Positions 1 to 64,000 of a stretch of 64,000 bases of DNA are shown here, piece after piece; the first letter of the stretch is position 1, and every line of letters starts with the position of its first letter. Where the stretch lies: positions 1,670,227-1,734,226 of the forward strand of contig CBDCPB010000004.1 in NCBI GenBank assembly GCA_965220125.1. Reading direction: 5' to 3'. Source of the DNA: Dehalococcoidia bacterium (lineage in GTDB: Bacteria; Chloroflexota; Dehalococcoidia; UBA2979). Under the pieces are notes generated by a model. It worked only from the letters and a program-made list of their open reading frames with translations. It was not told where the DNA came from and did not search any database. The position numbers were made by a program, and so were the translations under genes.

Positions 1-480
1 GTGCGGCGGCGGCGCGGGCCTCGGCGGCGGCGCGGCGGCGGGTGCGAGCGCCCGTCCCGGCGCGCAACTGCGCCTCGTGCGGGTGGTCCGCACCGGCGTA
101 GACACGGAGGTGCCGGAACAACTCGCGGCCGAGGCGCGTGTGCGGCAGCATGCCGCGGATCGCACGCTCCAGCACCTTGCGCGGGTCGCGCTCCATCTGC
201 TCCTCGAAGGTGCGCTGGCGCAGGTTGCCCGGGTAGCCGGAGTGCCGGTAGTAGATCTTCTGCTGCGCCTTGTTGCCCGTCAGCACCACGCCGCCAGCGT
301 TGATCACGATCACGTGGTCGCCCATCGGCAGGTGCGGCTCGTAGTCGGGCTTGTGCTTGCCGAGCAGCAGCCGCGCGGCCTCGCTGGCGACGCGCCCGAG
401 GGGGCGTCCGTCCGCGTCGACCACTTGCCAGCGGCGGTCGAAGTCTTTGGCGCTCAAGCGGTAGGTCTTCGTCGTCACTT
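1..480 (-). CDS. rplM: 50S ribosomal protein L13, with the C-terminus running off the window start; the C-terminal region is Arg/Ala-rich
   Basis: Hand translation of the minus strand from a GTG at 480..478: VTTKTYRLSAKDFDRRWQVVDADGRPLGRVASEAARLLLGKHKPDYEPHLPMGDHVIVINAG... matches the L13 N-terminus. No stop codon before position 1. Absent from the ORF track because it is unterminated. Confidence 0.8.
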
Positions 481-1304
481 CAGGCCACCATTTCCTGCTC
501 CGCGCCGGCGTCCAGCTCCCAGTCGACCGCTCCCGCCGGGTAGCGGACGGCCTCGAGCGTCAGTCCCCGCGGCGGCGCGGCGGGTCCGACGCTGCACGCG
601 GGCGCATCGATGAGTGCGGCGAACTCCTGCGGCGTCAGCGCGCCTGCGCCGACGCGCTCGAGGGCTCCGACGGTGCGCCGCACCTGGTGCGGCAGGAAGG
701 CGTCGGCCTCCATCGAGACCTCGATCTGGTGGGGGCCGCGACGGCGGACGCCCATGCTGATCAGCGTGCGGACCGTGGAGACGCCCGCGTCCGGCGCGCC
801 CGCGAAGGCGGCCCAGTCGCGGAGTCCGCGCGGCAGTGCGGCGGCAGCCGCGGCCATCGCCGACACGTCGAGGTCGCCTCGACGCTGCCAGACATCGCGG
901 CGGCGCCGCGGCGAGCGCGTGCCGCCGTCGCGGATGCGGTAGCAGTAGCGGCGCGCGACGGCGTCGCGGCGCGGATCGAAGTCCCCCGTCACCTCGCAGA
1001 CGGCACGCACGGCGACATCGTCCGCGAGGTAGTGATTGAGCGCGTCGCGCACGGTCTCGAGGGAGTCCCGGCGGGGGCAGTCGATCACGGCCACCTGCGC
1101 GCGGGCGTGCACGCCCGCGTCGGTGCGTCCGGCGATGGCGATGCGCCGCCGTCCGCCCTCGGGCTCGCCGCAGTAGGCGGCGATGGCGTCCTCCAGCGTG
1201 TCCTGCACCGTGCGCTGCCCGCGCTGCGACTGCGAGCCGGAGAACTCCGTCCCGTCGTACTCGACAAGCAGCGCGATGCGTCGCGGGGTGGTTGGGGAGG
1301 ACAT
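480..1304 (-). CDS. truA: tRNA pseudouridine(38-40) synthase
   Basis: 274 aa with TruA motifs (LVEYDGTEFSGSQ, GRTDAGVHA). Sits between rplQ and rplM, as in the Firmicute/Actinobacterial arrangement. Confidence 0.85.
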   Translation of the reverse strand: MSSPTTPRRIALLVEYDGTEFSGSQSQRGQRTVQDTLEDAIAAYCGEPEGGRRRIAIAGRTDAGVHARAQVAVIDCPRRDSLETVRDALNHYLADDVAVRAVCEVTGDFDPRRDAVARRYCYRIRDGGTRSPRRRRDVWQRRGDLDVSAMAAAAAALPRGLRDWAAFAGAPDAGVSTVRTLISMGVRRRGPHQIEVSMEADAFLPHQVRRTVGALERVGAGALTPQEFAALIDAPACSVGPAAPPRGLTLEAVRYPAGAVDWELDAGAEQEMVA

Positions 1305-1309
1305 GCCGG

Positions 1310-1660
1310 CTAGACCAGTTCCAGTTCCGCCATCGCCGCGGCGTCGCCGCGACGGGGCCCCAGCTTGCGCACGCGCGTGTAGCCGCCGGGGCGGCTCGCG
1401 TACTGCGGCGCGATCTCGTCGAACAGGCGCGAGACCACCTTCGGGTCGTAGACGAAGGCGAGCGCCTGGCGGCGCGCGTGCAGCGTCCCGCGCTTGCCGA
1501 GCGTGACCATGCGGTCGACGAAGCGGCGCGCCTCCTTGGCGCGCGCCTCGGTGGTGGTCACGGAGCCGTGGCGGAGCACGTCCGTGGTGAGATTGCGCAG
1601 CATCGCCATCCGCTGCGCGGTCGGCATATCGAACTTGCGGCCATCGACTTTGTGACGCAT
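1310..1660 (-). CDS. rplQ: 50S ribosomal protein L17
   Basis: 116 aa; [10 protein letters not shown]...RQALAFVYD is the L17 signature; directly downstream of rpoA. Confidence 0.9.
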
Positions 1661-2775
1661 CAGTGATCGCCCAGACCCGGCGTGTCCTCGCCGGCTTCGC
1701 GCAGCGCCTGGATCAGCGCCGCGCCCAGTGACCCGACCTCGTCGCCGTCGTCCTCGGCCGCTGCGGCAGGCGCCGCCTCGGCTGCGGCAGGCGCTGCCTC
1801 GGCGGCGGGCTCGGCGACGGCGACCGGCTGCCGCGAGCGCGGCGCATCGCCGCGCGGCGCCGGGAAGCCGTTCGCGACGAGCTTGTCGCGCAGCTCCTCG
1901 TACGACTTCTCGCCGAAGTTGCGCAGCGCGAGCAGCTCCTCCTCGGAGCGCTCGAGGATGGAGCCGATGGTGATCAGGCCGGAGCGCTTGAGGCAGTTGT
2001 AGGCGCGCACGGACAGTTCGAGCGTCTCGATCGGCGTGTCGTGGCCGTCGATCGGCTGTGCAGTGTCGCTGCTGCGTTCGGCGGCGGCCTCGACGCGGCC
2101 GAGTTGCTGCAGTTGCAGCAGCTGATCGCGGATGATGCCCGCCGCCATCGCGATCGCGGTCTGGCCGTCGACGGTGCCGTCCGTCCAGACCTCCAGCTCG
2201 AGGCGGTCGAAGTTCGTGTCCTGCCCGACGCGCGTGTTGGAGACCTGGTAGTTGACCCGCTTCACCGGGGTGAAGAGCGCATCGACGGGGATCACGCCGA
2301 TCGGCAGGCCCTCGCTGACGGTCGCGGGCATGTAGCCGCGGCCCGTCTCGACGTTGAGGTCGATCACGAGCGACCCCTCCGCGTGGCCGAGCGTCGCGAG
2401 GTGCAGATCGGCGTTGGCGATCTCGTAGTCCGCGGTGGCGCGGATGTCGCCCGCCTTCACCTCGACCTCGCCGCCGACATCGAGGAAGAGCCGGGCGGGC
2501 CGGTCGGCGAAGGCGCGGAGCCGCACATCCTTGAGGTTGAGCAGCAGCTCCGTGACGTCCTCCTGCATGTGCGGCACCGTCGAGAACTCGTGCTCGACTC
2601 CGTCGATGCGGACGGAGGTGATGGCCGCACCCGGAAGCGAGGAGAGCAGCACGCGACGAAGGGAGTTACCGATCGTCGTGCCGAAGCCTGCCTCGAGGGG
2701 CTCCATCACGAGCTTCGCGTAGTCCATCTCCGCCTCTTCAATGCGGAGCGTCGGGGTCTGCAGTTCAGCCGCCAA
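1660..2775 (-). CDS. rpoA: DNA-directed RNA polymerase alpha subunit, with an Ala/Glu/Pro-rich C-terminal extension
   Basis: 371 aa; alpha N-terminal domain motifs ([28 protein letters not shown]) and C-terminal domain motifs ([15 protein letters not shown]). Confidence 0.92.
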
Positions 2776-2825
2776 AAATCACCTCGCTGCGTGCTCGCCG
2801 GTAGAGCGGGCTGATTGTCACTTGC

Positions 2826-3434
2826 TCAGCGTGAGTAGTACTCAACGATGGCGCTCGGGTTGAAATGGGGCTCGTAGTCGCCGGCGCCGGGGAGCGCGAC
2901 GACACGGCCGGAGAACTGTTCGCGGTCGACTTCGAGCCAGCCGGGAACCTCGCGGGCCTGGATCTCCTCGCGCAGCACGTCGAGGTACTTCGCGCGCTTG
3001 CCCCGAGCGCTGAAGCTGATCGCGTCACCGATCGACGTCTCGGCGCTGGGGATGTCGAGCTTCTTGTCGTTGACGGCGACCAGGCCGTGCGTCACCAGCT
3101 GGCGCGCCTGTGCGCGCGTGCCCGCAAGTCCGAGGCGGTAGACGACGTTGTCGAGGCGTCGCTCCAGCGAGACCATCAGCTGGTCGCCGGTCACGCCCGG
3201 GTGCCGGACCGCGCGCTCGTAGTAGCGGCGGAACTGCTTCTCCATCAGGCCGTAGGCGTAGCGCACCTTCTGCTTCTCGTTGAGCTGGAGGCCGCGGTCG
3301 GAGACCTTGCGGCGGCGCAGCGGGCGCGGGCCGGGCGGGTTGGTGCGGCGCATGCGCAGCACGGCGGCGTTGGCGAAGATCGGGGCGCCGTAGCGGCGCG
3401 CCTTCTTCACGCGAGGTCCGGTGTATCGGGCCAT
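2826..3434 (-). CDS. rpsD: 30S ribosomal protein S4
   Basis: Internal ATG at 3434 gives MARYTGPRVKKARRYG..., the canonical S4 N-terminus. The track ORF runs 76 codons further upstream. Confidence 0.9.
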   Translation of the reverse strand: MARYTGPRVKKARRYGAPIFANAAVLRMRRTNPPGPRPLRRRKVSDRGLQLNEKQKVRYAYGLMEKQFRRYYERAVRHPGVTGDQLMVSLERRLDNVVYRLGLAGTRAQARQLVTHGLVAVNDKKLDIPSAETSIGDAISFSARGKRAKYLDVLREEIQAREVPGWLEVDREQFSGRVVALPGAGDYEPHFNPSAIVEYYSR

Positions 3435-3453
3435 CTGCTCGCTCTCCTCGCCG

Positions 3454-3837
3454 CTAGTTGCGCGGGCGGCGCCGCGCGCGGCAGCCGTTGTGCGGGATCG
3501 GGGTGACATCACGGATCGAGGAGACCCGCACGCCGCTGGCCTGCAGCGCGCGGACGGCTGCCTCGCGGCCCGCTCCCGGTCCGCGGATGTAGACGTCCAC
3601 CTCGCGCATGCCGTGCTCCACCGCCTTCGCGGCGGCGCCCTCGGCGGCGAGCTGCGCCGCATAAGGCGTGCTCTTGCGCGATCCGCGGAATCCGGCGGTG
3701 CCGCCGGACCCCCAGGCGATCACGTTGCCGTTCGGATCGGTCATCGTGATCAGCGTGTTGTTGAAGGTCGAGCGGATGTAGGCCCGGCCCCGCGGGACGG
3801 ACTTGCGCTCTCGACGCCGACCGCGTCGACCACCCAT
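3454..3837 (-). CDS. rpsK: 30S ribosomal protein S11
   Basis: 127 aa; ...[28 protein letters not shown]... is the S11 signature. Confidence 0.9.
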
Positions 3838-3852
3838 ATTCCCGGTGCTCCC

Positions 3853-4233
3853 TTACTTCCGCGCGACGCGGCGCTTGCCGGCGACGGTCCGCCGGGAGCC
3901 GCGGCGCGTGCGTGCGTTGGTCTTCGTGCGCTGCCCGCGCACGGGCAGCCCGCGGCGATGGCGATAGCCGCGGTAGCAGTTGATCTCGATCAGCCGCTGG
4001 ATGTTCTGGCGCACCTCGCGGCGCAGGTCACCCTCCACCGTGTGCTCGCCCTCGACGACGGCGCGCAGGCGCACGAGCTGCTCCTCCGACAGGTCGCGCA
4101 CCATCGCATCGCGGGGGATGCCGACCTGCTCCGCGATCTGGAGGGCCTTCGTGCGCCCGATGCCGTAGACGTACGGCAGCGAGAATTCGAAGCGCTTGTC
4201 GTTGGGAATCTCGACGCCTGCGACGCGTGCCAT
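3853..4233 (-). CDS. rpsM: 30S ribosomal protein S13
   Basis: 126 aa; [14 protein letters not shown]...[26 protein letters not shown]. Confidence 0.9.
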
Positions 4234-4243
4234 TCGCGTCCTC

Positions 4244-4357
4244 CTAGCCCTGGCGCTGGCGGTGCCGCGGAATCACGCAGATGACCCGCAGGCGGCCATG
4301 CCTGCGGATGATCTGGCAGCGGTCACAGCGCTTCTTCACCGACGCTCGTACCTTCAT
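4244..4357 (-). CDS. rpmJ: 50S ribosomal protein L36 (Cys/His zinc type)
   Basis: Hand-translated 37 aa: [37 protein letters not shown]. Below the size cut-off of the ORF track. Lies between rpsM and infA. Confidence 0.85.
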
Positions 4358-4386
4358 CGTTCGCTCCTCGGACGGCCGCCTCCGCG

Positions 4387-4653
4387 CTAGCGGAAGCGGT
4401 ACGTGATCCGTCCCCGGGTGAGGTCGTAGGGGCTCAACTCCACGAGCACGCGGTCTCCGAGCAGGATGCGAATGTAGTGCATCTTCATCCGCCCCGAGAC
4501 GTGCGCGAGCACGTGGTGCCCGTTTGCCAGCTCAACATCGAACTGGGCGTTGGGGAGCGCGTCCTTGACGACGCCCTCGACCTCGATGACCTCCTTCTTC
4601 TTGCGCTGTGGCGCCTGGCGTTGAGACCGCTGGTTCTGGCGTCCCTTCGCCAT
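4387..4653 (-). CDS. infA: Translation initiation factor IF-1 with a basic N-terminal extension of about 15 aa
   Basis: 88 aa; the core ...[51 protein letters not shown] matches IF-1. Start codon overlaps the map stop (ATGA). Confidence 0.88.
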
Positions 4654-5474
4654 CAGGCAGCGCCCCTGGCCGGGACCGCCGCTGCGTCATCGCGCGCTTC
4701 GTCCGGGCGGCCCATGCTGGTGAGGATCTCCGGCGCACCGTCGGTGACCGCGATGGTCTCCTCGAAATGGGCGCACAGGCTGCCATCACGCATGCGCACG
4801 GTCCAGCCGTCCGCTTCCTCTTCCGTGTGCTCGGCCCCGAGGCTGAACATCGGCTCCAGGGCCAGCACCATGCCCGGCTTCAGCATGTGGCCCACGCCGG
4901 GCCGGCCGTAGTTCGGGATGTGCGGCTCCTCGTGCATGCGCCTGCCGACGCCGTGGCCTCCGTAGTCGCGAATGATGCCGTAGCCCTCCTCGCGTCCGAC
5001 GGCCCCGATCGCGCTCGACAGATCGCCGATGCGCTTCCCGGCCAACGCCTGCTCGACCCCGGCGTGGACGGCGGCCTCGGTCCGTTCGAGCAGCCTCCGC
5101 ACCTTCGGCGAGGTGTCGCCGACGGCGGCCGTGAAGGCCGCATCGGAGACATAGCCGCGCCAGGTCACTCCCAGGTCGATGCTGACGATGTCGCCCTCCC
5201 GCAGCGCCCGGTCGCCCGGTATCCCGTGCACCAGTTGCGCGTTCACCGAGTAGCAGATCGCGCCGGGGTAGGGAGGCCGCCCGCCTGGACCGTAGCCGAC
5301 GAAGGTGGGCGTCGCGCCTCGACGCGCGATCTCCGCCTTCGCCAGCTCGTCCAGCTCACGGCCCGTTACGCCCGGAGCGATCGCGTCGAGGAGGAGCTTG
5401 CGCACCTCCGCGTTCAGCCTTCCGGCCTCGCGCATGATCGCGATCTCGTCCGGCGACTTTATGACGACGGACAT
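4653..5474 (-). CDS. map: Methionine aminopeptidase type I
   Basis: 273 aa; metal-binding region motifs ([21 protein letters not shown]-like). Confidence 0.88.
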
Positions 5475-5526
5475 CGATCTATGTTACGCCCTCTCCGCCG
5501 GGCCCGGTACCTGCCGGACCCCGTGC

Positions 5527-6102
5527 CTACGCAGCGGCTACCCGCTGCAACTCCACATCGAGCCGCTCGTACACCTCGTCCACGCTGCCGACGCCGTCGA
5601 CATCGCAGAGCGCACCGCGATCGCCGTAGAAGCAGGCGACGCCCTCGAGGCCCTCCGCCTGCTCCCGCAGGCGGCGCTGGGCGACCTCCGGCGCGTCGTC
5701 CGCTCGCCCCTCGATCTCCGCGCGCCTGGCGATGCGCTCCAGCAGCAGCTCCTCCGGCACACGGATGAAGGGCACGGTGTCGATGCCCTGCGACTGCGCC
5801 TCGAGGGCGGTCTGCAGCGCCTCGGCCTGACCGACGGTGCGGGGGAAGCCGTCGAGGATGAACCCCGCCGCGGCGTCCGGCTTGGCGATCCGTTCGAGCA
5901 GCATGCCGATCACCAGCTCGTCGGGGACCAGCTCGCCGCGTGACATGTAGTCGTTGGCCTGCGATCCGAGCGCCGTGCCCTGCGCGACGGCGTCGCGCAG
6001 CATGTCGCCGGTCGAGACGTGGAGCAGGCCGCGCCGCTCCGCGACGAGCTTCGCCTGCGTGCCTTTGCCGGCGCCGATCAGTCCCAGCAGCACCATCTTC
6101 AT
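5527..6102 (-). CDS. adk: Adenylate kinase
   Basis: 191 aa; MKMVLLGLIGAGKGTQA P-loop and the NMP-binding region. Confidence 0.9.
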   Translation of the reverse strand: MKMVLLGLIGAGKGTQAKLVAERRGLLHVSTGDMLRDAVAQGTALGSQANDYMSRGELVPDELVIGMLLERIAKPDAAAGFILDGFPRTVGQAEALQTALEAQSQGIDTVPFIRVPEELLLERIARRAEIEGRADDAPEVAQRRLREQAEGLEGVACFYGDRGALCDVDGVGSVDEVYERLDVELQRVAAA

Positions 6103-6142
6103 CGCAGCGCCACCCGCATCGTCTCCCTCGCGATCGCGAACC

Positions 6143-7480
6143 TCACGAGATGAACCCCTCGTAGTTGCGCATCAGCATCTGCGCCTCGAGTTGCCGCATC
6201 GTATCGATCACGACGCCGACCACGATCAGCAGGCCGGCGGCGCTGATCTGCAGCGCCTGCACGTCCGTGAGTGCCGTGGCGAAGAACGGGAGCACGGAGA
6301 TAAAGCCGAGGAAGAGCGCGCCTCCCCAGGTGATCCGCACCAGCACCCGCGTGATGTACTCCTGCGTCGGCCGTCCCGGCCGGATGCCGGGGATGAAGCC
6401 GCCCTGGCGTTGCAGGTTCTCGGCCAGGTTCTGCTGCTGGAACTGCACCATCGTGTAGAAGAACGTGAACATCACCACCAGCACGAAGACGAAGATCCAG
6501 TACGGGAGATTCGCCGGGGTCAGCGCGTTCTCGAAGAAGCGCGCGACGGTGCTGATCCAGCCGACGTCCGACATCTCCGCGAGGAACTGCGCCGCCACGG
6601 GCGGGAAGATCATGATCGAGAAGGCGAAGATCAGCGGGATCATCCCGGCGCTGTTGACGCGCAGCGGGATATGCGTCTGGCCCTGCTGGCGATACATCCG
6701 CCCGCCCCGGATCGTGGAGCGCGCGTACTGCACGGGGATGCGCCGCTGCGCCTCCTGGAAGAGCACGATCATCGCGATCACGGCGATCGTGATCACCGTC
6801 AGCAGGAAGATGCCGCCCGTCAGCGCGGCCGTCCCGGAGAGCGTGCTGCGGCCGACGATGCCGGGCAGTCCGGCGACGATGCCGCCGAAGATGATCAGCG
6901 AGATGCCGTTGCCGATGCCCTCTTCCGAGATCAGCTCGCCGAGCCAGACGAGGAACATCGTGCCGCCCACCATCGAGACGATCGTCGCGACAGTCGGGAG
7001 CGCGTTGCCTCCGCTCAGCCCAATGTCCTGGATCCCCCCGAACTGCTGGATCAGCAGCAGCTGCGCGTAGCCCTGGAAGAAGGCGAGCGGCACCGTCATC
7101 CAGTGCGTGTAGACCTGGATCTTCTGGCGCCCGGCTTCGCCCTCGCGGGAGAGCGCCTGCAGGCGCGGCACCAGCGGCACGGCGAGCTGCATCACGATCG
7201 AGGCGGTGATGTAGGGGTAGACGCCGAGCGCGGCGACGGAGAGGTTCTCCAGCGCGCCGCCGGAGAAGATATTGAGGAATCCGAGGATCGCGTTGTTGTC
7301 GAAGACGTCCTGCAGCCGGTCCGAGTTGACGCCCGGCACGGGCACGTGCGCGACGAAGCGGAAGACGAGCAGCATCGCGAGCGTGAAGAGAATCTTCTGC
7401 CGTACGTCGGGCTGCTTGAACGCATCGACGGCGGCCTGGAGCAGCCGCGGACGGGCCGACGGCGTCTCCTGCTGACTCAC
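6143..7480 (-). CDS. secY: Preprotein translocase subunit SecY
   Basis: 445 aa; multiple TM helices, SecY motifs, positioned between rplO and adk. Confidence 0.92.
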   Translation of the reverse strand: MSQQETPSARPRLLQAAVDAFKQPDVRQKILFTLAMLLVFRFVAHVPVPGVNSDRLQDVFDNNAILGFLNIFSGGALENLSVAALGVYPYITASIVMQLAVPLVPRLQALSREGEAGRQKIQVYTHWMTVPLAFFQGYAQLLLIQQFGGIQDIGLSGGNALPTVATIVSMVGGTMFLVWLGELISEEGIGNGISLIIFGGIVAGLPGIVGRSTLSGTAALTGGIFLLTVITIAVIAMIVLFQEAQRRIPVQYARSTIRGGRMYRQQGQTHIPLRVNSAGMIPLIFAFSIMIFPPVAAQFLAEMSDVGWISTVARFFENALTPANLPYWIFVFVLVVMFTFFYTMVQFQQQNLAENLQRQGGFIPGIRPGRPTQEYITRVLVRITWGGALFLGFISVLPFFATALTDVQALQISAAGLLIVVGVVIDTMRQLEAQMLMRNYEGFIS

Positions 7481-7981
7481 CTAGCTGGTCTCCCCGCGGC
7501 GGTGGATACGGTTGCGGACGCGCTTCACGGCGGGCGCCAGCTCCTCGAAGCTGCCGCCGGCGGCGCTGATCGCCTCCTTGGCGGCGGCGGAGAGGCGCGG
7601 TGCGCGCACCGTCAGCGCGTGGCCGAGTTCGCCGTCGGCGAGCACCTTGAAGGGCTCATCCGGGCCGTCGATCAGCCGCACGGCCGCGAGCGCCTCGGCG
7701 TCGACCTCGGCGCCCGGCTCGAAGCGGGCGGCGATGTCGCGCAGGTTCACGGCCTGGAACTCGACGCGCGAGAAGTTGCGGAAGCCCGGCTTGCGGGCGA
7801 GGCGGCGGATCAGCGGGATCTGGCCGCCCTCGAAACCGGGGCGGACCTTGCCGCCGGAGCGCGATTTCTGCCCCTTGAGCCCGCGCCCGGAGTACGTGCC
7901 CTTGCCGGACGCGTTGCCGCGCCCACGCCGCAGGCGCGATCGCTTCGCGCCCTTCGGCGGCTGCAGCTGGTGCTGATCCAC
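7481..7981 (-). CDS. rplO: 50S ribosomal protein L15, with a C-terminal extension
   Basis: 166 aa; Gly/Arg/Lys-rich N-terminal part typical of L15 (GKGTYSGRGLKGQKSRSGG). Confidence 0.85.
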   Translation of the reverse strand: MDQHQLQPPKGAKRSRLRRGRGNASGKGTYSGRGLKGQKSRSGGKVRPGFEGGQIPLIRRLARKPGFRNFSRVEFQAVNLRDIAARFEPGAEVDAEALAAVRLIDGPDEPFKVLADGELGHALTVRAPRLSAAAKEAISAAGGSFEELAPAVKRVRNRIHRRGETS

Positions 7982-8164
7982 CTACTCGACCTCCTCGACC
8001 GTCACGAGGTGCCGGACCTTGTGCGCCATGCCCCGGATCGTGGGCGAGTCGTCGTGCTCAACGCTGTGGCGCAGGCGCTTCAGCCCGAGCGCCTTGATCG
8101 TCCTCTTCTGGCGTTCGGCGTAGCCGATCGCCGACTTCGTCCAGGTGATGCGCAGCTTCGTCAC
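7982..8164 (-). CDS. rpmD: 50S ribosomal protein L30
   Basis: 60 aa; [28 protein letters not shown]. Confidence 0.85.
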
Positions 8165-8739
8165 GAACCCGCCCCCACCAGCGCGCGGCGCGCCGAGACG
8201 ACGGCGCCCGGATGGCGCAGCGCGACCAGCCCTTCGACGGTCGCGCGCACGAGGTTGACGGGGTTGTTGGAGCCGAGCGACTTCGTAAGCACGTCGGTCA
8301 CGCCGGCCGCCTCGAGGACGGCGCGCACGCCGCCGCCGGCGATGATGCCGGTCCCGGGCGCGGCCGGGCGCATCACGACCCTGGAGGCCTTGAAGCGCGC
8401 GATCGTCTCGTGGGCGATCGTGCCCTGGCTGAGTGCGATCGAGGTCATCGAGCGGCGCGCGATCACTCCGCCCTTGCGGATCGCCTCGGGCACTTCGTTG
8501 GCGCGGCCCATGCCGAAGCCGACGCGGCCCTGGCCGTCGCCGACGACGACGATGGCGGTGAAGGAGAAGCGCCGCCCGCCCTTGACGACCTTGGCGACGC
8601 GGTTGATGTGCACGACCTTCTCGATGTAGTCGGGGCCCTCGGGCTCGCTGTCGCGGCGGCGGTCGCGCCGTCCGCGGTCGCCGCGCGGCCCGCGCCCGCC
8701 GCGGCCTCCGCGTCCGCCCCCTTGTTGCTGCTGGACCAT
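8161..8739 (-). CDS. rpsE: 30S ribosomal protein S5, with a Gly/Arg-rich N-terminus
   Basis: 192 aa; S5 dsRBD and C-terminal motifs ([28 protein letters not shown]). Confidence 0.9.
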
Positions 8740-9107
8740 CAGAAGACCAGGCCTTCCTCGCGCGCGGCCTCGGCCAGTGCGCGCACCCGTCCCTTGTAGG
8801 AGAATCCGCCGCGGTCGAAGACCACGGCCTCGTGCCCGGCCTCGCGGGCGCGCTTCGCGACCAGCTCGCCGACGGCGCGGGCGCGCTCGACCTTGGTCTC
8901 GCCGGCGCCGTCGCGCAGCGACGGCTCGAGGTCAGAGGCCTGCGCCAGCGTGCGCCCGGCCTCGTCGTCGATCAGCTGCGCGTAGATGTGGCGCGCGGAG
9001 CGGAAGACGCAGAGCCGCGGCCGCTCGGCCACGCCCTGGACGCGCTTGCGCAGGCGCCGGTGGCGGCGCAGGCGTGCGGCTCGCCGTGTCTGTTGCTCGC
9101 TGCCCAT
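8739..9107 (-). CDS. rplR: 50S ribosomal protein L18
   Basis: 122 aa; [18 protein letters not shown]...[12 protein letters not shown]. Confidence 0.9.
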
Positions 9108-9129
9108 CGCGCTGCTTCCCCGCCTCGTC

Positions 9130-9663
9130 CTAGGTTCGCTTGCCGGCCTTGCGGCGCACCTGCTCGCCGCGGTAGCGGATGCCCTTGCCCTGGTAGGGCT
9201 CGGGCGGGCGCACGCGGCGCACGAGCGCGGCCTGCTGGCCGACGATCTGCTTGTCGATGCCGTCGATGTGCACCACGGTCGGCGTCTCCAGCTCGAAGGC
9301 GGCGCCCTCGATCGGGTCCAGCTGGACCTGGTGCGAGAAGCCGACGCTGAGCACCAGCGAGTCTCCGCGCTTCTCGGCGCGGTAGCCGGTGCCGTGGATC
9401 TCGAGGGTCTTGCGGAAGCCCTCGGTCACGCCGACGACCATGTTGTGGATCAGGGAGCGGGTCAGCCCGTGCAGCGCGCGGTGCGTGGGCGCGTCCGAGG
9501 GGCGGTGCACGGTCAGCACGCCGTCCTCGATGCGCACCTCCATCTCCGTGCGCAGATCCTGGCCGAGATCGCCCTTCGGGCCGCGCACGAGGCAGCGGCC
9601 TCCGTCGAGGCTGACCTCGACGCCATCGGGAATCTGCACGGGCGCCTTGCCGACGCGGGACAT
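9130..9663 (-). CDS. rplF: 50S ribosomal protein L6
   Basis: 177 aa; [17 protein letters not shown]...GYRAEKRG. Confidence 0.9.
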
Positions 9664-9688
9664 CTCGTTGCTCCTCGTTTGTTCGCCG

Positions 9689-10087
9689 CTACCAGACGTA
9701 GCAGAGCACTTCGCCGCCGACGTTGCGCCGCCAGGCTTCCTGGCCGGTCATCACGCCGCTGGAGGTGCTCATGATCGCCACGCCGAGCCCGCCGTAGACA
9801 CGCGGGATCTCGCGCTTGTTCACGTAGACGCGCAGCCCCGGCCGCGAGACGCGGCGGATGCCGCCGATCGCGGACTGCTGTTCGCTCACGTAGTTCAGCC
9901 GCAGCCGCAGATAGCTGCGGCTGCCGTCCTGTTCCTCCGCGTAGCCCGCGATGAAGCCCTCGGACTGGAGCACGTCGGCGATCGCGCGCTTCACCTTGGA
10001 GGCGGGAACGCGCACGCTCTCGTGCTTCGCCATCACGGCATTGCGGATCCGGGTGCACATGTCGGCGAGCGGATCGGACATGCTCAT
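9689..10087 (-). CDS. rpsH: 30S ribosomal protein S8
   Basis: 132 aa; MSMSDPLADMCTRIRNA...GGEVLCYVW. Confidence 0.9.
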   Translation of the reverse strand: MSMSDPLADMCTRIRNAVMAKHESVRVPASKVKRAIADVLQSEGFIAGYAEEQDGSRSYLRLRLNYVSEQQSAIGGIRRVSRPGLRVYVNKREIPRVYGGLGVAIMSTSSGVMTGQEAWRRNVGGEVLCYVW

Positions 10088-10127
10088 GCGCTCGTGCTCC
10101 CTCCCTCTTGTTGTCCCGGCGTCCCCG

Positions 10128-10331
10128 CTACCACGATGACTTGCGGACGCCGGGGAGCTTCCCCTGGTTGGCGAGCGTACGGAAACAGATGCGGCACATC
10201 TGGAAGCGGCGCAGGTAGCCGCGCGCGCGCCCGCACGGCCGCGCGCGCCACACCACGGGGCAGCGGTTCACCTTCCGCGATGAGTACTTCGGCTTGCGCT
10301 CGGCCTGTGCGATCAGCGATTTACGCGCCAT
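10128..10331 (-). CDS. rpsZ: 30S ribosomal protein S14, zinc-binding type Z
   Basis: Short form of 67 aa carrying Cys residues (..RCP..C....CRICF..) and ending GVRKSSW. Confidence 0.85.
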
Positions 10332-10348
10332 GGCTCCGTCCTCGCCGC

Positions 10349-10915
10349 CTACGTCCGCCGGAACGGCATGCCCAGCAGTTCGAGCAGCCGCTTGCCTTCT
10401 TCATCGTTGCGGGCGCTGGTGATGATGTTGACCTGCATCCCGCGCACGCGATCGACGCTGTCGTAGTTGATCTCCGGAAAGATCATCTGCTCGCGGATGC
10501 CGAGCGCGAAGTTGCCCCGGCCGTCGAAGGAGTGGTCCGGCACGCCCCGGAAGTCGCGCACCCGCGGCAGCGCGATGTTCACGAGGCGGTCGTAGAACTC
10601 CCACATGCGCACGCCGCGCAGCGTCAACTTGAGACCAATCGGGTTGCCGGCCCGCAGCCGGAAGTTGGAGATCGCCCGCTTCGCCCTCGTCACCACCGGC
10701 TGCTGGCCGGTGATCGCCTTCAGGTCCGCCGTGGCCGTCTCGATGGCGCGGGCGTTATCGAGGGCCTCGCCGAGGCCGATGTTGACGTTGATCTTCTCCA
10801 GCGTCGGCGCCTGCATCGGGTTGCCGTAGCCGAACTCGCGCATCAGCGCGTCGTGAATCTCCTGCTGGTAGCGCGCCCGCAGGCGCGGGGTGTAGCCGTT
10901 CGTTTGTTCGTTCAT
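10349..10915 (-). CDS. rplE: 50S ribosomal protein L5
   Basis: 188 aa; L5 motifs ([30 protein letters not shown]). Confidence 0.9.
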
Positions 10916-11235
10916 CAGTCAATCGCCTCGTCGCAGGACTTGCAGTAGCGGACCTTGCGGCCGTCGCCGAGGACGCGGAAGCCGACGCGCGTCGCCGCGT
11001 CGCAGCCGCCGCAGACCAGCGCCACGTTCGAGACGTGCAGGGGCGCCTCCACCTCGAGGATCTCGGAGGGTGCGGTGGGGCTGCGCGAGCGGCGGTGCTT
11101 CTTGACCATGTTCGCGCCGGTGACGACCACGCGCTGCGCGTCGTGCAGCACCTGCCGCACCTCGCCGCGCCGTCCGCGGTCCTTGCCGGTCTGCACCTGC
11201 ACGGTATCGCGCCGCCGGATCTTCGAGGCCATCAC
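10915..11235 (-). CDS. rplX: 50S ribosomal protein L24, variant with four C-terminal Cys (putative zinc ribbon)
   Basis: 106 aa; the KOW region is L24-like and the C-terminus reads ...[14 protein letters not shown]...RYCKSCDE (CxxC...CxxC). Confidence 0.85.
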
Positions 11236-11603
11236 AGCACCTCCGGGGCGAGCGAGACGATGCGCATGAACTGCTTGTCGCGCAGCTCACGGGCGACCGG
11301 CCCGGAGATGCGCGTGCCGCGCGGGTTGCCGGCGCGGTCGGACAGCACCACGGCCGCGTTCTCGTCGAAGCGGATCGAGGAGCCGTCCGGGCGCTGGAAC
11401 GGCTTGGCGGTGCGCACGATCACGGCGAGCACGACTTCACCCTTGGGCACCGGGCTGTTCGGCTGTGCTTCCTTCACGGTGGCGACGATCACGTCGCCGA
11501 CGCGCGCGTAGCGCCGGCCGCTGCCGCCGAGCACGCGGATGCAGAGCAACTCGCGCGCACCCGAGTTGTCGGCGACCTTGACCCTGCTTTCCTGCTGGAT
11601 CAT
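11232..11603 (-). CDS. rplN: 50S ribosomal protein L14
   Basis: 123 aa; [27 protein letters not shown]. Confidence 0.92.
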
Positions 11604-12556
11604 TGCGTTGCGGGCTCCCTGGTGTCCTCGTCTGCGGCCCCATCGGCCTCAGCGTCCTCGCCTGCGGTCTCTTCAGCCTCAGCCTCCGCTGCCGGCTCTT
11701 CGGCCTCGGCCTCAGCTTCCGCTGCCGGCTCCTCGGTCTCAGCTTCCGCTGCCGGCTCTTCGGCCTCGGCTTCCGCTGCCGGCTCTTCGGCCTCGGCTTC
11801 CGCTGCCGGCTCTTCGGCCTCCGCCTCTGCTGCCGGCTCTTCGGCCTCGGCTTCCGCTGCCGGCTCTTCGGCCTCAGCGTCCTCGCCTGCGGGCTCTTCG
11901 GCCTCGGCCTCTGCTGCGGGCGCCTCTGCCTCCGCCTCTGCTGCGGGAGCCTCTGCCTCGGCCTCTGCTGCGGGCTCCTCGGCCTCCGCCTCCGCTGCGG
12001 GCTCTTCGGCCTCTGCCTCTGCTGCGGGCTCTTCGGCCTCGGCTTCCGCTGCGGGCTCCTCGGCCTCGGCCTCTGCTGCGGGCTCCTCGGCCTCGGCTTC
12101 CGCTGCGGGCGCCTCTGCCTCCGCCTCTGCTGCGGGAGCCTCTGCCTCGGCGGGCGACTCGGCGACCGTTTCGCCGGAGGCGTCCGCTGCTTCGTCCGCC
12201 TCGGCGGCGGCGCGGGCGGCGGTGCGCTGCACCTCGTCGACCAGCGCCTCGTCGATCGACTCGGGGGCGACCTCGGCGACCTCGCGCTCGGTGATGACCT
12301 CGACCAGCCGCCAGCGCTTGGTCTTGCTGATCGGCCGGCACTCCTCGATCACCACGAGGTCGCCGGTGCTGGCGCTGTTCTCCGGGTCGTGCACGGGGTA
12401 GCGCTTCGTGCGCCGGATCACCTTGCCGTAGAGGCGGTGCCGGGAGGCGGAGGAGACGGCGACGATCACGGTCTGATCGTTGACGCCGGAGACCACCACG
12501 CCCCTGCGCGTCTTGCGATTCACCCTGCGCTCGGCTGCCTGTTCGGCCTGGACCAC
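11600..12556 (-). CDS. rpsQ: 30S ribosomal protein S17 fused to an acidic [11 protein letters not shown] repeat tail of roughly 200 aa
   Basis: The N-terminal ~100 aa are the S17 OB fold ([21 protein letters not shown]...[13 protein letters not shown]). The rest is Ala/Glu/Pro repeats encoded by near-perfect 33-nt tandem units over 11640-12130. Confidence 0.85.
11640..12130 (-). repeat. In-frame tandem 33-nt repeats (about 14 units, near-perfect copies) encoding an (A/E/P)11 motif within the rpsQ 3' region
   Basis: Directly visible on the plus strand: ...ctcggcctcagcttccgctgccggctcttcggc... repeated over the interval. Confidence 0.9.
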
Positions 12557-12559
12557 GGC

Positions 12560-12997
12560 TTACTCCCGCTCCCCGTCCGCAGCGTCGTCTCCCGCGGCCT
12601 CGTCTGTCGTCTCGTCTGTCGCAGCGTCGTCGTCCGCCGTCTCGTCTGTCGTCTCGTCTGTCGTCTCGTCGTCCGCCGTCTCGTCTGTCGCAGCGTCGTC
12701 GTCCGCCGCCTCGTCGGCCGCGGCGTCGTCGTCCGCGGCCTCATCCGTCGTCTCGCTGCTCGCGAGGGCGTCCGCGTCGCCGGACCCGGCCAGCACGGCC
12801 AGGATGTCGCGCTCGCGCAGGAGCGTCCGGACGCGTGCGACGCGCCGGCGCGCCCGCCGTACCTGCGAGACATCGGCGAGCTGCCGCGTCGCCGCCTGGA
12901 AGCGCAGGTTGAACAGCGCGCGCTGGCTCTCGTCGAGCTCGCGTTCGAGCTCGTCCGAGGGCAGCGCCCGCAGATCGATGGTTTCCTGCGTGGTCAT
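12560..12997 (-). CDS. rpmC: 50S ribosomal protein L29 with an acidic (D/E/T/A) C-terminal tail of about 80 aa
   Basis: Internal ATG at 12997 overlaps the rplP stop (ATGA). [40 protein letters not shown] is the L29 core. The tail reads ...TDEAADDDAAADEAADDDAATDE.... Confidence 0.85.
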   Translation of the reverse strand: MTTQETIDLRALPSDELERELDESQRALFNLRFQAATRQLADVSQVRRARRRVARVRTLLRERDILAVLAGSGDADALASSETTDEAADDDAAADEAADDDAATDETADDETTDETTDETADDDAATDETTDEAAGDDAADGERE

Positions 12998-13410
12998 CAC
13001 TGTTCCTCGCGGGGGATGATCTTCGTATTGACGGACAGCTTGTGGTGGGCGCGGCGGAAGGCCTCGCGGACCGCATCCTCGGGTACGCCGGCCACCTCGA
13101 ACAGGACGCGGCCGCGCTTGACGACGGCGACCCAGTGGTCGGGCGCGCCCTTGCCCTTGCCCATGCGCGTCTCCACCGGCTTCTTGGTGACGGGCTTGTC
13201 CGGGAAGACGCGGATCCAGACCTTGCCGCCACGCCGCAGCGATCCGGTGATCGCGCGGCGCGCTGCCTCGATCTGGCGGGCGTCCACCCAGCCCGTGGTC
13301 TGGGCCTGCAGGCCCCACTCGCCGAACGCCACGAAGTTGCCCGTGTGCGCCATGCCGCGGCGCTTGCCGCGGTGCTGCTTGCGGTAACGGACGCGCCGAG
13401 GCATCAGCAT
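12997..13410 (-). CDS. rplP: 50S ribosomal protein L16
   Basis: 137 aa; [30 protein letters not shown]. Confidence 0.92.
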
Positions 13411-13414
13411 CGCG

Positions 13415-14086
13415 CTACTCCGTCTCGTCTCCGTTGGCGATCACGAAGGGCGAGCGCTCCGGGGTGATCTCGCCCTTGTAGATCCAGCACTTCACGCCGA
13501 TCACGCCGAACGTCGTCCGCGCCTCGGCCAGGCCGTAGTCGATGTCCGCGCGCAGCGTGTGCAGCGGAACGCGGCCCTGCATCTCGTACTCGGAGCGGGA
13601 CATGTCGGCGCCGCCGAGACGCCCGCCGATCTTGATCTTGCAGCCCAGCGCGCCCCTCGACATCGTGCGCTGCAGGGACTGCTTCATCGCGCGCCGGAAG
13701 GCGACGCGGCGCTCGAGCTGGTCGGCCACGGAGCGGGCAACGAGGAAGGCGTCCATCTCCGGGACGCGAATCTCCTCGATGTTGAGCCGCACGCGGCGCT
13801 CGGTCGCGCGCTCGAGGGCACCCCGCAACTGCTCGACGTTCGCGCCGCCGCGCCCGATCACGATGCCCGGCTTGGCGGTCTGCACGGTCAGCGTGAGCTG
13901 GTTGGCGTTGCGGTCGATCGTGATCTCGGAGATGCCGGCGTCCGGCAGGCTGTCGAGCACGATGCGGCGCATCCGCAGATCCTCGTGGACCAGCCCGGCG
14001 TAGTCGCGCTCGCTGAACCAGCGCGCCTGCCAGTGCTTGGTCACGCCGACACGGAAGCCGTAGGGGTGAACCTTGCGACCCATCAA
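13415..14086 (-). CDS. rpsC: 30S ribosomal protein S3
   Basis: 223 aa; KH domain and C-terminal motifs ([33 protein letters not shown]). Confidence 0.92.
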
Positions 14087-14427
14087 TACACCTCGTCACC
14101 ATCGACGACGATCTCGATATGGCTGTAGCGCTTGAGACGCGGCGCAGCGCGTCCGCGCGAGCGCGCCTTGTAGCGGCGCAGGGTGCGCGCGTCGCCGGCG
14201 TCGGCGCGCTTGATGACCAGCGCGTCCGGGTTGAGGTTGAAGTTATTCTCGGCGTTGGCCATCGCGGACTTCACCGTCTTCCAGACCATGCGCGCGGAGG
14301 GCTGCGGCAGGAACTCCAGCAGCGTCAGCGCCTCGGCCGCGGGCTTGCCGCGGATCAACTCCAGCACCAGCCGCACCTTGCGCGGCGAGACCTTCGCATC
14401 GCGGTGGACCGCCCGGACTTCCATCAC
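14083..14427 (-). CDS. rplV: 50S ribosomal protein L22
   Basis: 114 aa; [27 protein letters not shown]. Confidence 0.9.
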
Positions 14428-14708
14428 CGTGCCCTCGAGGTCTGCTCGCTACGGCCGCGGTGGCCGCGGAAGGTGCGGGTGAAGGCGAACTCGCCGAGCT
14501 TGTGACCGACCATGTTCTCCGTGCAGAAGACCGGCACGTGGCGGCGGCCGTCATGCACGGCGATGGTGAGGCCCACCATCTCCGGCATGATCGTGGAAGC
14601 GCGCGACCAGGTGCGGATCACCTGCTTGCTCTGCGATCGCTGGGCGGCCTCCACCTGCTTCAGCAGCTTCGGGTGGATGTACGGCCCCTTCTTCGTTGAA
14701 CGCGACAT
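14424..14708 (-). CDS. rpsS: 30S ribosomal protein S19
   Basis: Internal ATG at 14708; [20 protein letters not shown]...[16 protein letters not shown]. The track ORF of 397 aa over-extends through the rplB region. Confidence 0.9.
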
Positions 14709-14710
14709 CG

Positions 14711-15550
14711 CTAGCGCCTCCGCCCTCGCGTGCGCCGACGCACGATGAAGCGGTCGGTGCGCTTGTTGCGGCGCGTGCGGTAGCCGAGCGCCGGCTTGCC
14801 CCACGGCGTCTTCGGGCCGGGCAGCCCGATCGGGGACTTGCCCTCGCCACCGCCGTGCGGGTGATCGACAGGGTTCATGGCGGAGCCGCGCACCTCCGGC
14901 CGGCGGCCGCGATGGCGCTTGCGCCCCGCCTTGCCGAGCTTGATCAGTGCGTGCTCCGGATTGCCGACGGTCCCGATCGTCGCGTGGCAGCGCTCCAGCA
15001 CCTGTCGCATCTCGCCCGAGGGCAGGCGCAGCAGCACGTAGCCGCTGTCGCGCGCCATCACCTGGATGCCGGTCCCGGCCGAGCGGCCCAACTGGCCGCC
15101 CCGCCCGGGCTGCAGCTCCACGTTGTGCACCATCGTGCCCGGCGGGATCTCGTGCAGCGGGAGCGTGTTGCCCGGGCTGATCGGCGATCCCGAGCCGGAG
15201 ACGATCGAGTCGTCCACAGCCAGCCTGTCCGGCGCCACGATGTACCGCTTGTCGCCGTCGGCGTAGAAGATCAGCGCGATGCGCGCACTGCGGCCGGGGT
15301 CGTACTCGATCGCGGCGACGCGGCCCGGCACGCCCGCCTTGTCGCGCTTGAAGTCGATGATGCGGATGCGGCGCTTGTGGCCGCCGCCGCGATGGCGGAC
15401 GGTGATGCGGCCCTGCTGGTTGCGGCCCGACTTCTGCTTCTTGGTGACGAGCAGCCGCTTCTCCGGCTTTTTCTTCGTGATCTCGCCGAAGGTGTAGCCC
15501 ATCGAGTTGCGGCGGCCCGGAGAGGTCGGCTTGTAAGTGCGCAGCGGCAT
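14711..15550 (-). CDS. rplB: 50S ribosomal protein L2
   Basis: 279 aa; L2 motifs ([32 protein letters not shown]). Confidence 0.93.
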
Positions 15551-15553
15551 CGC

Positions 15554-15850
15554 CTAGACCCCCTCGAAGTATTCGATTTGCTCGCCGGGGGCGAGCGTTA
15601 CGATCGCCTTCTTCCACGCCGGCCGGCGCGAGATGCGCGTGCCGACGCGCCGCGTGCGGCCGCGCACCATCATCGTGCGCACCTTCTGCACGTTGACGTC
15701 GAAGGCGCGCTCGACGGCGTCGCCGATCTGCGGCTTGTTGGCGCGCACGTCCACCTCGAACACGTACTGGCCCTGCGCGCCGAGCATCGTCGACTTCTCC
15801 GTGATGATCGGGCGCCTCAGCACCTGGTAGGGATGGATCGCCTTCGGCAT
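15554..15850 (-). CDS. rplW: 50S ribosomal protein L23
   Basis: Internal ATG at 15850; [20 protein letters not shown]...; 98 aa. Confidence 0.88.
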
Positions 15851-15852
15851 CG

Positions 15853-16533
15853 TCAGGCCTCCGCCGTCACGGGCTCGGGCGGCTCGGACGGGCGGCCCGA
15901 GGCGCGATCGCCGCCCCACAGCGCCTCGGCGCGGCGCACGGCGTCCACCGTCAGCAGCACCGAGTGGTGCGCCAGCAGGTCGGCCACGTTCAGCGTGTCG
16001 GCCGGCACCACGCGCACACCCGGCAGGTTGCGCGCCGAGAGGAACGCCGTGCGGTCCGGCGCGGCCGTCACGACCAGCACCGAGCGCTCGATACCGAGCG
16101 CCTGCACCAGATCCCGGGCCGCGCGCGTCGAGGGCGCCTCGATCGCCAGCTCGTCGACGACGTGCAGGCGCTCGTCGCGCGTGCGCGCGGAGAGCACGGA
16201 GCGCAGCGCCAGGCGGCGCATCCGCTTCGGGAGCCGCTGCGTGTAGGAGCGCGGCTTCGGACCGAAGGCGACGCCGCCGCCACGCCGGATCGGCGAGCGA
16301 TTGGAGCCCATGCGGGCCATGCCCAGCCCCTTCTGGCGCCGGATCTTCGCGGTCGACCCGCGGACCTCGCCGCGCGTCTTCGTGCTGTGGTTCCCGCCGC
16401 GGCGGGCGGCAAGCTGCGCGACCAGCGTCTGGTGCACGACCGGCTCGTTCGGCTCGATCCCGAACACGGCGTCGTCCACCTCGATCGGATCGAGCTCCTC
16501 GGCGGCGGCGTTGCGGACGCGGAGCTGCATCAC
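15853..16533 (-). CDS. rplD: 50S ribosomal protein L4
   Basis: 226 aa; L4 motifs ([34 protein letters not shown]). Confidence 0.9.
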
Positions 16534-17402
16534 TCGCGCTCCTCTTCGCTCGCCTCGGCGTCATCGGCCTCATCGGCCTCGGTCGCCTCGTCCTCGGTCG
16601 CGTCGGTCGCCTCGTCCTCGGTCGCGTCAGTGGCGTCGTCCTCGGTCGCCTCGGTCGCCTCGTCCTCGTCCTCGGCGGCCACGATCTCCTCGGGCTCGTC
16701 CGGCTCGGGCTCGTCGACTTCCATCACGGGCGGTGCGGGCAGCTCGGGCGGCTCGAAGCCGCTGCGCGGCGGCTTGCGGCCGGGCGTGACGGTGACGAGG
16801 CCCCGGTTGGGGCCGGGCACGGAGCCCTCGACGAACAGCAGGTTGCGGGCCGTGTCGGACTGGACGACGAGCAGGTTGAGGACGGACGTGTTGCGTGCGC
16901 CCATGTGCCCGGCCATCTTCTGGCCCTTCCAGACCTTGCCGGGCGTGGTGCCGGCGCCGATCGAGCCGGGCGCGCGGTGGCGGTCGGACTGGCCGTGCGT
17001 CTTCGGGCCGCCGTGGAAGCCCCAGCGCTTCACGCCACCGGCGAAGCCACGGCCCTTCGAGACGCCCGAGACGTCGACGTACTGGCCGGGCTCGAACTGG
17101 TCACAGGTCAGGACCTCGCCGGTCTCGTGGGCGGAAGGACTGTCGGCCGGGAACTCCTGCAGCAGGGACAGCGTCTCGTTCCCGAGGCCGGCCTTGCCGA
17201 GGTGGCCGCGCTGCGGCCGGTTGAGGCGCTTGCGGTTGCCGCCGTAGCCCACCTGGACGGCCTCGTAGCCGTCGCGCTCCACGGTGCGCAACTGGGTGAC
17301 GCGGTTGGGGCCGAGCTCGATCACGGTGACCGCGCGGACACGCCCGCCTCCGTCGTAGAGGCGCATCATTCCGAGCTTGCGGCCGATCATCCCGCGGATC
17401 AC
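16530..17402 (-). CDS. rplC: 50S ribosomal protein L3 with an acidic (E/D/A/T) C-terminal tail of about 80 aa
   Basis: The core is L3 (MIGRKLGMMRLYD..., FAGGVKRWGFHGGPKTHGQSDRHRAPGSIG). The tail reads ...[47 protein letters not shown]. Confidence 0.88.
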   Translation of the reverse strand: MIRGMIGRKLGMMRLYDGGGRVRAVTVIELGPNRVTQLRTVERDGYEAVQVGYGGNRKRLNRPQRGHLGKAGLGNETLSLLQEFPADSPSAHETGEVLTCDQFEPGQYVDVSGVSKGRGFAGGVKRWGFHGGPKTHGQSDRHRAPGSIGAGTTPGKVWKGQKMAGHMGARNTSVLNLLVVQSDTARNLLFVEGSVPGPNRGLVTVTPGRKPPRSGFEPPELPAPPVMEVDEPEPDEPEEIVAAEDEDEATEATEDDATDATEDEATDATEDEATEADEADDAEASEEERE

Positions 17403-17421
17403 TCGTTCGTCCTCGCGTCCG

Positions 17422-17736
17422 TTACAGCTTGATCTCGATGTCCACGCCGGACGGCAGTTGCAGCCGCATCAGCGTGTCCACCGTGCGCGAGGTCGGTTCG
17501 AAGATGTCGATCAGCCGCTTGTGCGTGCGGATCTCGAACTGATCTCGCGAGTCCTTGTCGATGAACGGCGAACGGATCACCGTGTACTTGCGAATCCGCG
17601 TCGGGAGCGGCACCGGGCCCGCGACGGCGGCGCCGGTGCGCTCGGCAGTCTCCACGATCTGCTTCGCGGAGCGGTCCAGGACGCGATGGTCGTAGGACTT
17701 GAGCCGGATGCGTATCCGTTGTCTCGAAGCTACCAC
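17422..17736 (-). CDS. rpsJ: 30S ribosomal protein S10
   Basis: 104 aa; [30 protein letters not shown]. Confidence 0.92.
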
Positions 17737-17766
17737 CGCGTCGTCCCCCGCGTCCTCGTGTCCGCG

Positions 17767-18966
17767 CTACTCGTTGATGCCGGTGACGACGCCGGCGCCG
17801 ACGGTGCGGCCGCCCTCGCGAATCGCGAAGCGCAGTCCGTCCTCGATCGCAATCGGCGTGATCAGCTCGATGTCCACCGTCACGTTGTCCCCGGGCATCA
17901 CCATCTCCGTGCCCTCGGGCAGCGTCACCACCCCCGTCACGTCCGTGGTGCGCACGTAGAACTGCGGACGGTAGCCCGTGAAGAACGGCGTGTGCCGCCC
18001 ACCCTCCTCCTTGGAGAGCACGTACACCTCGCCTGAGAACTTGCGGTGCGGCGTGATGCTGCCCGGCTTGGCCAGCACCTGACCACGCTCGATGTCGCCA
18101 CGCTCGATGCCGCGCAAGAGACAGCCGACGTTGTCGCCCGCCTCACCGGTGTCGAGGATCTTCTTGAACATCTCGACCCCGGTCACGACCGTGGTCTCCG
18201 TCTCCTTGATGCCCACGATCTCGATCGGGTCGCCGACGTTGACGACGCCGCGCTCGATCCGCCCCGTCACCACCGTGCCGCGACCCTTGATCCCGAACAC
18301 GTCCTCGATCGGCATCAGGAAGGGCTGGTCCTTGGGCCGCTCCGGCTGCGGGATGTAGCTGTCCACCGCCTCCAGCAGCTCCCAGATCGCCCGGTACTCC
18401 TCGGCGTCCGCGTCGGTCGAGGCGGACTCCAGGGCGTGCAGCGCCGAGCCGCGGATGATCGGCACCTCGTCGCCGGGGAACTCGTAGCCGTCCATCAGCT
18501 CGCGCATCTCCAGCTCGACCAGCTCGAGCAGCTCCTCGTCGTCCATCATGTCCACCTTGTTGAGGAAGACGACGACGGCGGGCACCTCCACCTGGCGCGC
18601 CAGCAGCAGGTGCTCGCGCGTCTGCGGCATCGGCCCGTCGGGCGCGGCGACGACGAGGATCGCGCCGTCCATCTGCGCGGCGCCGGTGATCATGTTCTTG
18701 ATGTAGTCGGCGTGACCGGGGCAGTCGACGTGCGCGTAGTGGCGCGCCTCCGTCTCGTACTCGACGTGGGCGATCGCGATCGTGATCCCGCGCGCCTTCT
18801 CCTCGGGGGCGTTGTCGATCGAGTCGAACTCGCGGAATTCGGCCTCGCCCTTCAGTGCGAGCACCTTGGTGATCGCCGCCGTCAGCGTGGTCTTGCCGTG
18901 GTCGACGTGACCAATCGTGCCTACGTTCGCGTGCGGCTTCGTCCGCTCAAACTTGCGTCGCGCCAT
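17767..18966 (-). CDS. tuf: Elongation factor Tu
   Basis: 399 aa; [29 protein letters not shown]. Confidence 0.95.
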
Positions 18967-19047
18967 CCCTCGGCTCCCGTTCTCCTCCGCCGCCCCACGA
19001 CTCCTGCGTGGGGGGCGATCCGATCGCTTTTCCGTTCGCGGGCGGTC

Positions 19048-21144
19048 CTAGACCGCCGCCACGCGCCGTTCGGAGCGCGTGTCCGTAATCTCCGCGACGA
19101 TCGCATCCGGCACGCGCGCGTAGTGCTCGAACTCCATCGAGTACGTCGCGCGGCCCTGCGTCAGCGAGCGCAGGTCCGTCGCGTAGCCGAACGTCTCGGC
19201 CAGCGGCGCGTGCGCCTGGATGACGTGCGCGTTGCCTCGCGGCTCCGCGCCCAGCACCTGCCCGCGGCGACCGCCGATGTCGCCGAGCACGTCGCCGAAG
19301 TGGTCCTCCGGCGTCACGATCTCCATCTTCATCACCGGCTCCAGCAGCACGGAACCGCCGCGCTGCAGCGCCTGCCGCATGCCGATCGAACCGGCCGTCT
19401 GGAACGCGATCTCCGAGGAGTCCACGTCGTGGTACGAGCCGTCGACGACGGCGACCGCGAGATCGACCACCGGGTAGCCGGCGCGCGCGCCGCTGGCGAG
19501 CGCCTGCTCGACGCCGCGGCGGACGGCGGAGATGTACTCGCGCGGGATCGACCCGCCGACGGTGCGGTCCTCGAAACTGAAGCCCGCACCCGGGTCGCGC
19601 GGCGCGACCTCCAGGACGCAGTGGCCGTACTGGCCGCGGCCTCCGGTCTGGCGCACGAAGCGGCCCTCGGCGCGCAGCGAGCGCGTCAGCGTCTCGCGGT
19701 AGGCCACCTGCGGGCGGCCGACGTTCGCCTCGACGCGGTTCTCGCGGCGCATGCGGTCCACGATCACCTCGAGGTGCAGTTCGCCCATGCCGGAGATCAC
19801 GGTCTGGCCGGTCTCCTCGTCGTAACGCACGCGGAAGGTCGGGTCTTCCTCGGAGAGCCGCTGCAGGGCGTCGCCGAGGCGGTCCTGGTCGTTGCGCGTG
19901 CGCGGCTCGATCGCGATCGAGATGACGGGCGCCGGGAAGCGGATCGTCTCGAGGGCGACCGGGCTCTTCATGTCACAGAGCGTGTCGCCCGTGAACGTGT
20001 CCTTGAGGCCGATGCCCGCGGCGATCTCTCCCGCGTAGACCTCCTGGACGTCCTCGCGCGAGTCGGCGTGCATGCGCAGCAGCCGCCCGAAGCGCTCGCG
20101 GCGGCCGCGGGTGCTGTTGCTCACCTGCCCGCCGCTGCGCACCACGCCCGAGTAGACGCGGAAGAAGACGAGGCGCCCCACGAACGGGTCGGAGACCACC
20201 TTGAACGCGAGCGCCGTCAGCGGCGCATCGTCATCGGCGGGGCGCTCGACGCTGCGCTCCGGATCGCCGACCGCGTGCGCGGTCACCGGCGGCACGTCGA
20301 CCGGCGAGGGCAGGTAGGTGACGACGGCGTCGAGCAGCGGCTGCACGCCGCGGTTGCGCAGCGCGGCGCCGGCGAGCACCGGCGTGATCGCGTTGCTGAT
20401 CGTCGCGCGACGGATCGCCTTCTGCAGCTCGATGATGTCGATCTCGTGTCCCTCGAGGAACGAGACCATGAGCTGGTCGTCGTTCTCGGCGACGCGCTCG
20501 ACCATCAACTCGCGGGCGTCGCGCGCGGCGTCCTGGAAGGCGCCCGGGATCTCGCCGACGGAGACCTCCGCGCCGCGATCACCGCCGAAGGTGATCGCGC
20601 GCATCTCGACGAGGTCGATCACGCCTGCGAAGTGGTCCTCGGCGCCCATCGGCAGTTGCAGCGGTACCGGGACCGCCCCGAGGCGGTCGACGATCATCTC
20701 GACGGTGCGGTCGAAGTCCGCGCCGGTGCGGTCCATCTTGTTGACAAAGCAGATGCGCGGCACGTCGTAGCGGTTGGCCTGGCGCCAGACCGTCTCCGAC
20801 TGCGGCTCAACGCCGGCGACGCCGTCGAAGACCACCACGCCGCCGTCGAGCACGCGCAGCGAGCGCTCGACCTCGACGGTGAAGTCGACGTGGCCGGGCG
20901 TGTCGATGATGTTGATCTGGTGGTCGCGCCACTCCGCGGTGGTCGCGGCGGACGTGATCGTGATGCCGCGCTCGCGCTCCTGCGCCATGAAGTCCATGAC
21001 GGCGGTGCCGTCGTGCGTCTCACCAAGGCGGTGGGTGCGGCCGGTGTAGTAGAGGATGCGCTCGGTCACCGTGGTCTTGCCGGCGTCGATATGCGCGATC
21101 ACGCCGATGTTACGCACACGCTCGAGCGGTGTTTCGCGTGACAT
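19048..21144 (-). CDS. fusA: Elongation factor G
   Basis: Internal ATG at 21144; [31 protein letters not shown]...; about 698 aa. The track ORF carries 80 spurious upstream codons. Confidence 0.93.
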
Positions 21145-21247
21145 CGTTAGTCGTTCCCCCGGCCCGGCATGACGCCCGGCGTAGTTCCCGCGAATGGTTC
21201 CGCCCCCGATGCAGCGGGGGCGGATGCTGGCCGAGTGATCCGGCCGC

Positions 21248-21715
21248 TTACCATCGGTAGTGCACAAACGCGCGGTTGGCCTCGGCCATCCGGTGCGTTT
21301 CCTCCTTGCGGCGCACGGCGTTGCCGGCGTTGTTGGCCGCATCCAGCATCTCGCCGGCGAGACGCTCCACCATCGAGCGCCCACCGCGCGAGCGCGCCGC
21401 GGTCAGCAGCCAGCGCAGAGCGAGCGCCTGACGGCGCTCGGAGCGGATATCGACCGGGACCTGGTAGGTAGCCCCACCTACGCGGCGCGGCTTGACCTCG
21501 ATGATCGGCGTGACGTTGCGCACCGCCTGCTCGAAGACGTCGATGCCGGGGCGGCCGGTCTGCTCCTCGATGCGGTCGAAGGCGCCGTAGACGATGCGCT
21601 CGGCGGTGCTCTTCTTGCCGTTGCGCAGCACCTTGTTGGTGAACGCGGTGACGAGCCGCGACTGGAAGCGCGGATCGGGGGCGACTGGCCGGATGGGAGC
21701 TTGGCTGCGACGCAT
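21248..21715 (-). CDS. rpsG: 30S ribosomal protein S7
   Basis: 155 aa; S7 motifs ([20 protein letters not shown] at the C-terminus). Confidence 0.92.
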
Positions 21716-21721
21716 CTTCGG

Positions 21722-22135
21722 CTAGTCCCTGCGCGTCCCGTACTTGCTGCGGCTGCGGCGGCGTCCCTCGACGCCGGTCGCATCGAGGGCGCCACGCACG
21801 ACGTGGTAGCGCACGCCCGGGAGGTCCTTGACGCGACCGCCGCGGATCAGGACCACGGAGTGCTCCTGCAACGTGTGGCCCTCGCCCGGGATGTAGGCGG
21901 TGACCTCGATGCCGTTGGTGAGGCGCACGCGGCAGACCTTGCGCAGCGCCGAGTTGGGCTTTTTGGGGGTGACGGTGCGCACCTGGGTGCAGACGCCGCG
22001 CTTCTGCGGCGAGCCCTTGCGCCCGCGCGTGGTGCGGTTGGTGAGCGAGTTGTAGCGGAAGCGCAGCGCCGGCGCCTTCGTCTTCTTCGTGACGGGCTTG
22101 CGGCCCTTGCGGACCAGCTGATTGATGGTCGGCAC
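21722..22135 (-). CDS. rpsL: 30S ribosomal protein S12
   Basis: GTG at 22135 gives [24 protein letters not shown]...; 137 aa. The track ORF runs further upstream into the leader. Confidence 0.9.
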
Positions 22136-22374
22136 TTCGTTCCCGTCCTTCGAGGCGCGCGTTCCTCGCGCCACTGTTGTGTGCGTTGCGCTTCCGGCTG
22201 TTCCGGCGCTGCGTTCTGCCAACCGGGCGGTGGGCAGAATGAACGGCCAGATGGCTGCGGTGTGAGCCAGAACGCGACATCGCACGGTGTGCGATACCTG
22301 TCGCCGGTCCTCACCCCGCCCCGGCCAGCCGACCGTCGAACCAACATGCCAACGCTGCGAGGCGCAACCAAAAA

Positions 22375-22403
22375 AGGCTACGTCCGGGCCGGTCCAGTGT
22401 CAA
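22375..22403 (-). promoter_or_regulatory. Putative sigma70-type promoter for rpsL-rpsG-fusA-tuf: TTGACA-N17-TAGCCT, read on the minus strand
   Basis: Plus strand carries tgtcaa at 22398-22403 and aggcta at 22375-22380, separated by 17 nt. A 5' UTR of about 230 nt would follow. Confidence 0.3.
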
Positions 22404-22431
22404 CGCGTGGGGATACCGCCTGCGCAAGCGC

Positions 22432-22812
22432 TCACCCCGGGCGATCAAGCGTGCGGCGGATGGCGTCCTTCACGTTCTGGCTCGTCATCCGCGACGCCAG
22501 GGCGCCGTGCTGCACTCGCAGCAGCAGGTCCGGGTCGAACGGCTCCCTCTGTTGAAGTACGCCGCGGATCCTCGCGTCATCCAACGGCCGCACTGGATTT
22601 AGTATCGCACCACGGTAGTAGACGCACGAGTCGCGGGACGGGTACTCGTGCTCGCCGGGTCCCACCACGACACATCCGGAGCCGCATATCCTCTGGCGCC
22701 CGTGGGTCGTGAGATTCGCCAGCGCCACAAGGCCAGCGTCGGTCTCAATGCTCAGGACAATCCAAAGGTGATTGCCGAAGTCCAGGCCGAGAATCGTCTC
22801 TCCGGGATCCAC
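22432..22812 (-). CDS. Uncharacterised 126-aa protein overlapping the Panacea antitoxin-like gene; candidate toxin
   Basis: Its GTG start shares one base with the upstream gene's TAG stop. GC is lower than the flanks. I recognise no family from the sequence (MDPGETILGLDFGNHLWIVLS...). Confidence 0.5.
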   Translation of the reverse strand: MDPGETILGLDFGNHLWIVLSIETDAGLVALANLTTHGRQRICGSGCVVVGPGEHEYPSRDSCVYYRGAILNPVRPLDDARIRGVLQQREPFDPDLLLRVQHGALASRMTSQNVKDAIRRTLDRPG

Positions 22813-23369
22813 TACCCAGAGTACGCCTCGTGGAAGGAGCGGGCGGCATCGGCTTGTTCGCGGACCGCCCGAATTTCCGTTTCACTCAGACCGGCTTCCC
22901 GGAGAATGACAGTCTCGTCGATACCAATGGCGCTGCCCGAGGGATCGACCCACTCGGGGAGATCGTGGGTGAAGTCAACCAACTCCCAGCGGCTCATGTG
23001 CCCGAATTGGTCGATCACCTGCTCGAGGACGGCCAGCTCGTACTCCGACAACTCATCAGCCTCAGTCCGCTTGATGAGACTGACTTCATAGTCCACCGGG
23101 CTCGACACGTACTCGTGCCATGCTGATGGCTCGACGGGGCGGTCTTGTCTGATCAGGTCCAATACCCGGCTCAGCGCCGGCCCACGGTCCATCGACACCA
23201 GGCGATCGCCGGTGATGGGGTACCCCGATTCAATCAGGGACTGCCGATCCGCGAGGTACAGCAGCTTGATGAGCTTGAGGTACGGCATCCGCCCGTCGTG
23301 GCGATCGAGCAGCCACGCGGCGGCCTGCGCGGTCTTGCGATCATTGAAAACGAACTGCATCTGTGTCAT
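22812..23369 (-). CDS. Panacea-domain (DUF4065, SocA/GepA-like) putative antitoxin
   Basis: Internal ATG at 23369: MTQMQFVFNDRKTAQAAAWLLDRHDGRMPYLKLIKLLYLADRQSLIESGYPITGDRLVSMDRGP matches the DUF4065 N-terminal pattern. GC is lower, with an AT-rich stretch at the start. Confidence 0.65.
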   Translation of the reverse strand: MTQMQFVFNDRKTAQAAAWLLDRHDGRMPYLKLIKLLYLADRQSLIESGYPITGDRLVSMDRGPALSRVLDLIRQDRPVEPSAWHEYVSSPVDYEVSLIKRTEADELSEYELAVLEQVIDQFGHMSRWELVDFTHDLPEWVDPSGSAIGIDETVILREAGLSETEIRAVREQADAARSFHEAYSG

Positions 23370-23392
23370 CTCAAGAACGATGATACACGCCG

Positions 23393-24166
23393 TCAGCGCG
23401 CCCGCGAGCCTCGATCGGCGTTCGCGCTGCTTCGCGCGCGCTCCCACGTCACCTTGCGGAACGACTCCCGGTAGCGAGGACCGGAGGTTGGCCCGGCGCG
23501 CTCGCGCCACCAGCGCAGCATTTGCTCCCGCGAGCGCCCGCCCACCTGCGAGACATGCGCCGTGACCGCTGCAACCTTGAGCTCCAGCACCGGCTCGATG
23601 TCGATGATGACGTCCGGGTCGGTCGCCCCGGCCAGCAGCAGCATGTCCGGGCGATGCGGCGTGAGGCCCTCCTCGCGGTGCTCGGGGTAGAAGAGGTGGT
23701 CGTCGGCCGCGGGGTAGATCGCGTCGTAGGCGGCGCGGCCGATCTCGCGATGGTCGCGGTGGTTGAAGCCGGGCCGGAAGCCGTCCCAGGTGATCGCGAG
23801 CGAGGGCCGCAGCCGCCGCAACTCGCGCACCAGCAGCCCGCGCATCTCGCCGTCGTTCTCGACGCCGCCGTCGGGGAAGCCGAGGAAGATCGGCTCGCTG
23901 ACGCCGAGCACGGCGGCCGCCTGGCGCTGTTCCTCCTCGCGCTCGGCGGCGAGCTGCTGGGCGGTGCGGCGCGGGTCCTTGGTGCCCTTGTTGCCGTTCG
24001 TCGCCACCAGCAGGTCGACCTCCCAGCCCGCCCGGCAGAGCAGCGCCATCGTGCCGGCGCAGCCGAAGTCGGCGTCGTCGGGGTGGGCGACCATGACGAG
24101 GGCGCGCCGGGGATCGAGATCGCCGACCAGTTCCTCGATGTCGGTGGGCGGCGTGTCGTCGCTCAC
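23393..24166 (-). CDS. PIG-L/LmbE family N-acetylglucosaminyl deacetylase (MshB/BshB-like)
   Basis: GTG start overlaps the stop of the glycosyltransferase (GTGA). Motifs: MVAHPDDADFGCAGT ... HRDH ... H. Confidence 0.8.
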   Translation of the reverse strand: MSDDTPPTDIEELVGDLDPRRALVMVAHPDDADFGCAGTMALLCRAGWEVDLLVATNGNKGTKDPRRTAQQLAAEREEEQRQAAAVLGVSEPIFLGFPDGGVENDGEMRGLLVRELRRLRPSLAITWDGFRPGFNHRDHREIGRAAYDAIYPAADDHLFYPEHREEGLTPHRPDMLLLAGATDPDVIIDIEPVLELKVAAVTAHVSQVGGRSREQMLRWWRERAGPTSGPRYRESFRKVTWERARSSANADRGSRAR

Positions 24167-25434
24167 GGCGCGGCGGCCAGCACCGGCTGCGCGGCCGGAC
24201 CGGGCGCGCGCTCGCGCAGCAGCGAGGCGTAGAGATCGAGCAGCCCGCTCGCGACGGCGGACCACTCGTAGCGCTCCATCGATCGCGCCGCGGCGGCCCC
24301 GAGGGCCTCGCGCAGCGGCCGGTTCTCCAACAGCAGGTCTATCTTCTCGGCAAAGGGGCCGGGGCAGCGCCAGGGGATCAGGTAGCCGCTGCGGCCGTCG
24401 GCGACCGTCGAGGTGAGGCCACCCACGCGCGAGGCGACGACCGGCACGCCGGAGGCCATCGCCTCCGTCGCCACCAGCCCGAACGACTCGTAGAACGAGG
24501 GCACGACCACCACGTCGGCGGCGTTGTAGTAGACGTCGATCTCCTCGTGCGGCACGGCGCCGACGAAGCGCACGAGGGAGTCGACCGCCGCCGCCCTCGC
24601 AACGGCGCGCAGGCGCGCGATCTCGCGCTCGGCGCGATCGTCCCCGCCCACGATCAGCAGTTGCAGGCGCTCTCGCCCGCTCATCTCCGCCAGCGATTCG
24701 ATGAGGATGTCGAGGCCCTTGAGCGGCTCGATGCGCCCGACGGCGAGCAGCACCTCCGCCTGCGGGTCGAGGCCGAGCGCGAGGCGCGCATCCAGCTGTG
24801 TGCGGGGACGGAAGCGCTCGCGGTCCACGCCGAGCGGGATCACCTTGATGCGATCGCGGGGCACGCCGTAGACCTGCTCCAGCAGCCGCTGCTCGTGTTC
24901 CGTCGCCGCCACGATGCGATCGACCTCGTGCACGAGGCGGCGCTCGGCCTCGCGGCGCGATTGTGGCTCGCGCTCCGAGGCGCGGTGGAGCAGCTTGACC
25001 TCGGCCAGCGTGTGGAACATCGCGACGTGCGGGACGCCCCACTCGCGCGCGAGCAGCGCGCCCGCCTCCACGGCGAGCCAGTAGTGCGAGTGCACGAGCT
25101 CGTAGGCGACGCCCTCGGCGCGCGCGAAGGCGGCGACGCGGCGCGCGAACGTCCCGGCGAGCGGCTGCAGCTCCTCCTTCTCGAGGCGCTCCGGTCTGCC
25201 GGCGTCGACATGCACCAGGCGGACGCCGGGGGCGATCGTCTGCACCTCGGGCTGGAGCGGGTCGGTGCGGCGGGTGAAGACGTCGACGGCGACGCCGCCG
25301 CGCGCGAGCCAGTTGGAGACCTCGCGCACGTAGACGTTCATCCCGCCGCTCTCGCGTCCGCCGAGCGGCGCGAGCGGCGAGGTGTGGAACGAGAGCACGG
25401 CGAGCCGTTGTGGGGCGAACATTGAGGCAGGCAT
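24163..25434 (-). CDS. GT4 glycosyltransferase, MshA-like (D-inositol-3-phosphate glycosyltransferase family)
   Basis: N-terminal LAVLSFHTSPLAPLGGRESGGMNVYVREV matches the MshA signature (HTSPL..PG..D.GGMNVY); C-terminal GT-B motifs present. Confidence 0.75.
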   Translation of the reverse strand: MPASMFAPQRLAVLSFHTSPLAPLGGRESGGMNVYVREVSNWLARGGVAVDVFTRRTDPLQPEVQTIAPGVRLVHVDAGRPERLEKEELQPLAGTFARRVAAFARAEGVAYELVHSHYWLAVEAGALLAREWGVPHVAMFHTLAEVKLLHRASEREPQSRREAERRLVHEVDRIVAATEHEQRLLEQVYGVPRDRIKVIPLGVDRERFRPRTQLDARLALGLDPQAEVLLAVGRIEPLKGLDILIESLAEMSGRERLQLLIVGGDDRAEREIARLRAVARAAAVDSLVRFVGAVPHEEIDVYYNAADVVVVPSFYESFGLVATEAMASGVPVVASRVGGLTSTVADGRSGYLIPWRCPGPFAEKIDLLLENRPLREALGAAAARSMERYEWSAVASGLLDLYASLLRERAPGPAAQPVLAAAP

Positions 25435-25510
25435 CCTTCCGGAGCAGCCTACGGAGCCGCGCCGTAGCGCGCCAGAGACGATCGCCGCGCTGGTCGGACG
25501 TCCGCCACGA

Positions 25511-26110
25511 TCAGGACAAGGGCCGGATCAGACCGAGGAACTCCTGGCGGGTGTTGGCGTCGGTGCGGAAGCAGCCGCGCATCGCCGAGGTGACCATCGT
25601 CGCGCCCGGCTTGCGCACGCCTCGCGCCGTCATGCAGAGGTGTTCGGCCTCGATTACCACGCCCACGCCCTGCGCGCTCAGCACCTCCTCGATGCAGTCG
25701 GCGATCTGCGAGGTCAGCCGTTCCTGCACCTGCGGGCGCCGCGCGAAGATATCGACGGCGCGGGCGATCTTGGAGAGACCGACGATGCGGCCGTCCGGCA
25801 TGTAGCCGATGTGCGCCTGGCCGTGGAACGGCATGAAGTGATGCTCACACATCGAATAGAAGGGGATCTCGCGCAGGATGACCAGCTCGTCGTGGCCCTC
25901 CTCGAACCCGACGGAGAGGACCTCGACGGGGTCGCGGTTGAGGCCGGCGAAGAGCTCGCGGTACATCGCGGCGATGCGCCGCGGGGAGTCGGACAGGCCC
26001 TCGCGATGCGGGTTCTCTCCGACGGCTTCGATCAGCGCGCTGATGGCGGCTTCGGCCCGTTCGCCGTCGAAGCCCGGCCTGATGTCCACGTCGTACTGCG
26101 CCGTGCTCAC
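25511..26110 (-). CDS. folE: GTP cyclohydrolase I
   Basis: Motifs [22 protein letters not shown] and [12 protein letters not shown] at 26110 is preceded by GGAAGGA. Confidence 0.88.
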
Positions 26111-26200
26111 GAGTGATCCTTCCGGGCCGTAGCGGGAGTAGGTGGAGCGTTCCCGCCGCAATCGACCGCGCCGATCGTAGCACGGGGCCGAGTGGGGGGA

Positions 26201-27211
26201 TCAGCGCCAGCCGAGCGCCTTCGCCACGGCCTCCGGCTCGGCGGGCGCGGAGTGGCGTGACGCCTCGATGCTCAGCGCCGTGTCCGGGTCCTTGAGGCCG
26301 GAGCCGGTGATCACGCAGACGACGGTGAGCCCGCCGAGGTCGGCGCCCGCGCGCGCCTGCTTGACCAGCCCGGCCACGCTCGCGGCGGAGGCCGGCTCGG
26401 CGAAGACGCCCTCGTCGCGCGCGAGGCGGCGGTAGGCGTCGAGGATTTCGTCGTCGGAGACGGCGGCGATCATGCCGCCGGAGTCGTCGCGCGCGGCGAT
26501 GGCGCCGCGCCAGGAGGCGGGGTTGCCGATGCGGATCGCGGTCGCGACCGTTTCCGGCTCCGCCACCGGCTCGCCGCGCACCAGCGGCGCGGCGCCCTCG
26601 GCCTGGAAGCCCCACATCCGCGGCAGCCGCGCGCTGCGCTCGAGGCGGTAGTACTCGACGAAGCCGCCCCAGTAGGCGGTGATGTTGCCGGCGTTGCCGA
26701 CGGGGATGCAGAGCAGGTCCGGGGCGTCGCCGAGATCGTCGGCAATCTCGAAGGCGGCGGTCTTCTGGCCCGCGATGCGGTGCGGGTTGACGGAGTTCAT
26801 CAGCGCCACCGGGTACTGCGCGGCCAGCGCGCGCACGACGCTCAGCGCATCGTCGAAGGAGCCGTCGACGGCCACGATGCCTGCGCCGTAGGCGATCGCC
26901 TGCGCCAGCTTGCCGGCGGCGACGCGACCGGAGGGCACCACGACGTGGGCGCGCAGCCCGTAGCGAGCGGCGTAGGCCGCCATCGACGCGGAAGTGTTGC
27001 CGGTGGAGGCGCAGATCATCGCCTCCGCGCCCTCCTCGACGGCCTTCGCGGCCGCGAGCACCATCCCGCGGTCCTTGAATGAGCCGGTCGGGTTGGAGGC
27101 TTCGAGCTTGAAGTAGAGCGCCCCGACCCCCAGCTCACCCTCGAGCACCCGCGAGCGCAGCAGCGGCGTGCCGCCTTCGCCGAGCGTGACGCGAGGCGTG
27201 TCCGGCCCCAC
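26201..27211 (-). CDS. thrC: Threonine synthase, short actinobacterial type
   Basis: PLP motif SNPTGSFKDRGM... and CASTGNTSASMAAYAARYG. Homology to ThrC continues about 25 codons upstream of the GTG at 27211, with no ATG/GTG/TTG in frame. Confidence 0.85.
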   Translation of the reverse strand: MGPDTPRVTLGEGGTPLLRSRVLEGELGVGALYFKLEASNPTGSFKDRGMVLAAAKAVEEGAEAMICASTGNTSASMAAYAARYGLRAHVVVPSGRVAAGKLAQAIAYGAGIVAVDGSFDDALSVVRALAAQYPVALMNSVNPHRIAGQKTAAFEIADDLGDAPDLLCIPVGNAGNITAYWGGFVEYYRLERSARLPRMWGFQAEGAAPLVRGEPVAEPETVATAIRIGNPASWRGAIAARDDSGGMIAAVSDDEILDAYRRLARDEGVFAEPASAASVAGLVKQARAGADLGGLTVVCVITGSGLKDPDTALSIEASRHSAPAEPEAVAKALGWR

Positions 27212-27297
27212 GGGCAGCAGATCTGCGTAGCGCTCCAGGATGAAGCGCGTCTCCGCAGGCCCTGCACCGGCCGCTTCGGGACTCCCGCCGGCGGGCG

Positions 27298-28170
27298 TCA
27301 GGGCGCCTGCTCCTGTCCGCTCTGGGGTCCGCTCCGGGGTCCGCTCTCGCGGAGTCGCACGAGCAGGCTGCGACCGCGGCGGAGACGCTGCTCGATCTCC
27401 TCGATCTGTCGCTTCCCCTGCTGCTCCTCGACATCAAGCATGCGCCGGAAGTGGTCGATCACGGCGTCGCGCTGGAACTCGAGGGATTCCGTCAGCCTGC
27501 CCATCCGCTCCTCGATGCCCCTCGTCTGGTGACGCAGCGCCAGCCGCTCCTCGGCCGCGTTCCCAAGCAACTCCAGCGTCTGCTGCAATCCGTCCTCGAG
27601 ATCGCGCAGCCGGTCTTCGAGCCGGATGCGAACCGCGCGCTGCTGCTCGATCACCTGGCGCAGTTCTTCCTCACGCCCGAGGCTCGTCTCGAGGCGTGCA
27701 AGACCGTCTTCCGAGCGGCGCAGCGCCGCCTGCATCGCCGTGAGGCGGGCGTCGGCCGCGTCGACGGCGCCCGCCAGCTCCGGCAGCGCGGCGTCGACTC
27801 TCGTTCGCTCCTCGCGCTCCGTTCCGGCGGCTTCGGCCAGTGCGGCGACGCGGCCCTCGACGCCTTCGAGCCGGGCGTCGGCCACCTCGCGGGCACGATC
27901 GTGCTCGGCCAGTTCGTCGCCGAGCCGTCTCCCACTCTCGCCCTGGCCGGCGATGCGCTGTTCGAGCAGGTCGATCTGCGTGCGGACGCCTTCCACGAGA
28001 AAGGTGGCGTCCCCGTCACTGGAGCGCTGGTGCAAGCTGAGCGTCGTGCGCATCTCGTCGAGTTCGCGCCGCAGATTCTCCTGGCCGGCGCGCAACTCGC
28101 TGAGTTGCTCGCCGAGGCGCTGGATCTGGCGACCGACCGCCAGTTCGCGCAGGGGCGGCCCGTTGGTCAT
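27298..28170 (-). CDS. Hypothetical coiled-coil protein (E/R/L/Q-rich, 290 aa) between hom and thrC
   Basis: Long ORF in the same orientation with uniform heptad-like composition. I recognise no family. Could still be a GC-driven ORF. Confidence 0.4.
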   Translation of the reverse strand: MTNGPPLRELAVGRQIQRLGEQLSELRAGQENLRRELDEMRTTLSLHQRSSDGDATFLVEGVRTQIDLLEQRIAGQGESGRRLGDELAEHDRAREVADARLEGVEGRVAALAEAAGTEREERTRVDAALPELAGAVDAADARLTAMQAALRRSEDGLARLETSLGREEELRQVIEQQRAVRIRLEDRLRDLEDGLQQTLELLGNAAEERLALRHQTRGIEERMGRLTESLEFQRDAVIDHFRRMLDVEEQQGKRQIEEIEQRLRRGRSLLVRLRESGPRSGPQSGQEQAP

Positions 28171-28174
28171 GCTG

Positions 28175-29482
28175 CTAGCCCGCCATCGCGATCACGTTGC
28201 CGATCTCCTCGACCACGTCCGAGGCGCTGATCGTCTCGAGCGCCGTTTCCAGTTCCGCGCCCGCGGCGAGGTGCGTGGTGAGCACGATCTCCGCGGTCTG
28301 CGCGTCCTCGTCCGCCTCCACCTGGATGACGGAGGCGATGCTGATGCCGTGCGCCCCCAGCGCCTGTCCGATCTCGCCGAGCACGCCGGGGCGGTCCGCC
28401 ACGGTCATGCGCAGATAGCGCCTCGCGAGGTGCTCGCCCGCCGGGCGCACGCGCACGTTGCGGAGCGGCGGTGTCTCCAGCGGCGGCCGTCCGGCGACGA
28501 TGTCGCGTGCGACATCGAGCACGTCCGCCAGCACGGCGCTGGCCGTCGGACCGGGGCCCGCCCCGGGGCCCTCGAGGACGACGCGGCCGACGAGGTCGCC
28601 CTCGACCTGCACGGCGTTGAGCACGCCGTCCACCTTTGCCAACGGCTCATCGCGCGCGATCAGCGTCGGCCGGACGGAGGCGATCAGTGCGCCGTCGGCG
28701 AGCCGCCCGTTGGCGAGCAACTTGATCGCGTAGCCGAGGGCGTCGGCATGCCGCAGATCGGCGGCCGTCAGCTTCGTGATGCCCTCGCGCACGATGTCGT
28801 CCGGGCTCACGGAGACGTGGAAGGCGAGGCCGCAGAGGATTGCGAGCTTGAAGGCGGCGTCGATGCCCTCGACATCGGCGGTGGGATCGGGCTCCGCGTA
28901 GCCGAGGCGCTGCGCCTCGGCGAGGATGTCGGCGTAGTCCGCGCCCTCGCTGGCCATGCCGCTGAGCATGTAGTTGGTGGTGCCGTTGATGATCGCGGTC
29001 ACGGCGCTGATCTCGTTGGCCAGCAGGTCGCGGGAGAGCGGGCTGATGATCGGGATGCCGCCACCGACGGAGGCCTCGTAGAGCAGCCGCACGCCCTCTC
29101 CGGCGGCGGTCGCCAGCAGATCGCGTCCGTGCTTGGCGATCACCTCCTTGTTCGCCGTCACCACGTGGCGGCCGGAGCGCAACGCGCGCGCGATGTAGTC
29201 CGCGGCCGGATCCTCGCCGCCCATCAACTCGACGACGATGCGCACCTGCGGGTCGGCCAGCAGCGCATCGGGGTCCGTGGTCAGCCGCTCCGTCCCGAGG
29301 CCGTGGCGGGGCGCCGAGGCGTCACGCACGAGCGCGCCTCGCAGTTCGAGCGGACGCCCGACGACCGCGCGGTAGCGATCGCCGCCGCGATCAAGCGCGC
29401 CGATCACCCCGCCGCCGACATTGCCCGCGCCGAAGAGGGCGATGCCGATCGGGCCGCCCTCGCTCGCCTGCCGGTCGCTCAC
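28175..29482 (-). CDS. hom: Homoserine dehydrogenase
   Basis: GTG at 29482 (GTGA overlap with the upstream gene); IGIALFGAGNVGGG Rossmann motif; C-terminal ACT domain. Confidence 0.88.
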   Translation of the reverse strand: MSDRQASEGGPIGIALFGAGNVGGGVIGALDRGGDRYRAVVGRPLELRGALVRDASAPRHGLGTERLTTDPDALLADPQVRIVVELMGGEDPAADYIARALRSGRHVVTANKEVIAKHGRDLLATAAGEGVRLLYEASVGGGIPIISPLSRDLLANEISAVTAIINGTTNYMLSGMASEGADYADILAEAQRLGYAEPDPTADVEGIDAAFKLAILCGLAFHVSVSPDDIVREGITKLTAADLRHADALGYAIKLLANGRLADGALIASVRPTLIARDEPLAKVDGVLNAVQVEGDLVGRVVLEGPGAGPGPTASAVLADVLDVARDIVAGRPPLETPPLRNVRVRPAGEHLARRYLRMTVADRPGVLGEIGQALGAHGISIASVIQVEADEDAQTAEIVLTTHLAAGAELETALETISASDVVEEIGNVIAMAG

Positions 29483-30642
29483 GAACCGCCTCCCTGGCTG
29501 ATGCTGAACGGACTGCCGTCCCCACTCGAGAGACTGCTGACCACGCGGTCGAGAATCCAGCGCTCCTCGCCGTCGGACAAGTCGCGTTCCACGGCAACAA
29601 TAGCCCGTTGCGACAGGAGCCACTCGTCCCAGCGACCCGTGACCCGCGCCTCGATCTGCGCGGGTTCGAGCGGCCGGGCTTGCTCGCGCTCCACGACGAG
29701 GTAGACGTCGAAGAAGAGCTCCGTCTCGACCACGTCGCTGATCGCGCCGGTTTCGACGCCTTCGAGCGCGGCGCGGGCGATGTCGCTCAGCGATTCCAGC
29801 GGCAGCCAGCCGAGGTCACCGCCCTGCGCAGCGTACTCGGCCTCGGCGCTGCGCTCGGTGGCGAGTTCGGCGAAGTCGGCGCCCTCAAGCAGGAGCGCGC
29901 GCACGTCCTCGGCGCCGCCGCGGTCGGCGAGGCGGATGCGGGAGACGCGCAACTGGTCGGCCGTCTCGCCGATCTCCGCGCGGAACTGATCGAGCAGGCG
30001 ATCACGCAGGATCCCGGCCGCCACGACCCGGTCGTACTCGTCCTTCGGCAGATCGACGTGGCGCAGCCAGTCGGCCAGCGCGCTCGCGAAGCGAGCGGCT
30101 TCCTCCCTGGGATCCTCCTCGAGCGTGGCCGCGACCTCGTCGCCCTCGTCCGAACCGTTGTCATCGTCCGCCGCGTCGTCCGAGTCGCCACTGTCCGCGG
30201 TCTCCTCCTCGAGACCTTCGGGAGGAGCGAAGCCGAGGTGGGCGCGCAGCCACTGCGTGACGTCCTCGTCGGTCACCTCGCCGACGAGGGCAGGCGCGCG
30301 GGCGAGCACGATCGATTGCTCTTCGAGCACCGTCAGCGTCCCCGGCACGGCCTCGCCGATGCCGCCGGAGAGGTCGCCGAAGCGCAGCTCGTAGGTGGTG
30401 CGGCGAGCGACCTCGGCGGCCTCGTAGTCCGTCTCGCCGGCGCTGAGCACGTGCGCGCGCGGCGGCCGGTACTGCGTGGCGTAGAGGCCGGCGAGCACCA
30501 CCAGCGCGGCAACGCCGAGCACCACCGTGACGGCGATGATGGCGAACTGCTCGTTGCGGTGGGCGCGTTGATCGCGCTCCCGGCGCGAACTGATGCGCGC
30601 CGATCCGGATCTGCGATCAGCCTGGCCGCGGTCCCGGGGCAC
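29479..30642 (-). CDS. Membrane-anchored parvulin-type peptidyl-prolyl isomerase (PrsA/SurA-like foldase)
   Basis: N-terminal TM helix (FAIIAVTVVLGVAALVVLAGL) and a C-terminal PpiC motif GGDLGWLPLESL. Confidence 0.7.
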   Translation of the reverse strand: MPRDRGQADRRSGSARISSRRERDQRAHRNEQFAIIAVTVVLGVAALVVLAGLYATQYRPPRAHVLSAGETDYEAAEVARRTTYELRFGDLSGGIGEAVPGTLTVLEEQSIVLARAPALVGEVTDEDVTQWLRAHLGFAPPEGLEEETADSGDSDDAADDDNGSDEGDEVAATLEEDPREEAARFASALADWLRHVDLPKDEYDRVVAAGILRDRLLDQFRAEIGETADQLRVSRIRLADRGGAEDVRALLLEGADFAELATERSAEAEYAAQGGDLGWLPLESLSDIARAALEGVETGAISDVVETELFFDVYLVVEREQARPLEPAQIEARVTGRWDEWLLSQRAIVAVERDLSDGEERWILDRVVSSLSSGDGSPFSISQGGGS

Positions 30643-30687
30643 GTTTGCGGGCCCTCCTCCCGGAGCGCCGCCTCAATGCGCGAGCGA

Positions 30688-31095
30688 CTACCGGCGCGGG
30701 CGTCCGGCGGGGACGTTGCTCACGCGGACATGCTCGGCGGTGTACGGGAGCAGGGCCATGTGACGAGCGCGCTTGATCGCCTGCGCAAGGAGCCGCTGGC
30801 ACTTGGCCGTGCAGCCGCCGCGGCGGCGCGCCTCCATCTTTCCCCGCTCCGTGAGGTAGCGCCGCAGCATCGACGTGTTCTTGTAGTCGACCACACGCGT
30901 GCCGGGCGGGCAGAACTCGCAGGGCCGTCGCCGGCCGCGGCCTCCACCGCCGCCACCGCCGCCGCCACGGCCGCCGCGTCCACGCCCGAAGTCCGAGTCG
31001 CGATCGCGGTCACGGTCGTGGTCACGGTCGCGGTCGCGATCGCGGCCCATGGGCGGGCGGCCCGGTGCGGCGCTTCGGGGTGGCTCGGTAGTCAT
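30688..31095 (-). CDS. rpsR: 30S ribosomal protein S18 with an N-terminal RD/RGG low-complexity extension
   Basis: Core CEFCPPGTRVVDYKNTSMLRRYLTERGKMEARRRGGCTAKCQRLLAQAIKRARHMALLPYT. The N-terminus reads GRDRDRDRDHDRDRDRD...GRGRGGRGGGGGGGGGRGRRR. Confidence 0.88.
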   Translation of the reverse strand: MTTEPPRSAAPGRPPMGRDRDRDRDHDRDRDRDSDFGRGRGGRGGGGGGGGGRGRRRPCEFCPPGTRVVDYKNTSMLRRYLTERGKMEARRRGGCTAKCQRLLAQAIKRARHMALLPYTAEHVRVSNVPAGRPRR

Positions 31096-31119
31096 CGGCT
31101 CCTCCGGCTCAAACGGCGG

Positions 31120-31533
31120 CTAGAACGGCAGGTCATCGGCATCGAGATCGCCCCCGGCGTCGGACACGCCCAGGGGCGGCGCGCCCGCGCCCTCGAACGC
31201 GGCATCGCGCGGACTGCCGAGGAACTTCACTTCCTGGGCGATCAGCTCGGTGGTGTATCGGGTCTGCCCGTCCTGGCCCTCCCAGGAGCGGGTCTGCAAC
31301 CGGCCCTCGACGTAGACCTGGCGGCCTTTCGAGAGGTACTGGCTGCAGATCTCGGCCAGGCGGTTCCAGGTGACGACCCGGAACCACTCCGTCTCCTGAC
31401 GGCGCTCGCCGTCGCCCGTGGTGTATTCGCGGTTCGAGGCGACGTTGAAGTTGGTGACGGCACTGCCGTTGGCGGTGTACCGCATCTCCGGATCGGCGCC
31501 AAGGTTCCCGATCACCATTACCTTGTTCAGCAT
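31120..31533 (-). CDS. ssb: Single-stranded DNA-binding protein
   Basis: OB-fold motifs (MLNKVMVIGNLGADPEMRYT, WFRVVTWNRLAE) and an acidic C-terminal DDLPF. Confidence 0.9.
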   Translation of the reverse strand: MLNKVMVIGNLGADPEMRYTANGSAVTNFNVASNREYTTGDGERRQETEWFRVVTWNRLAEICSQYLSKGRQVYVEGRLQTRSWEGQDGQTRYTTELIAQEVKFLGSPRDAAFEGAGAPPLGVSDAGGDLDADDLPF

Positions 31534-31602
31534 GCTCGCACCCCCGTCCCTGGGGAGAGTAGCCGATTCGTTGCGCCCTCGATCATCGGGACCGCCGAGG
31601 TG

Positions 31603-32157
31603 TCACTCCGCCGGAGCCGCGGCGGGCGCTTCCGCTGCCCCCGGCTCGGCGGCGGGCGCCTCTGCCGTCTCCGGCTCGGCGGCGGGCGCTTCGGCTGCCT
31701 CGGGCTCGGCGGCGGGCGCTTCGGCTGCCTCGGGCGCTTCCTCCACGGGCGGCCTCTCGTCGCGCGGTGGCGCCTCGTCGCGCGGTGGCGCCTCGTCGCG
31801 CGGCGGCGCCTGCCGCGACGTGGCGCGGCGCTGGTACATGACCTCTTCCTCCGGCGGGCCGTCGTAGCCGGGGACGAGGCCGCGGACCAGCAGGTGCCGC
31901 AGGATGTTCTCGTTGATGTGCAGCGCGCGCTCGAAGCCGGCGATGCGATCGCCCGGCATCGTGATGTGCGTGAGCACATAGGTGCCCTCGAAGTGGTGCT
32001 TGATCGGGTAGGCGAGACGGCGGCGGCCCCAGTTGTCCGTCATCAGGATCTCGCCGCCTGTGTCTTCGACCAGCCCCTGGACGCGCTCGATGGTGGCGTC
32101 GGCCTCCTCCACCATCAGGCGCGGGCTGATCACGTACATCAACTCGTACTCGTTCAA
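31603..32157 (-). CDS. rpsF: 30S ribosomal protein S6 with a Pro/Glu/Ala repeat C-terminal tail
   Basis: Core MNEYELMYVISPRL...GRRRLAYPIKHHFEGTYVL. The tail contains APPRDE x3 and AEAPAAEPE repeats. Confidence 0.88.
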   Translation of the reverse strand: MNEYELMYVISPRLMVEEADATIERVQGLVEDTGGEILMTDNWGRRRLAYPIKHHFEGTYVLTHITMPGDRIAGFERALHINENILRHLLVRGLVPGYDGPPEEEVMYQRRATSRQAPPRDEAPPRDEAPPRDERPPVEEAPEAAEAPAAEPEAAEAPAAEPETAEAPAAEPGAAEAPAAAPAE

Positions 32158-32288
32158 ACGATCCCCCTCGCGGGGCTGTCACCCGCCGCTCGCAGCTGAA
32201 GGCGCCCCGATGAACACAGCGCCCGGCGCCGCCGTGCGCGGCAACCGGGCACAGCGGGAAGCGCGGCGGCCCGTACTCCGTGCTCGCC

Positions 32289-32317
32289 AGTATATGAACG
32301 CGCCGATCGAGGGGCAA
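32289..32317 (-). promoter_or_regulatory. Putative sigma70-type promoter for rpsF-ssb-rpsR: TTGCCC-N17-TATACT, read on the minus strand
   Basis: Plus strand carries gggcaa at 32312-32317 and agtata at 32289-32294, with a 17-nt spacer. Confidence 0.35.
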
Positions 32318-32341
32318 TCGAGCCTCCCAGGCGGCGTGTCG

Positions 32342-33610
32342 CTATGCGGACGGCACACCCGGCGCGGGGAACGCCTCGCAGAGGGACTGCACGTCGGCGT
32401 GCACCTCGGCGCTGACGGCGTCGTCCTCGGGCGCATCGAGGATGCGCGCGATCAGCTCGCCGACCCGGCGCAGCTCCGCCGTCGCGAGCCCGCGCGAGGT
32501 CAGCGCGGGCGTGCCGACGCGGATGCCGGAGGCGACGGCCGGCGGCAGCTCGTCGTAGGGGATCGCGTTCTTGTTGACGACGATGCCCGCGCGCGCCAGC
32601 GCGTCCTCCGCCGTCTGGCCGGTCAGCCCCTTCGGCGTCACGTCGACGAGCAGCAGGTGGTTGTCCGTGCCGCCGCTGACCACGCGCAGCCCGGCCTCGA
32701 CGAGCGTCTCGCCGAGCACGCGCGCGTTGTCCACCGTCTGCTGCGAGTAGGCGCGGAACTGCGAGGTCGCCGCCTCCGCGAAGGCGACCGCCTTGCCGGC
32801 GACGACGTGCATCAGCGGGCCGCCCTGCGCGTTGGGAAAGACGCCCCGGTCGATGCGCCGCGCGTACTGCTCATCGCAGAGCACCATCCCGCCGCGCGGC
32901 CCGCGCAGCGTCTTGTGCGTGGAGCTGGTGACGATCTGCGCCTGGCCGATAGGCGAGACGTGCACACCGGAGGCGACGAGCCCGGCGATGTGCGCCATGT
33001 CCGCCATCAGGATCGCATCGACCTCGTCGGCGATCGCGCGGGCGCGGGCGAAGTCGATCTCGCGCGGGTAGGCCGTCGCGCCGGTGACGATGATCTTCGG
33101 GCGGTGCTCGCGGGCGAGCGCGGCCATCTCGTCGTAGTCGATGTACTCCGTCTCGCGATCGACGCCGTAGGAGACGAACTGGAAGAGCTTGCCGCTGAAG
33201 TTGACGCTCGATCCGTGGGTGAGGTGGCCGCCCTGGTCGAGGCGCAGACCCATCACCGTGTCGCCCGGCTTGAGCAGCCCGAAGTAGACCGCCATGTTCG
33301 CCTGCGCGCCGGAGTGCGGCTGGACGTTGGCGTGCTCCGCCCCGAAGAGCGAGCGCGCCCGCTCGATCGCGAGGGTCTCGACCTCGTCGACGAACTCGCA
33401 GCCTCCGTAGTAGCGGCGGCCGGGGTAGCCCTCGGCGTACTTGTTGGTGAGCACGGTGCCCACGGCCTCGATCACCGCCGCCGAGGCGAAGTTCTCGGAG
33501 GCGATCATCTCGAGGGTGGAGCGCTGCCGCTGCTCCTCGCGAGCGATCGCCGCGGCGATCGCGGGATCAACATCGGCGAGCGTGCCCGCCAGTTCCGTCA
33601 GCGTGCTCAT
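32342..33610 (-). CDS. glyA: Serine hydroxymethyltransferase
   Basis: 422 aa; motifs [11 protein letters not shown] and ASENFAS. Confidence 0.93.
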
Positions 33611-33649
33611 CTCTCGCTCCTCGTGGGGATACGCGCCGCTGCCACGATC

Positions 33650-34636
33650 CTACCGCAGGCCGGGCGCAGGGGCCGCGTCTCGAGCGTCAGGCGTGCGCAA
33701 CGCTTCGACGCGTACGCGCGGCTCCAGGCGGCGCGCGTCGGTCACGCGCCCAAGGGCGGTGCCGGGCGCCAGGCAGGTGGCCGCCCCGGCCGCCGTCGCG
33801 GTCGTCAGGGCCGCGGCCCAGCCGCGGTTGCGCACGAGGCCGAAGATCAGCCCGGCGAGGAAGGCGTCGCCGGCTCCCACCGCGGAGCGCACCTCGACAT
33901 CGAGCGCGCCGACGCGGAAGCCGCCCTCGGGCGTCATCGCCACCGCGCCGCCGTCGCCGCGAGTGATCACGACCTGCTCCAGGCCCCAGGCGCGCAGCGT
34001 GCGGGCCGCCTCGATGGCGCCCGCTTCGTCCTCGATCGTGCGCCCGAGCAGGCGTTCCGCCTCGTGTTCGTTGAGCTTGAGCAGGTCGGGCGCGGCGCCG
34101 CCGCTGAGGATCGCCGCGACTACCTCGCCGTCGGCATCGACGGCGCTGTACGCGCCGCGCTCGGCGGCCATGCCGAGCAGGTCGGCGTAGAGCGCGGGAT
34201 CGCAGCCGGGCGGGATCGAGCCGGCGAGCACCAGCCAGCTCTGGCCGTGCGGGCGCAGGCGGCGATTGAGCCGCGCGCGCAGCAGCGAGATCGCGTGCTG
34301 CGTCACCTTCGGCCCGCTGGCCGCGAGCACGGTGTCGCGGTGCGTCTGGCGGTCGAGGATCGTGATGTTGGTGCGCGTCTCGCCGGGCACGAAGATGAAC
34401 TCGCAGCCGATGCCCGAGTCGAGCAACGAGTCCTCGATCATCCGTCCGAGGTCGCCGGGGGCGAAGCCGCTGGCGAGCGGCTCGTAGCCGAGCTCCTTGA
34501 GCATGCGCGCGACGTTGATGCCCTTGCCGCCGATGTCCCAGCGGATGGCGGCGACGCGGTTGGTGTCGCCTTCGACCAGGCGATCGATCTCGATCGTCTG
34601 GTCAATCGCCGGGTTGAGGGTGACCGTGATAATCAC
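33650..34636 (-). CDS. PfkB-family sugar kinase (1-phosphofructokinase/tagatose-6-phosphate kinase-like)
   Basis: 328 aa; MIITVTLNPAIDQT..., GGKGINVA, C-terminal GAGDAF motif. Confidence 0.8.
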   Translation of the reverse strand: MIITVTLNPAIDQTIEIDRLVEGDTNRVAAIRWDIGGKGINVARMLKELGYEPLASGFAPGDLGRMIEDSLLDSGIGCEFIFVPGETRTNITILDRQTHRDTVLAASGPKVTQHAISLLRARLNRRLRPHGQSWLVLAGSIPPGCDPALYADLLGMAAERGAYSAVDADGEVVAAILSGGAAPDLLKLNEHEAERLLGRTIEDEAGAIEAARTLRAWGLEQVVITRGDGGAVAMTPEGGFRVGALDVEVRSAVGAGDAFLAGLIFGLVRNRGWAAALTTATAAGAATCLAPGTALGRVTDARRLEPRVRVEALRTPDARDAAPAPGLR

Positions 34637-34716
34637 AGCGCGCCTCCCGTGGCGGCCGCGGGGCGCATTCTAGGCCCGCCCCGTGCCCGCTTGCCAGCAC
34701 CCCGGCGCGCGCGCCC

Positions 34717-35397
34717 TCAGTCCTCCCGCGCGACGGCGAGGGCGTAGACGCGCTCGGCGCCGGCGTCCAGCAGCGCTCGCGCGCCCGCGGCGAGGGTCGC
34801 GCCGGTCGTCGAGACGTCGTCGACGAGCAGCACACCGGCGGGCGGCTCGCCGACGGCGGCGAACGCGCCCGCGACGTTCGAGGCGCGCCGATCCGCGCCG
34901 AGCGTGGTTTGCGGCGCAGTCGCACGGGCGCGGCGCAGCAGTTCGGCGCGCAGCGGCAGGCCAAGGCGATCCGCGACCCGGCGCGCGATCAGCTCGGACT
35001 GGTTGAAGCCGCGGCGCCGACGGCGCGCTCGGTGGAGCGGGATCGGGGTCACGGCATCGATCGCCCAGCGGCGCGGCACGATGTCGGCAGCGGCGTCGCC
35101 GAGCGGAGCGAGGTGCGCGCTGATGCCCCGGAACTTCGCCTCCAGCAGCGCGCGGCGCGCGACGCCCGTGAAGCGGTAGGGCGTGCGCAGCCCCTCGAAC
35201 GGCGGCGGATCGGCGAGGCAGGCGGCGCAGGGCGAGCCCGGGCCGGGCGCCCAGCAGCGGGTGCAGCGCGGCTGCCCGGCCGCGGGCAGCGCCTCGAGGC
35301 AGGCGTGGTGCAGCGCCGCGCCGAAGCGTCCGCAGGCGATGCAGCGCTGCGGCAGCAGCGCCTCCGCCAGCTCCTGCAACAACTCGCGCGCGACCAT
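34717..35397 (-). CDS. ComF-family phosphoribosyltransferase-domain protein
   Basis: N-terminal Cys-rich region (CIACG...C..C), a C-terminal PRTase motif LLVDDVSTTGATL, and RGFNQS. Confidence 0.75.
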   Translation of the reverse strand: MVARELLQELAEALLPQRCIACGRFGAALHHACLEALPAAGQPRCTRCWAPGPGSPCAACLADPPPFEGLRTPYRFTGVARRALLEAKFRGISAHLAPLGDAAADIVPRRWAIDAVTPIPLHRARRRRRGFNQSELIARRVADRLGLPLRAELLRRARATAPQTTLGADRRASNVAGAFAAVGEPPAGVLLVDDVSTTGATLAAGARALLDAGAERVYALAVARED

Positions 35398-35486
35398 CGC
35401 CTGCCCTCGATTGCTCCGCGCCGGGTCCGGCGCGCGGAGCGAGCTTATACTCGGAGCACAGCCCGGCGAGCAGACGAGGCAGGCCC

Positions 35487-36206
35487 GTGCGCGTCAGGAT
35501 CCGGCTCTTCGCACAGCTCCGCGAGCTGATGGGCGGCGACTTCCTCGTCGAGGAGTTCGCCGAGAGCGCCGTCACGGTCGCCGATCTGCAGCGCCGCCTG
35601 GAGCAGTCGCGGCCCGCACTGCGGCCGCACCTCCCGACGCTCGCGCTGGCGATCAACGAGGAGTACTGCATCGACGCCTCCACGCAGATCGGCGAACGCG
35701 ACGAGGTCGCGCTGATCCAGCCGATCTCCGGGGGCGCCGATCAGGCGCCGCCGTTCCTCGTGACCCACGAGCCGCTGGACCGCGCTTCGCTGCGCGAGCT
35801 GGTGCGCACCGACGAGAGCGGCGCGGTGGTGCTGTTCGAGGGTGTGGTGCGCAACCACCACGAGGGCCGCGGCGTGGCGCGGCTGGAGTACGAGGCCTAC
35901 GCCTCGATGGCCGAGCGCCAGCTCGAGGCGGCAGCGCGCGAGGTGCTGGCGGAGTTCGAGGGCCGCGAGGTGCAGCGCATCGCGGCGCACCACCGCATCG
36001 GGATGCTGGAGATCGGCGAGGTCTCGCTGCTGGTCGCGGTCTCGGCCTCGCACCGGCGGGACGCCTTCGAGGCCGCCTTGCGCGCGGTCGACCGGATCAA
36101 GGAGACGGTCCCGGTCTGGAAGCGCGAGCACGGCCTCGACGGATCGGTGTGGCAGGAGGGGGTCAGGCCTCGGCCTGCCGGAGCGGAGCACCCCGCGGGG
36201 GCCTGA
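35487..36206 (+). CDS. Molybdopterin synthase MoaD-MoaE fusion protein
   Basis: N-terminal ThiS/MoaD fold ending ...IQPISGG, followed by MoaE motifs (VVLFEGVVRNHHEGRGV, RIKETVPVWKRE). Confidence 0.85.
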   Translation: MRVRIRLFAQLRELMGGDFLVEEFAESAVTVADLQRRLEQSRPALRPHLPTLALAINEEYCIDASTQIGERDEVALIQPISGGADQAPPFLVTHEPLDRASLRELVRTDESGAVVLFEGVVRNHHEGRGVARLEYEAYASMAERQLEAAAREVLAEFEGREVQRIAAHHRIGMLEIGEVSLLVAVSASHRRDAFEAALRAVDRIKETVPVWKREHGLDGSVWQEGVRPRPAGAEHPAGA

Positions 36207-36219
36207 CTGCGGAAGTTCT

Positions 36220-36555
36220 CTAGCCCAACTGGTTCAGGATCACACCGACGCCGATGCTGATCGCGGTCAGCACCAGGCCGAAGCCAGCCGCCATGCCCGC
36301 GCCGAGCTTGAGCAGCAGGCGCGGCTCAATCTGATCGACCTTGTGATCAAGCTGGTCGATCCGGTGGTCAAGTTGGTCGATCCGGTGGTCGAGCTTCCGC
36401 TCGAGGTCCGCGAGCGCAAGCGCCAGGTCTTCCTTCGTGACCAGATTCGAGGGCATCGCAGCCATGTGCGTCGCGAGGGCATCGGCCTGCTGCTCGTTGA
36501 ACCCTGCCGCGCGCAGGTCTTTGGAGATGCTGAGCGTGTCGGAAGCCATCGCCAT
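36220..36555 (-). CDS. DUF1640-like small protein, copy A: N-terminal FDTL-AG-QAEA-like motif, coiled coil with HRIDQLD-type 7-aa repeats, C-terminal TM helix
   Basis: MAMASDTLSISKDLRAAGFNEQQADALATHMAA...HRIDQLDHRIDQLDHKVDQIEPRLLLKLGAGMAAGFGLVLTAISIGVGVILNQLG. Start taken at the MAMAS ATG (36555), with a TATACT -10-like hexamer just upstream. The track ORF starts 9 codons earlier at a GTG. Confidence 0.7.
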   Translation of the reverse strand: MAMASDTLSISKDLRAAGFNEQQADALATHMAAMPSNLVTKEDLALALADLERKLDHRIDQLDHRIDQLDHKVDQIEPRLLLKLGAGMAAGFGLVLTAISIGVGVILNQLG

Positions 36556-36775
36556 GAGTATACGCCGCCGCCTCTGCCACACTTACGCGGGGGTTAGGGT
36601 AGCACAGTCCTGTCATACCATTACGCGCCGGTGCGAGCCTGATCAAGGAGACGGTCCCGGTCTGGAAGCGCGAGCAACGGCCTCGACGGGTCGGTCTGGC
36701 AGGAGGGCGTCGGTCTTCGCCCCACCGGAGCGGAGCGCCCCGCGGGCGCCCTGAGCGCCGGGAGCCCGGAGCCGG

Positions 36776-37153
36776 CTAGCCCAACTGGTTCAGGATCACG
36801 CCGACGCCGATGCTGATCGCGGTCAGCACCAGGCCGAAGCCCCCCACCATGCCGGCGCCCAGCTTGAGAAGCAGGCGCGGCTCAATCTGATCGACCTTGT
36901 GATCGAGCTGATCAACCTTGTGATCGAGCTGATCAACCTTGTGGTCCAGCTGATCAATTCTGTGGTCCAGCTGATCAATTCTGTGGCCAACCTTGAGCTC
37001 GAGTTCTGCGAGCCCAAGTGCCAGGTCTTCCCGTGAGGCCAGGTTTGCCGGCATGGCGGCCATGTGCGTGGCGAGCGCGTCCGCCTGCTGCTCGTTGAAG
37101 CCTGCCGCGCGCAGGTCTTTGGAGATGCTGAGCGTGTCGGAAGCCATCGCCAT
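36776..37153 (-). CDS. DUF1640-like small protein, copy B, with five 7-aa (21-nt) coiled-coil repeats
   Basis: Near-identical N-terminus to copy A; HRIDQLD x2 plus HKVDQLD x3; C-terminal TM helix. Confidence 0.7.
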   Translation of the reverse strand: MAMASDTLSISKDLRAAGFNEQQADALATHMAAMPANLASREDLALGLAELELKVGHRIDQLDHRIDQLDHKVDQLDHKVDQLDHKVDQIEPRLLLKLGAGMVGGFGLVLTAISIGVGVILNQLG

Positions 37154-37364
37154 GAGTATACGCCGCCGCCTCTGCCACACTTACGCGGGGGTTAGGGTAG
37201 CACAGTCCTGTCATACCATTACGCGCCGGTGCGAGCCTGATCAAGGAGACGGTCCCGGTCTGGAAGCGCGAGCAACGGCCTCGACGGGTCGGTCTGGCAG
37301 GAGGGCGTCGGTCTTCGCCCCACCGGAGCGGGGCGCCCCGCGGGCGCCCTGAGCGCCGAGCCCG

Positions 37365-37646
37365 TTAGCCGAGCTGGTGGAGGAGCACCGCTGTGGCTGT
37401 GCCCATCCCGGCAAGGATCAGTCCGACGGCAACCGCCAGGCCCGCACCAAGCCTCAGCAGCAGGCGCGACTCAACCTGATCGATCTTGTGGTTCAGTCGA
37501 GATACCTCCAGTGCGAGGTCTTCCTTCGTGACGAGATTCGTGGGCATCGCGGCCATGTGCGTGGCGAGCGCGTCGGCCTGCTGCTCGTTGAAGCCTGCCG
37601 CGCGCAGGTCTTTGGAGATGCTGAGCGTGTCCGAAGCCATCGCCAT
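37365..37646 (-). CDS. DUF1640-like small protein, copy C, with no internal 7-aa repeats and a divergent TM helix
   Basis: MAMASDTLSISKDLRAAGFNEQQADALATHMAAMPTNLVTKEDLALEVSRLNHKIDQVESRLLLRLGAGLAVAVGLILAGMGTATAVLLHQLG. Only 6 nt separate it from copy D. Confidence 0.65.
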   Translation of the reverse strand: MAMASDTLSISKDLRAAGFNEQQADALATHMAAMPTNLVTKEDLALEVSRLNHKIDQVESRLLLRLGAGLAVAVGLILAGMGTATAVLLHQLG

Positions 37647-37652
37647 AGAGCG

Positions 37653-37901
37653 TCAGCCCAGTTGGTTCAGAAGGATTGCCGTGACAATGCCCATCCCGGC
37701 GAAGAGTAGACCCACGGCAACCGCGAGACCTGCGCCCATCCTCAACTCAAGCCGCGATACCTCCAGTGCCAGGTCTTCTTTCGTCACGAGGTTCGCGGGC
37801 ACGGCAGCCATGTGCGTCGCGAGCGCATCGGCCTGCTGCTCGTTGAAGCCTGCCGCCCGCAGGTCTTTGGAGATGCTGAGCGTGTCCGAAGCCATCGCCA
37901 T
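37653..37901 (-). CDS. DUF1640-like small protein, copy D, shortest form
   Basis: MAMASDTLSISKDLRAAGFNEQQADALATHMAAVPANLVTKEDLALEVSRLELRMGAGLAVAVGLLFAGMGIVTAILLNQLG. Confidence 0.65.
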   Translation of the reverse strand: MAMASDTLSISKDLRAAGFNEQQADALATHMAAVPANLVTKEDLALEVSRLELRMGAGLAVAVGLLFAGMGIVTAILLNQLG

Positions 37902-37966
37902 GAGTATAGGCCGCCGCCGCTGCCACGCGTCCGAGGCGCATACCATACCACAGTCATGTCATACGA

Positions 37967-39328
37967 CTACGCGCCGGTGCGGTAGTCCGGGGCGCGCAGC
38001 TCGTAGGCGGTGGCGACCTGGAGGTCGCTGAGCCGCGAGGCGATGCGCGGCTCCAGATCCGTGAGCGCGAGGTCGCTCGTGATCACCGTCGGGCGGCGGC
38101 CGAGATGGCGATAGTTGAGCAGCTGGTAGAGCTTCTCCTGCGCCCAGCCGCCCGACTTCTCCACCCCGAGGTCGTCGAGGACCAGCAGGCCGGCGTCGCG
38201 CAGGCGGCGGAACAGCGGATCGAAGCGCTCGGCCGAGTCCGGCGAGAACGACGCGCGCAGCTCGTCGAGCAGGTCCGGGGCGGTGGCGAAGGCGACGCGG
38301 TCGCCCTGATCGAGGCGGTAGCCGGCGATGGCGGCGGCGAGGTGGGTCTTGCCGCTGCCGTTCTTGCCAAGCAGCACCAGCCAGCCTGCGGGGCGCTCCG
38401 CCCAGCCGCGCGCGAGGCGGAACGCGCCCTCGAGGTTGCGGCGCTGCTCGCCCCGCAGGCCGTGCCCGCCGGGCCGGAAGCGCTCGAACGTCAGCTCGGC
38501 GAGCCGCTCGCGCGACATCCCGCCGACCTCGGAGTAGCGGGGCGCCGACGTCTCCTCGAGCGTGAAGTGCTGTGCGAGGGCGGGGTCCGCGAGCCGCGCG
38601 CCGAGACGCTCGTCGATCTGCTCGGGCGGCCGCACGCAGGTGAAGACCGTCGGGAGCGCGGCATGGAAGCGGTGCGAGACGAGCTGCGCGAACTTCTCGC
38701 GCGCCCACGGCGTCTCGGAGTAGCTGTCGAGGTCGTCGAGCACGGCCAGCGGCGCCTCGCGGAACTGGTCGCTGAGGCGATCGTAGGAGACTTCGGCGTC
38801 GTCCCCGTAGGAGGCGCGCAGGCGGTCGAGGAAGTCGGCGACGGAGAGGAAGAGCGCGGGGCGGCCGAGCTCGATCGCGCGGTTGGCGATGGCGGCTGCG
38901 AGGTGCGTCTTGCCGCAGCCGGGCACGCCGCTGAAGACCAGCCAGCCCTGGGGATCCTCGGCGAAGCGGCGCGCGGCCTCGACAGCGAGGGTGTAGCGCT
39001 GCTGCGCGAGGGGGTCGGAGGAGCGGCCATGCGGGAGCAGCGTCCCGAAGGTGAAGCGGGAGAGCGTGCCGAGGCGCGAGTAGCGGAGCAGGCGCTCGCG
39101 CCGCTCGCCCTCGTCCTCGCGGTCGGCGCAGCTGCACGGCACGGCGCGCCCGAACTCGGGGCTGGTGAGATCCGCGGTGACCCGCACGAAGCGCGCGCCC
39201 CTGCAGAGCGGGCACGGCGGGTCGCGGTCCACGGCTGCGGACTGGGGATCAGCTGCGGCGGATAACGCGTTCGTACGGTCCGTGATCGCGAGGCTCCGCT
39301 CGCGCATGATCCGCGCCAGGCTTCGCAT
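37967..39328 (-). CDS. Putative helicase loader with an N-terminal Cys4 zinc ribbon and two tandem DnaC/DnaI/IstB-like AAA+ modules
   Basis: ATG at 39328 is preceded by AGGAAGGGGGG. Zinc ribbon CPLCRG...CSC. Two Walker A motifs, GVPGCGKTHLAAAIA and GKNGSGKTHLAAAIA, each followed by a DnaC-like region ending VLDDLD/VLDDLG. Confidence 0.7.
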   Translation of the reverse strand: MRSLARIMRERSLAITDRTNALSAAADPQSAAVDRDPPCPLCRGARFVRVTADLTSPEFGRAVPCSCADREDEGERRERLLRYSRLGTLSRFTFGTLLPHGRSSDPLAQQRYTLAVEAARRFAEDPQGWLVFSGVPGCGKTHLAAAIANRAIELGRPALFLSVADFLDRLRASYGDDAEVSYDRLSDQFREAPLAVLDDLDSYSETPWAREKFAQLVSHRFHAALPTVFTCVRPPEQIDERLGARLADPALAQHFTLEETSAPRYSEVGGMSRERLAELTFERFRPGGHGLRGEQRRNLEGAFRLARGWAERPAGWLVLLGKNGSGKTHLAAAIAGYRLDQGDRVAFATAPDLLDELRASFSPDSAERFDPLFRRLRDAGLLVLDDLGVEKSGGWAQEKLYQLLNYRHLGRRPTVITSDLALTDLEPRIASRLSDLQVATAYELRAPDYRTGA

Positions 39329-40004
39329 CGGCCGTCCCCCCTTCCTCTGCGGCGCCCTCGGACTCCCAGCGGTGCAGGATCGACTCGGCGTAGGCCCAGC
39401 GGCGCACGTTGTGTCGCGCCGCGAGCCGCAGCGCGCGGGCGATCCAGTCGGCCGGCCAGCGCTCCGCGGCCGCGTCGAGGGCGTCCGTGATCGCCGGCGT
39501 GAGCGCGCCGATCTCCTGTTCGTAGACGCGCGCCGGCGCGTCGGCCTCAATGCGCTCCGCCTCCGCCCGAGGCGCGGCGACGCGCACGCCCGGCGGCGGC
39601 TCCAGCGCGCCCGAACGCAGTCGCTCGCGGTTACGGCGTCCCGCGTCCGTGTTCACGAAGCAGAGCGTGTCGCCATCCTCCAGCGCCAGCGTGAGCAGGC
39701 TGCCGCGCGCTGCCGCGCGCTCGATCGAGGGCGTCAGCGCCGCGACGCCGCCGCAGCCCGCCAGCGCGCGACGCAGCGGCTCCTCCGAGGCGAGTTGCGA
39801 GACGCGGACGGCGCGCAGCGTGCCCTTGCGACGTCCGATCGCGTAGAGCGCGTAGAGCGTGACGCGTAGCTCGGCCTCGTCGTCGATGAGCCCCAGCAGC
39901 TCGGTGAAGAACTGCGACGGCAGCGTGGTCGCCGTGCCGCGCGCGACGAAGCCCTCGAAGGGCGTCGCGCGTTCGCCCTCGATGCGCAGGGCCGGGGGCG
40001 TCAT
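39249..40004 (-). CDS. DnaD-domain protein (replication initiation/restart adaptor-like)
   Basis: ATG at 40004 overlaps the dnaB stop (ATGA). C-terminal region VYEQEIGALTPAITDALDAAAERWPADWIARALRLAARHNVRRWAYAESILHRW resembles the DnaD C-terminal domain (YxxxIxxxW). Confidence 0.6.
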   Translation of the reverse strand: MTPPALRIEGERATPFEGFVARGTATTLPSQFFTELLGLIDDEAELRVTLYALYAIGRRKGTLRAVRVSQLASEEPLRRALAGCGGVAALTPSIERAAARGSLLTLALEDGDTLCFVNTDAGRRNRERLRSGALEPPPGVRVAAPRAEAERIEADAPARVYEQEIGALTPAITDALDAAAERWPADWIARALRLAARHNVRRWAYAESILHRWESEGAAEEGGTADAKPGADHARAEPRDHGPYERVIRRS

Positions 40005-41428
40005 GCGAACTCCGGCGGCGGGTCGCGCAGGATCAGGTCCTGGAACGAGGCGGTGCGGTCGAGGAAGCGCACGGAGACGGTGCCGGTCGGGCCGTTGCGA
40101 TGCTTCGCGACGATCAGCTGTGCGATGCCGCTCGGGTGCTGGCGGCCGGACTGGTCGGGATGGGCGTCCTGCCACTCCTCGGGCGTGCGGTAGACGTCCT
40201 CGCGGTAGATGAACGTCACGATGTCCGCGTCCTGCTCGATCGAGCCGGACTCGCGCAGGTCGGACAGCATCGGGATGTGCGGGGTGCGGCTCTCCACGGC
40301 GCGCGAGAGCTGGGCGGCGGCGATCACCGGCACCTCGAGCTCGCGCGCCATCTCCTTGAGCGAACGCGTGATCTTGCCGAGCTCGGAGGCGCGGTTCTCG
40401 CTCCCGCCGCCCATCGCCGAGTGCAGCAACTGCAGGTAGTCGACGATCACGAGGTCGAGGCCGTGCTCGGCCTGGAGGCGGCGCGACTTCGCGCGGATCT
40501 CCGGCACGCTCAGCACCGCCGAGTCGTCGATGAAGATCGCGGCCTCGCCAAGCGTGCCGATCGCGTGCATGATGCGCGACTCCTCGGTCTCGTTGTGCAT
40601 GCCCAGCCGCAGCCGCGTCGCGTCCACGTCCGCCTCGGCGGAGAGCAAGCGCATCGCAAGTTGCTCGGCGGACATCTCGAGGGCGAAGACGGCGACCGTG
40701 CCGTTCTGGCCGACGGCGGCGTTGCGCGCGAAATTCAGCAGCAGCGCGGACTTCCCGACGCCGGTGCGAGCCGCCACGATGATCAGGTCGCCCCGCTTGA
40801 AGCCTCCAGTCAGTTGGTCGAAGTCCATGAACCCCGCGCGCACCGCGCCGACCAGCTCCCCCTCGACGTCCTCCCCGGGGTCCTCGAGGAACTGTTCGAG
40901 CAGGTCGCGCAGCCGCTCGAAGTCTCCGGAGCCCTCGGTGGAGCGGATGCCGAGCAGCAGGCCCTCGGCGGCGGCGATCACGCGGCCGGCGTCGGGGCCG
41001 CCCTCGTAGGCGATCTGGGCAATCTGCCCGGCCGCCTGGATCAGCCGCCGGAAGAGCGCGTCGCGGGCGACGATGCGCGCGTGCGCCTCGACGCCGGCGG
41101 CCGTGAAGTGCCGCCCGACCATCTCGGCGAGGTAGGGCTCGCCGCCGAGCGTATCGAGGCGGCCCGCGCGCTCGAGTTCGTGCGCGAGCGTGGGCAGCGT
41201 GATCGCCTCGCCGCGATCGGCGAGAGCGATGCAGGCCTCGTAGCACCAGCCGTGCTGCTCGCGGAAGAAGTCGCCCGGCTGCAGCATCGGGAGGACGCGC
41301 GGGTAGCTGTCGGGATCGAGCAGCAGGGCCGCGATGACGGCCTGCTCGGCGGAGACGTCATGAGGCGGTAACCCGCCCGCGCTGGGGCGGCGTTCGGGCC
41401 GGAGCTGCGCCGGCTGACCCGTGACCAC
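40001..41428 (-). CDS. dnaB: Replicative DNA helicase DnaB
   Basis: 475 aa; N-terminal domain SAEQAVIAALLLD; Walker A ARTGVGKSALLLNFA; RecA-like C-terminal motifs. Confidence 0.9.
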   Translation of the reverse strand: MVTGQPAQLRPERRPSAGGLPPHDVSAEQAVIAALLLDPDSYPRVLPMLQPGDFFREQHGWCYEACIALADRGEAITLPTLAHELERAGRLDTLGGEPYLAEMVGRHFTAAGVEAHARIVARDALFRRLIQAAGQIAQIAYEGGPDAGRVIAAAEGLLLGIRSTEGSGDFERLRDLLEQFLEDPGEDVEGELVGAVRAGFMDFDQLTGGFKRGDLIIVAARTGVGKSALLLNFARNAAVGQNGTVAVFALEMSAEQLAMRLLSAEADVDATRLRLGMHNETEESRIMHAIGTLGEAAIFIDDSAVLSVPEIRAKSRRLQAEHGLDLVIVDYLQLLHSAMGGGSENRASELGKITRSLKEMARELEVPVIAAAQLSRAVESRTPHIPMLSDLRESGSIEQDADIVTFIYREDVYRTPEEWQDAHPDQSGRQHPSGIAQLIVAKHRNGPTGTVSVRFLDRTASFQDLILRDPPPEFA

Positions 41429-41431
41429 GAG

Positions 41432-42108
41432 TTAGGTCGCTGCGGCGTCTCCGGAGTCCGGTGGGGTCGCGGAACCGGAGGCCACGTCATCCGCGGCGTC
41501 GCCTTCAGCGGCCGACGCCTGCGAGTCATCGATGTAGCCCGGCTCCGACACGTCTTCGGCGTTCGTCAGATCGGGGGTATCCACCCCGGCCTCCGCGCCT
41601 GCCTCGGCAGCAGCCGCTTCTGCGACGAGCGCCTCGGCGGCGTCTTCGACGCCTTCCGGCGCCTCGACGTCGACGACGACGACCTCCGCATCGGCGGTCA
41701 CATTACGCGACAGCCGCAGCGGTACGGTGTAGACCCCGACCTGGCGAATCGCCTCGGGCAGCAGTACACGACGCCTGTCCAGTTCTTCGCCGAGAATCTC
41801 CCCAGCCTTCTCGGCGATGTCAGCATTTGTGACAGAACCGTACAGACGTCCCTGCTCTCCAACGCGCACGGGCATGATCAGGCGGTGGCCTTCGAGCTTG
41901 CCGACGAGCCCTTGAGCCTGCCCGTCCAGGAGCCGTTGCCGCTCTTCCTCCTGAGTGGCGAGCGTTTCCGCTCGCCGGAGCAGAGTGGGCGTTGCCGCCG
42001 CGGCCAAGCCGCGAGGCAGCAGGTAGTTACGGGCATACCCATTGGCGACGGTTCGCACCTCGCCTCGGGTGCCCGATCCCTCAACGGTCTCCAGGAACAC
42101 GACCTTCA
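41432..42108 (-). CDS. rplI: 50S ribosomal protein L9 with an acidic C-terminal tail
   Basis: GTG at 42108 gives VKVVFLETVEGSGTRGEVRTVANGYARNYLLPRGLA.... The tail is ...AEAAAAEAGAEAGVD...DSQASAAEGDAADDVASGS.... The track ORF runs 102 codons upstream. Confidence 0.85.
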
Positions 42109-42451
42109 CGCCGAAACCCTCTCGCCGTGCCGGAGCCGGGACGCCGTTGACTATGGCGACCGCGCGTGCTGCCGGCTTGCTGGTTGTCCAAGGCCCTTTC
42201 AGTTGCTTGCGAACACTCGGACACAGCGCTGTTGACGCTGCACTCTGCCCACAGGCTATCCACGGCCACGGACCACGCGCAATGCCGGAGGCGTGCGCCA
42301 ACCCCCAATCGTCACGGCGTACGCAGTCATCGTATAAGAACGCGTGTTCCGTTGTCAAACGGATGTTCTCAGGCTGTACCATGATTCCCCTGGATCCGGC
42401 GAGCTTCCCGCCCACCCGTGGCGATATGATGCTGTGCGAGTGGAGGGCATC

Positions 42452-42988
42452 GTGACGGACGCAGTGGTCTTCAACCGGCAGAGGTTCCGCGAGGCGCTGC
42501 TCTACGTAGCGCGCGAGTCCGAGGACGACATCCGGTTCGGCCTGACGAAGCTCAACAAGATCCTCTATTTCAGTGACTTCAAGGCCTTCGCAATCCTCGG
42601 GTGCGCGATCACCGGCGCGACGTACCGGAGGCTCGACTACGGCCCCGTCCCCAGCGTGCTGCTGGACGTCCTGTGCGAGATGGAGGCCGAAGGCGAGATC
42701 CAGAGGATCGAGCGGCGCGACCTCAACCGGCTGCAGAAGCGCATCGTCCCGCTGCGATCGCCTGATCTCTCCGTGTTCTCCGACCGCGAACTGGAGATCC
42801 TCGATCGCGTGATCATGGAGTTGGGCGTGCTCGACGCCTCCCAGTCGCGCTTGCTATCTCATCTCGATGTCGGGTGGAGGATCGCCCACTACGAAGAGGT
42901 CATCCCCTACCACTCCGCCTACATCTCCGACCGCCGCCCCACCCAGCGGGAACTCGCCGAGCGCGGGCTGACGCCCGCACCGTGGTGA
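42452..42988 (+). CDS. Panacea-domain (DUF4065) putative antitoxin, second copy
   Basis: GTG at 42452 preceded by GGAGGG. VFNRQRFREALLYVARESEDDIRFGLTKLNKILYFSDFKAFAILGCAITGATYRRLDYGPVP. Lower GC than the flanks. Confidence 0.65.
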   Translation: MTDAVVFNRQRFREALLYVARESEDDIRFGLTKLNKILYFSDFKAFAILGCAITGATYRRLDYGPVPSVLLDVLCEMEAEGEIQRIERRDLNRLQKRIVPLRSPDLSVFSDRELEILDRVIMELGVLDASQSRLLSHLDVGWRIAHYEEVIPYHSAYISDRRPTQRELAERGLTPAPW

Positions 42989-43326
42989 GCGGACCAGACG
43001 ACTCGCCTGACCGGCGCGAGCCCGGCGACAACGCCAGCGTTGCATACACGCCCGCATTCGAGGCTGATCTCGCCACGCTCGTGCCCAACCAGGCTCAGCG
43101 CTTCTACTTCATGCGCGACGGCATCGAGTACCGCCTCACCCACGCAATCGATCTCCAGCAAGTCACCCCACAGCAGGGCTATCTGATCACCGAGGAGCAC
43201 ATCGCCGGCATGCCAGAGTGCGTCATCTGGTTCACGATCGCCGACGCCGAGGGCAAGAGTCCTCAGTACACACTCGACAGCATCCGCGTGCGGCAGCCCT
43301 CGCACGAGGAGGAAGATGACGCCTGA
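42985..43326 (+). CDS. Small protein overlapping the Panacea gene (GTGA), candidate toxin; faint RelE/ParE-like pattern
   Basis: 113 aa from the GTG at 42985: VSGPDDSPDRREPGDNASVAYTPAFEADLATLVPNQAQRFYFMRDGIEYRL...CVIWFTIADAEGKSPQYTLDSIRVRQ. Confidence 0.45.
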   Translation: MSGPDDSPDRREPGDNASVAYTPAFEADLATLVPNQAQRFYFMRDGIEYRLTHAIDLQQVTPQQGYLITEEHIAGMPECVIWFTIADAEGKSPQYTLDSIRVRQPSHEEEDDA

Positions 43327-43329
43327 CGC

Positions 43330-45558
43330 CTACGCCCCCACACCCAGCGCGGCGGGCAGCCCGCCCTCGTGCGCCTCGCGCAACGCGGACAGCGAGGCGT
43401 CCAGCGGGCCCAACTGCAGTCGCGCGTCCTCGCCCGTGCCGCTGGCGACGCCGAGCGTCGTCGCCTCGACGCCCGCCTCGGCTGCGAGCGCCTCGAGGGC
43501 GGTGCGGGCCTCGGCGTCGGGCGCGGCGACGATGAAGCGCGACTGCGCCTCGCCGAAGAGCGCGGAATCGAGGCGCGAGCCCAGCTCGGCCTCGCGGGCG
43601 TCGAGGCCGACGCCGCCGGCCAGGCAGCACTCGGCCAGCGCGACGGCGAGGCCGCCATCGGCACAGTCGTGGGCGGCGCTGAGCAGCCCGGCCGCATTGG
43701 CGTCGAGCACGAGCCGCTGCACGCGCGCCTCGAGGTCGAGGTCGATCGCCGGGAGACCGGCGACGAGGCCGTGGCGCGACACGAGGTACTCGCAGCCCGC
43801 GAGGGCCTGCGCGGGCTGCGCGAGCGGCGCGCCGACCAGCAGCAGCTCGTCGCCCTCGCCGATCGCGGGGGTGAGCCGCCGCTCGACATCGTCGAGCAGG
43901 CCGAGCATCCCGACGGTCGGGGTGGGCAGCACCGGTCCCGCCGGCGTCTCGTTGTAGAGCGAGGCGTTGCCGGAGACCACCGGCGTGCTGAAGGCGCGGC
44001 AGGCGTCCGCAAGCCCGAGGATCGACTGCTCGATCTGGTAGGCGATCGCGGGCCGCTCCGGGTTGCCGAAGTTGAGGCAGTCCGTCACCGCCACCGGCGT
44101 CGCGCCGACGGCGACGACGTTGCGCGCCGCCTCGGCGACCGCGCAGGCGGCGCCGACGCGCGGCTCGAGTTCGACGAGGCGGCCGTTGCAGTCGGTGGCG
44201 ACGGCGAGCGCACGGTCGGAGCCCTTCAGCCAGATCAGCGCGGCGTCGCCGCCCGGCGGTACGACGGTGCCGGTCAGCACCTCGTGGTCGTACTGGCGGT
44301 AGATCCAGCGGCGGCTCGCGAGGTTCGGCGAGGCGAGCAGCGCGAGCAGGTCGGCCGTCGGATCGCCGCAGTCCGGCAGCGCGCCGAGATCGACCGCCTG
44401 GCGGCGGTCGAGGTCCGGCGGCCGCTCGCCTTCGAGCTCGTACTGCGGCGGATCGGTGAGCACGGCGACGGGGATGCGCGCGGCGATCGTCTCGCCATCG
44501 CGGATCGTCGCGTAGCCATCGTCCGTGACCTCGCCGATCACGTCGGCGTGCAGCTCCCAGCGGCGGAACAGCGCGAGCACGTCGTCGAGGTGCTCGGCCT
44601 TGGGGATGACCAGCATCCGCTCCTGCGATTCGGACAGCATCACCTCGTCCGGCGTCATGCCCGCCTCGCGACGAGGCACGCGCGCGACATCGATGTCGAG
44701 GCCGGTTCCGGCGCGGGCGGCGGCCTCGACGGCGCTCGAGGTCAGCCCGGCCGCGCCGAGGTCCTGCAGACCCTCGACCCAGTCGCCGTGCTGTTCGGCG
44801 AGCTCTACGCAGGCCTCGAGCAGCAGCTTCTCCATGAAGGGGTTGCCGACCTGCACGGCGGGGCGGCGCTCCTCGGAGGCGTCGTCGAGCTCCACCGAGG
44901 CGAAGGTCGCGCCGTGGATACCGTCGCGGCCGGTGTCGGCGCCGACGAGGACGAGCGGGTTGCCGACACCGCGCGCCGAGGCGGAGAGCAGGTGCTCGAC
45001 GCGCCCGACGCCGAGGCACATCGCGTTGACGAGCGGGTTGCCGCCGTAGGCGGGGTCGAACTGCACCTCGCCGCCGACGGTGGGCACGCCGACGCAGTTG
45101 CCGTAGCCGCCGATGCCGGCGACGACGCCGCTGAAGAGGTGGCGGTTGCGCGCCTCGTCGAGGGGCCCGAAGCGCAGCGAGTCGAGCAGCGCGACGGGCC
45201 GCATGCCCATCGCGAAGATGTCGCGCAGGATGCCGCCGACGCCTGTGGCGGCGCCCTCGTAGGGCTCGATCGCGGAGGGGTGGTTGTGGGACTCCATCTT
45301 GAAGACGGCGCACCAGCCGTCGCCGAGGTCAATCGCGCCGGCGTTCTCGGCGCCGGCCTCGGTGAGCACGCGCGGGCCGGTGGTGGGGAAGTGGCGGAAC
45401 AGCGGGCGGGTGTGCTTATAGCCGCAGTGCTCGGACCAGAGCGCGGCGGCCATGCCCAGCTCGAGCCCGTTCGGCTCGCGGTCGAGCATCACCACGAGGC
45501 GCTGGTACTCCTCGCGCGAGAGCGCGATGCGTTCGAGGGTGGCGTCGTCTACGGACAT
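43330..45558 (-). CDS. purL: Phosphoribosylformylglycinamidine synthase subunit II
   Basis: Internal ATG at 45558; MSVDDATLERIALSREEYQRLVVMLDREPNGLELGMAAALWSEHCGYKH...; about 742 aa. Confidence 0.9.
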   Translation of the reverse strand: MSVDDATLERIALSREEYQRLVVMLDREPNGLELGMAAALWSEHCGYKHTRPLFRHFPTTGPRVLTEAGAENAGAIDLGDGWCAVFKMESHNHPSAIEPYEGAATGVGGILRDIFAMGMRPVALLDSLRFGPLDEARNRHLFSGVVAGIGGYGNCVGVPTVGGEVQFDPAYGGNPLVNAMCLGVGRVEHLLSASARGVGNPLVLVGADTGRDGIHGATFASVELDDASEERRPAVQVGNPFMEKLLLEACVELAEQHGDWVEGLQDLGAAGLTSSAVEAAARAGTGLDIDVARVPRREAGMTPDEVMLSESQERMLVIPKAEHLDDVLALFRRWELHADVIGEVTDDGYATIRDGETIAARIPVAVLTDPPQYELEGERPPDLDRRQAVDLGALPDCGDPTADLLALLASPNLASRRWIYRQYDHEVLTGTVVPPGGDAALIWLKGSDRALAVATDCNGRLVELEPRVGAACAVAEAARNVVAVGATPVAVTDCLNFGNPERPAIAYQIEQSILGLADACRAFSTPVVSGNASLYNETPAGPVLPTPTVGMLGLLDDVERRLTPAIGEGDELLLVGAPLAQPAQALAGCEYLVSRHGLVAGLPAIDLDLEARVQRLVLDANAAGLLSAAHDCADGGLAVALAECCLAGGVGLDAREAELGSRLDSALFGEAQSRFIVAAPDAEARTALEALAAEAGVEATTLGVASGTGEDARLQLGPLDASLSALREAHEGGLPAALGVGA

Positions 45559-45575
45559 CGGCACTCCCGGCGCCG

Positions 45576-46154
45576 CTACTTCAGCGAGAACGGCGGGTAG
45601 CGGTCGACGAGGAATCCGAGGTACGCGTTCACCCGTGCGTTCCAGCGGCCGACGCCGACGAGGAAGTCGAACAGCCCTCGCGGGTAGCGTCCCGTCACCA
45701 GCACGCCGATCACGAGCGGGATGAACGCCACGGTTGCGATGATCCCGAGCACGGACAGCACGATCAGGTGCGGGATGACCAGCAGCCACTTCACCAGCAC
45801 GAGCCAGCGGTTGAACTCGGGCTTCTCGACCGTGAAGGTGACGCCCTCGTAGTCCCCGTCGCCCATGCTGAACGGCGGGTAGCGGTCGAAGAAGAGGATG
45901 TAGGCGTTGACGTTCGCGCTCCAGCGATTCACGCCGACCATGAAGCCGTAGAGGCTGTCCGGGTAGGTCCTCGCGAAGAGAATCGTGAAGAACGAGATCA
46001 CCCACACGACCCCGGCGAGAAGCCCGAGGAAGTACAGCACCACGTAGTGCGGGATCGCCAGCAGCCAGCGCACCAGGATCAGCCAGCGGTTCGGAGACTC
46101 CGGATATGCAACATCGAACGTGACCGGGTAGTCGTTCATCGAATCAACACCCAA
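45576..46154 (-). CDS. DUF4389-family membrane protein (two internal repeats), paralogue 1
   Basis: Repeated motif ...NRWL.L.RWLLAIPHY.V...GRYP...F..GV.RW..RV.AY...DRYPPFS.. occurs twice in 192 aa. Confidence 0.6.
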   Translation of the reverse strand: MGVDSMNDYPVTFDVAYPESPNRWLILVRWLLAIPHYVVLYFLGLLAGVVWVISFFTILFARTYPDSLYGFMVGVNRWSANVNAYILFFDRYPPFSMGDGDYEGVTFTVEKPEFNRWLVLVKWLLVIPHLIVLSVLGIIATVAFIPLVIGVLVTGRYPRGLFDFLVGVGRWNARVNAYLGFLVDRYPPFSLK

Positions 46155-46197
46155 CGTGCACCCCTTCCGGTCTCCAGCACGTCCTTGCCTGACCTCG

Positions 46198-46860
46198 CTA
46201 CTTCAGAGAGAACGGGGGGTAGCGGTCCGTGGTCAGCAGGAAGGCGTAGGCGCTCACCCGCAGCGCCCAGCGGTTCCAACCCACCACGAAGTTGAACATC
46301 CCGCGCGGGTAGCGGCCGGTGAAGACGATCGCGAACCACGCGATCACGGTGATCGCCAGCAGGACGACCGCGAGGAACGCAAACACGATGTAGTGGGGCA
46401 ACACCAGCAGCCACTTCACCAGCGGCAGCCAGCGGTTGAGGTCGCGCTCCGCGTCCGGGTAGTCGACCTCGATGTGTACCGCCTGCTCCTCGTCGGTCGA
46501 GGGGTACTCGTCACGCAGCAGCAGGAAGTAGGCGCCCACGCGAGTAGAGAAGCGGGTCAGTTCGACGTTCCAGTCGAACCACCAGCGCGGGTACTTGCGC
46601 CGGAACACGATCATGAGCAGTACGGGCAGGAAGACGACGCCGCCCGCCGAGACGACGGCGATCAGGGTTTCGACGGCCATCAGGATTTCGTCGAACTGCT
46701 GAGTGTTCGACCCGCCGCCGCCGGTCAGCACGCCAAGCACGACGACAATCGGGATCGCCAGGATCAGGCGGAACAGCGTGGTGACGCGGTTCAGCCCCTG
46801 CTCGGGGTAGTCGATCTCCAGCCGGGCCGGGTAGGCCGGCCTCGTCAAGTCAGCAGCCAC
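46198..46860 (-). CDS. DUF4389-family membrane protein, paralogue 2
   Basis: Same duplicated architecture as 45576..46154; both end in DRYPPFSLK. Confidence 0.6.
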   Translation of the reverse strand: MAADLTRPAYPARLEIDYPEQGLNRVTTLFRLILAIPIVVVLGVLTGGGGSNTQQFDEILMAVETLIAVVSAGGVVFLPVLLMIVFRRKYPRWWFDWNVELTRFSTRVGAYFLLLRDEYPSTDEEQAVHIEVDYPDAERDLNRWLPLVKWLLVLPHYIVFAFLAVVLLAITVIAWFAIVFTGRYPRGMFNFVVGWNRWALRVSAYAFLLTTDRYPPFSLK

Positions 46861-46884
46861 GACGCACTCTCCTTCCGGGCGGCT

Positions 46885-47589
46885 TCAGGCCGCCGCGATC
46901 TTCGCCTCGAGCCGCGCGAGGGCGGACTGCCAGATCGCGTTGCCGTCCTCGCCGCCGAGCAGCGGCGCTGCCGCGCGCTCCGGGTGCGGCATCATACCTA
47001 GCACGTTGCCTTCCGCGTTGAGCACGCCCGCTATGTTCGCGACCGAGCCGTTGGGATTCGCCTCGGGAGTGACGAGGCCCTCCGCCGTACAGTAGCGGAA
47101 GGCGACGCTGCGCTGCGCTTCAAGCGCCTCGAGCGTGGCGGGATCGGCGAAGTAGTTGCCCTCGCCGTGCGAGATCGGCACCTGCAGCACGCGGCCGGGC
47201 TCGATCCCCGCGGTGAACGGCGAGCTGTGCTCCGCGGCAACGAGGTGGACGGGCTGGCAGCGGAACTGCAGCGAGGCGTTGCGCATCAGCACGCCGGGCA
47301 GCATCCCCGCCTCGCAGAGGATCTGGAAGCCGTTGCAGATGCCGATTGTCAGGCCGCCTGCCTCGGCGTGCGCACGCACCGCCTGCATCACGGGTGAGAA
47401 GCGCGCGATCGCGCCGCAGCGCAGGTAGTCCCCGTACGAGAAGCCGCCGGGCAGCACGACCAGCTCCGCATCGCCGAGGTCGGTCTCGCGATGCCAGACG
47501 CGGTAGGCGTCGACGCCCAGCCGCCCGAGGGCGAACAGGCAGTCGCCGTCGCTCCAACTGCCGGGGAAGACCACGACCGCAGCCCGCAC
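46885..47589 (-). CDS. purQ: Phosphoribosylformylglycinamidine synthase subunit I (glutaminase)
   Basis: 234 aa; MRAAVVVFPGS..., catalytic GICNGFQ, and HGEGN. Confidence 0.9.
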   Translation of the reverse strand: MRAAVVVFPGSWSDGDCLFALGRLGVDAYRVWHRETDLGDAELVVLPGGFSYGDYLRCGAIARFSPVMQAVRAHAEAGGLTIGICNGFQILCEAGMLPGVLMRNASLQFRCQPVHLVAAEHSSPFTAGIEPGRVLQVPISHGEGNYFADPATLEALEAQRSVAFRYCTAEGLVTPEANPNGSVANIAGVLNAEGNVLGMMPHPERAAAPLLGGEDGNAIWQSALARLEAKIAAA

Positions 47590-47666
47590 CGACGCTCCTC
47601 AACTCCCCGGGGGTATCGCGAGTATAGGGCGTGAGCCCGCCGGGGCGGGAATCGCGCCTGCTGCGG

Positions 47667-49937
47667 CTACTCGTCGCGGCGGCGGCGCCAGGGCGCGGAC
47701 GCCCAGATCGGACGCGATGCGGGTCCGCCGTCGCTCTCGCGCGCGTCTTCCCGCTCACCCTGCGGCAGGCGATCCGGGAGCGGTTCCCCGGCGCGAAGCC
47801 GCTCGGGCGCCCTCGCGCCCCGCTCCTCGAGTTCGCGCGCGGTCGGCTCCGGATACTCGACGCGAGGATGGTAGACGGCGGTCAGCGTCGCCACGAACGA
47901 GTCGGCGACGACGCGCAGGTCGCGCAGCGAGATGTCGCACTCGTCGAACTGCTGCTCCTCGAGGCGGTCGCGCACGATGCCATCGACGATTCCGCGGATG
48001 CGGTCGGCGGAGCGGTCGCTGCTGGCGCGGACCGTGGCCTCGCTGGAGTCGGCGAGCATGACGATCGCGGTCTCGCGGCTCTGCGGCTTCGGCCCGGGGT
48101 AGCGGAACAGGTTGGGGTCGATGTCCGGATCGTCGGCAGCGGCGCGGCGGTAGAAGAACTCGACCAGGCGCGTGCCGTGGTGCTGCGGGATGAACTGCGT
48201 GATCGCGAGCGGGATGCCCTCGCGGCGCGCGATCTCGACGCCGGCGACGACGTGCTGCTGGATCACGCGCGTGCTCTGCAGCGGGTCCAGCGAGGCGTGC
48301 GGATCGACTTCGGCCAGTGAGTTCTCGACGAAGAAGCCCGGCGCGACCAGCTTGCCGACGTCGTGGTAGTAGGCGCCGACACGCACGAGCAGCGAGTCCG
48401 CGCCGACCCGGTCGGCGGCGCGTTCCGCCATGTTGGAGACCATCACCGAGTGCTGGAAGGTGCCGGGCGCCTCGTCCTGGAGGCGGCGCAGCAGCGGGTG
48501 GCTGAGCTGGGCGATCTCCATCAGCTCGACGCGGGTGATGATCCCGAAGGGGCGGCTCAACAGCACGAAGAAGCCGACGCCGATCAGCGCCGAGGCGATC
48601 CCGCTGACTCCCGCCGCCCCGGACATCCAGACCAGATCGGTGAGCCGGCGGTCGGGGTCGATCAGCCAGACCGTCCCGAGCGCGGCTCCCGCGGCTACGG
48701 CCGCGGCGAACCCGGCCGTGAGGTAGCGACTCAGGTGGTTCGCCCGCGCGGCGACGAACAGCCCGGCCAGCGAGGCGGCGGAGACCACCAGGAACGCCCT
48801 CGCGGTCTCCAGCTGCCCGCCGCCGGCCGCGTCGGAGAACGGCAGGTAGATCGAGACGAACAGGGCGATCGAGGAGAGCAGCACCGTGAGCAGCACCGCG
48901 GCGCCGAGATCGAGGAGCACGACCGCGGCGATCGGCGAGGCCGCCAGCGGAAGCGCGTAGGCCAGGAAGTGCCTGTCCAGGTCGGGGAGCACAAGCGGAA
49001 ACATGAACTTGATCGCCGCCGCCGGCGCCAGCAGCAGCAGCGTGAACAGCGTGAGGCGGCGGACGCCGGCCAGCGCCCTGGGGCGCGCGACGAAGAGATA
49101 GACCCCGCAGGCCGCACCGGACAGCAGCGAGACGATCGCGACGGCGGCGACGTGCGTGGGGCTGATGCCGCGAGGGTTGAGCCCGGCTGCGTCCAGCAGC
49201 TCGATGTCGGCGCCGGTCAGCCGCTGCTCCTGCACGACCAGCAGCTGGCCGCGCTCGCGCGTCACGCGCACCGGCGGTACCGCGGCGCGCGCTTCCTGGC
49301 GCCGCTCCGTGGTCCGTGATTCGTCGACGACGAGCGTGGGGATGATCAGCGGGGCGATCAGCTCCGTGAGCGCCAGCCGCTGAGCTTCGTCGAGGCTCAG
49401 CGGGAGCAGCTCGGCGGCCTGATCGCGGGCGGCCTCGACGCCGGCGGTCGCGATGCTGCCGGAGAGTGTCCGCCCGAGGATGTCGCGCGCCTCGTCGCCC
49501 AGCGTGCGGAAGTCCGTGTCCGGGATCTCCGCCAGGACCGTGACCGCCTCGTCCGAGAGCTCACCGTCCGTGGCGGCGCGGATCCGGGACTCGCGCGCGG
49601 AGGCGGAGAGGATGTCCGCGCGCGCCTCCTCGACCTCCTCGAGTTGGCGTGCGAGTTCGGCGATCTGGACCTCGGCGATCGAGTCGTCGCGGCGCTGCAC
49701 GTCCGGGACCGCTTCGGCAGCCTGTTCGCGCGCCACCTCCGTCCGGACGACGGACTCGTACGAAAGATCGCGCGGCGCCGAGAGCGTCCACGGCGAGGCG
49801 TCGCCCTCGCGCATTCCCGCGCCGCCGGGGAACCAGGGGAAGAGGACGGCGAAGAGCGCCGCGCCGATCAGGAGGCCCAGGATGATAGCGGCCGGGCGGG
49901 CGAACCAGCCACGGGCCTCGACCGGGCGGCTCAGCAC
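47667..49937 (-). CDS. 7TM-receptor/HD-domain membrane phosphohydrolase (YqfF-like) with an extra C-terminal tail of about 60 aa
   Basis: N-terminal extracellular region, 7 TM helices, then the HD domain (HSVMVSNMAERAA, YYHDVGK, PQHHGTRLVEFFY). Confidence 0.8.
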   Translation of the reverse strand: MLSRPVEARGWFARPAAIILGLLIGAALFAVLFPWFPGGAGMREGDASPWTLSAPRDLSYESVVRTEVAREQAAEAVPDVQRRDDSIAEVQIAELARQLEEVEEARADILSASARESRIRAATDGELSDEAVTVLAEIPDTDFRTLGDEARDILGRTLSGSIATAGVEAARDQAAELLPLSLDEAQRLALTELIAPLIIPTLVVDESRTTERRQEARAAVPPVRVTRERGQLLVVQEQRLTGADIELLDAAGLNPRGISPTHVAAVAIVSLLSGAACGVYLFVARPRALAGVRRLTLFTLLLLAPAAAIKFMFPLVLPDLDRHFLAYALPLAASPIAAVVLLDLGAAVLLTVLLSSIALFVSIYLPFSDAAGGGQLETARAFLVVSAASLAGLFVAARANHLSRYLTAGFAAAVAAGAALGTVWLIDPDRRLTDLVWMSGAAGVSGIASALIGVGFFVLLSRPFGIITRVELMEIAQLSHPLLRRLQDEAPGTFQHSVMVSNMAERAADRVGADSLLVRVGAYYHDVGKLVAPGFFVENSLAEVDPHASLDPLQSTRVIQQHVVAGVEIARREGIPLAITQFIPQHHGTRLVEFFYRRAAADDPDIDPNLFRYPGPKPQSRETAIVMLADSSEATVRASSDRSADRIRGIVDGIVRDRLEEQQFDECDISLRDLRVVADSFVATLTAVYHPRVEYPEPTARELEERGARAPERLRAGEPLPDRLPQGEREDARESDGGPASRPIWASAPWRRRRDE

Positions 49938-50015
49938 CGCTGCCTCCCTGTCCGGCCGATCCGGGCGACCATCCCGCCCCCGATCATGCGATGTCTCTTT
50001 ATGGCGATGACCAAA

Positions 50016-50468
50016 TCAGGCGTCGGCCAGCAGCTCCCGCACGATGGCGTTCGCCTGCCGGCCGTCGGCGCGTCCGCGCACACGCTGCATGAGCGGGCCC
50101 ATGACCGCGCCGAGGTCCCCGGGACCGCTCGCTCCGCGCTCGGCGATCACCTCCCGCGCCATGGCGCGCAACTCGTCCTCGCCAAGCTGGCTCGGCAGAT
50201 ACGCCTCAATGATGACGAGTTCCGCTTGTTCCGCTTCGGCGAGATCGTCGCGGCTGCCCTTGCGGTACTCCTCGATCGACTCGCGGCGTTGCTTCGCCTC
50301 GCGCTGCAGCGCGACGACCGCGTCGTCGTCGCTGAGATCGCGTCCGGCGGCAATGCGCGCGTTGCCGAGGGCGGCGATCAGCAGCCGCAGGGTGTCGCGG
50401 CGCTGCGTGTCGCGCTCGCGCATCGCGGTGGTCATCGCGGAGCGGATCGTGTCCAGCAGGGCGGGCAT
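50016..50468 (-). CDS. GatB/YqeY domain protein
   Basis: Internal ATG at 50468: MPALLDTIRSAMTTAMRERDTQRRDTLRLLIAALGNARI.... The track ORF carries a spurious N-terminal extension. Confidence 0.8.
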   Translation of the reverse strand: MPALLDTIRSAMTTAMRERDTQRRDTLRLLIAALGNARIAAGRDLSDDDAVVALQREAKQRRESIEEYRKGSRDDLAEAEQAELVIIEAYLPSQLGEDELRAMAREVIAERGASGPGDLGAVMGPLMQRVRGRADGRQANAIVRELLADA

Positions 50469-50544
50469 GACGCCTCCCGGCCGCACCGGCCGCGAGGGTG
50501 CAGCAGTCACCAGCAGCGGATCCCGGTTGGGGCCGGGATCCGTG

Positions 50545-50748
50545 TCAGTGTCGTTTGACCTGGGCTCGCATGGCCTTGCGCAGCTTGCGCAGGCGCGCGG
50601 CTTCCTTCTTCTTGCGGCGCACGGAGGGCTTCTCGTAGTACTCGGCGCGACGCGCCTCGGAGAGGATCCCGTCCGCCTGGACACGCTTGTTGAAGCGCTT
50701 CAGCGCGCCTTCGAAGGATTCCGATTCGCCGACATAGACCTCAGTCAC
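50545..50748 (-). CDS. rpsU: 30S ribosomal protein S21
   Basis: GTG at 50748: VTEVYVGESESFEGALKRFNKRVQADGILSEARRAEYYEKPSVRRKKKEAARLRK. Confidence 0.8.
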   Translation of the reverse strand: MTEVYVGESESFEGALKRFNKRVQADGILSEARRAEYYEKPSVRRKKKEAARLRKLRKAMRAQVKRH

Positions 50749-51014
50749 GCAGCACGCAGTCCCGTCCCCGCCACGCCCCATCCGGGTCGCGTGTTACCGC
50801 AGTCCGACGATCGTAGGGGCGGCCCCCGTGGCCCGTCAAACGCGCGGGGACTACATCCGATAGTGCCCAATGAGCCGCATCACCGCTCGGAAAGGCAGAC
50901 TCCGCCTGCCGCAAATCGGAGGTTCAGTGCGCTATGAACATACACATCCGAGTCAAGTAGTGTGACGTGCTGACGCCCGTGCTACACTCCCGATCTTCTC
51001 GGAAGGAGGGCTCG

Positions 51015-51110
51015 ATGGGCAAGGAGACGAAGACGCAGGGGCGCGACCTGCGCATCCCCACGACACCCGAGAAGCTGGCGAAGGCGGTTCTCAAACCTCT
51101 GAAGCGCTAG
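51015..51110 (+). CDS. Candidate small basic protein (31 aa) with a strong SD
   Basis: GGAAGGAGGG sits 4 nt upstream of the ATG. MGKETKTQGRDLRIPTTPEKLAKAVLKPLKR*. Lies in the intergenic region upstream of rpsU. Confidence 0.3.
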   Translation: MGKETKTQGRDLRIPTTPEKLAKAVLKPLKR

Positions 51111-51289
51111 CAGGCTGCTGAAGAACCCCTGATCCTGAGCCGCAGGGTCTCACTGGCCATTCGGTGGGCTGGCGTAGAGCCCAGAAACATTGGGTTTTTT
51201 GATGTCGCGGCCAGCGCGATTTCAGCCCAAAACCGCTGCGGCGGACTTTTTCATCACCCTGCTAGGGGAGACGTGGAAGGAGAGCACCC

Positions 51290-52195
51290 GTGACCGAAAT
51301 GCCTGTGCGCGACATCGAGATGGACCCGGCGATCCAGATCCGTGACTCGAACCACGGAGAGACGATCGAGCGCTACATGGACTCGTTCGAGCGGCTTCCG
51401 CCGATCGATGTGTTCGCCACGCCCGAGGGCAAGTACGTGGCCGACGGCTTCCAACGCCTCGCCGCTGCGATCCGGCTCGGCCGCCAGACGATCGAAGTCA
51501 CGCTCCACGAGGGGACGTACCAGGAGGCAGCCGAGTTCGCAGCCGTCGCGAACACGCGCAGCGGGGACCCGCTCACGAGGAAGGAGCGCAGCCGAGGCAT
51601 CCGCCGGCTGCGTGGGCTCCACGCTGACTGGTCAACGAACCAGATCGCAGAGGCAATGAGCGTCGGGCAGACGACCGTCCGTGACGTATTGAACGTCGAC
51701 AAAATGCGTACCAATCTGATCCATAGCGCACGCGCTATGGAGCTGCCGGATGCTCATATCCGCGAGGTTGCCCGCGCTCCCGAGCCAGCGCAGCAGCAGA
51801 TCGCCGAAGCAGCTTCCGATCGCGGGTGGACCGCCTCGGAGACGGCGTCTGCCGTTCGGAACCTTCAAGACGAAGCGCTCCCCAGCGCCCACAAACGCGC
51901 CCTGCTTGACGGTGAGGCCGATCCGGTCGTGGCCGGTCCCAACGGTGAGTACGCGATGCCGGTTGAGACGATCAGCCGGCGTGTCAGGCAGCAGAAAGAG
52001 AACAGCGCCCAGCTCGCGTACGCCGAAGCGGTCCGCGGGCTGGCGCGTCTGGAGCTGTTCCGCCCCGATGCGATTACTGAGGTCGAGCCGCGGCGACTCC
52101 AGCAGCTCGTGGACGAACTCCCGCGACACATCGCGTTCATGGAGGACGTGCTGGCGTCGGCACGGCGGAAGAGCCAGCGCCTTGAGGCGGTGTAG
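51290..52195 (+). CDS. ParB/Srx-superfamily N-terminal-domain protein (ParB-like nuclease domain)
   Basis: KYVADGFQRLAAAIRLGRQTIEV resembles the ParB N-terminal GxxR box region. GTG start preceded by GGAAGGAG. Confidence 0.6.
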   Translation: MTEMPVRDIEMDPAIQIRDSNHGETIERYMDSFERLPPIDVFATPEGKYVADGFQRLAAAIRLGRQTIEVTLHEGTYQEAAEFAAVANTRSGDPLTRKERSRGIRRLRGLHADWSTNQIAEAMSVGQTTVRDVLNVDKMRTNLIHSARAMELPDAHIREVARAPEPAQQQIAEAASDRGWTASETASAVRNLQDEALPSAHKRALLDGEADPVVAGPNGEYAMPVETISRRVRQQKENSAQLAYAEAVRGLARLELFRPDAITEVEPRRLQQLVDELPRHIAFMEDVLASARRKSQRLEAV

Positions 52196-52197
52196 GT

Positions 52198-52650
52198 ATG
52201 AAGAAACACACCAACGAATACATCAAGACGCAGGTCCAGCGCGCCATCAGGAACACGGCCAACCAGCAGCCCTCGTTCTTTACGGGGGAGGACGTGCTGC
52301 GCACTGTGCTCAAGGTCCAGAAAATCAAGCACTCGATCGATGTGCTCTACAAGAATCACGCCTGGCTCTACTCGATCGCACTCAGGGCACTGCGTGGCGT
52401 CATCAGCGAAGAACTCCGCGTGAAGGACGCCAAGGGCACCCGCGTCTACGAGCACTACCAGGTCGGAGCAGACCACCGCTGGCGCCGGCTCCGCGCCATG
52501 ACGCTCCCGCAACTGCGCACGGTCGTTGCTGACCGCCAAGCCGGCATTGAAGCGGACCAGGCGGTCGTGGACGCCTATCTCAAGATCATCGCCGACCTGG
52601 AGAAACTGCCCACAGGCTCCGTTGTCGCCGACGTGCTGGACACCGGCTGA
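52198..52650 (+). CDS. Hypothetical protein with conspicuously lower GC
   Basis: Begins atgaagaaacacaccaacgaatacatcaagacgcag...; 150 aa; I recognise no family. Confidence 0.5.
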   Translation: MKKHTNEYIKTQVQRAIRNTANQQPSFFTGEDVLRTVLKVQKIKHSIDVLYKNHAWLYSIALRALRGVISEELRVKDAKGTRVYEHYQVGADHRWRRLRAMTLPQLRTVVADRQAGIEADQAVVDAYLKIIADLEKLPTGSVVADVLDTG

Positions 52651-52664
52651 CCAGTACGAGCCTG

Positions 52665-53177
52665 CTAGGCGATCAGCTCGTCGTAGCGGAGGCGCTTCCC
52701 GACGAGGCCGGCGGCGATCCGCCGCATCTGCTCTGCCGTGTCCCGTGACCGCTGGTTGTGACGGCCCGCGAACTCCTTCGCGTACCTGTCGAGGTGCTTC
52801 GCGCTCATGCGGTGGTACGTCCCCATGTAGCCGCGCTTGAACATCGACCAGAACGACTCGATCGCGTTCGTGTGCGCGTCGCCGATGACGTAGGTGCCGG
52901 CGCTGTGCTGGACTGCGGCGTGCTTGTACTCGCCCTCGAGGAGGGTGTAGGCGCTGTGGCCGTCCGAGTAGACCTGCGCCCCGGGCCGCGCGTGCTCGCG
53001 GACGAATTCGCGGAGCGTCTCCCCGTCTGTGAGCTCGATTGCCCGAGCGGAGACGCGGCCCGTGGCGCGGTCCCTGACGCCGACGACGGGAGCCTTGGGG
53101 TAGTCGGCCCGGCGCATCTTCTCGCGCTTGCTCTCGTGCATGTTGGCGGCCTTGCCGCCGACGAACGTCTCGTCCAC
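52665..53177 (-). mobile_element. IS1595-family (ISXO2-like) transposase gene remnant, C-terminal DDE portion only (pseudogene)
   Basis: MDETFVGGKAANMHESKREK...NAIESFWSMFKRGYMGTYH is the conserved C-terminal half. Only about 80 nt of non-coding sequence lie upstream, so the N-terminal zinc-ribbon/HTH half is missing. I did not search for flanking inverted repeats. Confidence 0.7.
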
Positions 53178-53260
53178 CTCGACCGGACCCTCGAACGGCT
53201 CTCCGTTCTCGGCCCACGCCTGGCGGATGCGGTGCGCGAGGTGCCACGGGCGCGGGCCGG

Positions 53261-53620
53261 CTATCTGCCGCCTGGGAGCGGCGTCATGCGGATTCGGTCG
53301 TTCGCGATCACGGCGAACTGACCCGCCCAGTCATCCCGATCCTCGACCGCGGCGACGAGCGCCGCCGTCCTCGTCTCGGCCGAGCCGCGCAGGCGCAGCA
53401 GAATGACGCCGCTGGCGGCGGGAAGCCTCGCGCGGAAGGCAAGCTCGCCGAAGTCCTTGTCAGCAGTCACGAGAACCCGGCCCTCGGCAACTCCGCGTGC
53501 AAGCACCTGCTCGTCCGTGCTCCCGGGAGCGTCCACACGGACCCAGGCCACGTCATGGCTGAGGCGGCGCAACGCCTCGACCATGCCCGAGGACAAGTTT
53601 TCGTCGGCCAGGAACTGCAC
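53261..53620 (-). CDS. DUF5615-family PIN-like protein (putative toxin)
   Basis: MQFLADENLSSGMVEALRRLSHDVAWV...VLVTADKDFGEL matches the DUF5615/Mut7-C pattern. Confidence 0.65.
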   Translation of the reverse strand: MQFLADENLSSGMVEALRRLSHDVAWVRVDAPGSTDEQVLARGVAEGRVLVTADKDFGELAFRARLPAASGVILLRLRGSAETRTAALVAAVEDRDDWAGQFAVIANDRIRMTPLPGGR

Positions 53621-53626
53621 GATCGA

Positions 53627-53863
53627 CTACGCGTTGAGCGGGTAGACCTTCTCTGCCTGGAGACGCTCGCTCGCGTAGCTCAGGCAGGCGTGGATGTCTT
53701 CACCGCTCAGATCGGGGTACTCGCGGAGGATCGCCTCCTCCGTCCAGCCATCCGCCAGCAACTCGACGATGAACTCCACCGCGAGCCGCGTGCCCCTCAC
53801 GACCGGCTTCCCAGCCAGGATGTCGGCGTTCAACTCGATCCGCTCTTCCCAGCCCACGGGCAT
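53627..53863 (-). CDS. DUF433-domain protein (putative cognate antitoxin)
   Basis: ATG at 53863 preceded by GGAGGAGGG. ...GKPVVRGTRLAVEFIVELLADGWTEEAILREYPDLSGEDIHACLSYA. The track ORF is over-extended. Confidence 0.65.
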   Translation of the reverse strand: MPVGWEERIELNADILAGKPVVRGTRLAVEFIVELLADGWTEEAILREYPDLSGEDIHACLSYASERLQAEKVYPLNA

Positions 53864-53928
53864 GACCCTCCTCCGCCGTGACTCATAGCCTACCCCGAAC
53901 CGCCCGCCACGAGTCGGCACGTCACGCC

Positions 53929-55458
53929 CTACTCGCGGTTCGGGACGTGACGTGCACCGCCGGCCGCCTCGAACACCACCTCGCCGGCAATCACGGTCAG
54001 CCGCACGCGTGCGGCCGCGGGGTCCCGCTCGAGCGGGCCGTCGATGAGCACGAGGTCCGCCGCGGCGCCCTCGCGCAGGCGTCCGCGGTCCGCCAGTCCG
54101 GCGGCGTCTGCCGCTCCCGCGGTCCAGGCGCGCCACGCCTCGAGCGGCGCCAGCGCCTGCTCCGGCGCGAGGTCCGAAGGGCGCTCCGAGGACGCCGCAG
54201 CGACCGATTCGATGGGGCTCGCGCGGGAGATCGGGGCGTCGCTGCTGAAGGCGAGCGCGCCGCCCGCGTCGAGCAGCGCCCGCCACGGGTGCAGTCGCGC
54301 CCGCTGCGCCCCGTCGAGCAGTTGCCGGTAGCGCCCTGCGACTTCGCCGAGCAGGCCCGGCTGCGCCACGACGACCGCGCCGATCGCGACGATCTCCTCG
54401 ATCAGCGCCGGCGACAGCAGCGGGGCGTGCTCGATGCGCTGCCCCGGTGGCGCGTCCGCGGCGCGGAACGCGGCCAGCGAGGCCTCGACAGCCGGCTCCG
54501 TCGGCGCGTGTACGGCGACGCGGCGTCCCGCCTCGATCGCCGTGCGCACCAGAGCCGCGAGCGCCTCGGTGTCCGGCGTCTCGCCCTCGAAGACGGCCGG
54601 CTGCAGCTTCGTCTCGCCGCGCCGCAAGCGGCCGGCGGCGCCCTCAGGCGGCAGCGTTTCGAGGGCGTCCGCCGACTCCATCGCCACGACGCGCTGCGGG
54701 ATCGCGCCCACTCCGAGCAGCCGCTCGAACGTCGACCACTCGGCCGGTCCGTTGCGCACCCCGGCGTCGACGAGCGTGGTGACTCCCTCGGCGGCGCGCG
54801 CGTGCGCCCAGCTGCGCACGCGCGCCTCGACCGCCGCGGGGTCCGGCGGCGGCATCGCCGCCTCGATCGCGTCCGCCATGCCGAGCAGCAGCCCGTCGAG
54901 GCCGCCGTCCGCGAGCGAGCGCCCGAAGAGCGAGCCCGGCGGCTCCGGGGTGGACTCGTCGATGCCGACGAGGGCGAGCGCGCGCGAGTTCAGCACCTCG
55001 GCGTGCCCGCTGCGCTGGATCAGGCGGACGGGGTGGTCGGGCACGGCGCGATCGAGTTCGGCGCGCGTGGGGTGGCGGCCCTCGGCGAGCATCGCCTCCT
55101 CGTAGCCACTGGCGCGCACCCACTGGCCGGGCGGCGTGCGTGCCGCCGCCTCGCGGAGCGCTTCGAGCAGCTCCGGGATGCTGGCGACGGCGCGCGGCGC
55201 GACGTCCGGGCCGGCTGCCGCGACGGCGGCGGCGAGGACGTGGACGTGCGCGTCGACGAAGCCGGGCAGCAACGTCGCCTCGCGCGCCTCAATGCGACGG
55301 TGTCCCGAGGGCAGGCGGCGCGCGCACTCCTCGGGCGTCCCGACGGCGACGATGCGCCCGTCCGCGCAGGCGACGGCGCCGGGCGCGGGCGCGTCGCCCC
55401 GGCGCGTCATCGTCAGCAGGCGCGCCTCGATCAGCAGCGGTTCAGGCGAGGAGATCAC
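53929..55458 (-). CDS. Amidohydrolase-family metal-dependent hydrolase
   Basis: 509 aa; motifs PGFVDAHVHV, VAVHAPTE, SSDAPI. Confidence 0.75.
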   Translation of the reverse strand: MISSPEPLLIEARLLTMTRRGDAPAPGAVACADGRIVAVGTPEECARRLPSGHRRIEAREATLLPGFVDAHVHVLAAAVAAAGPDVAPRAVASIPELLEALREAAARTPPGQWVRASGYEEAMLAEGRHPTRAELDRAVPDHPVRLIQRSGHAEVLNSRALALVGIDESTPEPPGSLFGRSLADGGLDGLLLGMADAIEAAMPPPDPAAVEARVRSWAHARAAEGVTTLVDAGVRNGPAEWSTFERLLGVGAIPQRVVAMESADALETLPPEGAAGRLRRGETKLQPAVFEGETPDTEALAALVRTAIEAGRRVAVHAPTEPAVEASLAAFRAADAPPGQRIEHAPLLSPALIEEIVAIGAVVVAQPGLLGEVAGRYRQLLDGAQRARLHPWRALLDAGGALAFSSDAPISRASPIESVAAASSERPSDLAPEQALAPLEAWRAWTAGAADAAGLADRGRLREGAAADLVLIDGPLERDPAAARVRLTVIAGEVVFEAAGGARHVPNRE

Positions 55459-55524
55459 GGCAGCACGCGTCGAAGCCGGGAGCGGATGCCCCCGGCCTGG
55501 CGATGGATACGGAACCGGCCGGTG

Positions 55525-55668
55525 CTAGTCGGCGGAGGGCAGCACCTTCGGCTGGAGTTCCTCCATGCCGCGCCCGTCGACGTTGAGGTTGCATTCGCCA
55601 GGCTTGATGCAGAGCACCTCGATCTCGGAGTCGGCGTCCTTGTAGCGCTTACCCAGTGCGACGGCCAT
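55525..55668 (-). CDS. Small desulforedoxin-related protein, paralogue 2 (degenerate Cys motif)
   Basis: MAVALGKRYKDADSEIEVLCIKPGECNLNVDGRGMEELQPKVLPSAD; AGGAG lies 7 nt upstream of the ATG. Confidence 0.45.
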   Translation of the reverse strand: MAVALGKRYKDADSEIEVLCIKPGECNLNVDGRGMEELQPKVLPSAD

Positions 55669-55678
55669 CGGGATGCTC

Positions 55679-55798
55679 CTAAATCTGCTCGAGCTCGTGG
55701 TCGCCGCAGCGAAGCAAGCCTTCGCCGCCGCGCGTGACGATGAACTCCGCACTGCACTCGGTGCAGCGGTAGCGCTTCCCCGTCTCGACCTGTGCCAT
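55679..55798 (-). CDS. Small desulforedoxin-like protein, paralogue 1
   Basis: MAQVETGKRYRCTECSAEFIVTRGGEGLLRCGDHELEQI aligns with desulforedoxin / Dfx N-terminal domain (GDVYKCELCG..V.VL..GGG.LVCCGE.M) but carries R in place of the third Cys. GAAGGGGAAG SD. Confidence 0.5.
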   Translation of the reverse strand: MAQVETGKRYRCTECSAEFIVTRGGEGLLRCGDHELEQI

Positions 55799-55881
55799 CT
55801 CTTCCCCCTTCGGCGGATTGCCCCGCCAGTCTGTCTCTCTCGTCCTGCTCGCTGTCGCACTCCTCGTGCGGCGAGCAGCCC

Positions 55882-57048
55882 CTATTCGATCGTCTTCAGA
55901 TACAGAATGATCGATTCGAGATCGATGGACTCCAGGCTGCTGAAGTCTGGCATCGGGGCAAAGTCCTCGAAGCCGGCGACGATCTTCGCCTGCGACATCA
56001 GGATCGACTCGCGGAGATAGGCATCGTCGACGACCACGCTCTCGCCGCTCGCCAGTTGCTCGGGGCGGCCGTACAGGCCCAGCCAGCTCGGCGCGGCCAG
56101 CACGGTGTCGTCGAGCGCGTGGCAGGCGAGGCAGCCGAGGGCCTCCACGAGTTGCGTGCCCCGAGCCACCGTCGGGCCGGTCGGTGTCGCCACCGCCGTC
56201 GCGTCAGCGCCGTCTCCGCCCCCGGTAGTCGGCACGGCGGTGACGACTCGCGGGTCGTCCCCGGTGCGGATGGCGAGCTTCGTCGCGTTGGAGAACTGGC
56301 CGCAGTTGTCCGTGGTGATCGTGATCGTGGCCGCGTCGCGAGTGATCGTCACGGCCTCGCTCTCCGCACGGATCTCGGCGGCCGTCGGATGGCGGCCGTA
56401 GCGCTCAACGACGCCCACGAACTGCTCGGCAGTGAGTTGCCGTGCGTAGGCGTCGATCTCCTCCGCCGTCGGCTCCCGGCCGTACTGCTCCCTGAGCGCC
56501 GCCGTCAAGGCGAAACGCTTCTCGAGCACGACGCCGAACTGCTCCTCGTCGGCGTGCTCGCCCTCCTCGCGGACGAGCTCCCAGAAGTCATGCTCGCCCT
56601 TGGGATCGCCGGTGATCAGTGTGACCAGCTGCTGGACCTGCGTGGCCGAGAGCGAACCTCCGAAGTCGATGTCCCACTTCGGCATGTAGGTGCCGGCGCG
56701 GCCGCAGGTGATGGTCTCGCGCAGGTAGTTGCGGATCACCTGCGCTTCGCTCTCGGAGGTGGCCGCGGCGCCGTAGACGTTGTCCTCGCCGAGGATCAGG
56801 AAGTGAGGCGCGTTCAGCGCGACGCCGATGGTGCCCTTGCCCGCGGAGTCCTTGCCCGTGCCGTCGAGGCCGTGGCAGTTGCGGCAGTTCTGCACGAACA
56901 GGCGCGCGCCGCGCTCGGCGTTGCGCTCGTGGATCTCGGCGGACTCGACCTCCTGGCGGTTGGCCTCGTTGAAGAGGTAGCCGACGGTGACGACGAAGGT
57001 CACGAACAGCAGCCCGATCATCACGTTGACCTGTTTGCTGGTGTTCAT
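55882..57048 (-). CDS. Membrane-anchored dihaem cytochrome c
   Basis: N-terminal TM helix and two CxxCH motifs (CRNCHG, CLACHA). Confidence 0.75.
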   Translation of the reverse strand: MNTSKQVNVMIGLLFVTFVVTVGYLFNEANRQEVESAEIHERNAERGARLFVQNCRNCHGLDGTGKDSAGKGTIGVALNAPHFLILGEDNVYGAAATSESEAQVIRNYLRETITCGRAGTYMPKWDIDFGGSLSATQVQQLVTLITGDPKGEHDFWELVREEGEHADEEQFGVVLEKRFALTAALREQYGREPTAEEIDAYARQLTAEQFVGVVERYGRHPTAAEIRAESEAVTITRDAATITITTDNCGQFSNATKLAIRTGDDPRVVTAVPTTGGGDGADATAVATPTGPTVARGTQLVEALGCLACHALDDTVLAAPSWLGLYGRPEQLASGESVVVDDAYLRESILMSQAKIVAGFEDFAPMPDFSSLESIDLESIILYLKTIE

Positions 57049-57088
57049 CTCGCCTCAGTTCCCCGAGAGAGTCCGCTGGCCTGCCGCA

Positions 57089-57772
57089 TCAGGCGCTCGC
57101 GCCCGCGCGCTGCGGGTTGTCCGGACCGCCGTCCAGGCGGTCGCCCGTCTGCACGGTGATGTTGCCCGCTGCGTCGACATCCACCTTCATCGTGGTCATG
57201 GAGCGCGGGGCCGGTCCGAAGACGCGGATGCCGGACTTGGTGTACGTGGAGCCGTGGCAGGGGCAGCGGTACCAGCCCTGGTCGTTGTCCCAGGTGAAGC
57301 CCGAGCGCCACGGCACGGTGCAGCCGAGGTGCGGGCACTTGTGCCAGAGCGCGAGCAGCCCGTCGCCGCCGCCGCTGCCGCCCGCTCGCGTCTCGCTCCG
57401 GTCGAGGTTCACCAGCCAGAACTGACCGGTGATGAAGTGGACCGGGTCGCCGCCCTTCCGGAATTCCGAGATGTTGCCCGCGGGCACGGGACCGCCGAAG
57501 CCCTTGATCCCGCGCGGGTACATGAAGTCGAGCAGCGAGCCGACGGTGCCGAGCAGCGCCAGCCCGAGCCCGCCCCAGAAGGAGGCGCGGATGAAGTTGC
57601 GGCGCGAGGCGATGGGGCCGGTGGGCCGGCGCGCCTGTGCGGCCGGAACCGGCGCATCCTCGGGAGCGCGGGTACGACGCGCGGCGATCGCCTCGCGCCA
57701 GGCGTCCGTCACCTGTCCGGGGTCGGGAGCGTCCTGCACCGCAGCGCCTCCGCGTTCGCCCTCGTTCGTCAC
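57089..57772 (-). CDS. Rieske [2Fe-2S] subunit of the cytochrome bc/b6f-type complex
   Basis: Tat-like N-terminus (RRNFIRAS), CPHLGC...CPCHGS boxes. Confidence 0.85.
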   Translation of the reverse strand: MTNEGERGGAAVQDAPDPGQVTDAWREAIAARRTRAPEDAPVPAAQARRPTGPIASRRNFIRASFWGGLGLALLGTVGSLLDFMYPRGIKGFGGPVPAGNISEFRKGGDPVHFITGQFWLVNLDRSETRAGGSGGGDGLLALWHKCPHLGCTVPWRSGFTWDNDQGWYRCPCHGSTYTKSGIRVFGPAPRSMTTMKVDVDAAGNITVQTGDRLDGGPDNPQRAGASA

Positions 57773-57794
57773 TGTGCGGCCTCTCGTCCGACGA

Positions 57795-58730
57795 TCATGA
57801 CTCGGCAGGCTTGACTTCCCACGGCCAGAGCAACTCGAGGCCCTCGCCGCGGAAGTACGTACCGGCGATCGTGAGCGTCAGGTAGGCGCCCAGCCAGCCG
57901 GAGAACAACAGGATCATGAAGTCGCGTCGTGTGCTCGCGAGGCCGAGGCGCCAGGCAACGAGGCAGAGCAGCGCCGGCAGGCCGAGCATCAGGTTGATCG
58001 GGATCGCCTGCTCCACGATCCAGGCCGGGAAGTTCCACTGGATGCTGCCGCGCGGCAGGCCCAGCAGGTCCGTGCGCACGAACGTCTCGCCGAGCGGAAT
58101 CCTCTCGAGCTCGCTCGGCCAGTTGATCTCGGTCTGCAGCGCGCGAACGCTGGTCAGCCAGCCAAGGCTCTCCGGCCACTCGCGCACGCGCGCGTCCACG
58201 ATCAGCGGCGGGAACTTGTCGAAGCTGTCGGCATCGAACGTGAAGCGCTCGAAGGCGACGATGTGCTTGCCGGAGTTGTAGAGAATGAGCGTCCAGGTGC
58301 CGATCGTGCCGACGATCGCGCCGACGATCAGGTTCGGCCAGGCGCGCGGCGTGCTCAGCCACTCCCCCTGGCCCTCGTGGGAGGTGTCGAAGAAGGGCAC
58401 GGCGCCGAGGATGATCAGGAAGACCGTGGGCACGATCACGCCGGCCAGCGCCGGGTGCATGTGCAGCAGCAGCTCCTGAAGGTTGAGGAAGTACCACGGC
58501 GCCTTCGAGGGGTTGGGCGTGTTCGCCGGGTTCGCGCGGTCCTGCAGCGGCGCGTTGATCAGGATCGCCAGCGCGACGAACGTCAGCGTGAAGACCAGCG
58601 CCGAGATGAACTCGACGAAGACCAGGTCCGGCCAGACCAGCAGCTCTTCCTCGCGCTGGCGGCGCGGGCGTGCAGTGGGTACGGCGCCGCGCGACCTCGA
58701 GGGACCGCGAGCAGGAGCCTCAGCGACCAT
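57795..58730 (-). CDS. Cytochrome b C-terminal portion (subunit IV/PetD-like) with a long C-terminal extension
   Basis: PWYFLNLQELL motif (PEWY-like); TM helices; follows the b6-like gene. The true start is uncertain. Confidence 0.65.
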   Translation of the reverse strand: MVAEAPARGPSRSRGAVPTARPRRQREEELLVWPDLVFVEFISALVFTLTFVALAILINAPLQDRANPANTPNPSKAPWYFLNLQELLLHMHPALAGVIVPTVFLIILGAVPFFDTSHEGQGEWLSTPRAWPNLIVGAIVGTIGTWTLILYNSGKHIVAFERFTFDADSFDKFPPLIVDARVREWPESLGWLTSVRALQTEINWPSELERIPLGETFVRTDLLGLPRGSIQWNFPAWIVEQAIPINLMLGLPALLCLVAWRLGLASTRRDFMILLFSGWLGAYLTLTIAGTYFRGEGLELLWPWEVKPAES

Positions 58731-58769
58731 CGGCGTTCCTTCGCCTCTCCGCGCGCCTGCGCCCGGCGC

Positions 58770-59525
58770 CTACAGCGGCCGGGCGAGCCCGCCGTCACGG
58801 CGGATTCGCCAGAAGTGGACGGCCATGAAGACCGCCGCCAACAGCGGCAGTGCGACCACGTGGAGGGTGTAGAAGCGGATCAGCGCGTTCTGCCCAACCT
58901 CGAAGCCGCCGATCATCACGAACTGGTTGACCTCGCCCAGGATCGGGTCCGAGCCGATCATGTTCGTGCCGACCGTGATCGCCCAGAAGGCCAGCTCATC
59001 CCACGGCAGCAGGTAGCCGGTGAAGGAGAGCAGCAGCGTGAGCACCAGCAACACCACGCCGACGATCCAGTTGAACTCGCGCGGCGGCTTGTACGCGCCG
59101 GTGTAGAAGACGCGCATCATGTGCATCAGCACGGTGATCACCATGCCGTGCGCCATCCAGCGGTGCGTGTTGCGCATCATCATTCCGAAGCGCACGTCCG
59201 TCTGCAGCGCCTGCATGTCCTGGTACGCCCGCTCCACCGAGGGCACGTAATAGAACATCAGCAGCACGCCGGTGATCGTCAGCCCCAGGAAGAGGAAGAA
59301 GGAGAGCCCGCCCAGGCAGTAGGTGTGCGTGATCTTGACGTGGGTGCGGTGGATGCGCGTCGGGTGCAGGTGCAGGAAGACGTTCGTCGCGACGGCGAGC
59401 ATCTGGTTGCGCGGCGTGTTCGGGTAGCCCGTGCGGATGATCGAACGCCAGACGCGGTTGTTGACGGTGAAGTCGTACAGCCGGTCAGCAAGCGGTCGGC
59501 CCTGCGGGCGCTCGGTCGTCGCCAT
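58770..59525 (-). CDS. Cytochrome b6-like (N-terminal haem-binding half of a split cytochrome b)
   Basis: His ligands in helices B and D, plus the [21 protein letters not shown] and [11 protein letters not shown] motifs. Confidence 0.85.
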
Positions 59526-59573
59526 CCGCTCCCCCCGATCAGCTCACGCGCGAGCCGATGGTTGTCGCCGTCT

Positions 59574-59681
59574 CTAGGCTTCCCACCACTTGCCGAGCAG
59601 CACGAGCGTAGCGAAGGCCCCCATCATCAACAGGAAGATGATGGTGAGTTCGAGCGCCTCTCCGACTTCGCCGAAGATCAT
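59574..59681 (-). CDS. Candidate 35-aa single-TM small protein upstream of cytochrome b6
   Basis: Hand-translated: MIFGEVGEALELTIIFLLMMGAFATLVLLGKWWEA*. Has a weak SD and is below the ORF-track size cut-off. Confidence 0.3.
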   Translation of the reverse strand: MIFGEVGEALELTIIFLLMMGAFATLVLLGKWWEA

Positions 59682-59847
59682 GGTGAGCCCCACTTTCGCT
59701 GCCCGAGGCAAGCAGCCGCCGCAGCGAGGTCATGCCTCGCTCCCAGGCGCCGCGATCCTAGCGATGACCCTTTCCTACGGTCAAGGATTCGCCGCCTGGA
59801 GACGGCCCGAAGATGCGCCGATTCGTAATAGACGGGCCGTTCGGCGG

Positions 59848-60597
59848 CTAGGCGCCGCCGCCGCGCTGCGGCACCCGCGGCACGCCGCCGATACGCAGCC
59901 GCCACAGCCCCTTGAGGTCCTCGAGCGCCGTGTGGAGGATCGCGACGCGGCTGTCGCGATCCTCGATCCAGCGCACGGGCACCTCGCGCAGGCGGTAGCC
60001 GTTCTCCTGCGCCAGCAGCAGCAACTCGGAGTCGAAGAACCAGCCGGTGTCGCGCACCAGCGGGAGCAGCGCCCGCGCGGGCTCGCGCCCGATCGCCTTG
60101 AACCCGCACTGCGCGTCGCTGACGTTGAGCCGCCCCAGCCGCCGCAGGATCTGGACGTAGATGCGCGAGGTGAGCTCGCGGCGGAACGATCGCTCCGTCT
60201 CCGAGTCGCGGTGCAGGCGCGTGCCGTAGGCGATGTCCACCTGGCCCGCCGCGATCGGGTCGATCAGCTCCGGCAGGTGCTTCATGTCCGTTGAGAGATC
60301 GACGTCCATGTAGGCCAGCACGTCGGCGGGCGAGGTCAGCCAGCTGACGCGCAGCGCGATGCCCCGCCCCTTGACCGGGATGTGCAGCGCGACGAAGCGA
60401 CCGCCTTCGTCGCCGCCGTGCTCCGCCTCGAGCTCCTTCGCTATCGAGTACGTGCGGTCCGTCGAGGCGTTGTCGGCGACGACGATGCGCCAGTCGTGCT
60501 CCGGGTGCTCGCCGATCCATTCGAGGACGCGCGCGACGCTGGTCGCGAGGATCTGCTCCTCGTTGTAGACCGGCAGCACGAGATCGACGTTCGCCAT
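59848..60597 (-). CDS. GT2-family glycosyltransferase (polyprenol-phosphate sugar transferase-like)
   Basis: LVLPVYNEE, VVADNASTDRT and DxD-like motifs; 249 aa. Confidence 0.75.
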   Translation of the reverse strand: MANVDLVLPVYNEEQILATSVARVLEWIGEHPEHDWRIVVADNASTDRTYSIAKELEAEHGGDEGGRFVALHIPVKGRGIALRVSWLTSPADVLAYMDVDLSTDMKHLPELIDPIAAGQVDIAYGTRLHRDSETERSFRRELTSRIYVQILRRLGRLNVSDAQCGFKAIGREPARALLPLVRDTGWFFDSELLLLAQENGYRLREVPVRWIEDRDSRVAILHTALEDLKGLWRLRIGGVPRVPQRGGGA

Positions 60598-60699
60598 CGT
60601 GCGCCCATCGTATCCGGTTATGACGCGTCCGGGCCAACCGGGAAGCAGGGGCCCTCACCCCAACCCCCTACCCGGGGGAGGGATGCGCGGGAATGAGGA

Positions 60700-60870
60700 C
60701 GCTTCGAGGCCGATCGGGTGTCGCCTGCGGGGGGCTGCGCCCCCCACACCCCCATCCCGGACGAGCACGCTGCGCGGCTCTGGCCCACCCACCCGCCCTC
60801 GGATTTCTTTCCATGGGGGCTGCGCCCCCACGCCCCCACCCGGATCGGCGGCCGGAACACAACGCCGAGG
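60700..60870. repeat. G/C-rich intergenic hairpin repeats (GGGGG-CTGCG-CCCCC-ACnCCCCCA), two copies, plus a further GC palindrome near 60665
   Basis: ggggggctgcgccccccacacccccatccc at about 60728 and gggggctgcgcccccacgcccccacccgg at about 60810. Confidence 0.5.
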
Positions 60871-61014
60871 GCGGACCCTCCGATCCCCTCACCCGCTGGC
60901 GGGCCCGGGACCAGTCTGCCCGATACACCGGGCTGCTGGTCGAACCCCATTAGGGTCAGGGTGAGGGGGATTCCGGGAGCCGGAGCGCGTCCGCGGCATC
61001 CCCGGCTGCGTGGG

Positions 61015-62580
61015 CTAGTGGCGGAAGTGCCTCTCCCCGGTCGCCACCAGCGAGACGCCGAGGCGGTTCGCGGTCTCGATCGAGTCCTCGTCGCGGATCG
61101 AGCCACCGGTGTGAGCGACGACCGTGCAGCCAGCCTCGGCGCACACTTCGACGGTGTCGGGGAAGGGGATGAACGCATCCGTCGCGGCAACCGCACCCCG
61201 CGCGCGCTCGCCCGCCTGCTGCTGGCAGAGGCGGGCGCTGCCGACGCGGTTGGGCTGGCCGGCGCCCATGCCGATCAGCACGCCGTCCTTCACGAACACG
61301 ACGGCGTTCGACTTGACGTGCTTGCACACCACCCAGGCGAGCCGCAAGTCCTCGAGCTCCGCCTCCGAGGGTTCCCGCTCGCTCGTGACGTCGAACCTCA
61401 TTTCCCCGGAGACGTCGGCCGTCTGCAGCAGCATCGCGCCGCGGATGCCGCGAGCTTCGACGCGCTCGCGTCGCGGTTCACCCGGCGGAGCCTCGAGGAT
61501 GCGCAGATCCTTCGACTTTTTCTTGAGGTGCTCCAGGCCGTCCTCCGTGTAGCTCGGCGCGATCACGATGTCATAGCGCATGCGCACACCGGACTCGGGA
61601 TTGCGTACCTGCCGCAGCGCGTCCGCCATCTCGAAGTCGATCGGTCGGTTGACCGCGACGATGCCGCCGTACGCCGAAACACAGTCGCCCTCGGCCAGCG
61701 CACGCTGGTAGAGCGGCGTGAGCGCGTCGCCCTCGGCGCCGGCGGCGAAGCAGGCAGGGTTCGTGTGCTTGATGATCGCCACCGCAGCGCCCTCGATGTC
61801 ACAGACGAGATTGAAGGCGGCGTCGGCGTCGAGGAAGTTGACGTACGACATTCCCTGCCCGTGGTGCTGCTCGAAGCCGCCGACGCCCTCGACGGGCTGG
61901 CGCACTGAGTCGAGGCGATAGAAGGCGCCCTGCTGGTGCGGATTCTCGCCGTAACGCATGACCTCGACGCGTGTCATCGCCAGCGTGAGCTGCTCCGGCA
62001 GCAGGTCGTCCTCGCCGCGCAGGTACTCGGCGATGGCCGCGTCGTAGTGGGAGACGTGCGCGAACGCCTTGGCCGCGAGCGCGCGCCGCTGCCCGGCGTC
62101 GAGCCCGCCCTCGCGCAACGCCTCGAGGATCATCGCGTAGTCCGAGGGGTCGACGACCGGGACTACCCACGGGTGATTCTTGGCGGCCGCACGGATCATC
62201 GTCGGCCCGCCGATGTCGATCTCCTCGAGCGCCTCGGCGAGGCTCACGTCCGTGCCGCTGACGGTCTCGATGAACGGGTAGAGGTTGCCGGCGACGAGAT
62301 CGATCGGCTCGATGCCGTGCTCGGCGAGCTCGGCCGCGTCGTCCTCGCGGTCGCGCCGCGCGAGCAGGCCGCCGTGGACCTTCGGGTGCAGCGTCTTCAC
62401 GCGCCCCTCGAGCATCTCGGGGCTGCCGGTCATCTCGGCGATGCTCTCGACCGGCACGCCCGCCTCGGCGATCACGGACTGCGTGCGGCCGGTTGAGAAC
62501 AGCTCCCAGCCGAGCTCGTGCAGCCCCTTCGCCAGTTCGGCGATGCCCGTCTTGTCGTAGACGCTCAGGATCGCCCGCAT
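61015..62580 (-). CDS. purH: Bifunctional AICAR transformylase/IMP cyclohydrolase
   Basis: Internal ATG at 62580: MRAILSVYDKTGIAELAKGLHELGWELFSTGRT.... The track ORF carries a spurious N-terminal extension of 94 codons. Confidence 0.9.
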   Translation of the reverse strand: MRAILSVYDKTGIAELAKGLHELGWELFSTGRTQSVIAEAGVPVESIAEMTGSPEMLEGRVKTLHPKVHGGLLARRDREDDAAELAEHGIEPIDLVAGNLYPFIETVSGTDVSLAEALEEIDIGGPTMIRAAAKNHPWVVPVVDPSDYAMILEALREGGLDAGQRRALAAKAFAHVSHYDAAIAEYLRGEDDLLPEQLTLAMTRVEVMRYGENPHQQGAFYRLDSVRQPVEGVGGFEQHHGQGMSYVNFLDADAAFNLVCDIEGAAVAIIKHTNPACFAAGAEGDALTPLYQRALAEGDCVSAYGGIVAVNRPIDFEMADALRQVRNPESGVRMRYDIVIAPSYTEDGLEHLKKKSKDLRILEAPPGEPRRERVEARGIRGAMLLQTADVSGEMRFDVTSEREPSEAELEDLRLAWVVCKHVKSNAVVFVKDGVLIGMGAGQPNRVGSARLCQQQAGERARGAVAATDAFIPFPDTVEVCAEAGCTVVAHTGGSIRDEDSIETANRLGVSLVATGERHFRH

Positions 62581-62621
62581 CACGCTTCCCCCTGTCTTCG
62601 CGCTGTCTTCGCGCTGTCTCG

Positions 62622-63695
62622 TCAGTCCGGCAACCCGGCGATCGCCGGTCCGCCCTCGGCGCGGCGTTCGACCGCGCCGATACGCCAGCTGCCCGGCGCC
62701 GCCTCCAGCACGGCTGCCGCGTCCGGGGACGACGCGGCGAGCACGAGGCCTGCTCCCATGTTGAACGTGCGGAACATCTCGCCGTCCTCGATGCCGCCCG
62801 CGCGCTGGATGTGCGCGAACAGCGGCGGCGGCGGCCAGCTCGCGGTGTCGATGCGCGCGCACAGGCCCTCGGGCAGCATCCGCGGCACGTTGCCCGGCAA
62901 CCCGCCGCCGGTGATGTGCGCGATGCCATGGAGGAGCGGCAACAGCGGCCGCACGACCTCGAGGAAGGAGCCGTGCACCGCCAGCAGCGCCTCGCCGAGC
63001 GTCTCGCCGATCTCCTCGACGTGCTCGTCCAGCAGCTCGCGATCGCGCTCCTCGCCAAGGCCCTTGGCCACGCCGAAGATCTCCCGCACCAGCGAGTAGC
63101 CGTTCGTCTGCAAGCCCGTCGAGGGCAGCGCGATCAGCACGTCGCCCTCCTCGATCGCCGAGCCGTCGATGATCGCCTCGCGCTCGGCGACGCCGACGAT
63201 GAAGCCGGCGAGGTCGTAGTCGCCCGGCGAGTAGAGGTCCGGCATGTCCGCGGTCTCGCCGCCGAGCAGCGCGACGCCGTTCTCCTCGCAGGCTGCGCCG
63301 ATGCCGGCGACGAGTTCGAGACGCTGCTGCTGCGGCAGCCCGGACGTCGCGAGGTAGTCGAGGAAGAACAGCGGCTCGGCGCCGGCGGTGAGGATGTCGT
63401 TGACGCAGTGGTTCACGAGGTCGCGGCCGACGCTCTCGTAGCGTCCAAGCGCCGAGGCGATCAGCAGCTTCGTGCCGACGCCGTCGGCGCTGGCGACGAG
63501 CACCGGGTCGCGGTAGCGCCCGGCGCCGAGCTGGAACAGGCCCGCGAAGGCGCCGACGCCGCCGAGCACCTCGGGCCGGCTCGTGCGCGAGGCGATGCTG
63601 CGCAGGCCGGGCAGGCTCGCTTCGGCGGCCGGCACGTCGACGCCCGCGTCGGCGTATCGCAGCGGCGTGGACGATCGTTCAGTCGGGGCGCTCAT
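62622..63695 (-). CDS. purM: Phosphoribosylformylglycinamidine cyclo-ligase (AIR synthase)
   Basis: Internal ATG at 63695; motifs GGVGAFAGLF, DGVGTKL. Confidence 0.88.
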   Translation of the reverse strand: MSAPTERSSTPLRYADAGVDVPAAEASLPGLRSIASRTSRPEVLGGVGAFAGLFQLGAGRYRDPVLVASADGVGTKLLIASALGRYESVGRDLVNHCVNDILTAGAEPLFFLDYLATSGLPQQQRLELVAGIGAACEENGVALLGGETADMPDLYSPGDYDLAGFIVGVAEREAIIDGSAIEEGDVLIALPSTGLQTNGYSLVREIFGVAKGLGEERDRELLDEHVEEIGETLGEALLAVHGSFLEVVRPLLPLLHGIAHITGGGLPGNVPRMLPEGLCARIDTASWPPPPLFAHIQRAGGIEDGEMFRTFNMGAGLVLAASSPDAAAVLEAAPGSWRIGAVERRAEGGPAIAGLPD

Positions 63696-63753
63696 CGCAC
63701 AGGTTCCGGGGGAGGCGTCGGGCCGGGCCGGGTCATGCACCGTCCCTCATGCT

Positions 63754-64000
63754 CAGTGAACGGCTCGCAGCGGGACCGCGTGGCGATCGAAGGAACCCTC
63801 GCCCTCGAGGGCGAACTTGTCCAGTTGCAGCGGCACCTCGCTCGGGTACTCGCCGCTGAAGCAGGCCGCGCAGAGCGCATCCCGCTGCTGACCGGTCGCG
63901 CCGACCGTGCCCTCAAGCGAGAGGTAGCCGAGCGTGTCCGCGCCGATGTGCTCGCGAATCTCCTCGATCTCGAGGTACGCGCCGATCAGCTCGCCGCGCG
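63754..64000 (-). CDS. purF: Amidophosphoribosyltransferase, C-terminal part (gene continues beyond the window end)
   Basis: Hand translation: ...RGELIGAYLEIEEIREHIGADTLGYLSLEGTVGATGQQRDALCAACFSGEYPSEVPLQLDKFALEGEGSFDRHAVPLRAVH*. Confidence 0.75.

Follow-up and report, generated by a model that had tools for sequence, protein, structure and literature searches.

An acidic, strain-variable tandem-repeat tail on ribosomal protein uS17 in a lineage of Chloroflexota

The rpsQ gene of a Dehalococcoidia bacterium, carried on the 64,000-nucleotide stretch of DNA that we analyzed (hereafter, the window), encodes a genuine uS17 built as a single chain in three parts, an OB fold, a helical linker and an acidic tail, and the tandem array within the gene expands, contracts and has its unit replaced, so that among strains of a single species it acts like a variable-number tandem repeat. 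Few proteins are as conserved or as basic as ribosomal proteins, the extensions of which normally bind rRNA; E. coli RpsQ has 84 residues. Based on charge, predicted disorder and comparison with relatives, from which we also infer its function, we favor with moderate confidence the view that the tail is a solvent-exposed, polyanionic, disordered brush, the acidity of which is selected while its length is varied by slippage or recombination.

The gene occupies positions 11600..12556 of the minus strand and specifies 318 residues from a GTG start to a TGA stop. Apart from the ORF translation, its assignment rests on a match to Pfam Ribosomal_S17 (PF00366) over residues 19-86 that covers model positions 1-68 of 68 (E = 2.9e-27; 95 bits, against a curated cut-off of 25.9 bits). 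The first-pass annotation had described an acidic tail of about 200 residues joined to S17, and had pointed to a missed stop or frameshift as the way in which the two could come apart; either was looked for in the window and neither was found, the translation being a single ORF without interruption, and the tail is indeed fused in frame, over 198 residues, to a genuine S17 domain. The top PDB matches to the product are S17 only, with alignments stopping at about query residue 90, and the PDB S17 chains, of which 125 sequences matched, align to residues ~4-92. The OB fold, the canonical uS17 domain and the protein's anchor on 16S rRNA, was delimited by AlphaFold2 and the Pfam match to residues 16-88 (12293..12511, minus strand), with five predicted strands (16-24, 29-39, 46-56, 67-73 and 81-88; pLDDT 80-94). 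It is followed by a linker (residues 89-126; 12179..12292, minus strand) defined by column conservation, in which AlphaFold2 predicts a helix at 103-126 (pLDDT ~82) and in which R91, V93, A94, V96-P98, Q110, R111, A113-A116 and E119 are invariant or nearly so among 44 Chloroflexota S17s. The linker motif is present in 119 of 121 S17 sequences examined, and none of the PDB matches is a solved S17 structure that covers it. The remainder of the protein (residues 127-318; 11603..12178, minus strand) is acidic and of low complexity, and is predicted to be disordered: AlphaFold2 assigns it no secondary structure, and most of it has pLDDT below 50 (block means 41-51). Counted from residue 121 to 318, the 198 residues comprise 83 Ala, 75 Glu, 19 Pro, 7 Asp and 1 Arg, giving a net charge of -81, and the calculated pI is 10.6 for the OB domain vs. 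4.1 for the whole protein. Because there is no Lys and the sole Arg lies near the end, the tail is invisible to tryptic proteomics.

As the first-pass annotation had it, the gene belongs to the S10 operon, where it sits between rpmC and rplN in the conserved S10/spc order; the order rpmC - rpsQ - rplN matches that of L048-L059. The downstream coupled gene, rplN (uL14, 123 aa; 11232..11603, minus strand; Pfam PF00238, E = 3.7e-51), shares with rpsQ an ATGA overlap at 11600..11603 (minus strand) formed by the rpsQ stop (TGA) and the rplN start (ATG), an arrangement that would allow translational coupling from rpsQ to rplN. Such an overlap, ATGA or GTGA, is kept in nine of ten relatives checked, the exception being L049, in which the ATG lies 3 nt past the stop. 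A Shine-Dalgarno-like element for rplN, AGGGAG (11615..11620, minus strand), is encoded by the last tail codons (T-R-E) and codes for the tail's single Arg, and equivalent elements occur in most of the relatives checked. The last codons of L29 (GERE-stop) and L3 (EEERE-stop) likewise encode the Shine-Dalgarno sequence of the next gene, that of rpsQ (GGGAG) lying in the former. The last rpsQ codons are constrained because they carry the rplN ribosome-binding site and the ATGA overlap.

The array itself was located by Tandem Repeats Finder at 11662..12151 (minus strand), with the coding unit GCAGCGGAGGCCGAGGCCGAAGAGCCC (AAEAEAEEP), a period of 27 nt or 9 aa, 17.8 copies in the sequence as assembled, 85% matches and a score of 549, far beyond chance expectation. 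The earlier description of ~14 near-perfect units of 33 nt (11 aa) has to be revised in both respects, since the real period is 27 nt with ~18 copies and the units are ~85% alike. Parsing from the sequence register yields 16-19 units, which show 0-7 pairwise differences over their 27 positions if GEDAEAEEP, the most divergent of them with up to 11, is excluded; the longest exact repeat inside the array is 53 nt, and self-similarity at 27-nt offsets places a 3-nt insertion in mid-array that shifts the register while keeping the reading frame. Most differences between units are synonymous. Among 16 units, codon differences numbered 359 synonymous vs. 114 non-synonymous, where by our own calculation neutral change in these codons would be ~23% synonymous, and this strong excess suggests selection on the repeat units at the amino-acid level. 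Because the units are only ~85% alike and differ mostly synonymously, very recent expansion alone does not account for the array; what stands of the earlier proposal of recent expansion or ongoing homogenization is turnover, seen in genome-specific unit variants and in the replacement of the unit by one of 66 nt. Antisense to the array lie ORFs of 594, 259 and 251 aa, which were set aside because DNA of 70% GC usually contains such open frames; the acidic frame is taken as the gene because it alone joins the Pfam domain and is conserved in relatives.

Relatives with long contigs were retrieved by exact look-up of the neighboring L14 protein, and at these loci S17 measures 299-360 aa. Three of them, L050, L051 and L057, match the window at 99.0-99.5% identity across the 2.4 kb downstream that run from L14 to S8, and their L14 protein is the same as that of the window; their S17, in contrast, has 302, 353 and 351 aa, respectively, vs. 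318 in the window, with 23.1 array copies in L057 vs. 17.8. The earlier prediction that rpsQ length would vary at strain level is thereby borne out: S17 varies by ~20% between conspecific strains, and L29 from 144 to 176 aa. The 27-nt unit gives way to one of 66 nt in a sister species whose L14 protein is identical, and there S17 has 312-360 aa, acidity and overall length being retained. The dominant unit variant differs from genome to genome, and a nearest-neighbor test for concerted evolution was mixed, being clear for L003, L011 and L002 and weak for the window and L004. On two contigs from one sample (L053 and L058), L29 differs in length (197 vs. 179 aa) and S17 is of equal length with one residue different. 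Throughout this turnover the tail always stays in frame, acidic and nearly free of Lys and Arg. The exact window S17 sequence was absent from the protein collection searched, and among the matches listed by the search of genomes each MAG contributed one S17 locus. We at one time considered the window S17 a length outlier, as a search at 90% clustering gave a maximum of 237 aa, and discarded the idea given the 299-360 aa at L14-linked loci; the 237-aa ceiling probably reflects short-read assemblies that truncate or break in the array.

Beyond these strains, acidic tails of 10-199 aa (median 64 aa), with 33.6% Asp/Glu and 2.1% Lys/Arg, are carried by all 119 Chloroflexota relatives whose S17 tails were surveyed, and every intact S17 of the near subclade carries a tail of ~170 aa or more. 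Outside the tip the tail sequence is not conserved; its composition is, across the clade. In 108 sequences, positions -3 and -4 hold 65 of the 158 tail Lys/Arg residues. Nearly all relatives end in a conserved terminal segment. The tips read, for example, ...EEKTEESAAQ, ...DEERAEP and ...AEQKAE in relatives, and the window tip is unlike that of most of them. Two relatives, L005 and L007, belong to the SB066x bin series, listed as sponge symbionts (PMC7883664), and the lineage is at least partly sponge-associated. A literature search for acidic or repeat tails of S17 or of Chloroflexi ribosomal proteins returned nothing specific, the one match (PMC7203096) being irrelevant.

The trait is shared with three further ribosomal proteins of the window. 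rpmC (uL29, 145 aa; 12560..12997, minus strand; Pfam PF00831 over residues 7-62) ends in an acidic repeat tail of 77 aa (12563-12787, minus strand), and its product has 144-197 aa among close relatives, with the long repeat tail missing in L003, L004 and L011. rplC (uL3, 290 aa; 16530..17402, minus strand; Pfam PF00297) also carries a 77-aa acidic repeat tail (16533-16757, minus strand), found as well in L048 (291 aa) and L049 (277 aa). rpsF (bS6, 184 aa; 31603..32157, minus strand; Pfam PF01250 over residues 3-92) has a Pro/Ala/Glu tail of ~84 aa with APPRDE three times and EAAEAPAAEP four times, and nearly all bS6 relatives among the 120 matches listed have 139-195 aa, one 73-aa match being partial. 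A common DNA origin of the S6 and S17 tails was considered and set aside, as their likeness is that expected from shared amino acids and GC-rich codons. When the tail alone was searched against the database, 12 of 12 matches were ribosomal proteins (S17, S16, L10 and S1). Metagenomic bS16 (P0121, 260 aa), uL10 (P0122, 282 aa) and bS1 (P0123) bear a near-identical 9-aa acidic repeat at the protein terminus, and P0124 is an S17 with an N-terminal acidic repeat, at the opposite end from that of the window.

The window protein has the same OB fold, full-length PF00366 match and rpmC/rplN operon position as canonical bacterial uS17, but canonical structures end where its extension of 228 residues (linker and tail) starts, and it is nearly four times as long. 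Terminal extensions are also tolerated in Thermus thermophilus, where uS17 has a C-terminal one (chains of 104-105 aa), and in mycobacteria, where it has an N-terminal one (135-aa chain 5v93_q, OB fold at residues 52-132). These extensions are basic or structured and contact the ribosome. They span ~20-50 aa, whereas that of the window protein spans ~230 aa and is acidic, repetitive, predicted to be disordered and strain-variable. Coding variable-number tandem repeats of bacteria typically lie in surface or contingency genes. The rpsQ array resembles them as an in-frame minisatellite with strain-variable copy number and genome-specific unit variants indicative of concerted evolution, and differs in its host, an essential, conserved, cytoplasmic ribosomal gene; since the unit length is a multiple of three, the array does not switch the gene on or off. 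An acidic precedent is bS6, to which RimK adds a C-terminal poly-glutamate tail after translation, the length of which is reported to alter the proteome in Pseudomonas (PMC4741518, PMC7343187), so that acidity at the end of a ribosomal protein can be of consequence. The two cases share an acidic C-terminal run on a solvent-side small-subunit protein, but the RimK tail consists of a few post-translational glutamates on S6, whereas the S17 tail is gene-encoded, 20-50 times longer and rich in Ala, Glu and Pro, so that the S17 tail is not of the RimK type and the likeness is one of analogy only. S6 in the window bears an encoded tail of its own, unlike the RimK-added one, and no rimK was seen in the 64-kb window.

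The C-terminus of S17 lies on the solvent side in textbook 30S structures. A chain of net charge -81 could not lie on rRNA and would have to extend outward on the solvent face of the 30S body, where it may act as an electrostatic and entropic brush, and the similar tails on uL29, uL3 and bS6 would contribute about -165 charges per ribosome in total. The function that we prefer is self-shielding, by which S17, a very basic and RNA-sticky assembly protein, would be kept soluble and off wrong RNAs before assembly; the tail would also prevent finished ribosomes from adhering to one another and to further polyanions. What would then matter is composition and rough length, and not exact sequence. 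It counts against this reading that no precise length is required, since conspecific strains differ by ~20% and the long L29 repeat tail is absent in close relatives, and that the charge added is small, a few percent of that of the rRNA phosphates.

A reading without any such function is a real possibility, though not in our opinion the probable one: the tail may be tolerated junk, a slippage-prone, GC-rich minisatellite at a permissive, solvent-exposed C-terminus, from which selection merely purges harmful variants (basic, hydrophobic or frameshifted) while keeping the 3' end for the rplN ribosome-binding site. The free variation in length among conspecifics (S17 302-353 aa, L29 144-176 aa), the wholesale swap of a 27-nt for a 66-nt unit, the loss of the long L29 tail in close relatives and a sequence unconserved except at a tip that nucleotide-level constraints explain are all as expected on this account. 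Moreover, weak selection through a small effective population size would be plausible in a partly sponge-associated lineage, and purifying selection against basic or hydrophobic residues would be expected also of a functionless tail that needed only to do no harm. What such an account explains poorly is persistence, as all 119 relatives examined keep an acidic tail, never shorter than 10 aa and with a median of 64 aa, and all intact S17s of the near subclade keep one of ~170 aa or more, despite deletion bias and the cost to be expected in an abundant protein. The strong synonymous excess among the units, and the recurrence of like tails on four ribosomal proteins of the window and on S16, L10 and S1 elsewhere, also speak against it.

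That the tail is instead a flexible tether presenting a short C-terminal motif to a partner, in the manner of the SSB acidic tip or of the acidic C-terminal tails of stalk P proteins, we consider very unlikely. Conservation within the tail is confined to its extreme C-terminus, and Lys and Arg are concentrated at -3 and -4, and the tip was read initially as a peptide motif; that reading was downgraded because the tip overlaps the rplN Shine-Dalgarno-like element and the ATGA/GTGA start overlap, so that peptide-level and nucleotide-level constraint on the semi-conserved tip are confounded. The tips of L29 and L3 encode the next gene's Shine-Dalgarno sequence in the same way, and the window tip departs from that of most relatives. 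Stalk proteins (the bL12 hinge, the C-terminal tails of archaeal and eukaryotic P1/P2) do share with S17 an anchored domain, a flexible Ala/Glu/Pro segment and a more conserved terminus, but theirs ends in a GTPase-recruiting domain or peptide, whereas the rplN ribosome-binding site accounts better for the conserved tip of S17. S17 is far from the factor-binding site of the ribosome, and is not known to have a partner for its tail tip.

Slightly less probable still is an effect of the array on translation, whereby a Glu/Pro nascent chain prone to destabilize ribosomes, or an mRNA dense in GAGG/GGAG, would tune the number of ribosomes arriving at the coupled rplN start, for example in response to Mg2+. 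Acidic sequences with intermittent prolines do destabilize translating E. coli ribosomes, but they are largely cryptic once a long nascent chain fills the tunnel (10.1101/2021.02.02.429294), and the tail follows 130 residues, with which the tunnel is already filled; nor do its acidic residues ever exceed two in succession. GAGG occurs 7.0 times per 100 nt in the tail vs. 1.2 in the operon, but the motif arises inevitably wherever Glu-Ala is written in GC-rich codons. The codon usage is odd (GCA makes up 40% of Ala codons in the tail vs. 3% in neighboring genes) and the stop/start overlap makes rplN expression depend on read-through of the tail; however, rplN has its own Shine-Dalgarno element, and free variation in copy number fits a tuned attenuator poorly.

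Finally, the possibility raised by the first-pass annotation that the array is an artefact of assembly, or else of annotation (a repeat joined wrongly, a frameshift overlooked or a tail that is really a gene of its own downstream), can be practically discounted as regards the existence of the tail, since, notwithstanding frameshifts within the array in three related assemblies (L002, L052 and L056), short-read contigs that truncate or break there (the L005 S17 runs off its contig end) and database lengths that end at 237 aa, the window ORF is uninterrupted, no exact internal repeat exceeds 53 nt, even the frameshifted copies resume the acidic frame and end in the conserved tip, and homologous arrays recur in more than 15 independent assemblies, Mb-scale contigs and a circular one of 3.48 Mb among them. 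If the frameshifts are real, truncation is tolerated, which would count against the brush. Truncation or breakage of short-read assemblies in tail-bearing genes is a practical consequence of the arrays, and precomputed Pfam annotation is missing from nine of nine intact long S17 forms and from about half of the long L29 forms.

Cumulatively, an essential primary 16S-binding protein has here nearly four times its usual length, is acidic overall and has a strain-variable repeat in its gene. The lengths of rpsQ and rpmC could be used to tell strains of these symbionts apart. If the tails are neutral, they would be a clean natural gauge of how much disordered polyanion a ribosome tolerates. If, as in the brush reading that we favor, they are functional, they would represent an unstudied route to altering ribosome surface or assembly; in the case of RimK-modified S6, a few added glutamates can reshape the proteome. 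A broader claim, which we put forward tentatively and consider rather unlikely, is that the ribosome of a lineage with sponge-associated genomes bears encoded, hypervariable polyanionic tails that have been selected for a role, on uS17, uL29, uL3 and bS6 and, elsewhere, possibly on S16, L10 and S1. These could act as chaperones for early-binding basic proteins, as a charge brush serving spacing, solubility or cation binding, or by making downstream translation sensitive to Mg2+. Were this so, they would constitute a new way of modifying bacterial ribosomes, with a strain-variable repeat in core translation genes.

The gene rpsQ, encoding ribosomal protein uS17, is a single open reading frame of 318 codons on the minus strand, with its GTG start at 12556, its TGA stop at 11600–11602 and no stop in between. 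It lies between rpmC (L29; minus strand, 12560–12997) upstream and rplN (L14; minus strand, 11232–11603) downstream, in a minus-strand S10-spc-alpha cluster of ribosomal genes that is complete from the S10 gene (17422–17736, minus) to the L17 gene (1310–1660, minus); the GC content of the window is 70.5%. Residues 19–86 match the whole Pfam Ribosomal_S17 model (E = 2.9e-27), and alignment to 125 matching PDB sequences ends at about residue 90, a few organellar forms excepted. All tests run place the protein in the uS17 family. AlphaFold2, run with a 44-sequence alignment, confidently predicted an OB fold with strands between residues 16 and 88 (pLDDT 80–94), followed by a helix at 103–126 (pLDDT ~82), and from about residue 135 onward it predicted no secondary structure, with pLDDT mostly below 50 (block means 41–51). 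Many columns of the linker segment 89–126 are invariant in the 44-sequence alignment, and none of the 125 matching PDB sequences covers this segment. Residues 121–318 consist largely of 83 Ala, 75 Glu, 19 Pro and 7 Asp, with 1 Arg and no Lys, giving a net charge of −81. The ~200-residue acidic tail described in the first-pass annotation is therefore real, and it is fused to S17, since the Pfam domain lies in the same uninterrupted frame. Cumulatively, these data identify a genuine uS17 whose OB fold is followed by a conserved helical linker and then by a long polyanionic tail predicted to be disordered.

Tandem Repeats Finder reported an array at 11662–12151 with a period of 27, 17.8 copies, 85% matches and a score of 549. 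Laid out as 27-nt rows, the array has the repeat unit AAEAEAEEP and matches itself at successive 27-nt offsets, one step being 30 nt. Any two units differ at 0–7 of 27 bases, leaving out one outlier unit that differs at up to 11, and no exact repeat within the array is longer than 53 nt. Thus the array comprises ~18 imperfect 27-nt units instead of the 14 near-perfect 33-nt units originally proposed. Among 16 cleanly parsed units, codon differences were synonymous in 359 cases vs. 114 non-synonymous (76% synonymous), against the ~23% that we calculate for random single-base changes in Ala, Glu and Pro codons, which points to constraint on the units at the amino-acid level. Codon usage in the tail (11603–12154, minus strand) is atypical for the genome: GCA accounts for 32/79 Ala codons (40%) vs. 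4/134 (3%) in six neighbouring genes, GAA for 17/72 Glu codons (24%) vs. 10/103 (10%), and CCC is favoured over CCG. The use of CCC in the first half of the array and CCG in the second suggests two sub-arrays.

The exact sequence of the window L14 protein occurs on 11 contigs, and ten of these L14-identical loci were compared. Four loci (L050, L051, L052 and L057) belong to the same species: across the 2.4 kb downstream, from L14 to S8, their identity to the window is 99.0–99.5%. Where S17 is intact (L050, L051 and L057), the protein has 302, 353 and 351 aa vs. 318 in the window, which bears out the predicted variation in rpsQ length between strains, and L29 in all four (in the order listed) has 156, 170, 176 and 156 aa vs. 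145. The array of L057 has 23.1 copies of the 27-nt unit at 91% match. Six further loci, with flanks ~95% identical to the window, represent a sister species; there, L059 keeps the 9-aa unit (S17 of 299 aa), and in L053, L054, L055 and L058 the S17 proteins (312–360 aa) are built from another acidic unit, 66 nt (22 aa) long. The S17 proteins of L053 and L058, two contigs from one sample, are equal in length and differ by one residue, and their L29 proteins have 197 vs. 179 aa. The window is not an extreme case of S17 length. These comparisons show that, within very short evolutionary times, the tail minisatellite gains and loses copies and can even switch to another unit, always with its reading frame and acidity preserved and basic residues lacking; replication slippage or unequal recombination probably drives the expansion and contraction. 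Within the S17 array, frameshifts occur in three assemblies, L002 (3900–4060), L052 (2044–3004) and L056 (2016–3004), where they give basic out-of-frame stretches such as LRTRRRLPRRPPRPPR before the acidic frame is regained and followed by the conserved tip and L14 overlap. The L056 contig is labelled with 4x coverage, so that a consensus error is likely there. All three frameshifts probably stem from consensus errors at low assembly coverage, with real truncation being possible.

A search with S17 residues 1–135 returned 1177 matches, the best 120 of which are all 125–237 aa long, and the named entries among these 120 are annotated as Chloroflexi or Dehalococcoidia. In a set of 119 sequences (118 of the best 120 matches plus the window), the post-linker region spans 10–199 aa (median 64) with 33.6% Asp/Glu and 2.1% Lys/Arg, yet the tails of distant members cannot be aligned. 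Judged from these sequences, an acidic, Lys/Arg-poor tail is a trait of the clade, conserved in composition and not in sequence. The genomes closest to the window are Dehalococcoidia MAGs; S17 there is 297 (L001), 254 (L003), 228 (L004) and 288 aa (L011) long, and each of these tails is made of the 9-aa unit family found in the window. Two related loci, L005 and L007, are members of the SB066x bin series, and bins of this series are among sponge-associated symbionts (PMC7883664), from which we infer that the lineage is at least partly sponge-associated.

Positions −3 and −4 from the C-terminus hold 65 of the 158 tail Lys/Arg residues in 108 tails. A reading of this tip as a peptide motif is less favoured than a simpler one at the DNA level, a Shine-Dalgarno-like element together with the L14 start overlap. 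In the window, the S17 stop and L14 start overlap as ATGA, and the lone tail Arg is an AGG codon forming part of a Shine-Dalgarno-like AGGGAG (11615–11620, minus strand) within the last S17 codons. Nearly all relatives share the overlap, as ATGA or GTGA, and most have a similar element (GGGAG, GAGGAG or GGAG) 10–14 nt upstream, also within the last S17 codons. The L29 tail ends in GERE and a stop, encoding GGGAG six bases ahead of the S17 start, and the L3 tail ends in EEERE and a stop, encoding GAGGAG ahead of the L4 start as the Shine-Dalgarno sequence for rplD. Because such elements sit in the last codons, the S17, L29 and L3 tips are, at least partly, constrained at the nucleotide level, and ribosomes would normally traverse the whole S17 tail before reaching rplN.

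Scanning all six frames of the window for segments of 30 aa or more that have at least 40% Asp/Glu and no more than one Lys/Arg gave only six: three in ribosomal protein tails (S17, 182 aa; L29, 75 aa; L3, 75 aa), one in an insert of a PpiC-type rotamase, one in a normal segment of EF-Tu and one in an antisense frame. uL3 (16530–17402, minus) has 290 aa vs. about 210 usually, with a 77-aa acidic tail (16533–16757, charge −36) of 8-aa, ATEDEATD-like repeats; uL3 of L048 (291 aa) and uL3 of the more distant L049 (277 aa) likewise have the tail. uL29 (12560–12997, minus) has 145 aa vs. about 65 usually; its tail (12563–12787, charge −33) is a TDEAADDDAA-like Asp/Thr/Ala repeat. Near relatives with identical L14 have uL29 of 144–197 aa, and the slightly more distant L003, L004 and L011 have an acidic stub of only ~20 aa. 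bS6 (31603–32157, minus; 184 aa) carries three copies of APPRDE and then four of EAAEAPAAEP (31619–31826), with a tail charge of −15; since it has 139–195 aa in relatives, one 73-aa partial match excepted, this extension, too, is a trait of the clade. In this lineage, acidic tails are common to four or more ribosomal proteins; summed over S17, L29, L3 and S6, they give each ribosome about 440 extra residues and a charge of about −165. When the S17 tail alone was searched against a database, with only 8000 candidates scored, the 12 matches were all ribosomal proteins: eight clade S17s and four metagenome proteins (P0121–P0124), namely an S16 (260 aa), an L10 (282 aa) and an S1 with C-terminal tails of nearly the window's 9-aa unit, and a divergent S17 with nearly the same unit as an N-terminal extension. 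This restriction to ribosomal proteins is suggestive, not exhaustive. In the gene tables of L050–L059, a precomputed Pfam match is absent for all nine long S17 proteins with an intact gene and for roughly half of the long L29 proteins, although a direct scan of the window proteins readily found both domains, so automated annotation may miss the long forms.

Other unusual segments were seen in the window. The PpiC-type rotamase (29479–30642, minus) has a 48-aa acidic insert at 30094–30237, EEETADSGDSDDAADDDNGSDEGDE, the sole such insert found in a non-ribosomal protein of the window. RpoA (1660–2775, minus; 371 aa) bears an Ala/Pro/Glu-rich insert after its C-terminal domain (repeat at 1760–1808) and then a conserved terminal segment, as in L048. 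In contrast to the acidic C-terminal tails, the extensions of uS5 (8161–8739, minus; Gly/Arg-rich) and IF1 (4387–4653, minus) are basic and N-terminal. Four tandem paralogous small ORFs of 93–134 aa (36220–37946, minus), each starting MAMASDTLSISKDLRAAGFNEQQADALATHM, have a hydrophobic, probably membrane-spanning end segment, and 21-nt internal repeats occur at 36326–36395 and 36887–36978.

In known 30S structures the C-terminus of S17 lies on the solvent side of the body. A chain of net charge −81 would be unable to lie on rRNA and, from that position, would have to reach into the cytoplasm; our rough polymer estimate for 198 residues is 13–22 nm end to end, comparable to the ribosome. The calculated pI is 10.6 for the OB domain and 4.1 for whole S17, and both S17 and L3 act early in ribosome assembly or initiate it. 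As a function we tentatively prefer electrostatic self-shielding, in which the tethered polyanion would keep S17 and L3 soluble and off wrong RNAs, would be displaced by 16S/23S rRNA at assembly, and would thereafter form a repulsive brush. The description of the architecture is nearly certain, and we consider architecture and function taken together a reasonably probable explanation, as a compromise between that description and the tentative function.

It is also possible that the tail is tolerated junk, constrained merely to stay harmless, as free length variation and unit swapping would fit. This neutral explanation is viable, but it accords less well with the universal retention of the tail across about 120 relatives, the synonymous excess among units, the recurrence on several ribosomal proteins and the fact that all intact S17s of the near subclade have long tails. 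A tethered recruitment peptide at the S17 tip is improbable, being undercut by the ribosome-binding site as another explanation of the tip. A translation-level role of the tail or array seems very improbable: acidic, proline-containing nascent chains can destabilise ribosomes (10.1101/2021.02.02.429294), and GAGG occurs 7.0 times per 100 nt in tail mRNA vs. 1.2 in the operon, but the same study reports that these sequences have little effect in most cases when the tunnel already holds a long nascent chain, and GAGG is unavoidable with Glu-Ala in GC-rich codons. That the tail itself is an artefact is effectively excluded, only the exact copy number given for the window being provisional.

Extensions of S17 in solved structures are basic or structured. 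Among the PDB chains they are also short. Stalk-protein hinges and other acidic disordered tails resemble the S17 tail in architecture only. The E. coli protein to which RimK adds glutamates is S6. The window S17 tail is not a RimK-type modification, in which a few glutamates are put on S6 after translation (PMC4741518, PMC7343187), although RimK/bS6 is the best precedent for physiological effects of acidic tails on ribosomal proteins. We found no description of acidic repeat tails of S17 or Chloroflexota ribosomal proteins in the literature, our coverage of which is incomplete. With the repeat parameters corrected, the first-pass observation holds and its interpretation is supported. The S17 tail is a lineage-specific extension of a ribosomal protein, unusual in being acidic rather than basic, in its great length and in forming a strain-variable tandem repeat within an essential translation gene. 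Its function is a proposal, and an acidic, strain-variable tail on S17 would surprise a ribosome specialist.

Follow-up and report, generated by a model that had tools for sequence, protein, structure and literature searches.

Two small genes, panA and panT, occupy about 1 kb of the minus strand within the window, the 64,000-nucleotide stretch of Dehalococcoidia DNA analyzed here (Table 1). A GT4 glycosyltransferase gene and a PIG-L deacetylase gene lie upstream of the pair, and the ribosomal genes of the str operon, in the order rpsL-rpsG-fusA-tuf-rpsJ, lie downstream. The upstream gene encodes a bona fide Panacea protein (PanA). A Pfam search matches it to PF13274 (SocA_Panacea) at E = 6e-24 and 85.6 bits, against a gathering cutoff of 25.7, with residues 33–140 aligning to profile positions 1–112 of 113, and a PHROG search matches it to phrog_1281 at E = 7.5e-26. 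The Panacea (DUF4065) domain that a preliminary description had proposed for this ORF is thus present. As judged from the Pfam match and an alignment of homologs, PanA is a single-domain ("noNTD") protein with no additional N-terminal domain. It scores 16.7 bits with the NCBIfam SocA equivalog model NF047745, for which the cutoff is 190, and so falls outside SocA as that model defines it. A structure model of PanA predicted from the single sequence reaches a pLDDT of 41. Translation from ATG 23369 (MTQMQFVF) is possible and gives 185 amino acids; the true start is probably ATG 23360, giving 182 amino acids, because the homologs begin M-x-FVF in an alignment of 13 PanA sequences taken from paired loci and because the protein is called at 182 amino acids in the near-identical contig L003.

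Table 1. Features of the panA-panT locus, with positions in the window, and conserved PanT residues, with counts over 127 diverse members of the PanT family
Feature	Position	Strand	Remarks
panA, Panacea/DUF4065 antitoxin gene	22812..23369	-	PF13274 match; 185 aa from ATG 23369; TAG stop 22814-22812
panT, predicted MazF/Kid/CcdB-fold toxin gene, 126 aa, PanT cluster T6	22432..22812	-	GTG start 22812; TGA stop 22434-22432
Stop/start overlap of panA and panT	22810..22814	-	TAGTG, 1 shared base; from the sequence
Left junction, AT-rich spacer from PIG-L stop (23395-23393) to panA start	23370..23392	-	23 nt (32 nt if the start is 23360)
Right junction, spacer from panT stop to rpsL -35 box	22404..22431	-	28 nt
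rpsL (str operon) promoter	22375..22403	-	TTGACA 22403-22398, N17, TAGCCT 22380-22375; intact; conserved in alignment
PIG-L family deacetylase gene, upstream flank	23393..24166	-	PF02585, E=5e-29
rpsL (ribosomal protein S12), downstream flank	21722..22135	-
PanT G4			121/127
PanT H15			124/127
PanT L16			120/127
PanT W17			109/127
PanT N33			110/127
PanT T35			120/127
PanT T/S36			120/127
PanT C47			117/127
PanT E/D54			123/127
PanT H55			120/127
PanT H/R60			110/127
PanT S/T62			124/127
PanT R/K99			120/127
PanT S107			105/127

The TAG stop codon of panA and the GTG start codon of panT share one base, as the preliminary description had also observed, and translational coupling of the two genes through this TAGTG overlap is likely. 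Junctions at homologous pairs are overlaps of -1, -4 or -8 or gaps of at most 15 nt, with the exception of contig L002, in which PanA appears truncated and a gap of about 170 nt precedes PanT. At every PanT-family locus inspected, a Panacea gene lies directly upstream on the same strand. The pair is found on 14 metagenomic or MAG contigs (L001–L014), including those whose members are just 24–30% identical; on plasmids of Phaeobacter, Acetobacter, Endozoicomonas and Acinetobacter baumannii, in one Phaeobacter case with a toxin ORF that is not covered by any listed gene; and in the phages Lys8385Vzw, YeP1 and Sirocco. The temperate phages that carry it have E. coli, Yersinia and Pseudomonas as hosts, and a prophage-borne pair (WP_000458584.1/WP_014640052.1), annotated as "Panacea domain-containing protein" followed by "hypothetical protein," occurs in 208 of 5426 complete E. 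coli genomes. With over 20 loci in six or more unrelated contexts and on three types of replicon, the conservation is that of a toxin-antitoxin-like operon. The preliminary description had named co-occurrence in other genomes as a check on its reading, and at every homologous locus examined the two genes adjoin.

We estimated selection against L010, a 95%-identical Dehalococcoidia MAG contig at a synonymous divergence of about 10%. PanT shows a dN/dS of 0.17 and PanA one of 0.21, values close to the 0.21 of the neighboring GT4 gene. Given retention of the pair at all homologous loci examined and dN/dS near 0.2, panA and panT are not chance ORFs but genuine genes under purifying selection.

The base composition of the pair sets it apart from its surroundings. 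GC content is 0.61–0.64 over positions 22500–23400 and 0.68–0.76 on either side, and GC3 is 0.79 in PanA and 0.78 in PanT, compared with 0.89–0.96 in GT4, PIG-L, rpsL, rpsG and fusA. Scanning metagenomes with the PIG-L protein as query yielded five contigs (L016–L020) in which GT4, PIG-L, rpsL and rpsG are contiguous and PanAT is missing. These are 57–64% (PIG-L), 48–63% (GT4) and 86–93% (RpsL) identical to the window, and in them PIG-L and rpsL are separated by about 220–295 bp. The empty sites in these related contigs establish the pair as a real insertion, and we conclude that a cassette of about 1 kb was acquired horizontally between the PIG-L stop codon and the rpsL -35 box. The lower GC of both ORFs and their placement between a glycosyltransferase/deacetylase pair and the rpsL promoter, both pointed out in the preliminary description, therefore hold at the level of GC3 and of comparison with empty sites.

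In a DNA alignment of filled sites (the window and L010) with empty sites (L016, L017, L018 and L020), the TTGACA box of the rpsL promoter is invariant, the spacer is 17 nt and the -10 box keeps the form TAxxxT; the leader of about 233 nt that follows the promoter is conserved in filled and empty sites alike. Because both the PIG-L stop and the rpsL promoter are intact, the cassette sits exactly between two operons and disrupts neither. No integrase, tRNA or junction repeat was found at the cassette as a signature of insertion. Direct repeats of 13–16 nt (D1, D2 and D5) were considered as a possible mark of the event, but lie inside PIG-L and the rpsL promoter and leader, off the junctions, and were taken as chance. 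Elsewhere in related Tepidiformaceae/Dehalococcoidia genomes, the same cassette follows a gene for a CCG-domain oxidoreductase and is succeeded by a 44–45-amino acid ORF and an N6/N4 methyltransferase gene, or it lies beside RNase H, which shows that the two-gene unit is mobile.

A consensus scan upstream of panA recognized no complete promoter, its only site being one that overlaps the panA start codon, and a comparison across contexts revealed no shared promoter or operator motif in this region. Transcription of panAT is probably supplied by read-through from the GT4/PIG-L operon or by a promoter within the 3′ portion of the PIG-L gene. The interval from panT to the rpsL promoter has no predicted intrinsic terminator; co-transcription of panAT with PIG-L, together with read-through toward rpsL, is possible. 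Rfam contains no family that matches the rpsL leader or any other part of the window.

The 126-amino acid PanT protein has no match in Pfam, NCBIfam or PADLOC, and PDB sequences yielded nothing, whether the query was the single PanT sequence or either of two profiles; its only PHROG match is weak and is to a group without an assigned function. A search with a word index identified 14 close homologs. An exhaustive search with an HMM built on the alignment of these 14 found 1742 cluster representatives (of 50%-identity clusters) at E ≤ 1e-3, 354 of them at E ≤ 1e-10. Nearly all family members are 115–140 amino acids long, and they are distributed over Chloroflexota, Proteobacteria, plasmids and temperate phages. 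In RefSeq the homologs, including those of E. coli, are labeled "hypothetical protein." A separate observation concerns the sister contig L062, in which a 55-nt deletion in panT removes the strand that contains T35; the assembly has 3.8x coverage, and the deletion may be an error.

In an AlphaFold2 model from a 15-sequence alignment (pLDDT 92.1, pTM 0.87), PanT takes the form of an SH3-like barrel as in toxins of the MazF/Kid/CcdB superfamily, elaborated by two extra helices. The top Foldseek matches to this model are MazF, with TM scores of 0.53/0.62, and further fold relatives are CptN, ToxN and AbiQ, all RNases. The predicted structure has the CcdB/MazF SH3-like barrel of MazF/PemK toxins; relative to MazF, the β1-β2 loop is short and the additional helices span residues 74–82 and 112–123. 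At the level of sequence, the MazF family PF02452 does not match the window PanT, and only 2 of 127 relatives reach even a sub-threshold E = 0.024. Comparison by hhalign of the PanT family with six MazF-family sequences, which were checked against the PDB, gave a probability of 0.3%, which is not significant. In view of these two results, the kinship of PanT with MazF is drawn from the predicted fold.

Every residue conserved across the PanT family (Table 1) is intact in the window PanT, and H15, C47, H55, S62 and R99 are kept even in the most divergent plasmid PanTs. This pattern of conservation suggests a catalytic or binding site made up of H15, T35/T36, C47, E54-H55, R/H60, S62 and R99. 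In E. coli MazF, R29, where strand 2 begins, and T52, where strand 3 ends, are the catalytic residues. In the predicted PanT model, H15 falls just ahead of strand 2 and T35 just past strand 3, and by this secondary-structure register, as opposed to a superposition, H15 and T35 would occupy the sequence positions of Arg29 and Thr52 of MazF. An active site composed of H15, T35, H55 and R99 can be envisaged on speculative grounds, and, equally speculatively, C47, H55 and H60 might bind metal.

Dozens of toxin clusters have Panacea antitoxins as partners (Kurata et al., 2022; PMC8832971). Two of the validated toxins in that study, classed as "RNase" PanTs, have no CDD match and show HHpred similarity to EndoA/PemK/MazF (PMC8832971). 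The validated representative of cluster T6 is the Pseudomonas moraviensis PanT WP_083201923.1 (partner PanA WP_083354365.1), annotated "EndoA/PemK/MazF-family RNases." It is toxic, is neutralized by its PanA, with which it forms a complex in pull-downs, and specifically inhibits incorporation of 35S-Met and not of thymidine (PMC8832971). In the accessible part of Dataset S1 of the same study, T6 pairs have a noNTD PanA, antitoxin-toxin order and gaps of -1 or -4, and the taxa listed include Pseudomonas, Halomonas, Oceanospirillum, Photorhabdus/Yersiniaceae, Acinetobacter (gap 14) and Rhizobiales; WP_012553438.1 of Gluconacetobacter diazotrophicus is a T6 entry with a gap of 15 (PMC8832971).

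The link between the window and this cluster runs through WP_012553438.1. Our Acetobacter plasmid homolog shares a 90%-identity cluster with it, and WP_012553438.1 scores 93 bits with the PanT family HMM and 39 bits with one made only from close relatives of the window PanT. Comparison of the PanT family with WP_012553438.1 by hhalign gives a probability of 95.9% at E = 6e-9 over 104 columns, and the window PanT itself is about 24% identical to it. The layout agrees as well. The window pair has antitoxin-toxin order, a noNTD PanA and a 1-nt overlap; our Acinetobacter and Acetobacteraceae homologs have gaps of 14 nt, compared with 14 and 15 in the matching T6 entries of the accessible rows; and in those rows taxa and spacing agree with the proteobacterial members of the window PanT family. 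By its homology to this listed member, the window PanT is placed as a divergent member of T6, tied to the validated P. moraviensis PanT through the cluster assignment of Kurata et al. Cluster T1, home to the sole Chloroflexi entry that combines antitoxin-toxin order with a gap of -1, was considered and rejected, as the T1 toxin of Salmonella phage Emek is not matched by the family HMM.

The preliminary description had recognized no known toxin family in the 126-amino acid protein, and had suggested that it may be an undescribed PanT-type toxin. The first of these statements holds as regards named sequence families: models in Pfam, NCBIfam and PADLOC all fail to match the protein, and its homologs are hypothetical in RefSeq. 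The second does not stand, in light of the homology to a listed entry of T6 and the predicted MazF/Kid/CcdB fold. MazF-like PanTs without a CDD match were, moreover, described and validated in 2022 (PMC8832971), and we regard a previously undescribed toxin family as extremely improbable. What the window adds is the extension of a validated PanAT family, T6, to Chloroflexota, in a clean insertion with matching empty sites, and little for toxin-antitoxin biology beyond this. Its value for annotation is greater: the T6 toxin family is large (1742 clusters at 50% identity), is found in roughly 4% of complete E. coli genomes, and is still labeled "hypothetical protein" with neither a Pfam nor an NCBIfam model.

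Considered together, these data make it probable that the Dehalococcoidia chromosome carries at this locus a type II toxin-antitoxin cassette belonging to the PanAT class, in which a T6 PanT acts as a MazF-fold endoribonuclease neutralized by PanA. The reading of the pair as a PanAT module in the preliminary description is upheld by the Panacea domain, the conserved antitoxin-toxin operon and the homology to T6. If PanT behaves as its fold and the P. moraviensis T6 pair suggest, it would, when free, be an endoribonuclease that blocks protein synthesis, and PanA would bind it directly in a stable, neutralizing complex. Loss or inactivation of PanA, through proteolysis or a phage cue, would then release the toxin and arrest growth. 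Panacea has been proposed as a sensor domain (Ernits et al., 2023; PMC10440598), and the Panacea domain of PanA may, speculatively, act as one.

The apparent replacement of the canonical catalytic Arg by His leaves room for a PanT chemistry or target different from that of MazF. In the strongest form of this idea, T6 PanTs, including that of the window, are not conventional MazF-type RNases; H15, C47, E54-H55, H/R60, S62 and R99 stand in for the Arg/Thr dyad, a His-based or Zn site serves another chemistry or target, and at this locus transcription of the toxin-antitoxin pair is also coupled to that of the str operon, whose -35 box lies 28 nt away with no terminator between. The conserved His/Cys/His/Arg signature of the T6 toxins does depart from canonical MazF, but we consider this combination unlikely. 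That PanT is a CcdB-like gyrase poison, which traps DNA gyrase and blocks replication with PanA in the role of CcdA, is very unlikely. CcdB shares the superfamily fold but scores lower against the PanT model than the MazF/Kid RNases, which make up all the higher-scoring matches, and CptN, ToxN and AbiQ are RNases too; the C terminus of PanT also carries two extra helices in place of the short GyrA-binding segment of CcdB. The validated T6 relative, furthermore, inhibits translation and not thymidine incorporation, and so does not act on replication (PMC8832971).

Decay of the locus has also to be weighed. Chromosomal toxin-antitoxin loci often decay, several of the PanT candidates of Kurata et al. 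were not toxic in E. coli (PMC8832971), and the shortened L062 allele could be read in the same way, so that the cassette might be a decaying or domesticated remnant with an inactive toxin whose ORFs are kept only through recent insertion. The intact family-wide residues of the window PanT and a dN/dS of about 0.2 for both genes over about 10% synonymous divergence argue against this, as does the low coverage behind the L062 allele, and we find it quite unlikely. A different rival concerns biological role and could hold alongside the molecular mechanism proposed above: the pair may serve mainly in abortive-infection phage defense, with PanA sensing a phage cue. Homologous pairs occupy moron positions beside temperate-phage integrases and occur on plasmids, one has an "abortive infection family protein" as its neighbor, an orphan N6/N4 DNA methyltransferase accompanies related copies in Chloroflexota, and the proposal of Panacea as a sensor domain (PMC10440598) points the same way. 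PADLOC, however, finds no match, the window cassette stands alone between housekeeping operons, and our literature search found no phage-challenge data for any T6 pair; we hold a defensive role to be possible but not the favored reading.

The PanAT reading of the locus is best placed by comparison with known systems. T6 PanAT pairs resemble the window pair in their upstream noNTD Panacea antitoxin, antitoxin-toxin order and -1 or -4 overlap, and in a toxin of about 125–140 amino acids that is called a hypothetical protein, lacks a CDD or Pfam match and has a MazF/PemK-like fold. They differ in sequence, the window PanT being about 24% identical to the proteobacterial T6 member; in host, since the window comes from a Dehalococcoidia chromosome and the accessible T6 rows are all from Proteobacteria; and in setting, the window cassette lying immediately upstream of the rpsL promoter and being known here from sequence.

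MazEF and Kis-Kid (PemIK) are likewise small bicistronic operons with the antitoxin first, and translation arrest through RNA cleavage would, by analogy, be expected of the window pair as well. In the predicted model, a conserved Thr/Ser also follows strand 3 and, by secondary-structure register, would correspond to MazF T52. In contrast to these systems, PanT has no detectable sequence similarity to PF02452, has a short β1-β2 loop and helices 74–82 and 112–123, and carries a near-invariant His15, apparently in place of the catalytic Arg, together with additional conserved C47, E54-H55 and R99; its antitoxin is a Panacea protein rather than an AbrB/SpoVT or RHH protein of the MazE/Kis type, and so not a PemI-type partner. 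The type III toxins CptN, ToxN and AbiQ are neutralized by RNA repeats, whereas the partner in the window is a protein and no tandem-repeat RNA antitoxin is present there. SocAB, the type VI toxin-antitoxin system of Caulobacter, has an antitoxin with the same Panacea/SocA domain, PF13274, but its toxin SocB, a DnaN binder, is unrelated to the MazF fold of PanT, and SocA works as an adaptor of ClpXP, in contrast to T6 PanA, which neutralizes by forming a stable complex.

Homologs of the 126-aa MazF-fold toxin encoded by panT, the partner of the Panacea-domain antitoxin gene panA, are found on both a plasmid and a prophage. On the Phaeobacter inhibens plasmid pP54_a, the toxin ORF lies immediately 3′ of a gene annotated “Panacea domain-containing protein” and abuts, on the opposite strand, an “abortive infection family protein” gene; the plasmid gene table lists no gene for the toxin ORF itself. 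In E. coli, a pair of PanA and a toxin of the T6 cluster adjoins an integrase inside a prophage and is present in 208 of 5426 complete genomes.

The annotation of this toxin family is inconsistent between databases. The E. coli T6 toxin is a 128-aa “hypothetical protein” in RefSeq (WP_014640052.1), while the phage record gives it 139 aa and a 4-nt overlap with panA; its start codon is therefore inconsistently annotated. An Endozoicomonas member (P0185) carries the UniRef name “PemK-like protein,” and in the T6 rows of Dataset S1 of Kurata et al. (2022; PMC8832971) the RefSeq annotation of some Pasteurellaceae toxins is “terminase.”

In four related Tepidiformaceae/Dehalococcoidia contigs, a conserved 44–45-aa ORF and then an N6/N4 DNA methyltransferase gene lie on the 3′ side of the PanAT pair. 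This group, inserted between genes for a CCG-domain Fe-S oxidoreductase and acyl-CoA dehydrogenase, is a small islet, mobile or defensive in nature.

Coordinates of the features discussed
Feature	Location	Strand	Remarks
Direct repeat, 13 nt	window 22317-22329 / 23624-23636		exact
Direct repeat, 15 nt	window 22380-22394 / 23610-23624		near-exact
rpsL promoter and 5′ leader	window 22136-22403	(-)	conserved with L010 (contig with cassette) and L016-L020 (empty sites)
GT4 glycosyltransferase and PIG-L deacetylase pair	window 23393-25434	(-)	
panT allele with deletion	L062 4001-4360		same locus as window 22432-22812
Toxin family member, 126 aa	L015 2438-2818 (pP54_a, NZ_CP010651.1 119853-120233)		TTG start
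PanA/T6-toxin pair	L057 (E. coli phage Lys8385Vzw)		
PanA/T6-toxin pair	L060 (E. coli O103 RM8385 chromosome 5122190-5123178)		
PanAT-associated 44-45-aa ORF and methyltransferase	L001 6401-7265; L002 6451-7489; L008 4440-5055; L011 ~4110-5264		

The sister contig L062 shares the GT4-PIG-L-panA-panT-rpsL order with the window. Its panT carries a +1 insertion and a 55-nt deletion, which removes residues ∼27–44, including the conserved T35 strand, beside an intact panA. The toxin may be inactivated in this allele, or the assembly, with a coverage of 3.8×, may be in error here.

Each of two direct repeats has one copy in the rpsL promoter/leader and the other in the 3′ portion of PIG-L. Neither coincides with the cassette insertion junctions, and in DNA this rich in GC both have probably arisen by chance. 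The promoter itself, a σ70-like TTGACA-N17-TAGCCT, is conserved, and is followed by a leader of ∼233 nt in which long-range helices (ACGGUCGG/CUGGCCGU and GUGAG/CUCAC) are conserved. The RNAalifold prediction contains 26 pairs, of which 5 show compensatory changes; a search of Rfam with the leader gave no match. The leader is a candidate S12/str-operon ribosomal-protein leader of Dehalococcoidia relatives, in a comparison comprising only ∼4 independent lineages. The synteny of the GT4/PIG-L pair with rpsL extends to every relative examined, and the pair presumably resembles the BshA/BshB or MshA/MshB pairs of low-molecular-weight-thiol biosynthesis.

Follow-up and report, generated by a model that had tools for sequence, protein, structure and literature searches.

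The closest described proteins are those of the DUF1640/CCDC90-like family (PF07798), which, in the accounts that report it (Adlakha et al. 2019, Structure 27:464, via PMC6801532 and PMC7519068), comprises human MCUR1 and CCDC90B, yeast Put6/Put7, and prokaryotic homologues; the eukaryotic members are oriented toward the matrix, which corresponds to the cytoplasm (PMC6801532, PMC7519068). For DUF1640, the beta-layer motif has been published as [aliphatic]-A-T-K-[polar]-[DE] (PMC4786415). In Thermosinus Tcar0761 (PDB 5APZ; PMC4786415) this motif leads into a heptad coiled coil.

We analyzed a window of 64,000 nucleotides from a Dehalococcoidia bacterium that carries a tandem array of four short genes of this kind. 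Their products share with the DUF1640/CCDC90-like family a head, beta-layer neck, coiled-coil stalk, and C-terminal transmembrane (TM) anchor, together with the motifs DTL..L..AGF..QA (head) and ATKxD (neck). However, they are far shorter (82–125 aa versus a 175-position model, and sub-threshold in Pfam), lack a targeting sequence, have stalks as short as about 6 residues, and are encoded in tandem, in one to five copies, at a single fixed locus. As in Tcar0761, the motif opens a heptad coiled coil, but here a single beta-layer forms a neck rather than a repeated nonad fibre, and a head and TM anchor are present. The array is a lineage-specific subfamily of the known DUF1640 family at an unusually dynamic locus. 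It is probable that its products are tail-anchored inner-membrane proteins of the MCUR1/CCDC90B type, with a conserved head on a spacer stalk, encoded in a recombining array.

Layout of the array and its repeated unit

The array lies between a dnaC/IstB-like gene with two AAA+ modules (37967..39307, minus strand, 446 aa; assigned from the ORF list, tblastn, and the Pfam families of its orthologues) and an intact, convergent moaD–moaE fusion (35487..36206, plus strand, 239 aa), whose 96–97% identical orthologues contain PF02597 (ThiS) and PF02391 (MoaE). According to the ORF list, the four minus-strand genes are A (36220..36555, 111 aa), B (36776..37153, 125 aa), C (37365..37646, 93 aa), and D (37653..37901, 82 aa), all beginning with MAMASDTLSISKDLRAAGFNEQQADALATHMAA. 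Gene A encodes a head (residues 3–33), the neck LVTKED (37–42), a 35-residue stalk with three heptad units (36325–36387), and a type 1 TM helix (LGAGMAAGFGLVLTAISIGVGVIL); gene B has the neck LASRED, a 49-residue stalk with five units (36881–36985), and the same TM type. Gene C combines a 17-residue stalk containing a single unit (37470–37490) with a type 2 TM helix (LGAGLAVAVGLILAGMGTATAVLL), is not preceded by its own upstream block, and begins 6 nt past the stop codon of D, which has a stalk of about 6 residues, no heptad unit, and TM type 2. An earlier note on this DNA had described four tandem minus-strand DUF1640-like paralogues with a coiled coil and TM anchor, a 6-nt gap between C and D, and a different TM helix in these two; ORF coordinates and profile evidence confirm this description. 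The 21-nt units encode HRIDQLD/HKVDQLD in A and B and HKIDQVE in C, and the 14-aa difference between A and B equals two units. The unit counts given previously for A to D (3, 6, 0, 0) are corrected to 3, 5, 1, 0, those for A and D having been right and those for B and C wrong.

The last ~113 nt of moaDE (36092–36203) is the template for two pseudo-fragments on the plus strand between the small genes, at 36638..36753, where the stop codon is kept, and at 37236..37351; the matching stretches proper span 36638–36750 and 37236–37348. Each is 88% identical to the real end and contains a 1-nt indel, which spreads its tblastn match over two frames; the fragments are 97.7% identical to each other. Beside them lie the minus-strand upstream blocks of A (36556..36637; TATACT at 36557–36562, conserved TGTGCTAnnnT element at 36596–36606) and B (37154..37235; TATACT at 37155–37160, TGTGCTACCCT at 37194–37204), which are 100% identical, terminate in TATACT-C-ATG, and measure 82 nt rather than the ~95 bp first reported. 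The original intergenic region, from the dnaC-like stop codon to D (37902..37966, minus strand), carries TATACT at 37903–37908 and TGTGGTATGGT at 37942–37952. Each repeated unit also received a copy of the final ~15 nt of the dnaC-like gene, stop codon included (GCACCGGCGCGTAG becomes ...GTAA), which makes up the last ~15 nt of the upstream block of A, so that the junction is dnaC-3′/moaE-3′. The two ~113-nt copies thus bear out a segmental duplication carrying the moaE 3′ end with each unit, and the proposed unit of moaE-3′, gene, and promoter holds as far as it was stated but omits the ~15 nt of dnaC-like sequence.

Family membership and protein architecture

Direct Pfam scores of the four proteins against PF07798 are 15.7–17.4 bits, about half the gathering threshold of 33.5. 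PF07798 is nonetheless the top or sole Pfam match for A, C, and D, with the match in the head, and near-best for B, where it ranks fifth by E-value after generic coiled-coil families. A profile search of the PDB matched the CCDC90B head construct 6h9m (E 1.3e-3) as well as the beta-layer constructs 7o97, 5apz, and 7o92, and the neck fits the published beta-layer motif. An exhaustive profile search yielded 1510 cluster representatives; the 33 fetched were mostly 70–200 aa and followed the order FDTLK..AGF..QAEA..LATKxDL, repeats, TM helix. PF07798 was significant in all ten representatives tested, the top match in nine, and over the cut-off in four. Aligned by hhalign with PF07798-positive prokaryotic homologues, the subfamily matched over its full length (99.8% probability, E 1e-29). 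Because the direct scores are sub-threshold, membership is assigned on this profile–profile evidence. Of the two Pfam matches expected earlier, PF07798 is best or near-best but below threshold, and XhlA is unsupported: phage-associated XhlA (PF10779) resembles these proteins in size and in having a C-terminal TM helix after the coiled coil, but matched B only (17.1 bits versus a cut-off of 34.7, E 0.006), within the heptad repeats. Remote family members occupy unrelated gene neighborhoods, and the locus thus provides no functional clue.

We propose a plan comprising, from N to C terminus, a two-helix head of ~33 residues, a beta-layer neck (L-V/A-T/S-K/R-E-D), an alpha-helical coiled-coil stalk, and a TM helix with a 4-residue tail. 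The AF2 model of B contains helices at 2–16 and 21–32, a loop at 33–40, and a single helix at 41–124, with low confidence in the head (pLDDT 54–59); a Foldseek structural search returned no match. In the heptad register, a is I/V, d is L, e is D, and g is K/R, and under simple GCN4-based rules, I/V at a with L at d favors dimers over trimers. By analogy with CCDC90B, the proteins would form homo-oligomers, probably trimers. No signal peptide was found in the four proteins, the sole hydrophobic segment being an uncharged run of 28 residues at the extreme C terminus (mean hydropathy 2.1–2.5) that ends in the uncharged tail. Arg/Lys immediately N-terminal to the TM helix suggests that the head is cytoplasmic.

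Stalk length, copy number, and selection

The same head is carried on stalks of ~6, 17, 35, and 49 residues in the window's genome. Among 104 relatives surveyed, 101 stalk lengths fit three series (10+7n, 21+7n, and 57+11n), lengths off all three being 39 (one), 62 (one), and 6 (two). Stalks of 75 (two proteins) and 108 residues (one), the longest in the set, were assigned to the first two series and differ by 33 residues, or three 11-residue steps. Tandem repeats of 21 or 33 nt make up the underlying DNA. The stalk behaves as a spacer, changing length only by full coiled-coil periods (7 or 11 residues), and the suspected repeat-number variation occurs both within the genome and among close relatives, where the B-type gene encodes 111, 118, or 125 aa. 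Equal stalk lengths also occur within one genome (42 + 42 in L013, 24 + 24 in L023).

In 11 of 11 species representatives, as well as in members further removed, the genes are ordered dnaB, dnaD-like, dnaC-like, small gene(s), moaDE, with one, two, three, four, or five small genes. Copy-number polymorphism between close relatives, as anticipated, is evident from a relative 97% identical over the locus, which has five copies against the window's four. The difference is a 502-bp unit bounded by the 5′ 177 nt common to two copies, and in that relative both gene X and gene C begin with sequence matching the first ~177 nt of the window's gene C. The moaE-fragment junction is common to L010, L021, L013, and L019, one of which represents a separate species. 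In L023 the five copies are spaced by 99 nt and no moaE fragment is present, evidence of an independent amplification. Since independent assemblies from five other samples carry arrays with moaE fragments, the array as such is not the assembly artefact that the earlier note had allowed for. The window's exact four-copy state was seen in no second assembly among those examined, and a fifth copy may have collapsed in this one. Gene conversion, also suggested earlier, has left its signs in upstream blocks that are 100% identical against a pS of 0.38 in the coding 5′ parts, and in L019, where the copy adjoining moaE joins a B-type front to an A-type TM helix.

Across head and neck, A–D differ at pS 0.27–0.40 but pN only 0.009–0.043, and in the 27 copies compared third codon positions vary while residues stay constant. 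The head is thus a selected module under strong purifying selection, nearly invariant across species and paralogues, and presumably binds a partner. As all four window copies are intact, with head pN/pS of ~0.03–0.13 at this pS, each has been long maintained by selection. The amplification is not recent, as had been supposed: the heads differ at 27–40% of synonymous sites and several lineages share the moaE fragments, so the paralogues are not young. These data make it rather unlikely that the array arose neutrally from recombination at a locus prone to it, with one working copy, extras tolerated until lost, and no selected series of lengths. Such an account would suit the many single-copy relatives (L002, L003, L006–L009, L022), the frameshifted copy in L010, the transposon within the L019 and L020 arrays, and the equal co-resident stalks of L013 and L023, but not the four intact, constrained copies, the at least two origins of amplification with different junctions, or stalk changes that remain strictly in frame and preserve coiled-coil periodicity.

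Length-variable coiled-coil stalks are typical of surface and envelope proteins such as trimeric autotransporter adhesins, streptococcal M proteins, and the periplasmic spacer Lpp. The array resembles these in its tandem in-frame repeats of strain-variable number and in a stalk that sets distance from the membrane, and the rapid between-strain change of stalks and copy number could reflect phage or host pressure on exposed proteins. This is nevertheless improbable: signal peptide, lipobox, and beta-barrel anchor are all lacking, homology does not extend past coiled-coil bias, R/K residues precede the C-terminal hydrophobic segment and its uncharged tail, and it is the head, the would-be exposed tip, that is best conserved, not most variable. 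The matrix-facing eukaryotic relatives (PMC6801532, PMC7519068) likewise argue for a cytoplasmic head. No frame-shifting or promoter-spacing tract was found in the array, every repeat unit being in frame, and the earlier idea of phase-variable envelope proteins is not supported. Least probable is a mobile-element or prophage remnant (an XhlA/holin-like lysis or defence module amplified at an insertion hotspot), to which the matches to phrog_17872, a phage family without assigned function (E 4e-9 to 4e-6), the weak XhlA match of B, and DUF1640 proteins in prophage regions of other bacteria (PMC5291501) might point, but the site is fixed between housekeeping genes in all genomes examined and has no phage context, tblastn against 50,697 phage records gave no match, IMG/VR held no relative, PADLOC no meaningful match, and the XhlA match is far under threshold.

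For the tail-anchored DUF1640 reading that we favor, we envisage an old illegitimate tandem duplication in which the 3′ ends of the dnaC-like gene and moaE became fused. Copies would later be added, removed, and homogenised by gene conversion and unequal homologous recombination between the upstream blocks and conserved 5′ coding ends, and repeat units would be gained or lost through slippage or through unequal recombination of the DNA repeats. The four stalks would hold a cytoplasm-facing head at distances of roughly 1 to 7 nm above the membrane, and by analogy with MCUR1, CCDC90B, Put6, and Put7, the proteins may act as membrane scaffolds for a soluble or membrane partner. This reading of the stalk does not account for the coexistence of several lengths, and one copy suffices in some genomes.

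Promoter elements and translation start

One nucleotide separates TATACT from the first ATG, too few for the leaderless start at that codon suggested previously, and the codon is GTG in L001, L011, L022, and L023. A second ATG, 7 nt downstream, is invariant (in gene A it lies at 36549 and is likely the true start), and only there is leaderless geometry plausible. A further conserved element, TGnTAnnnT, lies ~40 nt 5′ of the first ATG and could serve as the actual promoter, in which case the mRNA would be leadered. D and C are probably co-transcribed, with A, B, and D each having its own promoter region, and the second ATG is the probable site of translation initiation, on an mRNA that may be leaderless. 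No GGAGG-like motif was found upstream of the small genes; in neighboring genes such motifs lie 6–9 nt upstream of the start.

Organisation of the array and of its duplicated units

The array comprises four small minus-strand genes: A (36220–36555, 111 aa), B (36776–37153, 125 aa), C (37365–37646, 93 aa) and D (37653–37901, 82 aa). It is flanked on one side by a dnaC/IstB-like gene (37967–39307, minus strand) and on the other by a convergent moaD–moaE fusion (35487–36206, plus strand). The feature first described from sequence alone is real and, corrections apart, well described: the four genes are tandem paralogues with a common N-terminal start (MAMASDTLSISKDLRAAGFNEQQADALATHMAA), C starts 6 nt past the stop of D, and the moaE 3' end was copied with the units. 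The 21-nt heptad-coding repeats number three in A, five in B, one in C and none in D; the earlier note was right about A and D, but had counted six in B and none in C.

A repeat finder and a three-way alignment delimit unit 1 (36092–36637, with gene A), unit 2 (36638–37235, with gene B) and unit 3 (37236 to about 37985, with genes C and D). Along the direction of the genes, units 1 and 2 each start with a ~15-nt copy of the dnaC-like 3' end including its stop codon, followed by ~65 nt of promoter-like sequence, then the gene, a short spacer and the final ~113 nt of moaE. The arrangement is alike in unit 3, except that this unit starts with the authentic dnaC-like 3' end and carries two genes. 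Only in unit 1 does the moaE piece belong to the intact gene, as its real end; those of units 2 and 3 are frameshifted pseudo-copies, 88% identical to the real end and 97.7% identical to each other. The junction from moaE to dnaC-like sequence reads ...CCTTGATCAGG/CTCGCACCGGCGCGTAA (slash at the junction), and the two parental sequences share an imperfect CCGG..ACCGC match at this point, from which we infer that the array arose by illegitimate, microhomology-guided tandem duplication. The locus would be a clean example of tandem-array birth by illegitimate recombination between two gene ends, with later reshaping by unequal crossing-over and gene conversion.

Family assignment and predicted protein architecture

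Membership of DUF1640, or an XhlA-like match, had been expected for the four proteins. PF07798, now termed CCDC90-like and formerly DUF1640, is a family with a beta-layer motif at the start of the stalk (Hartmann et al., PMC4786415); it was the best or only Pfam match for A, C and D and near-best for B, covering the first ~30 residues (the head), but direct scores of 15.7–17.4 bits (E 0.004–0.014) fell under the cut-off of 33.5. Profile–profile comparison supports membership: hhalign of the clade alignment against an alignment of remote prokaryotic family members gave a probability of 99.8% (E 1.1e-29) over 104 aligned columns, from the head through the transmembrane (TM) segment. All ten of the remote proteins tested match PF07798, four of them above threshold, and a precomputed PF07798 match is present in three longer clade members. 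Searches of the PDB matched the human CCDC90B head construct 6h9m and the beta-layer constructs 5apz, 7o92 and 7o97. When 1.84 billion representatives were searched exhaustively with a profile, 1510 clusters matched at E <= 1e-3; the 33 members fetched are mostly 70–200 aa long and share the arrangement FDTLK..AGF..QAEA..LATKxDL, followed by tandem repeats and a TM helix. Because the PDB matches, the beta-layer motif, the exhaustive search with its PF07798-positive members and the hhalign result agree, we regard the assignment of A–D to the prokaryotic CCDC90-like family as solid at the level of sequence comparison.

An XhlA-like identity is not supported: PF10779 matched only B, over the repeats only (E 0.0063, 17.1 bits against a cut-off of 34.7). 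NCBIfam models gave weak coiled-coil matches for A and B, far under every cut-off, and none for C and D. Published mentions of DUF1640 assign no role to the bacterial proteins. In prokaryotes the family is widespread, with 1510 matching cluster representatives, and structurally understood, and the A–D clade is a lineage-specific, unusually short subfamily of this structurally characterized family.

The head motif (F/S)DTL..L..AGF..QA(E/D), as in the CCDC90B head structure, is present in the small proteins, and residues 5–29 (SDTLSISKDLRAAGFNEQQADALA) align to a 24-residue stretch of 6h9m. The neck (residues 37–42) reads LVTKED in A, C and D and LASRED in B, fitting the beta-layer motif [aliphatic]-A-T-K-[polar]-[DE] (PMC4786415); T40 and D43 are nearly invariant to invariant among 47 sequences. 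As the beta-layer forms a trimer in all solved cases (PMC4786415), the neck suggests that the small proteins may assemble as homotrimers. The stalk has a clean heptad register, with I/V at a, L at d, D at e and K/R at g. An AF2 monomer model places helices at residues 2–16 and 21–32, a loop at 33–40 and a single continuous helix at 41–124, with a mean pLDDT of 71 and a low-confidence head; a Foldseek search of this model against the PDB returned nothing below E = 1. A weak likeness to MerR/CueR and NmlR looks like a bias toward a helix followed by a long helix and was dropped.

At the C terminus, a run of 28 residues is free of charged side chains and hydrophobic (mean hydropathy 2.1–2.5); R/K precedes it and nothing follows it, and we therefore infer that A–D are tail-anchored proteins with a predicted cytoplasmic head, a topology resembling the matrix-facing one of MCUR1 and Put6/Put7 (PMC6801532, PMC7519068). 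No evidence was found for surface exposure of the small proteins. In this lineage every heptad f position (repeats at 36325–36387 and 36881–36985) is occupied by His, with Asp at b and e, so that rows of HxxD run along the stalk surface, where f is exposed; other lineages have S, E or Q at f. Possibly, these rows confer metal or pH sensitivity.

Fixed position, quantized stalks and reshaping of the array

Word-indexed searches retrieved ~136 close relatives, every one from Dehalococcoidia or 'Chloroflexi' MAGs, and a scan of one genome per species identified 11 loci. The gene order is the same at all loci—rplI, dnaB, dnaD-like, double dnaC-like, small gene(s), convergent moaD–moaE, ComF-like phosphoribosyltransferase, pfkB and glyA—and holds even in L022 and L023, the most divergent members of the clade. 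Beyond the clade, remote DUF1640 proteins have unrelated genes around them, so a functional link to the replication genes, suggested by synteny within the clade only, was given little weight.

At this position the copy number varies. A single copy is present at L002, L003, L006–L009 and L022. Two are present at L018, at L010 (one of them frameshifted) and at L001, L004, L005 and L011, where the second is a 'headless' paralogue. L021 has three copies, the window four as assembled, and L012/L013, L019/L020 and L023 five each, with a three-gene transposon inside the L019/L020 array.

Stalk length, taken between the neck and the LLLKLG motif, was determined for 104 relatives. With the exception of four stalks, one of 39, one of 62 and two of 6 residues, the values fall on three series (10, 17, 24, 31, 38, 45, 52; 21, 28, 35, 42, 49; and 57, 68, 79 residues). 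The longest stalks, of 75 (two proteins) and 108 residues (one), lie on the first two series and are 33 residues apart, that is, three 11-residue steps. The steps are thus of 7 or 11 residues, encoded by 21-nt or 33-nt tandem repeats. Seven and 11 residues are the two natural coiled-coil periods. Such steps argue that the stalk behaves as a spacer that must hold the head, neck and TM anchor in register. The stalks in the window genome measure about 6, 17, 35 and 49 residues, which at 0.15 nm per residue would span roughly 1 to 7 nm.

Relatives bear out the variation in repeat number and copy number that had been anticipated: the B-type gene encodes 111, 118 or 125 aa depending on the strain, and L013, 97% identical to the window over the locus, has five copies owing to an additional 502-bp unit, which lies between D and C and carries gene X (118 aa). 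In the window–L013 alignment the two blocks have the first 177 nt of gene C in common. Unequal homologous recombination between two copies, at their conserved 5' ends, would leave such an overlap and may account for the difference between four and five copies; a collapse in the assembly of the window would leave just the same trace. At L019, the copy adjoining moaE combines a B-type neck and linker with an A-type TM segment, which indicates probable gene conversion among copies. The window itself is also mosaic: A and B share 100% identity in their upstream blocks, and their codons 1–46 differ at a pS of 0.38.

The heads of A–D differ at a pS of 0.27–0.40 and a pN of 0.009–0.043, and the moaE-fragment junctions are common to L010, L021, L013 and L019; the amplification is accordingly not 'recent', as the earlier note had it. 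At the codon level, the low pN/pS shows all four copies to be maintained by selection. Third codon positions vary across 27 copies, which places the constraint on the protein and rules out a nucleotide-level constraint on the head.

The five-copy array of L023 (4298–6429; 98, 98, 105, 131 and 142 aa) has nearly identical 99-nt spacers and no moaE fragment, pointing to an independent amplification. Its two longest copies carry 11-residue hendecad repeats (ERLDxKLTSEI) instead of heptads. The transposon at L019 (8846–12019; 3043–6216 in L020) separates the 93-aa copy from the 125-aa one in one strain and encodes an HTH and rve integrase, an rve protein with a Mu-transposase C-terminal domain and an IstB-like ATPase. 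The upstream copy of the two-copy L010 array (5417–5836) is a frameshifted pseudogene with a 71-aa ORF and recognizable heptad and TM coding sequence out of frame, and is followed by a moaE pseudo-fragment.

Headless paralogues lie ~11 nt past the headed gene at L001 (6294–6551), L004 (~6261–6506) and L005 (~6261–6523). They read MASDTPHLPNDAPTVLVTEGSLTP..RFERACD repeats..TM type 1 (the anchor of A and B), keeping only MASDT, a degenerate neck and the TM segment, and have a 21-nt repeat of their own (RFERACD), present as two exact units in L001 and in L005 and as a single one in L004. The form is kept in three species representatives, with P0147 a close variant, and might serve as a regulatory or dominant-negative partner. 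L011, which belongs to a more distant lineage, has a 55-aa ORF past the headed gene (~6355–6525) that starts at the neck motif (MTKRDLSAATQRIDESVDRVVRKLLVGLGAIMVVGFSLTLLALAIGTWIIIAQVK) and is a headless variant with stalk and TM segment.

Expression signals and possible role

TATACT stands directly 5' of the first ATG in A, B and D, the box ending 1 nt from that codon, a spacing too short for the first ATG to be a leaderless start; the first ATG is moreover GTG in L001, L011, L022 and L023. The second ATG is invariant, and TA(T/G)ACT, degenerate in L011 and L022, ends 7 nt before it. Neighboring genes have GGAGG-like SD motifs 6–9 nt upstream and the small genes have none, which, together with the invariant second ATG 7 nt past the box, makes a leaderless mRNA from the second ATG a plausible prediction. 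About 40 nt before the first ATG stands another element, TGTGCTAnnnT (36596–36606, 37194–37204 and 37942–37952, minus strand). It resembles an extended -10 box, occurs in recognizable form before every copy with its own upstream region, including those of the most distant lineages, and could serve as promoter for an mRNA with a leader, as an operator or in some other way. Gene C has neither element and starts 6 nt past the D stop, and is therefore probably co-transcribed and translationally coupled with D.

A consensus scan of 35900–38200 for sigma-70 promoters and intrinsic terminators found none, RNAalifold of 22 upstream regions gave no conserved structure and no covariation, and an Rfam scan of the whole window at gathering thresholds gave no match. 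GC-rich hairpins folded from the 70–80 nt that follow the stops of A, B and C (z = +0.4, +0.6 and -0.5) are no more stable than shuffled sequence, so no terminator role is assigned to the moaE fragment.

By analogy with the family, the small proteins most likely act as a cytoplasm-facing membrane scaffold whose conserved head binds a partner. New here is how the locus behaves: it keeps one position in the genome, holds 1 to 5 copies with headless variants among them, has been amplified repeatedly and shows gene conversion, and its stalks are quantized in length. The clade amounts to a natural experiment, with an invariant head, stalks of about 6 to 108 residues, headless paralogues and 1 to 5 copies; together, these features suggest that the head is the functional module and the stalk a tunable spacer, and the variants are defined constructs for testing head binding. 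A bolder proposal, to which we attach little probability, is that the array is a selected 'length series' presenting the same head at several set distances, about 1 to 7 nm, from the inner membrane face. The 21-/33-nt repeats and tandem copies would then be a recombination-prone means of tuning the stalk set, and the recurrent independent amplifications would reflect selection; in a further step, the head would tether DnaD-like/DnaC-like helicase-loading proteins to the membrane.

The phase-variable locus suggested earlier is not borne out. Tandem Repeats Finder (TRF) reported in-frame 21-nt units in the coding sequences with alternative 12-nt parsings of those arrays and, outside them, two short 11-nt repeats of 1.9 copies each; it found no simple-sequence tract in the array that would shift frame or promoter spacing, and throughout the family length varies only in multiples of 7 or 11 residues. 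A phage origin or a defense module gains no support, since tblastn against 50,697 phage records gave no match, an IMG/VR scan gave no relatives, and PADLOC-DB gave chance-level matches only (E >= 0.003), to coiled-coil or TM segments; the only phage-side match was phrog_17872, a phage family without assigned function.

Among the flanking genes, the dnaC-like gene (37967–39307, minus strand) encodes two tandem IstB/DnaA-type AAA+ modules in 446 aa and is kept in all relatives; its called start overlaps the end of the dnaD-like gene (PF07261) by ~59 nt in L012/L013 and L019. Just beyond rplI, at ~42344–42988 (plus strand) and going by the genes called in L012/L013, the window encodes a SocA_Panacea-domain protein (PF13274; 214 aa versus 178 aa between strains) with a 113-aa neighbor, and the two may form a toxin–antitoxin pair.
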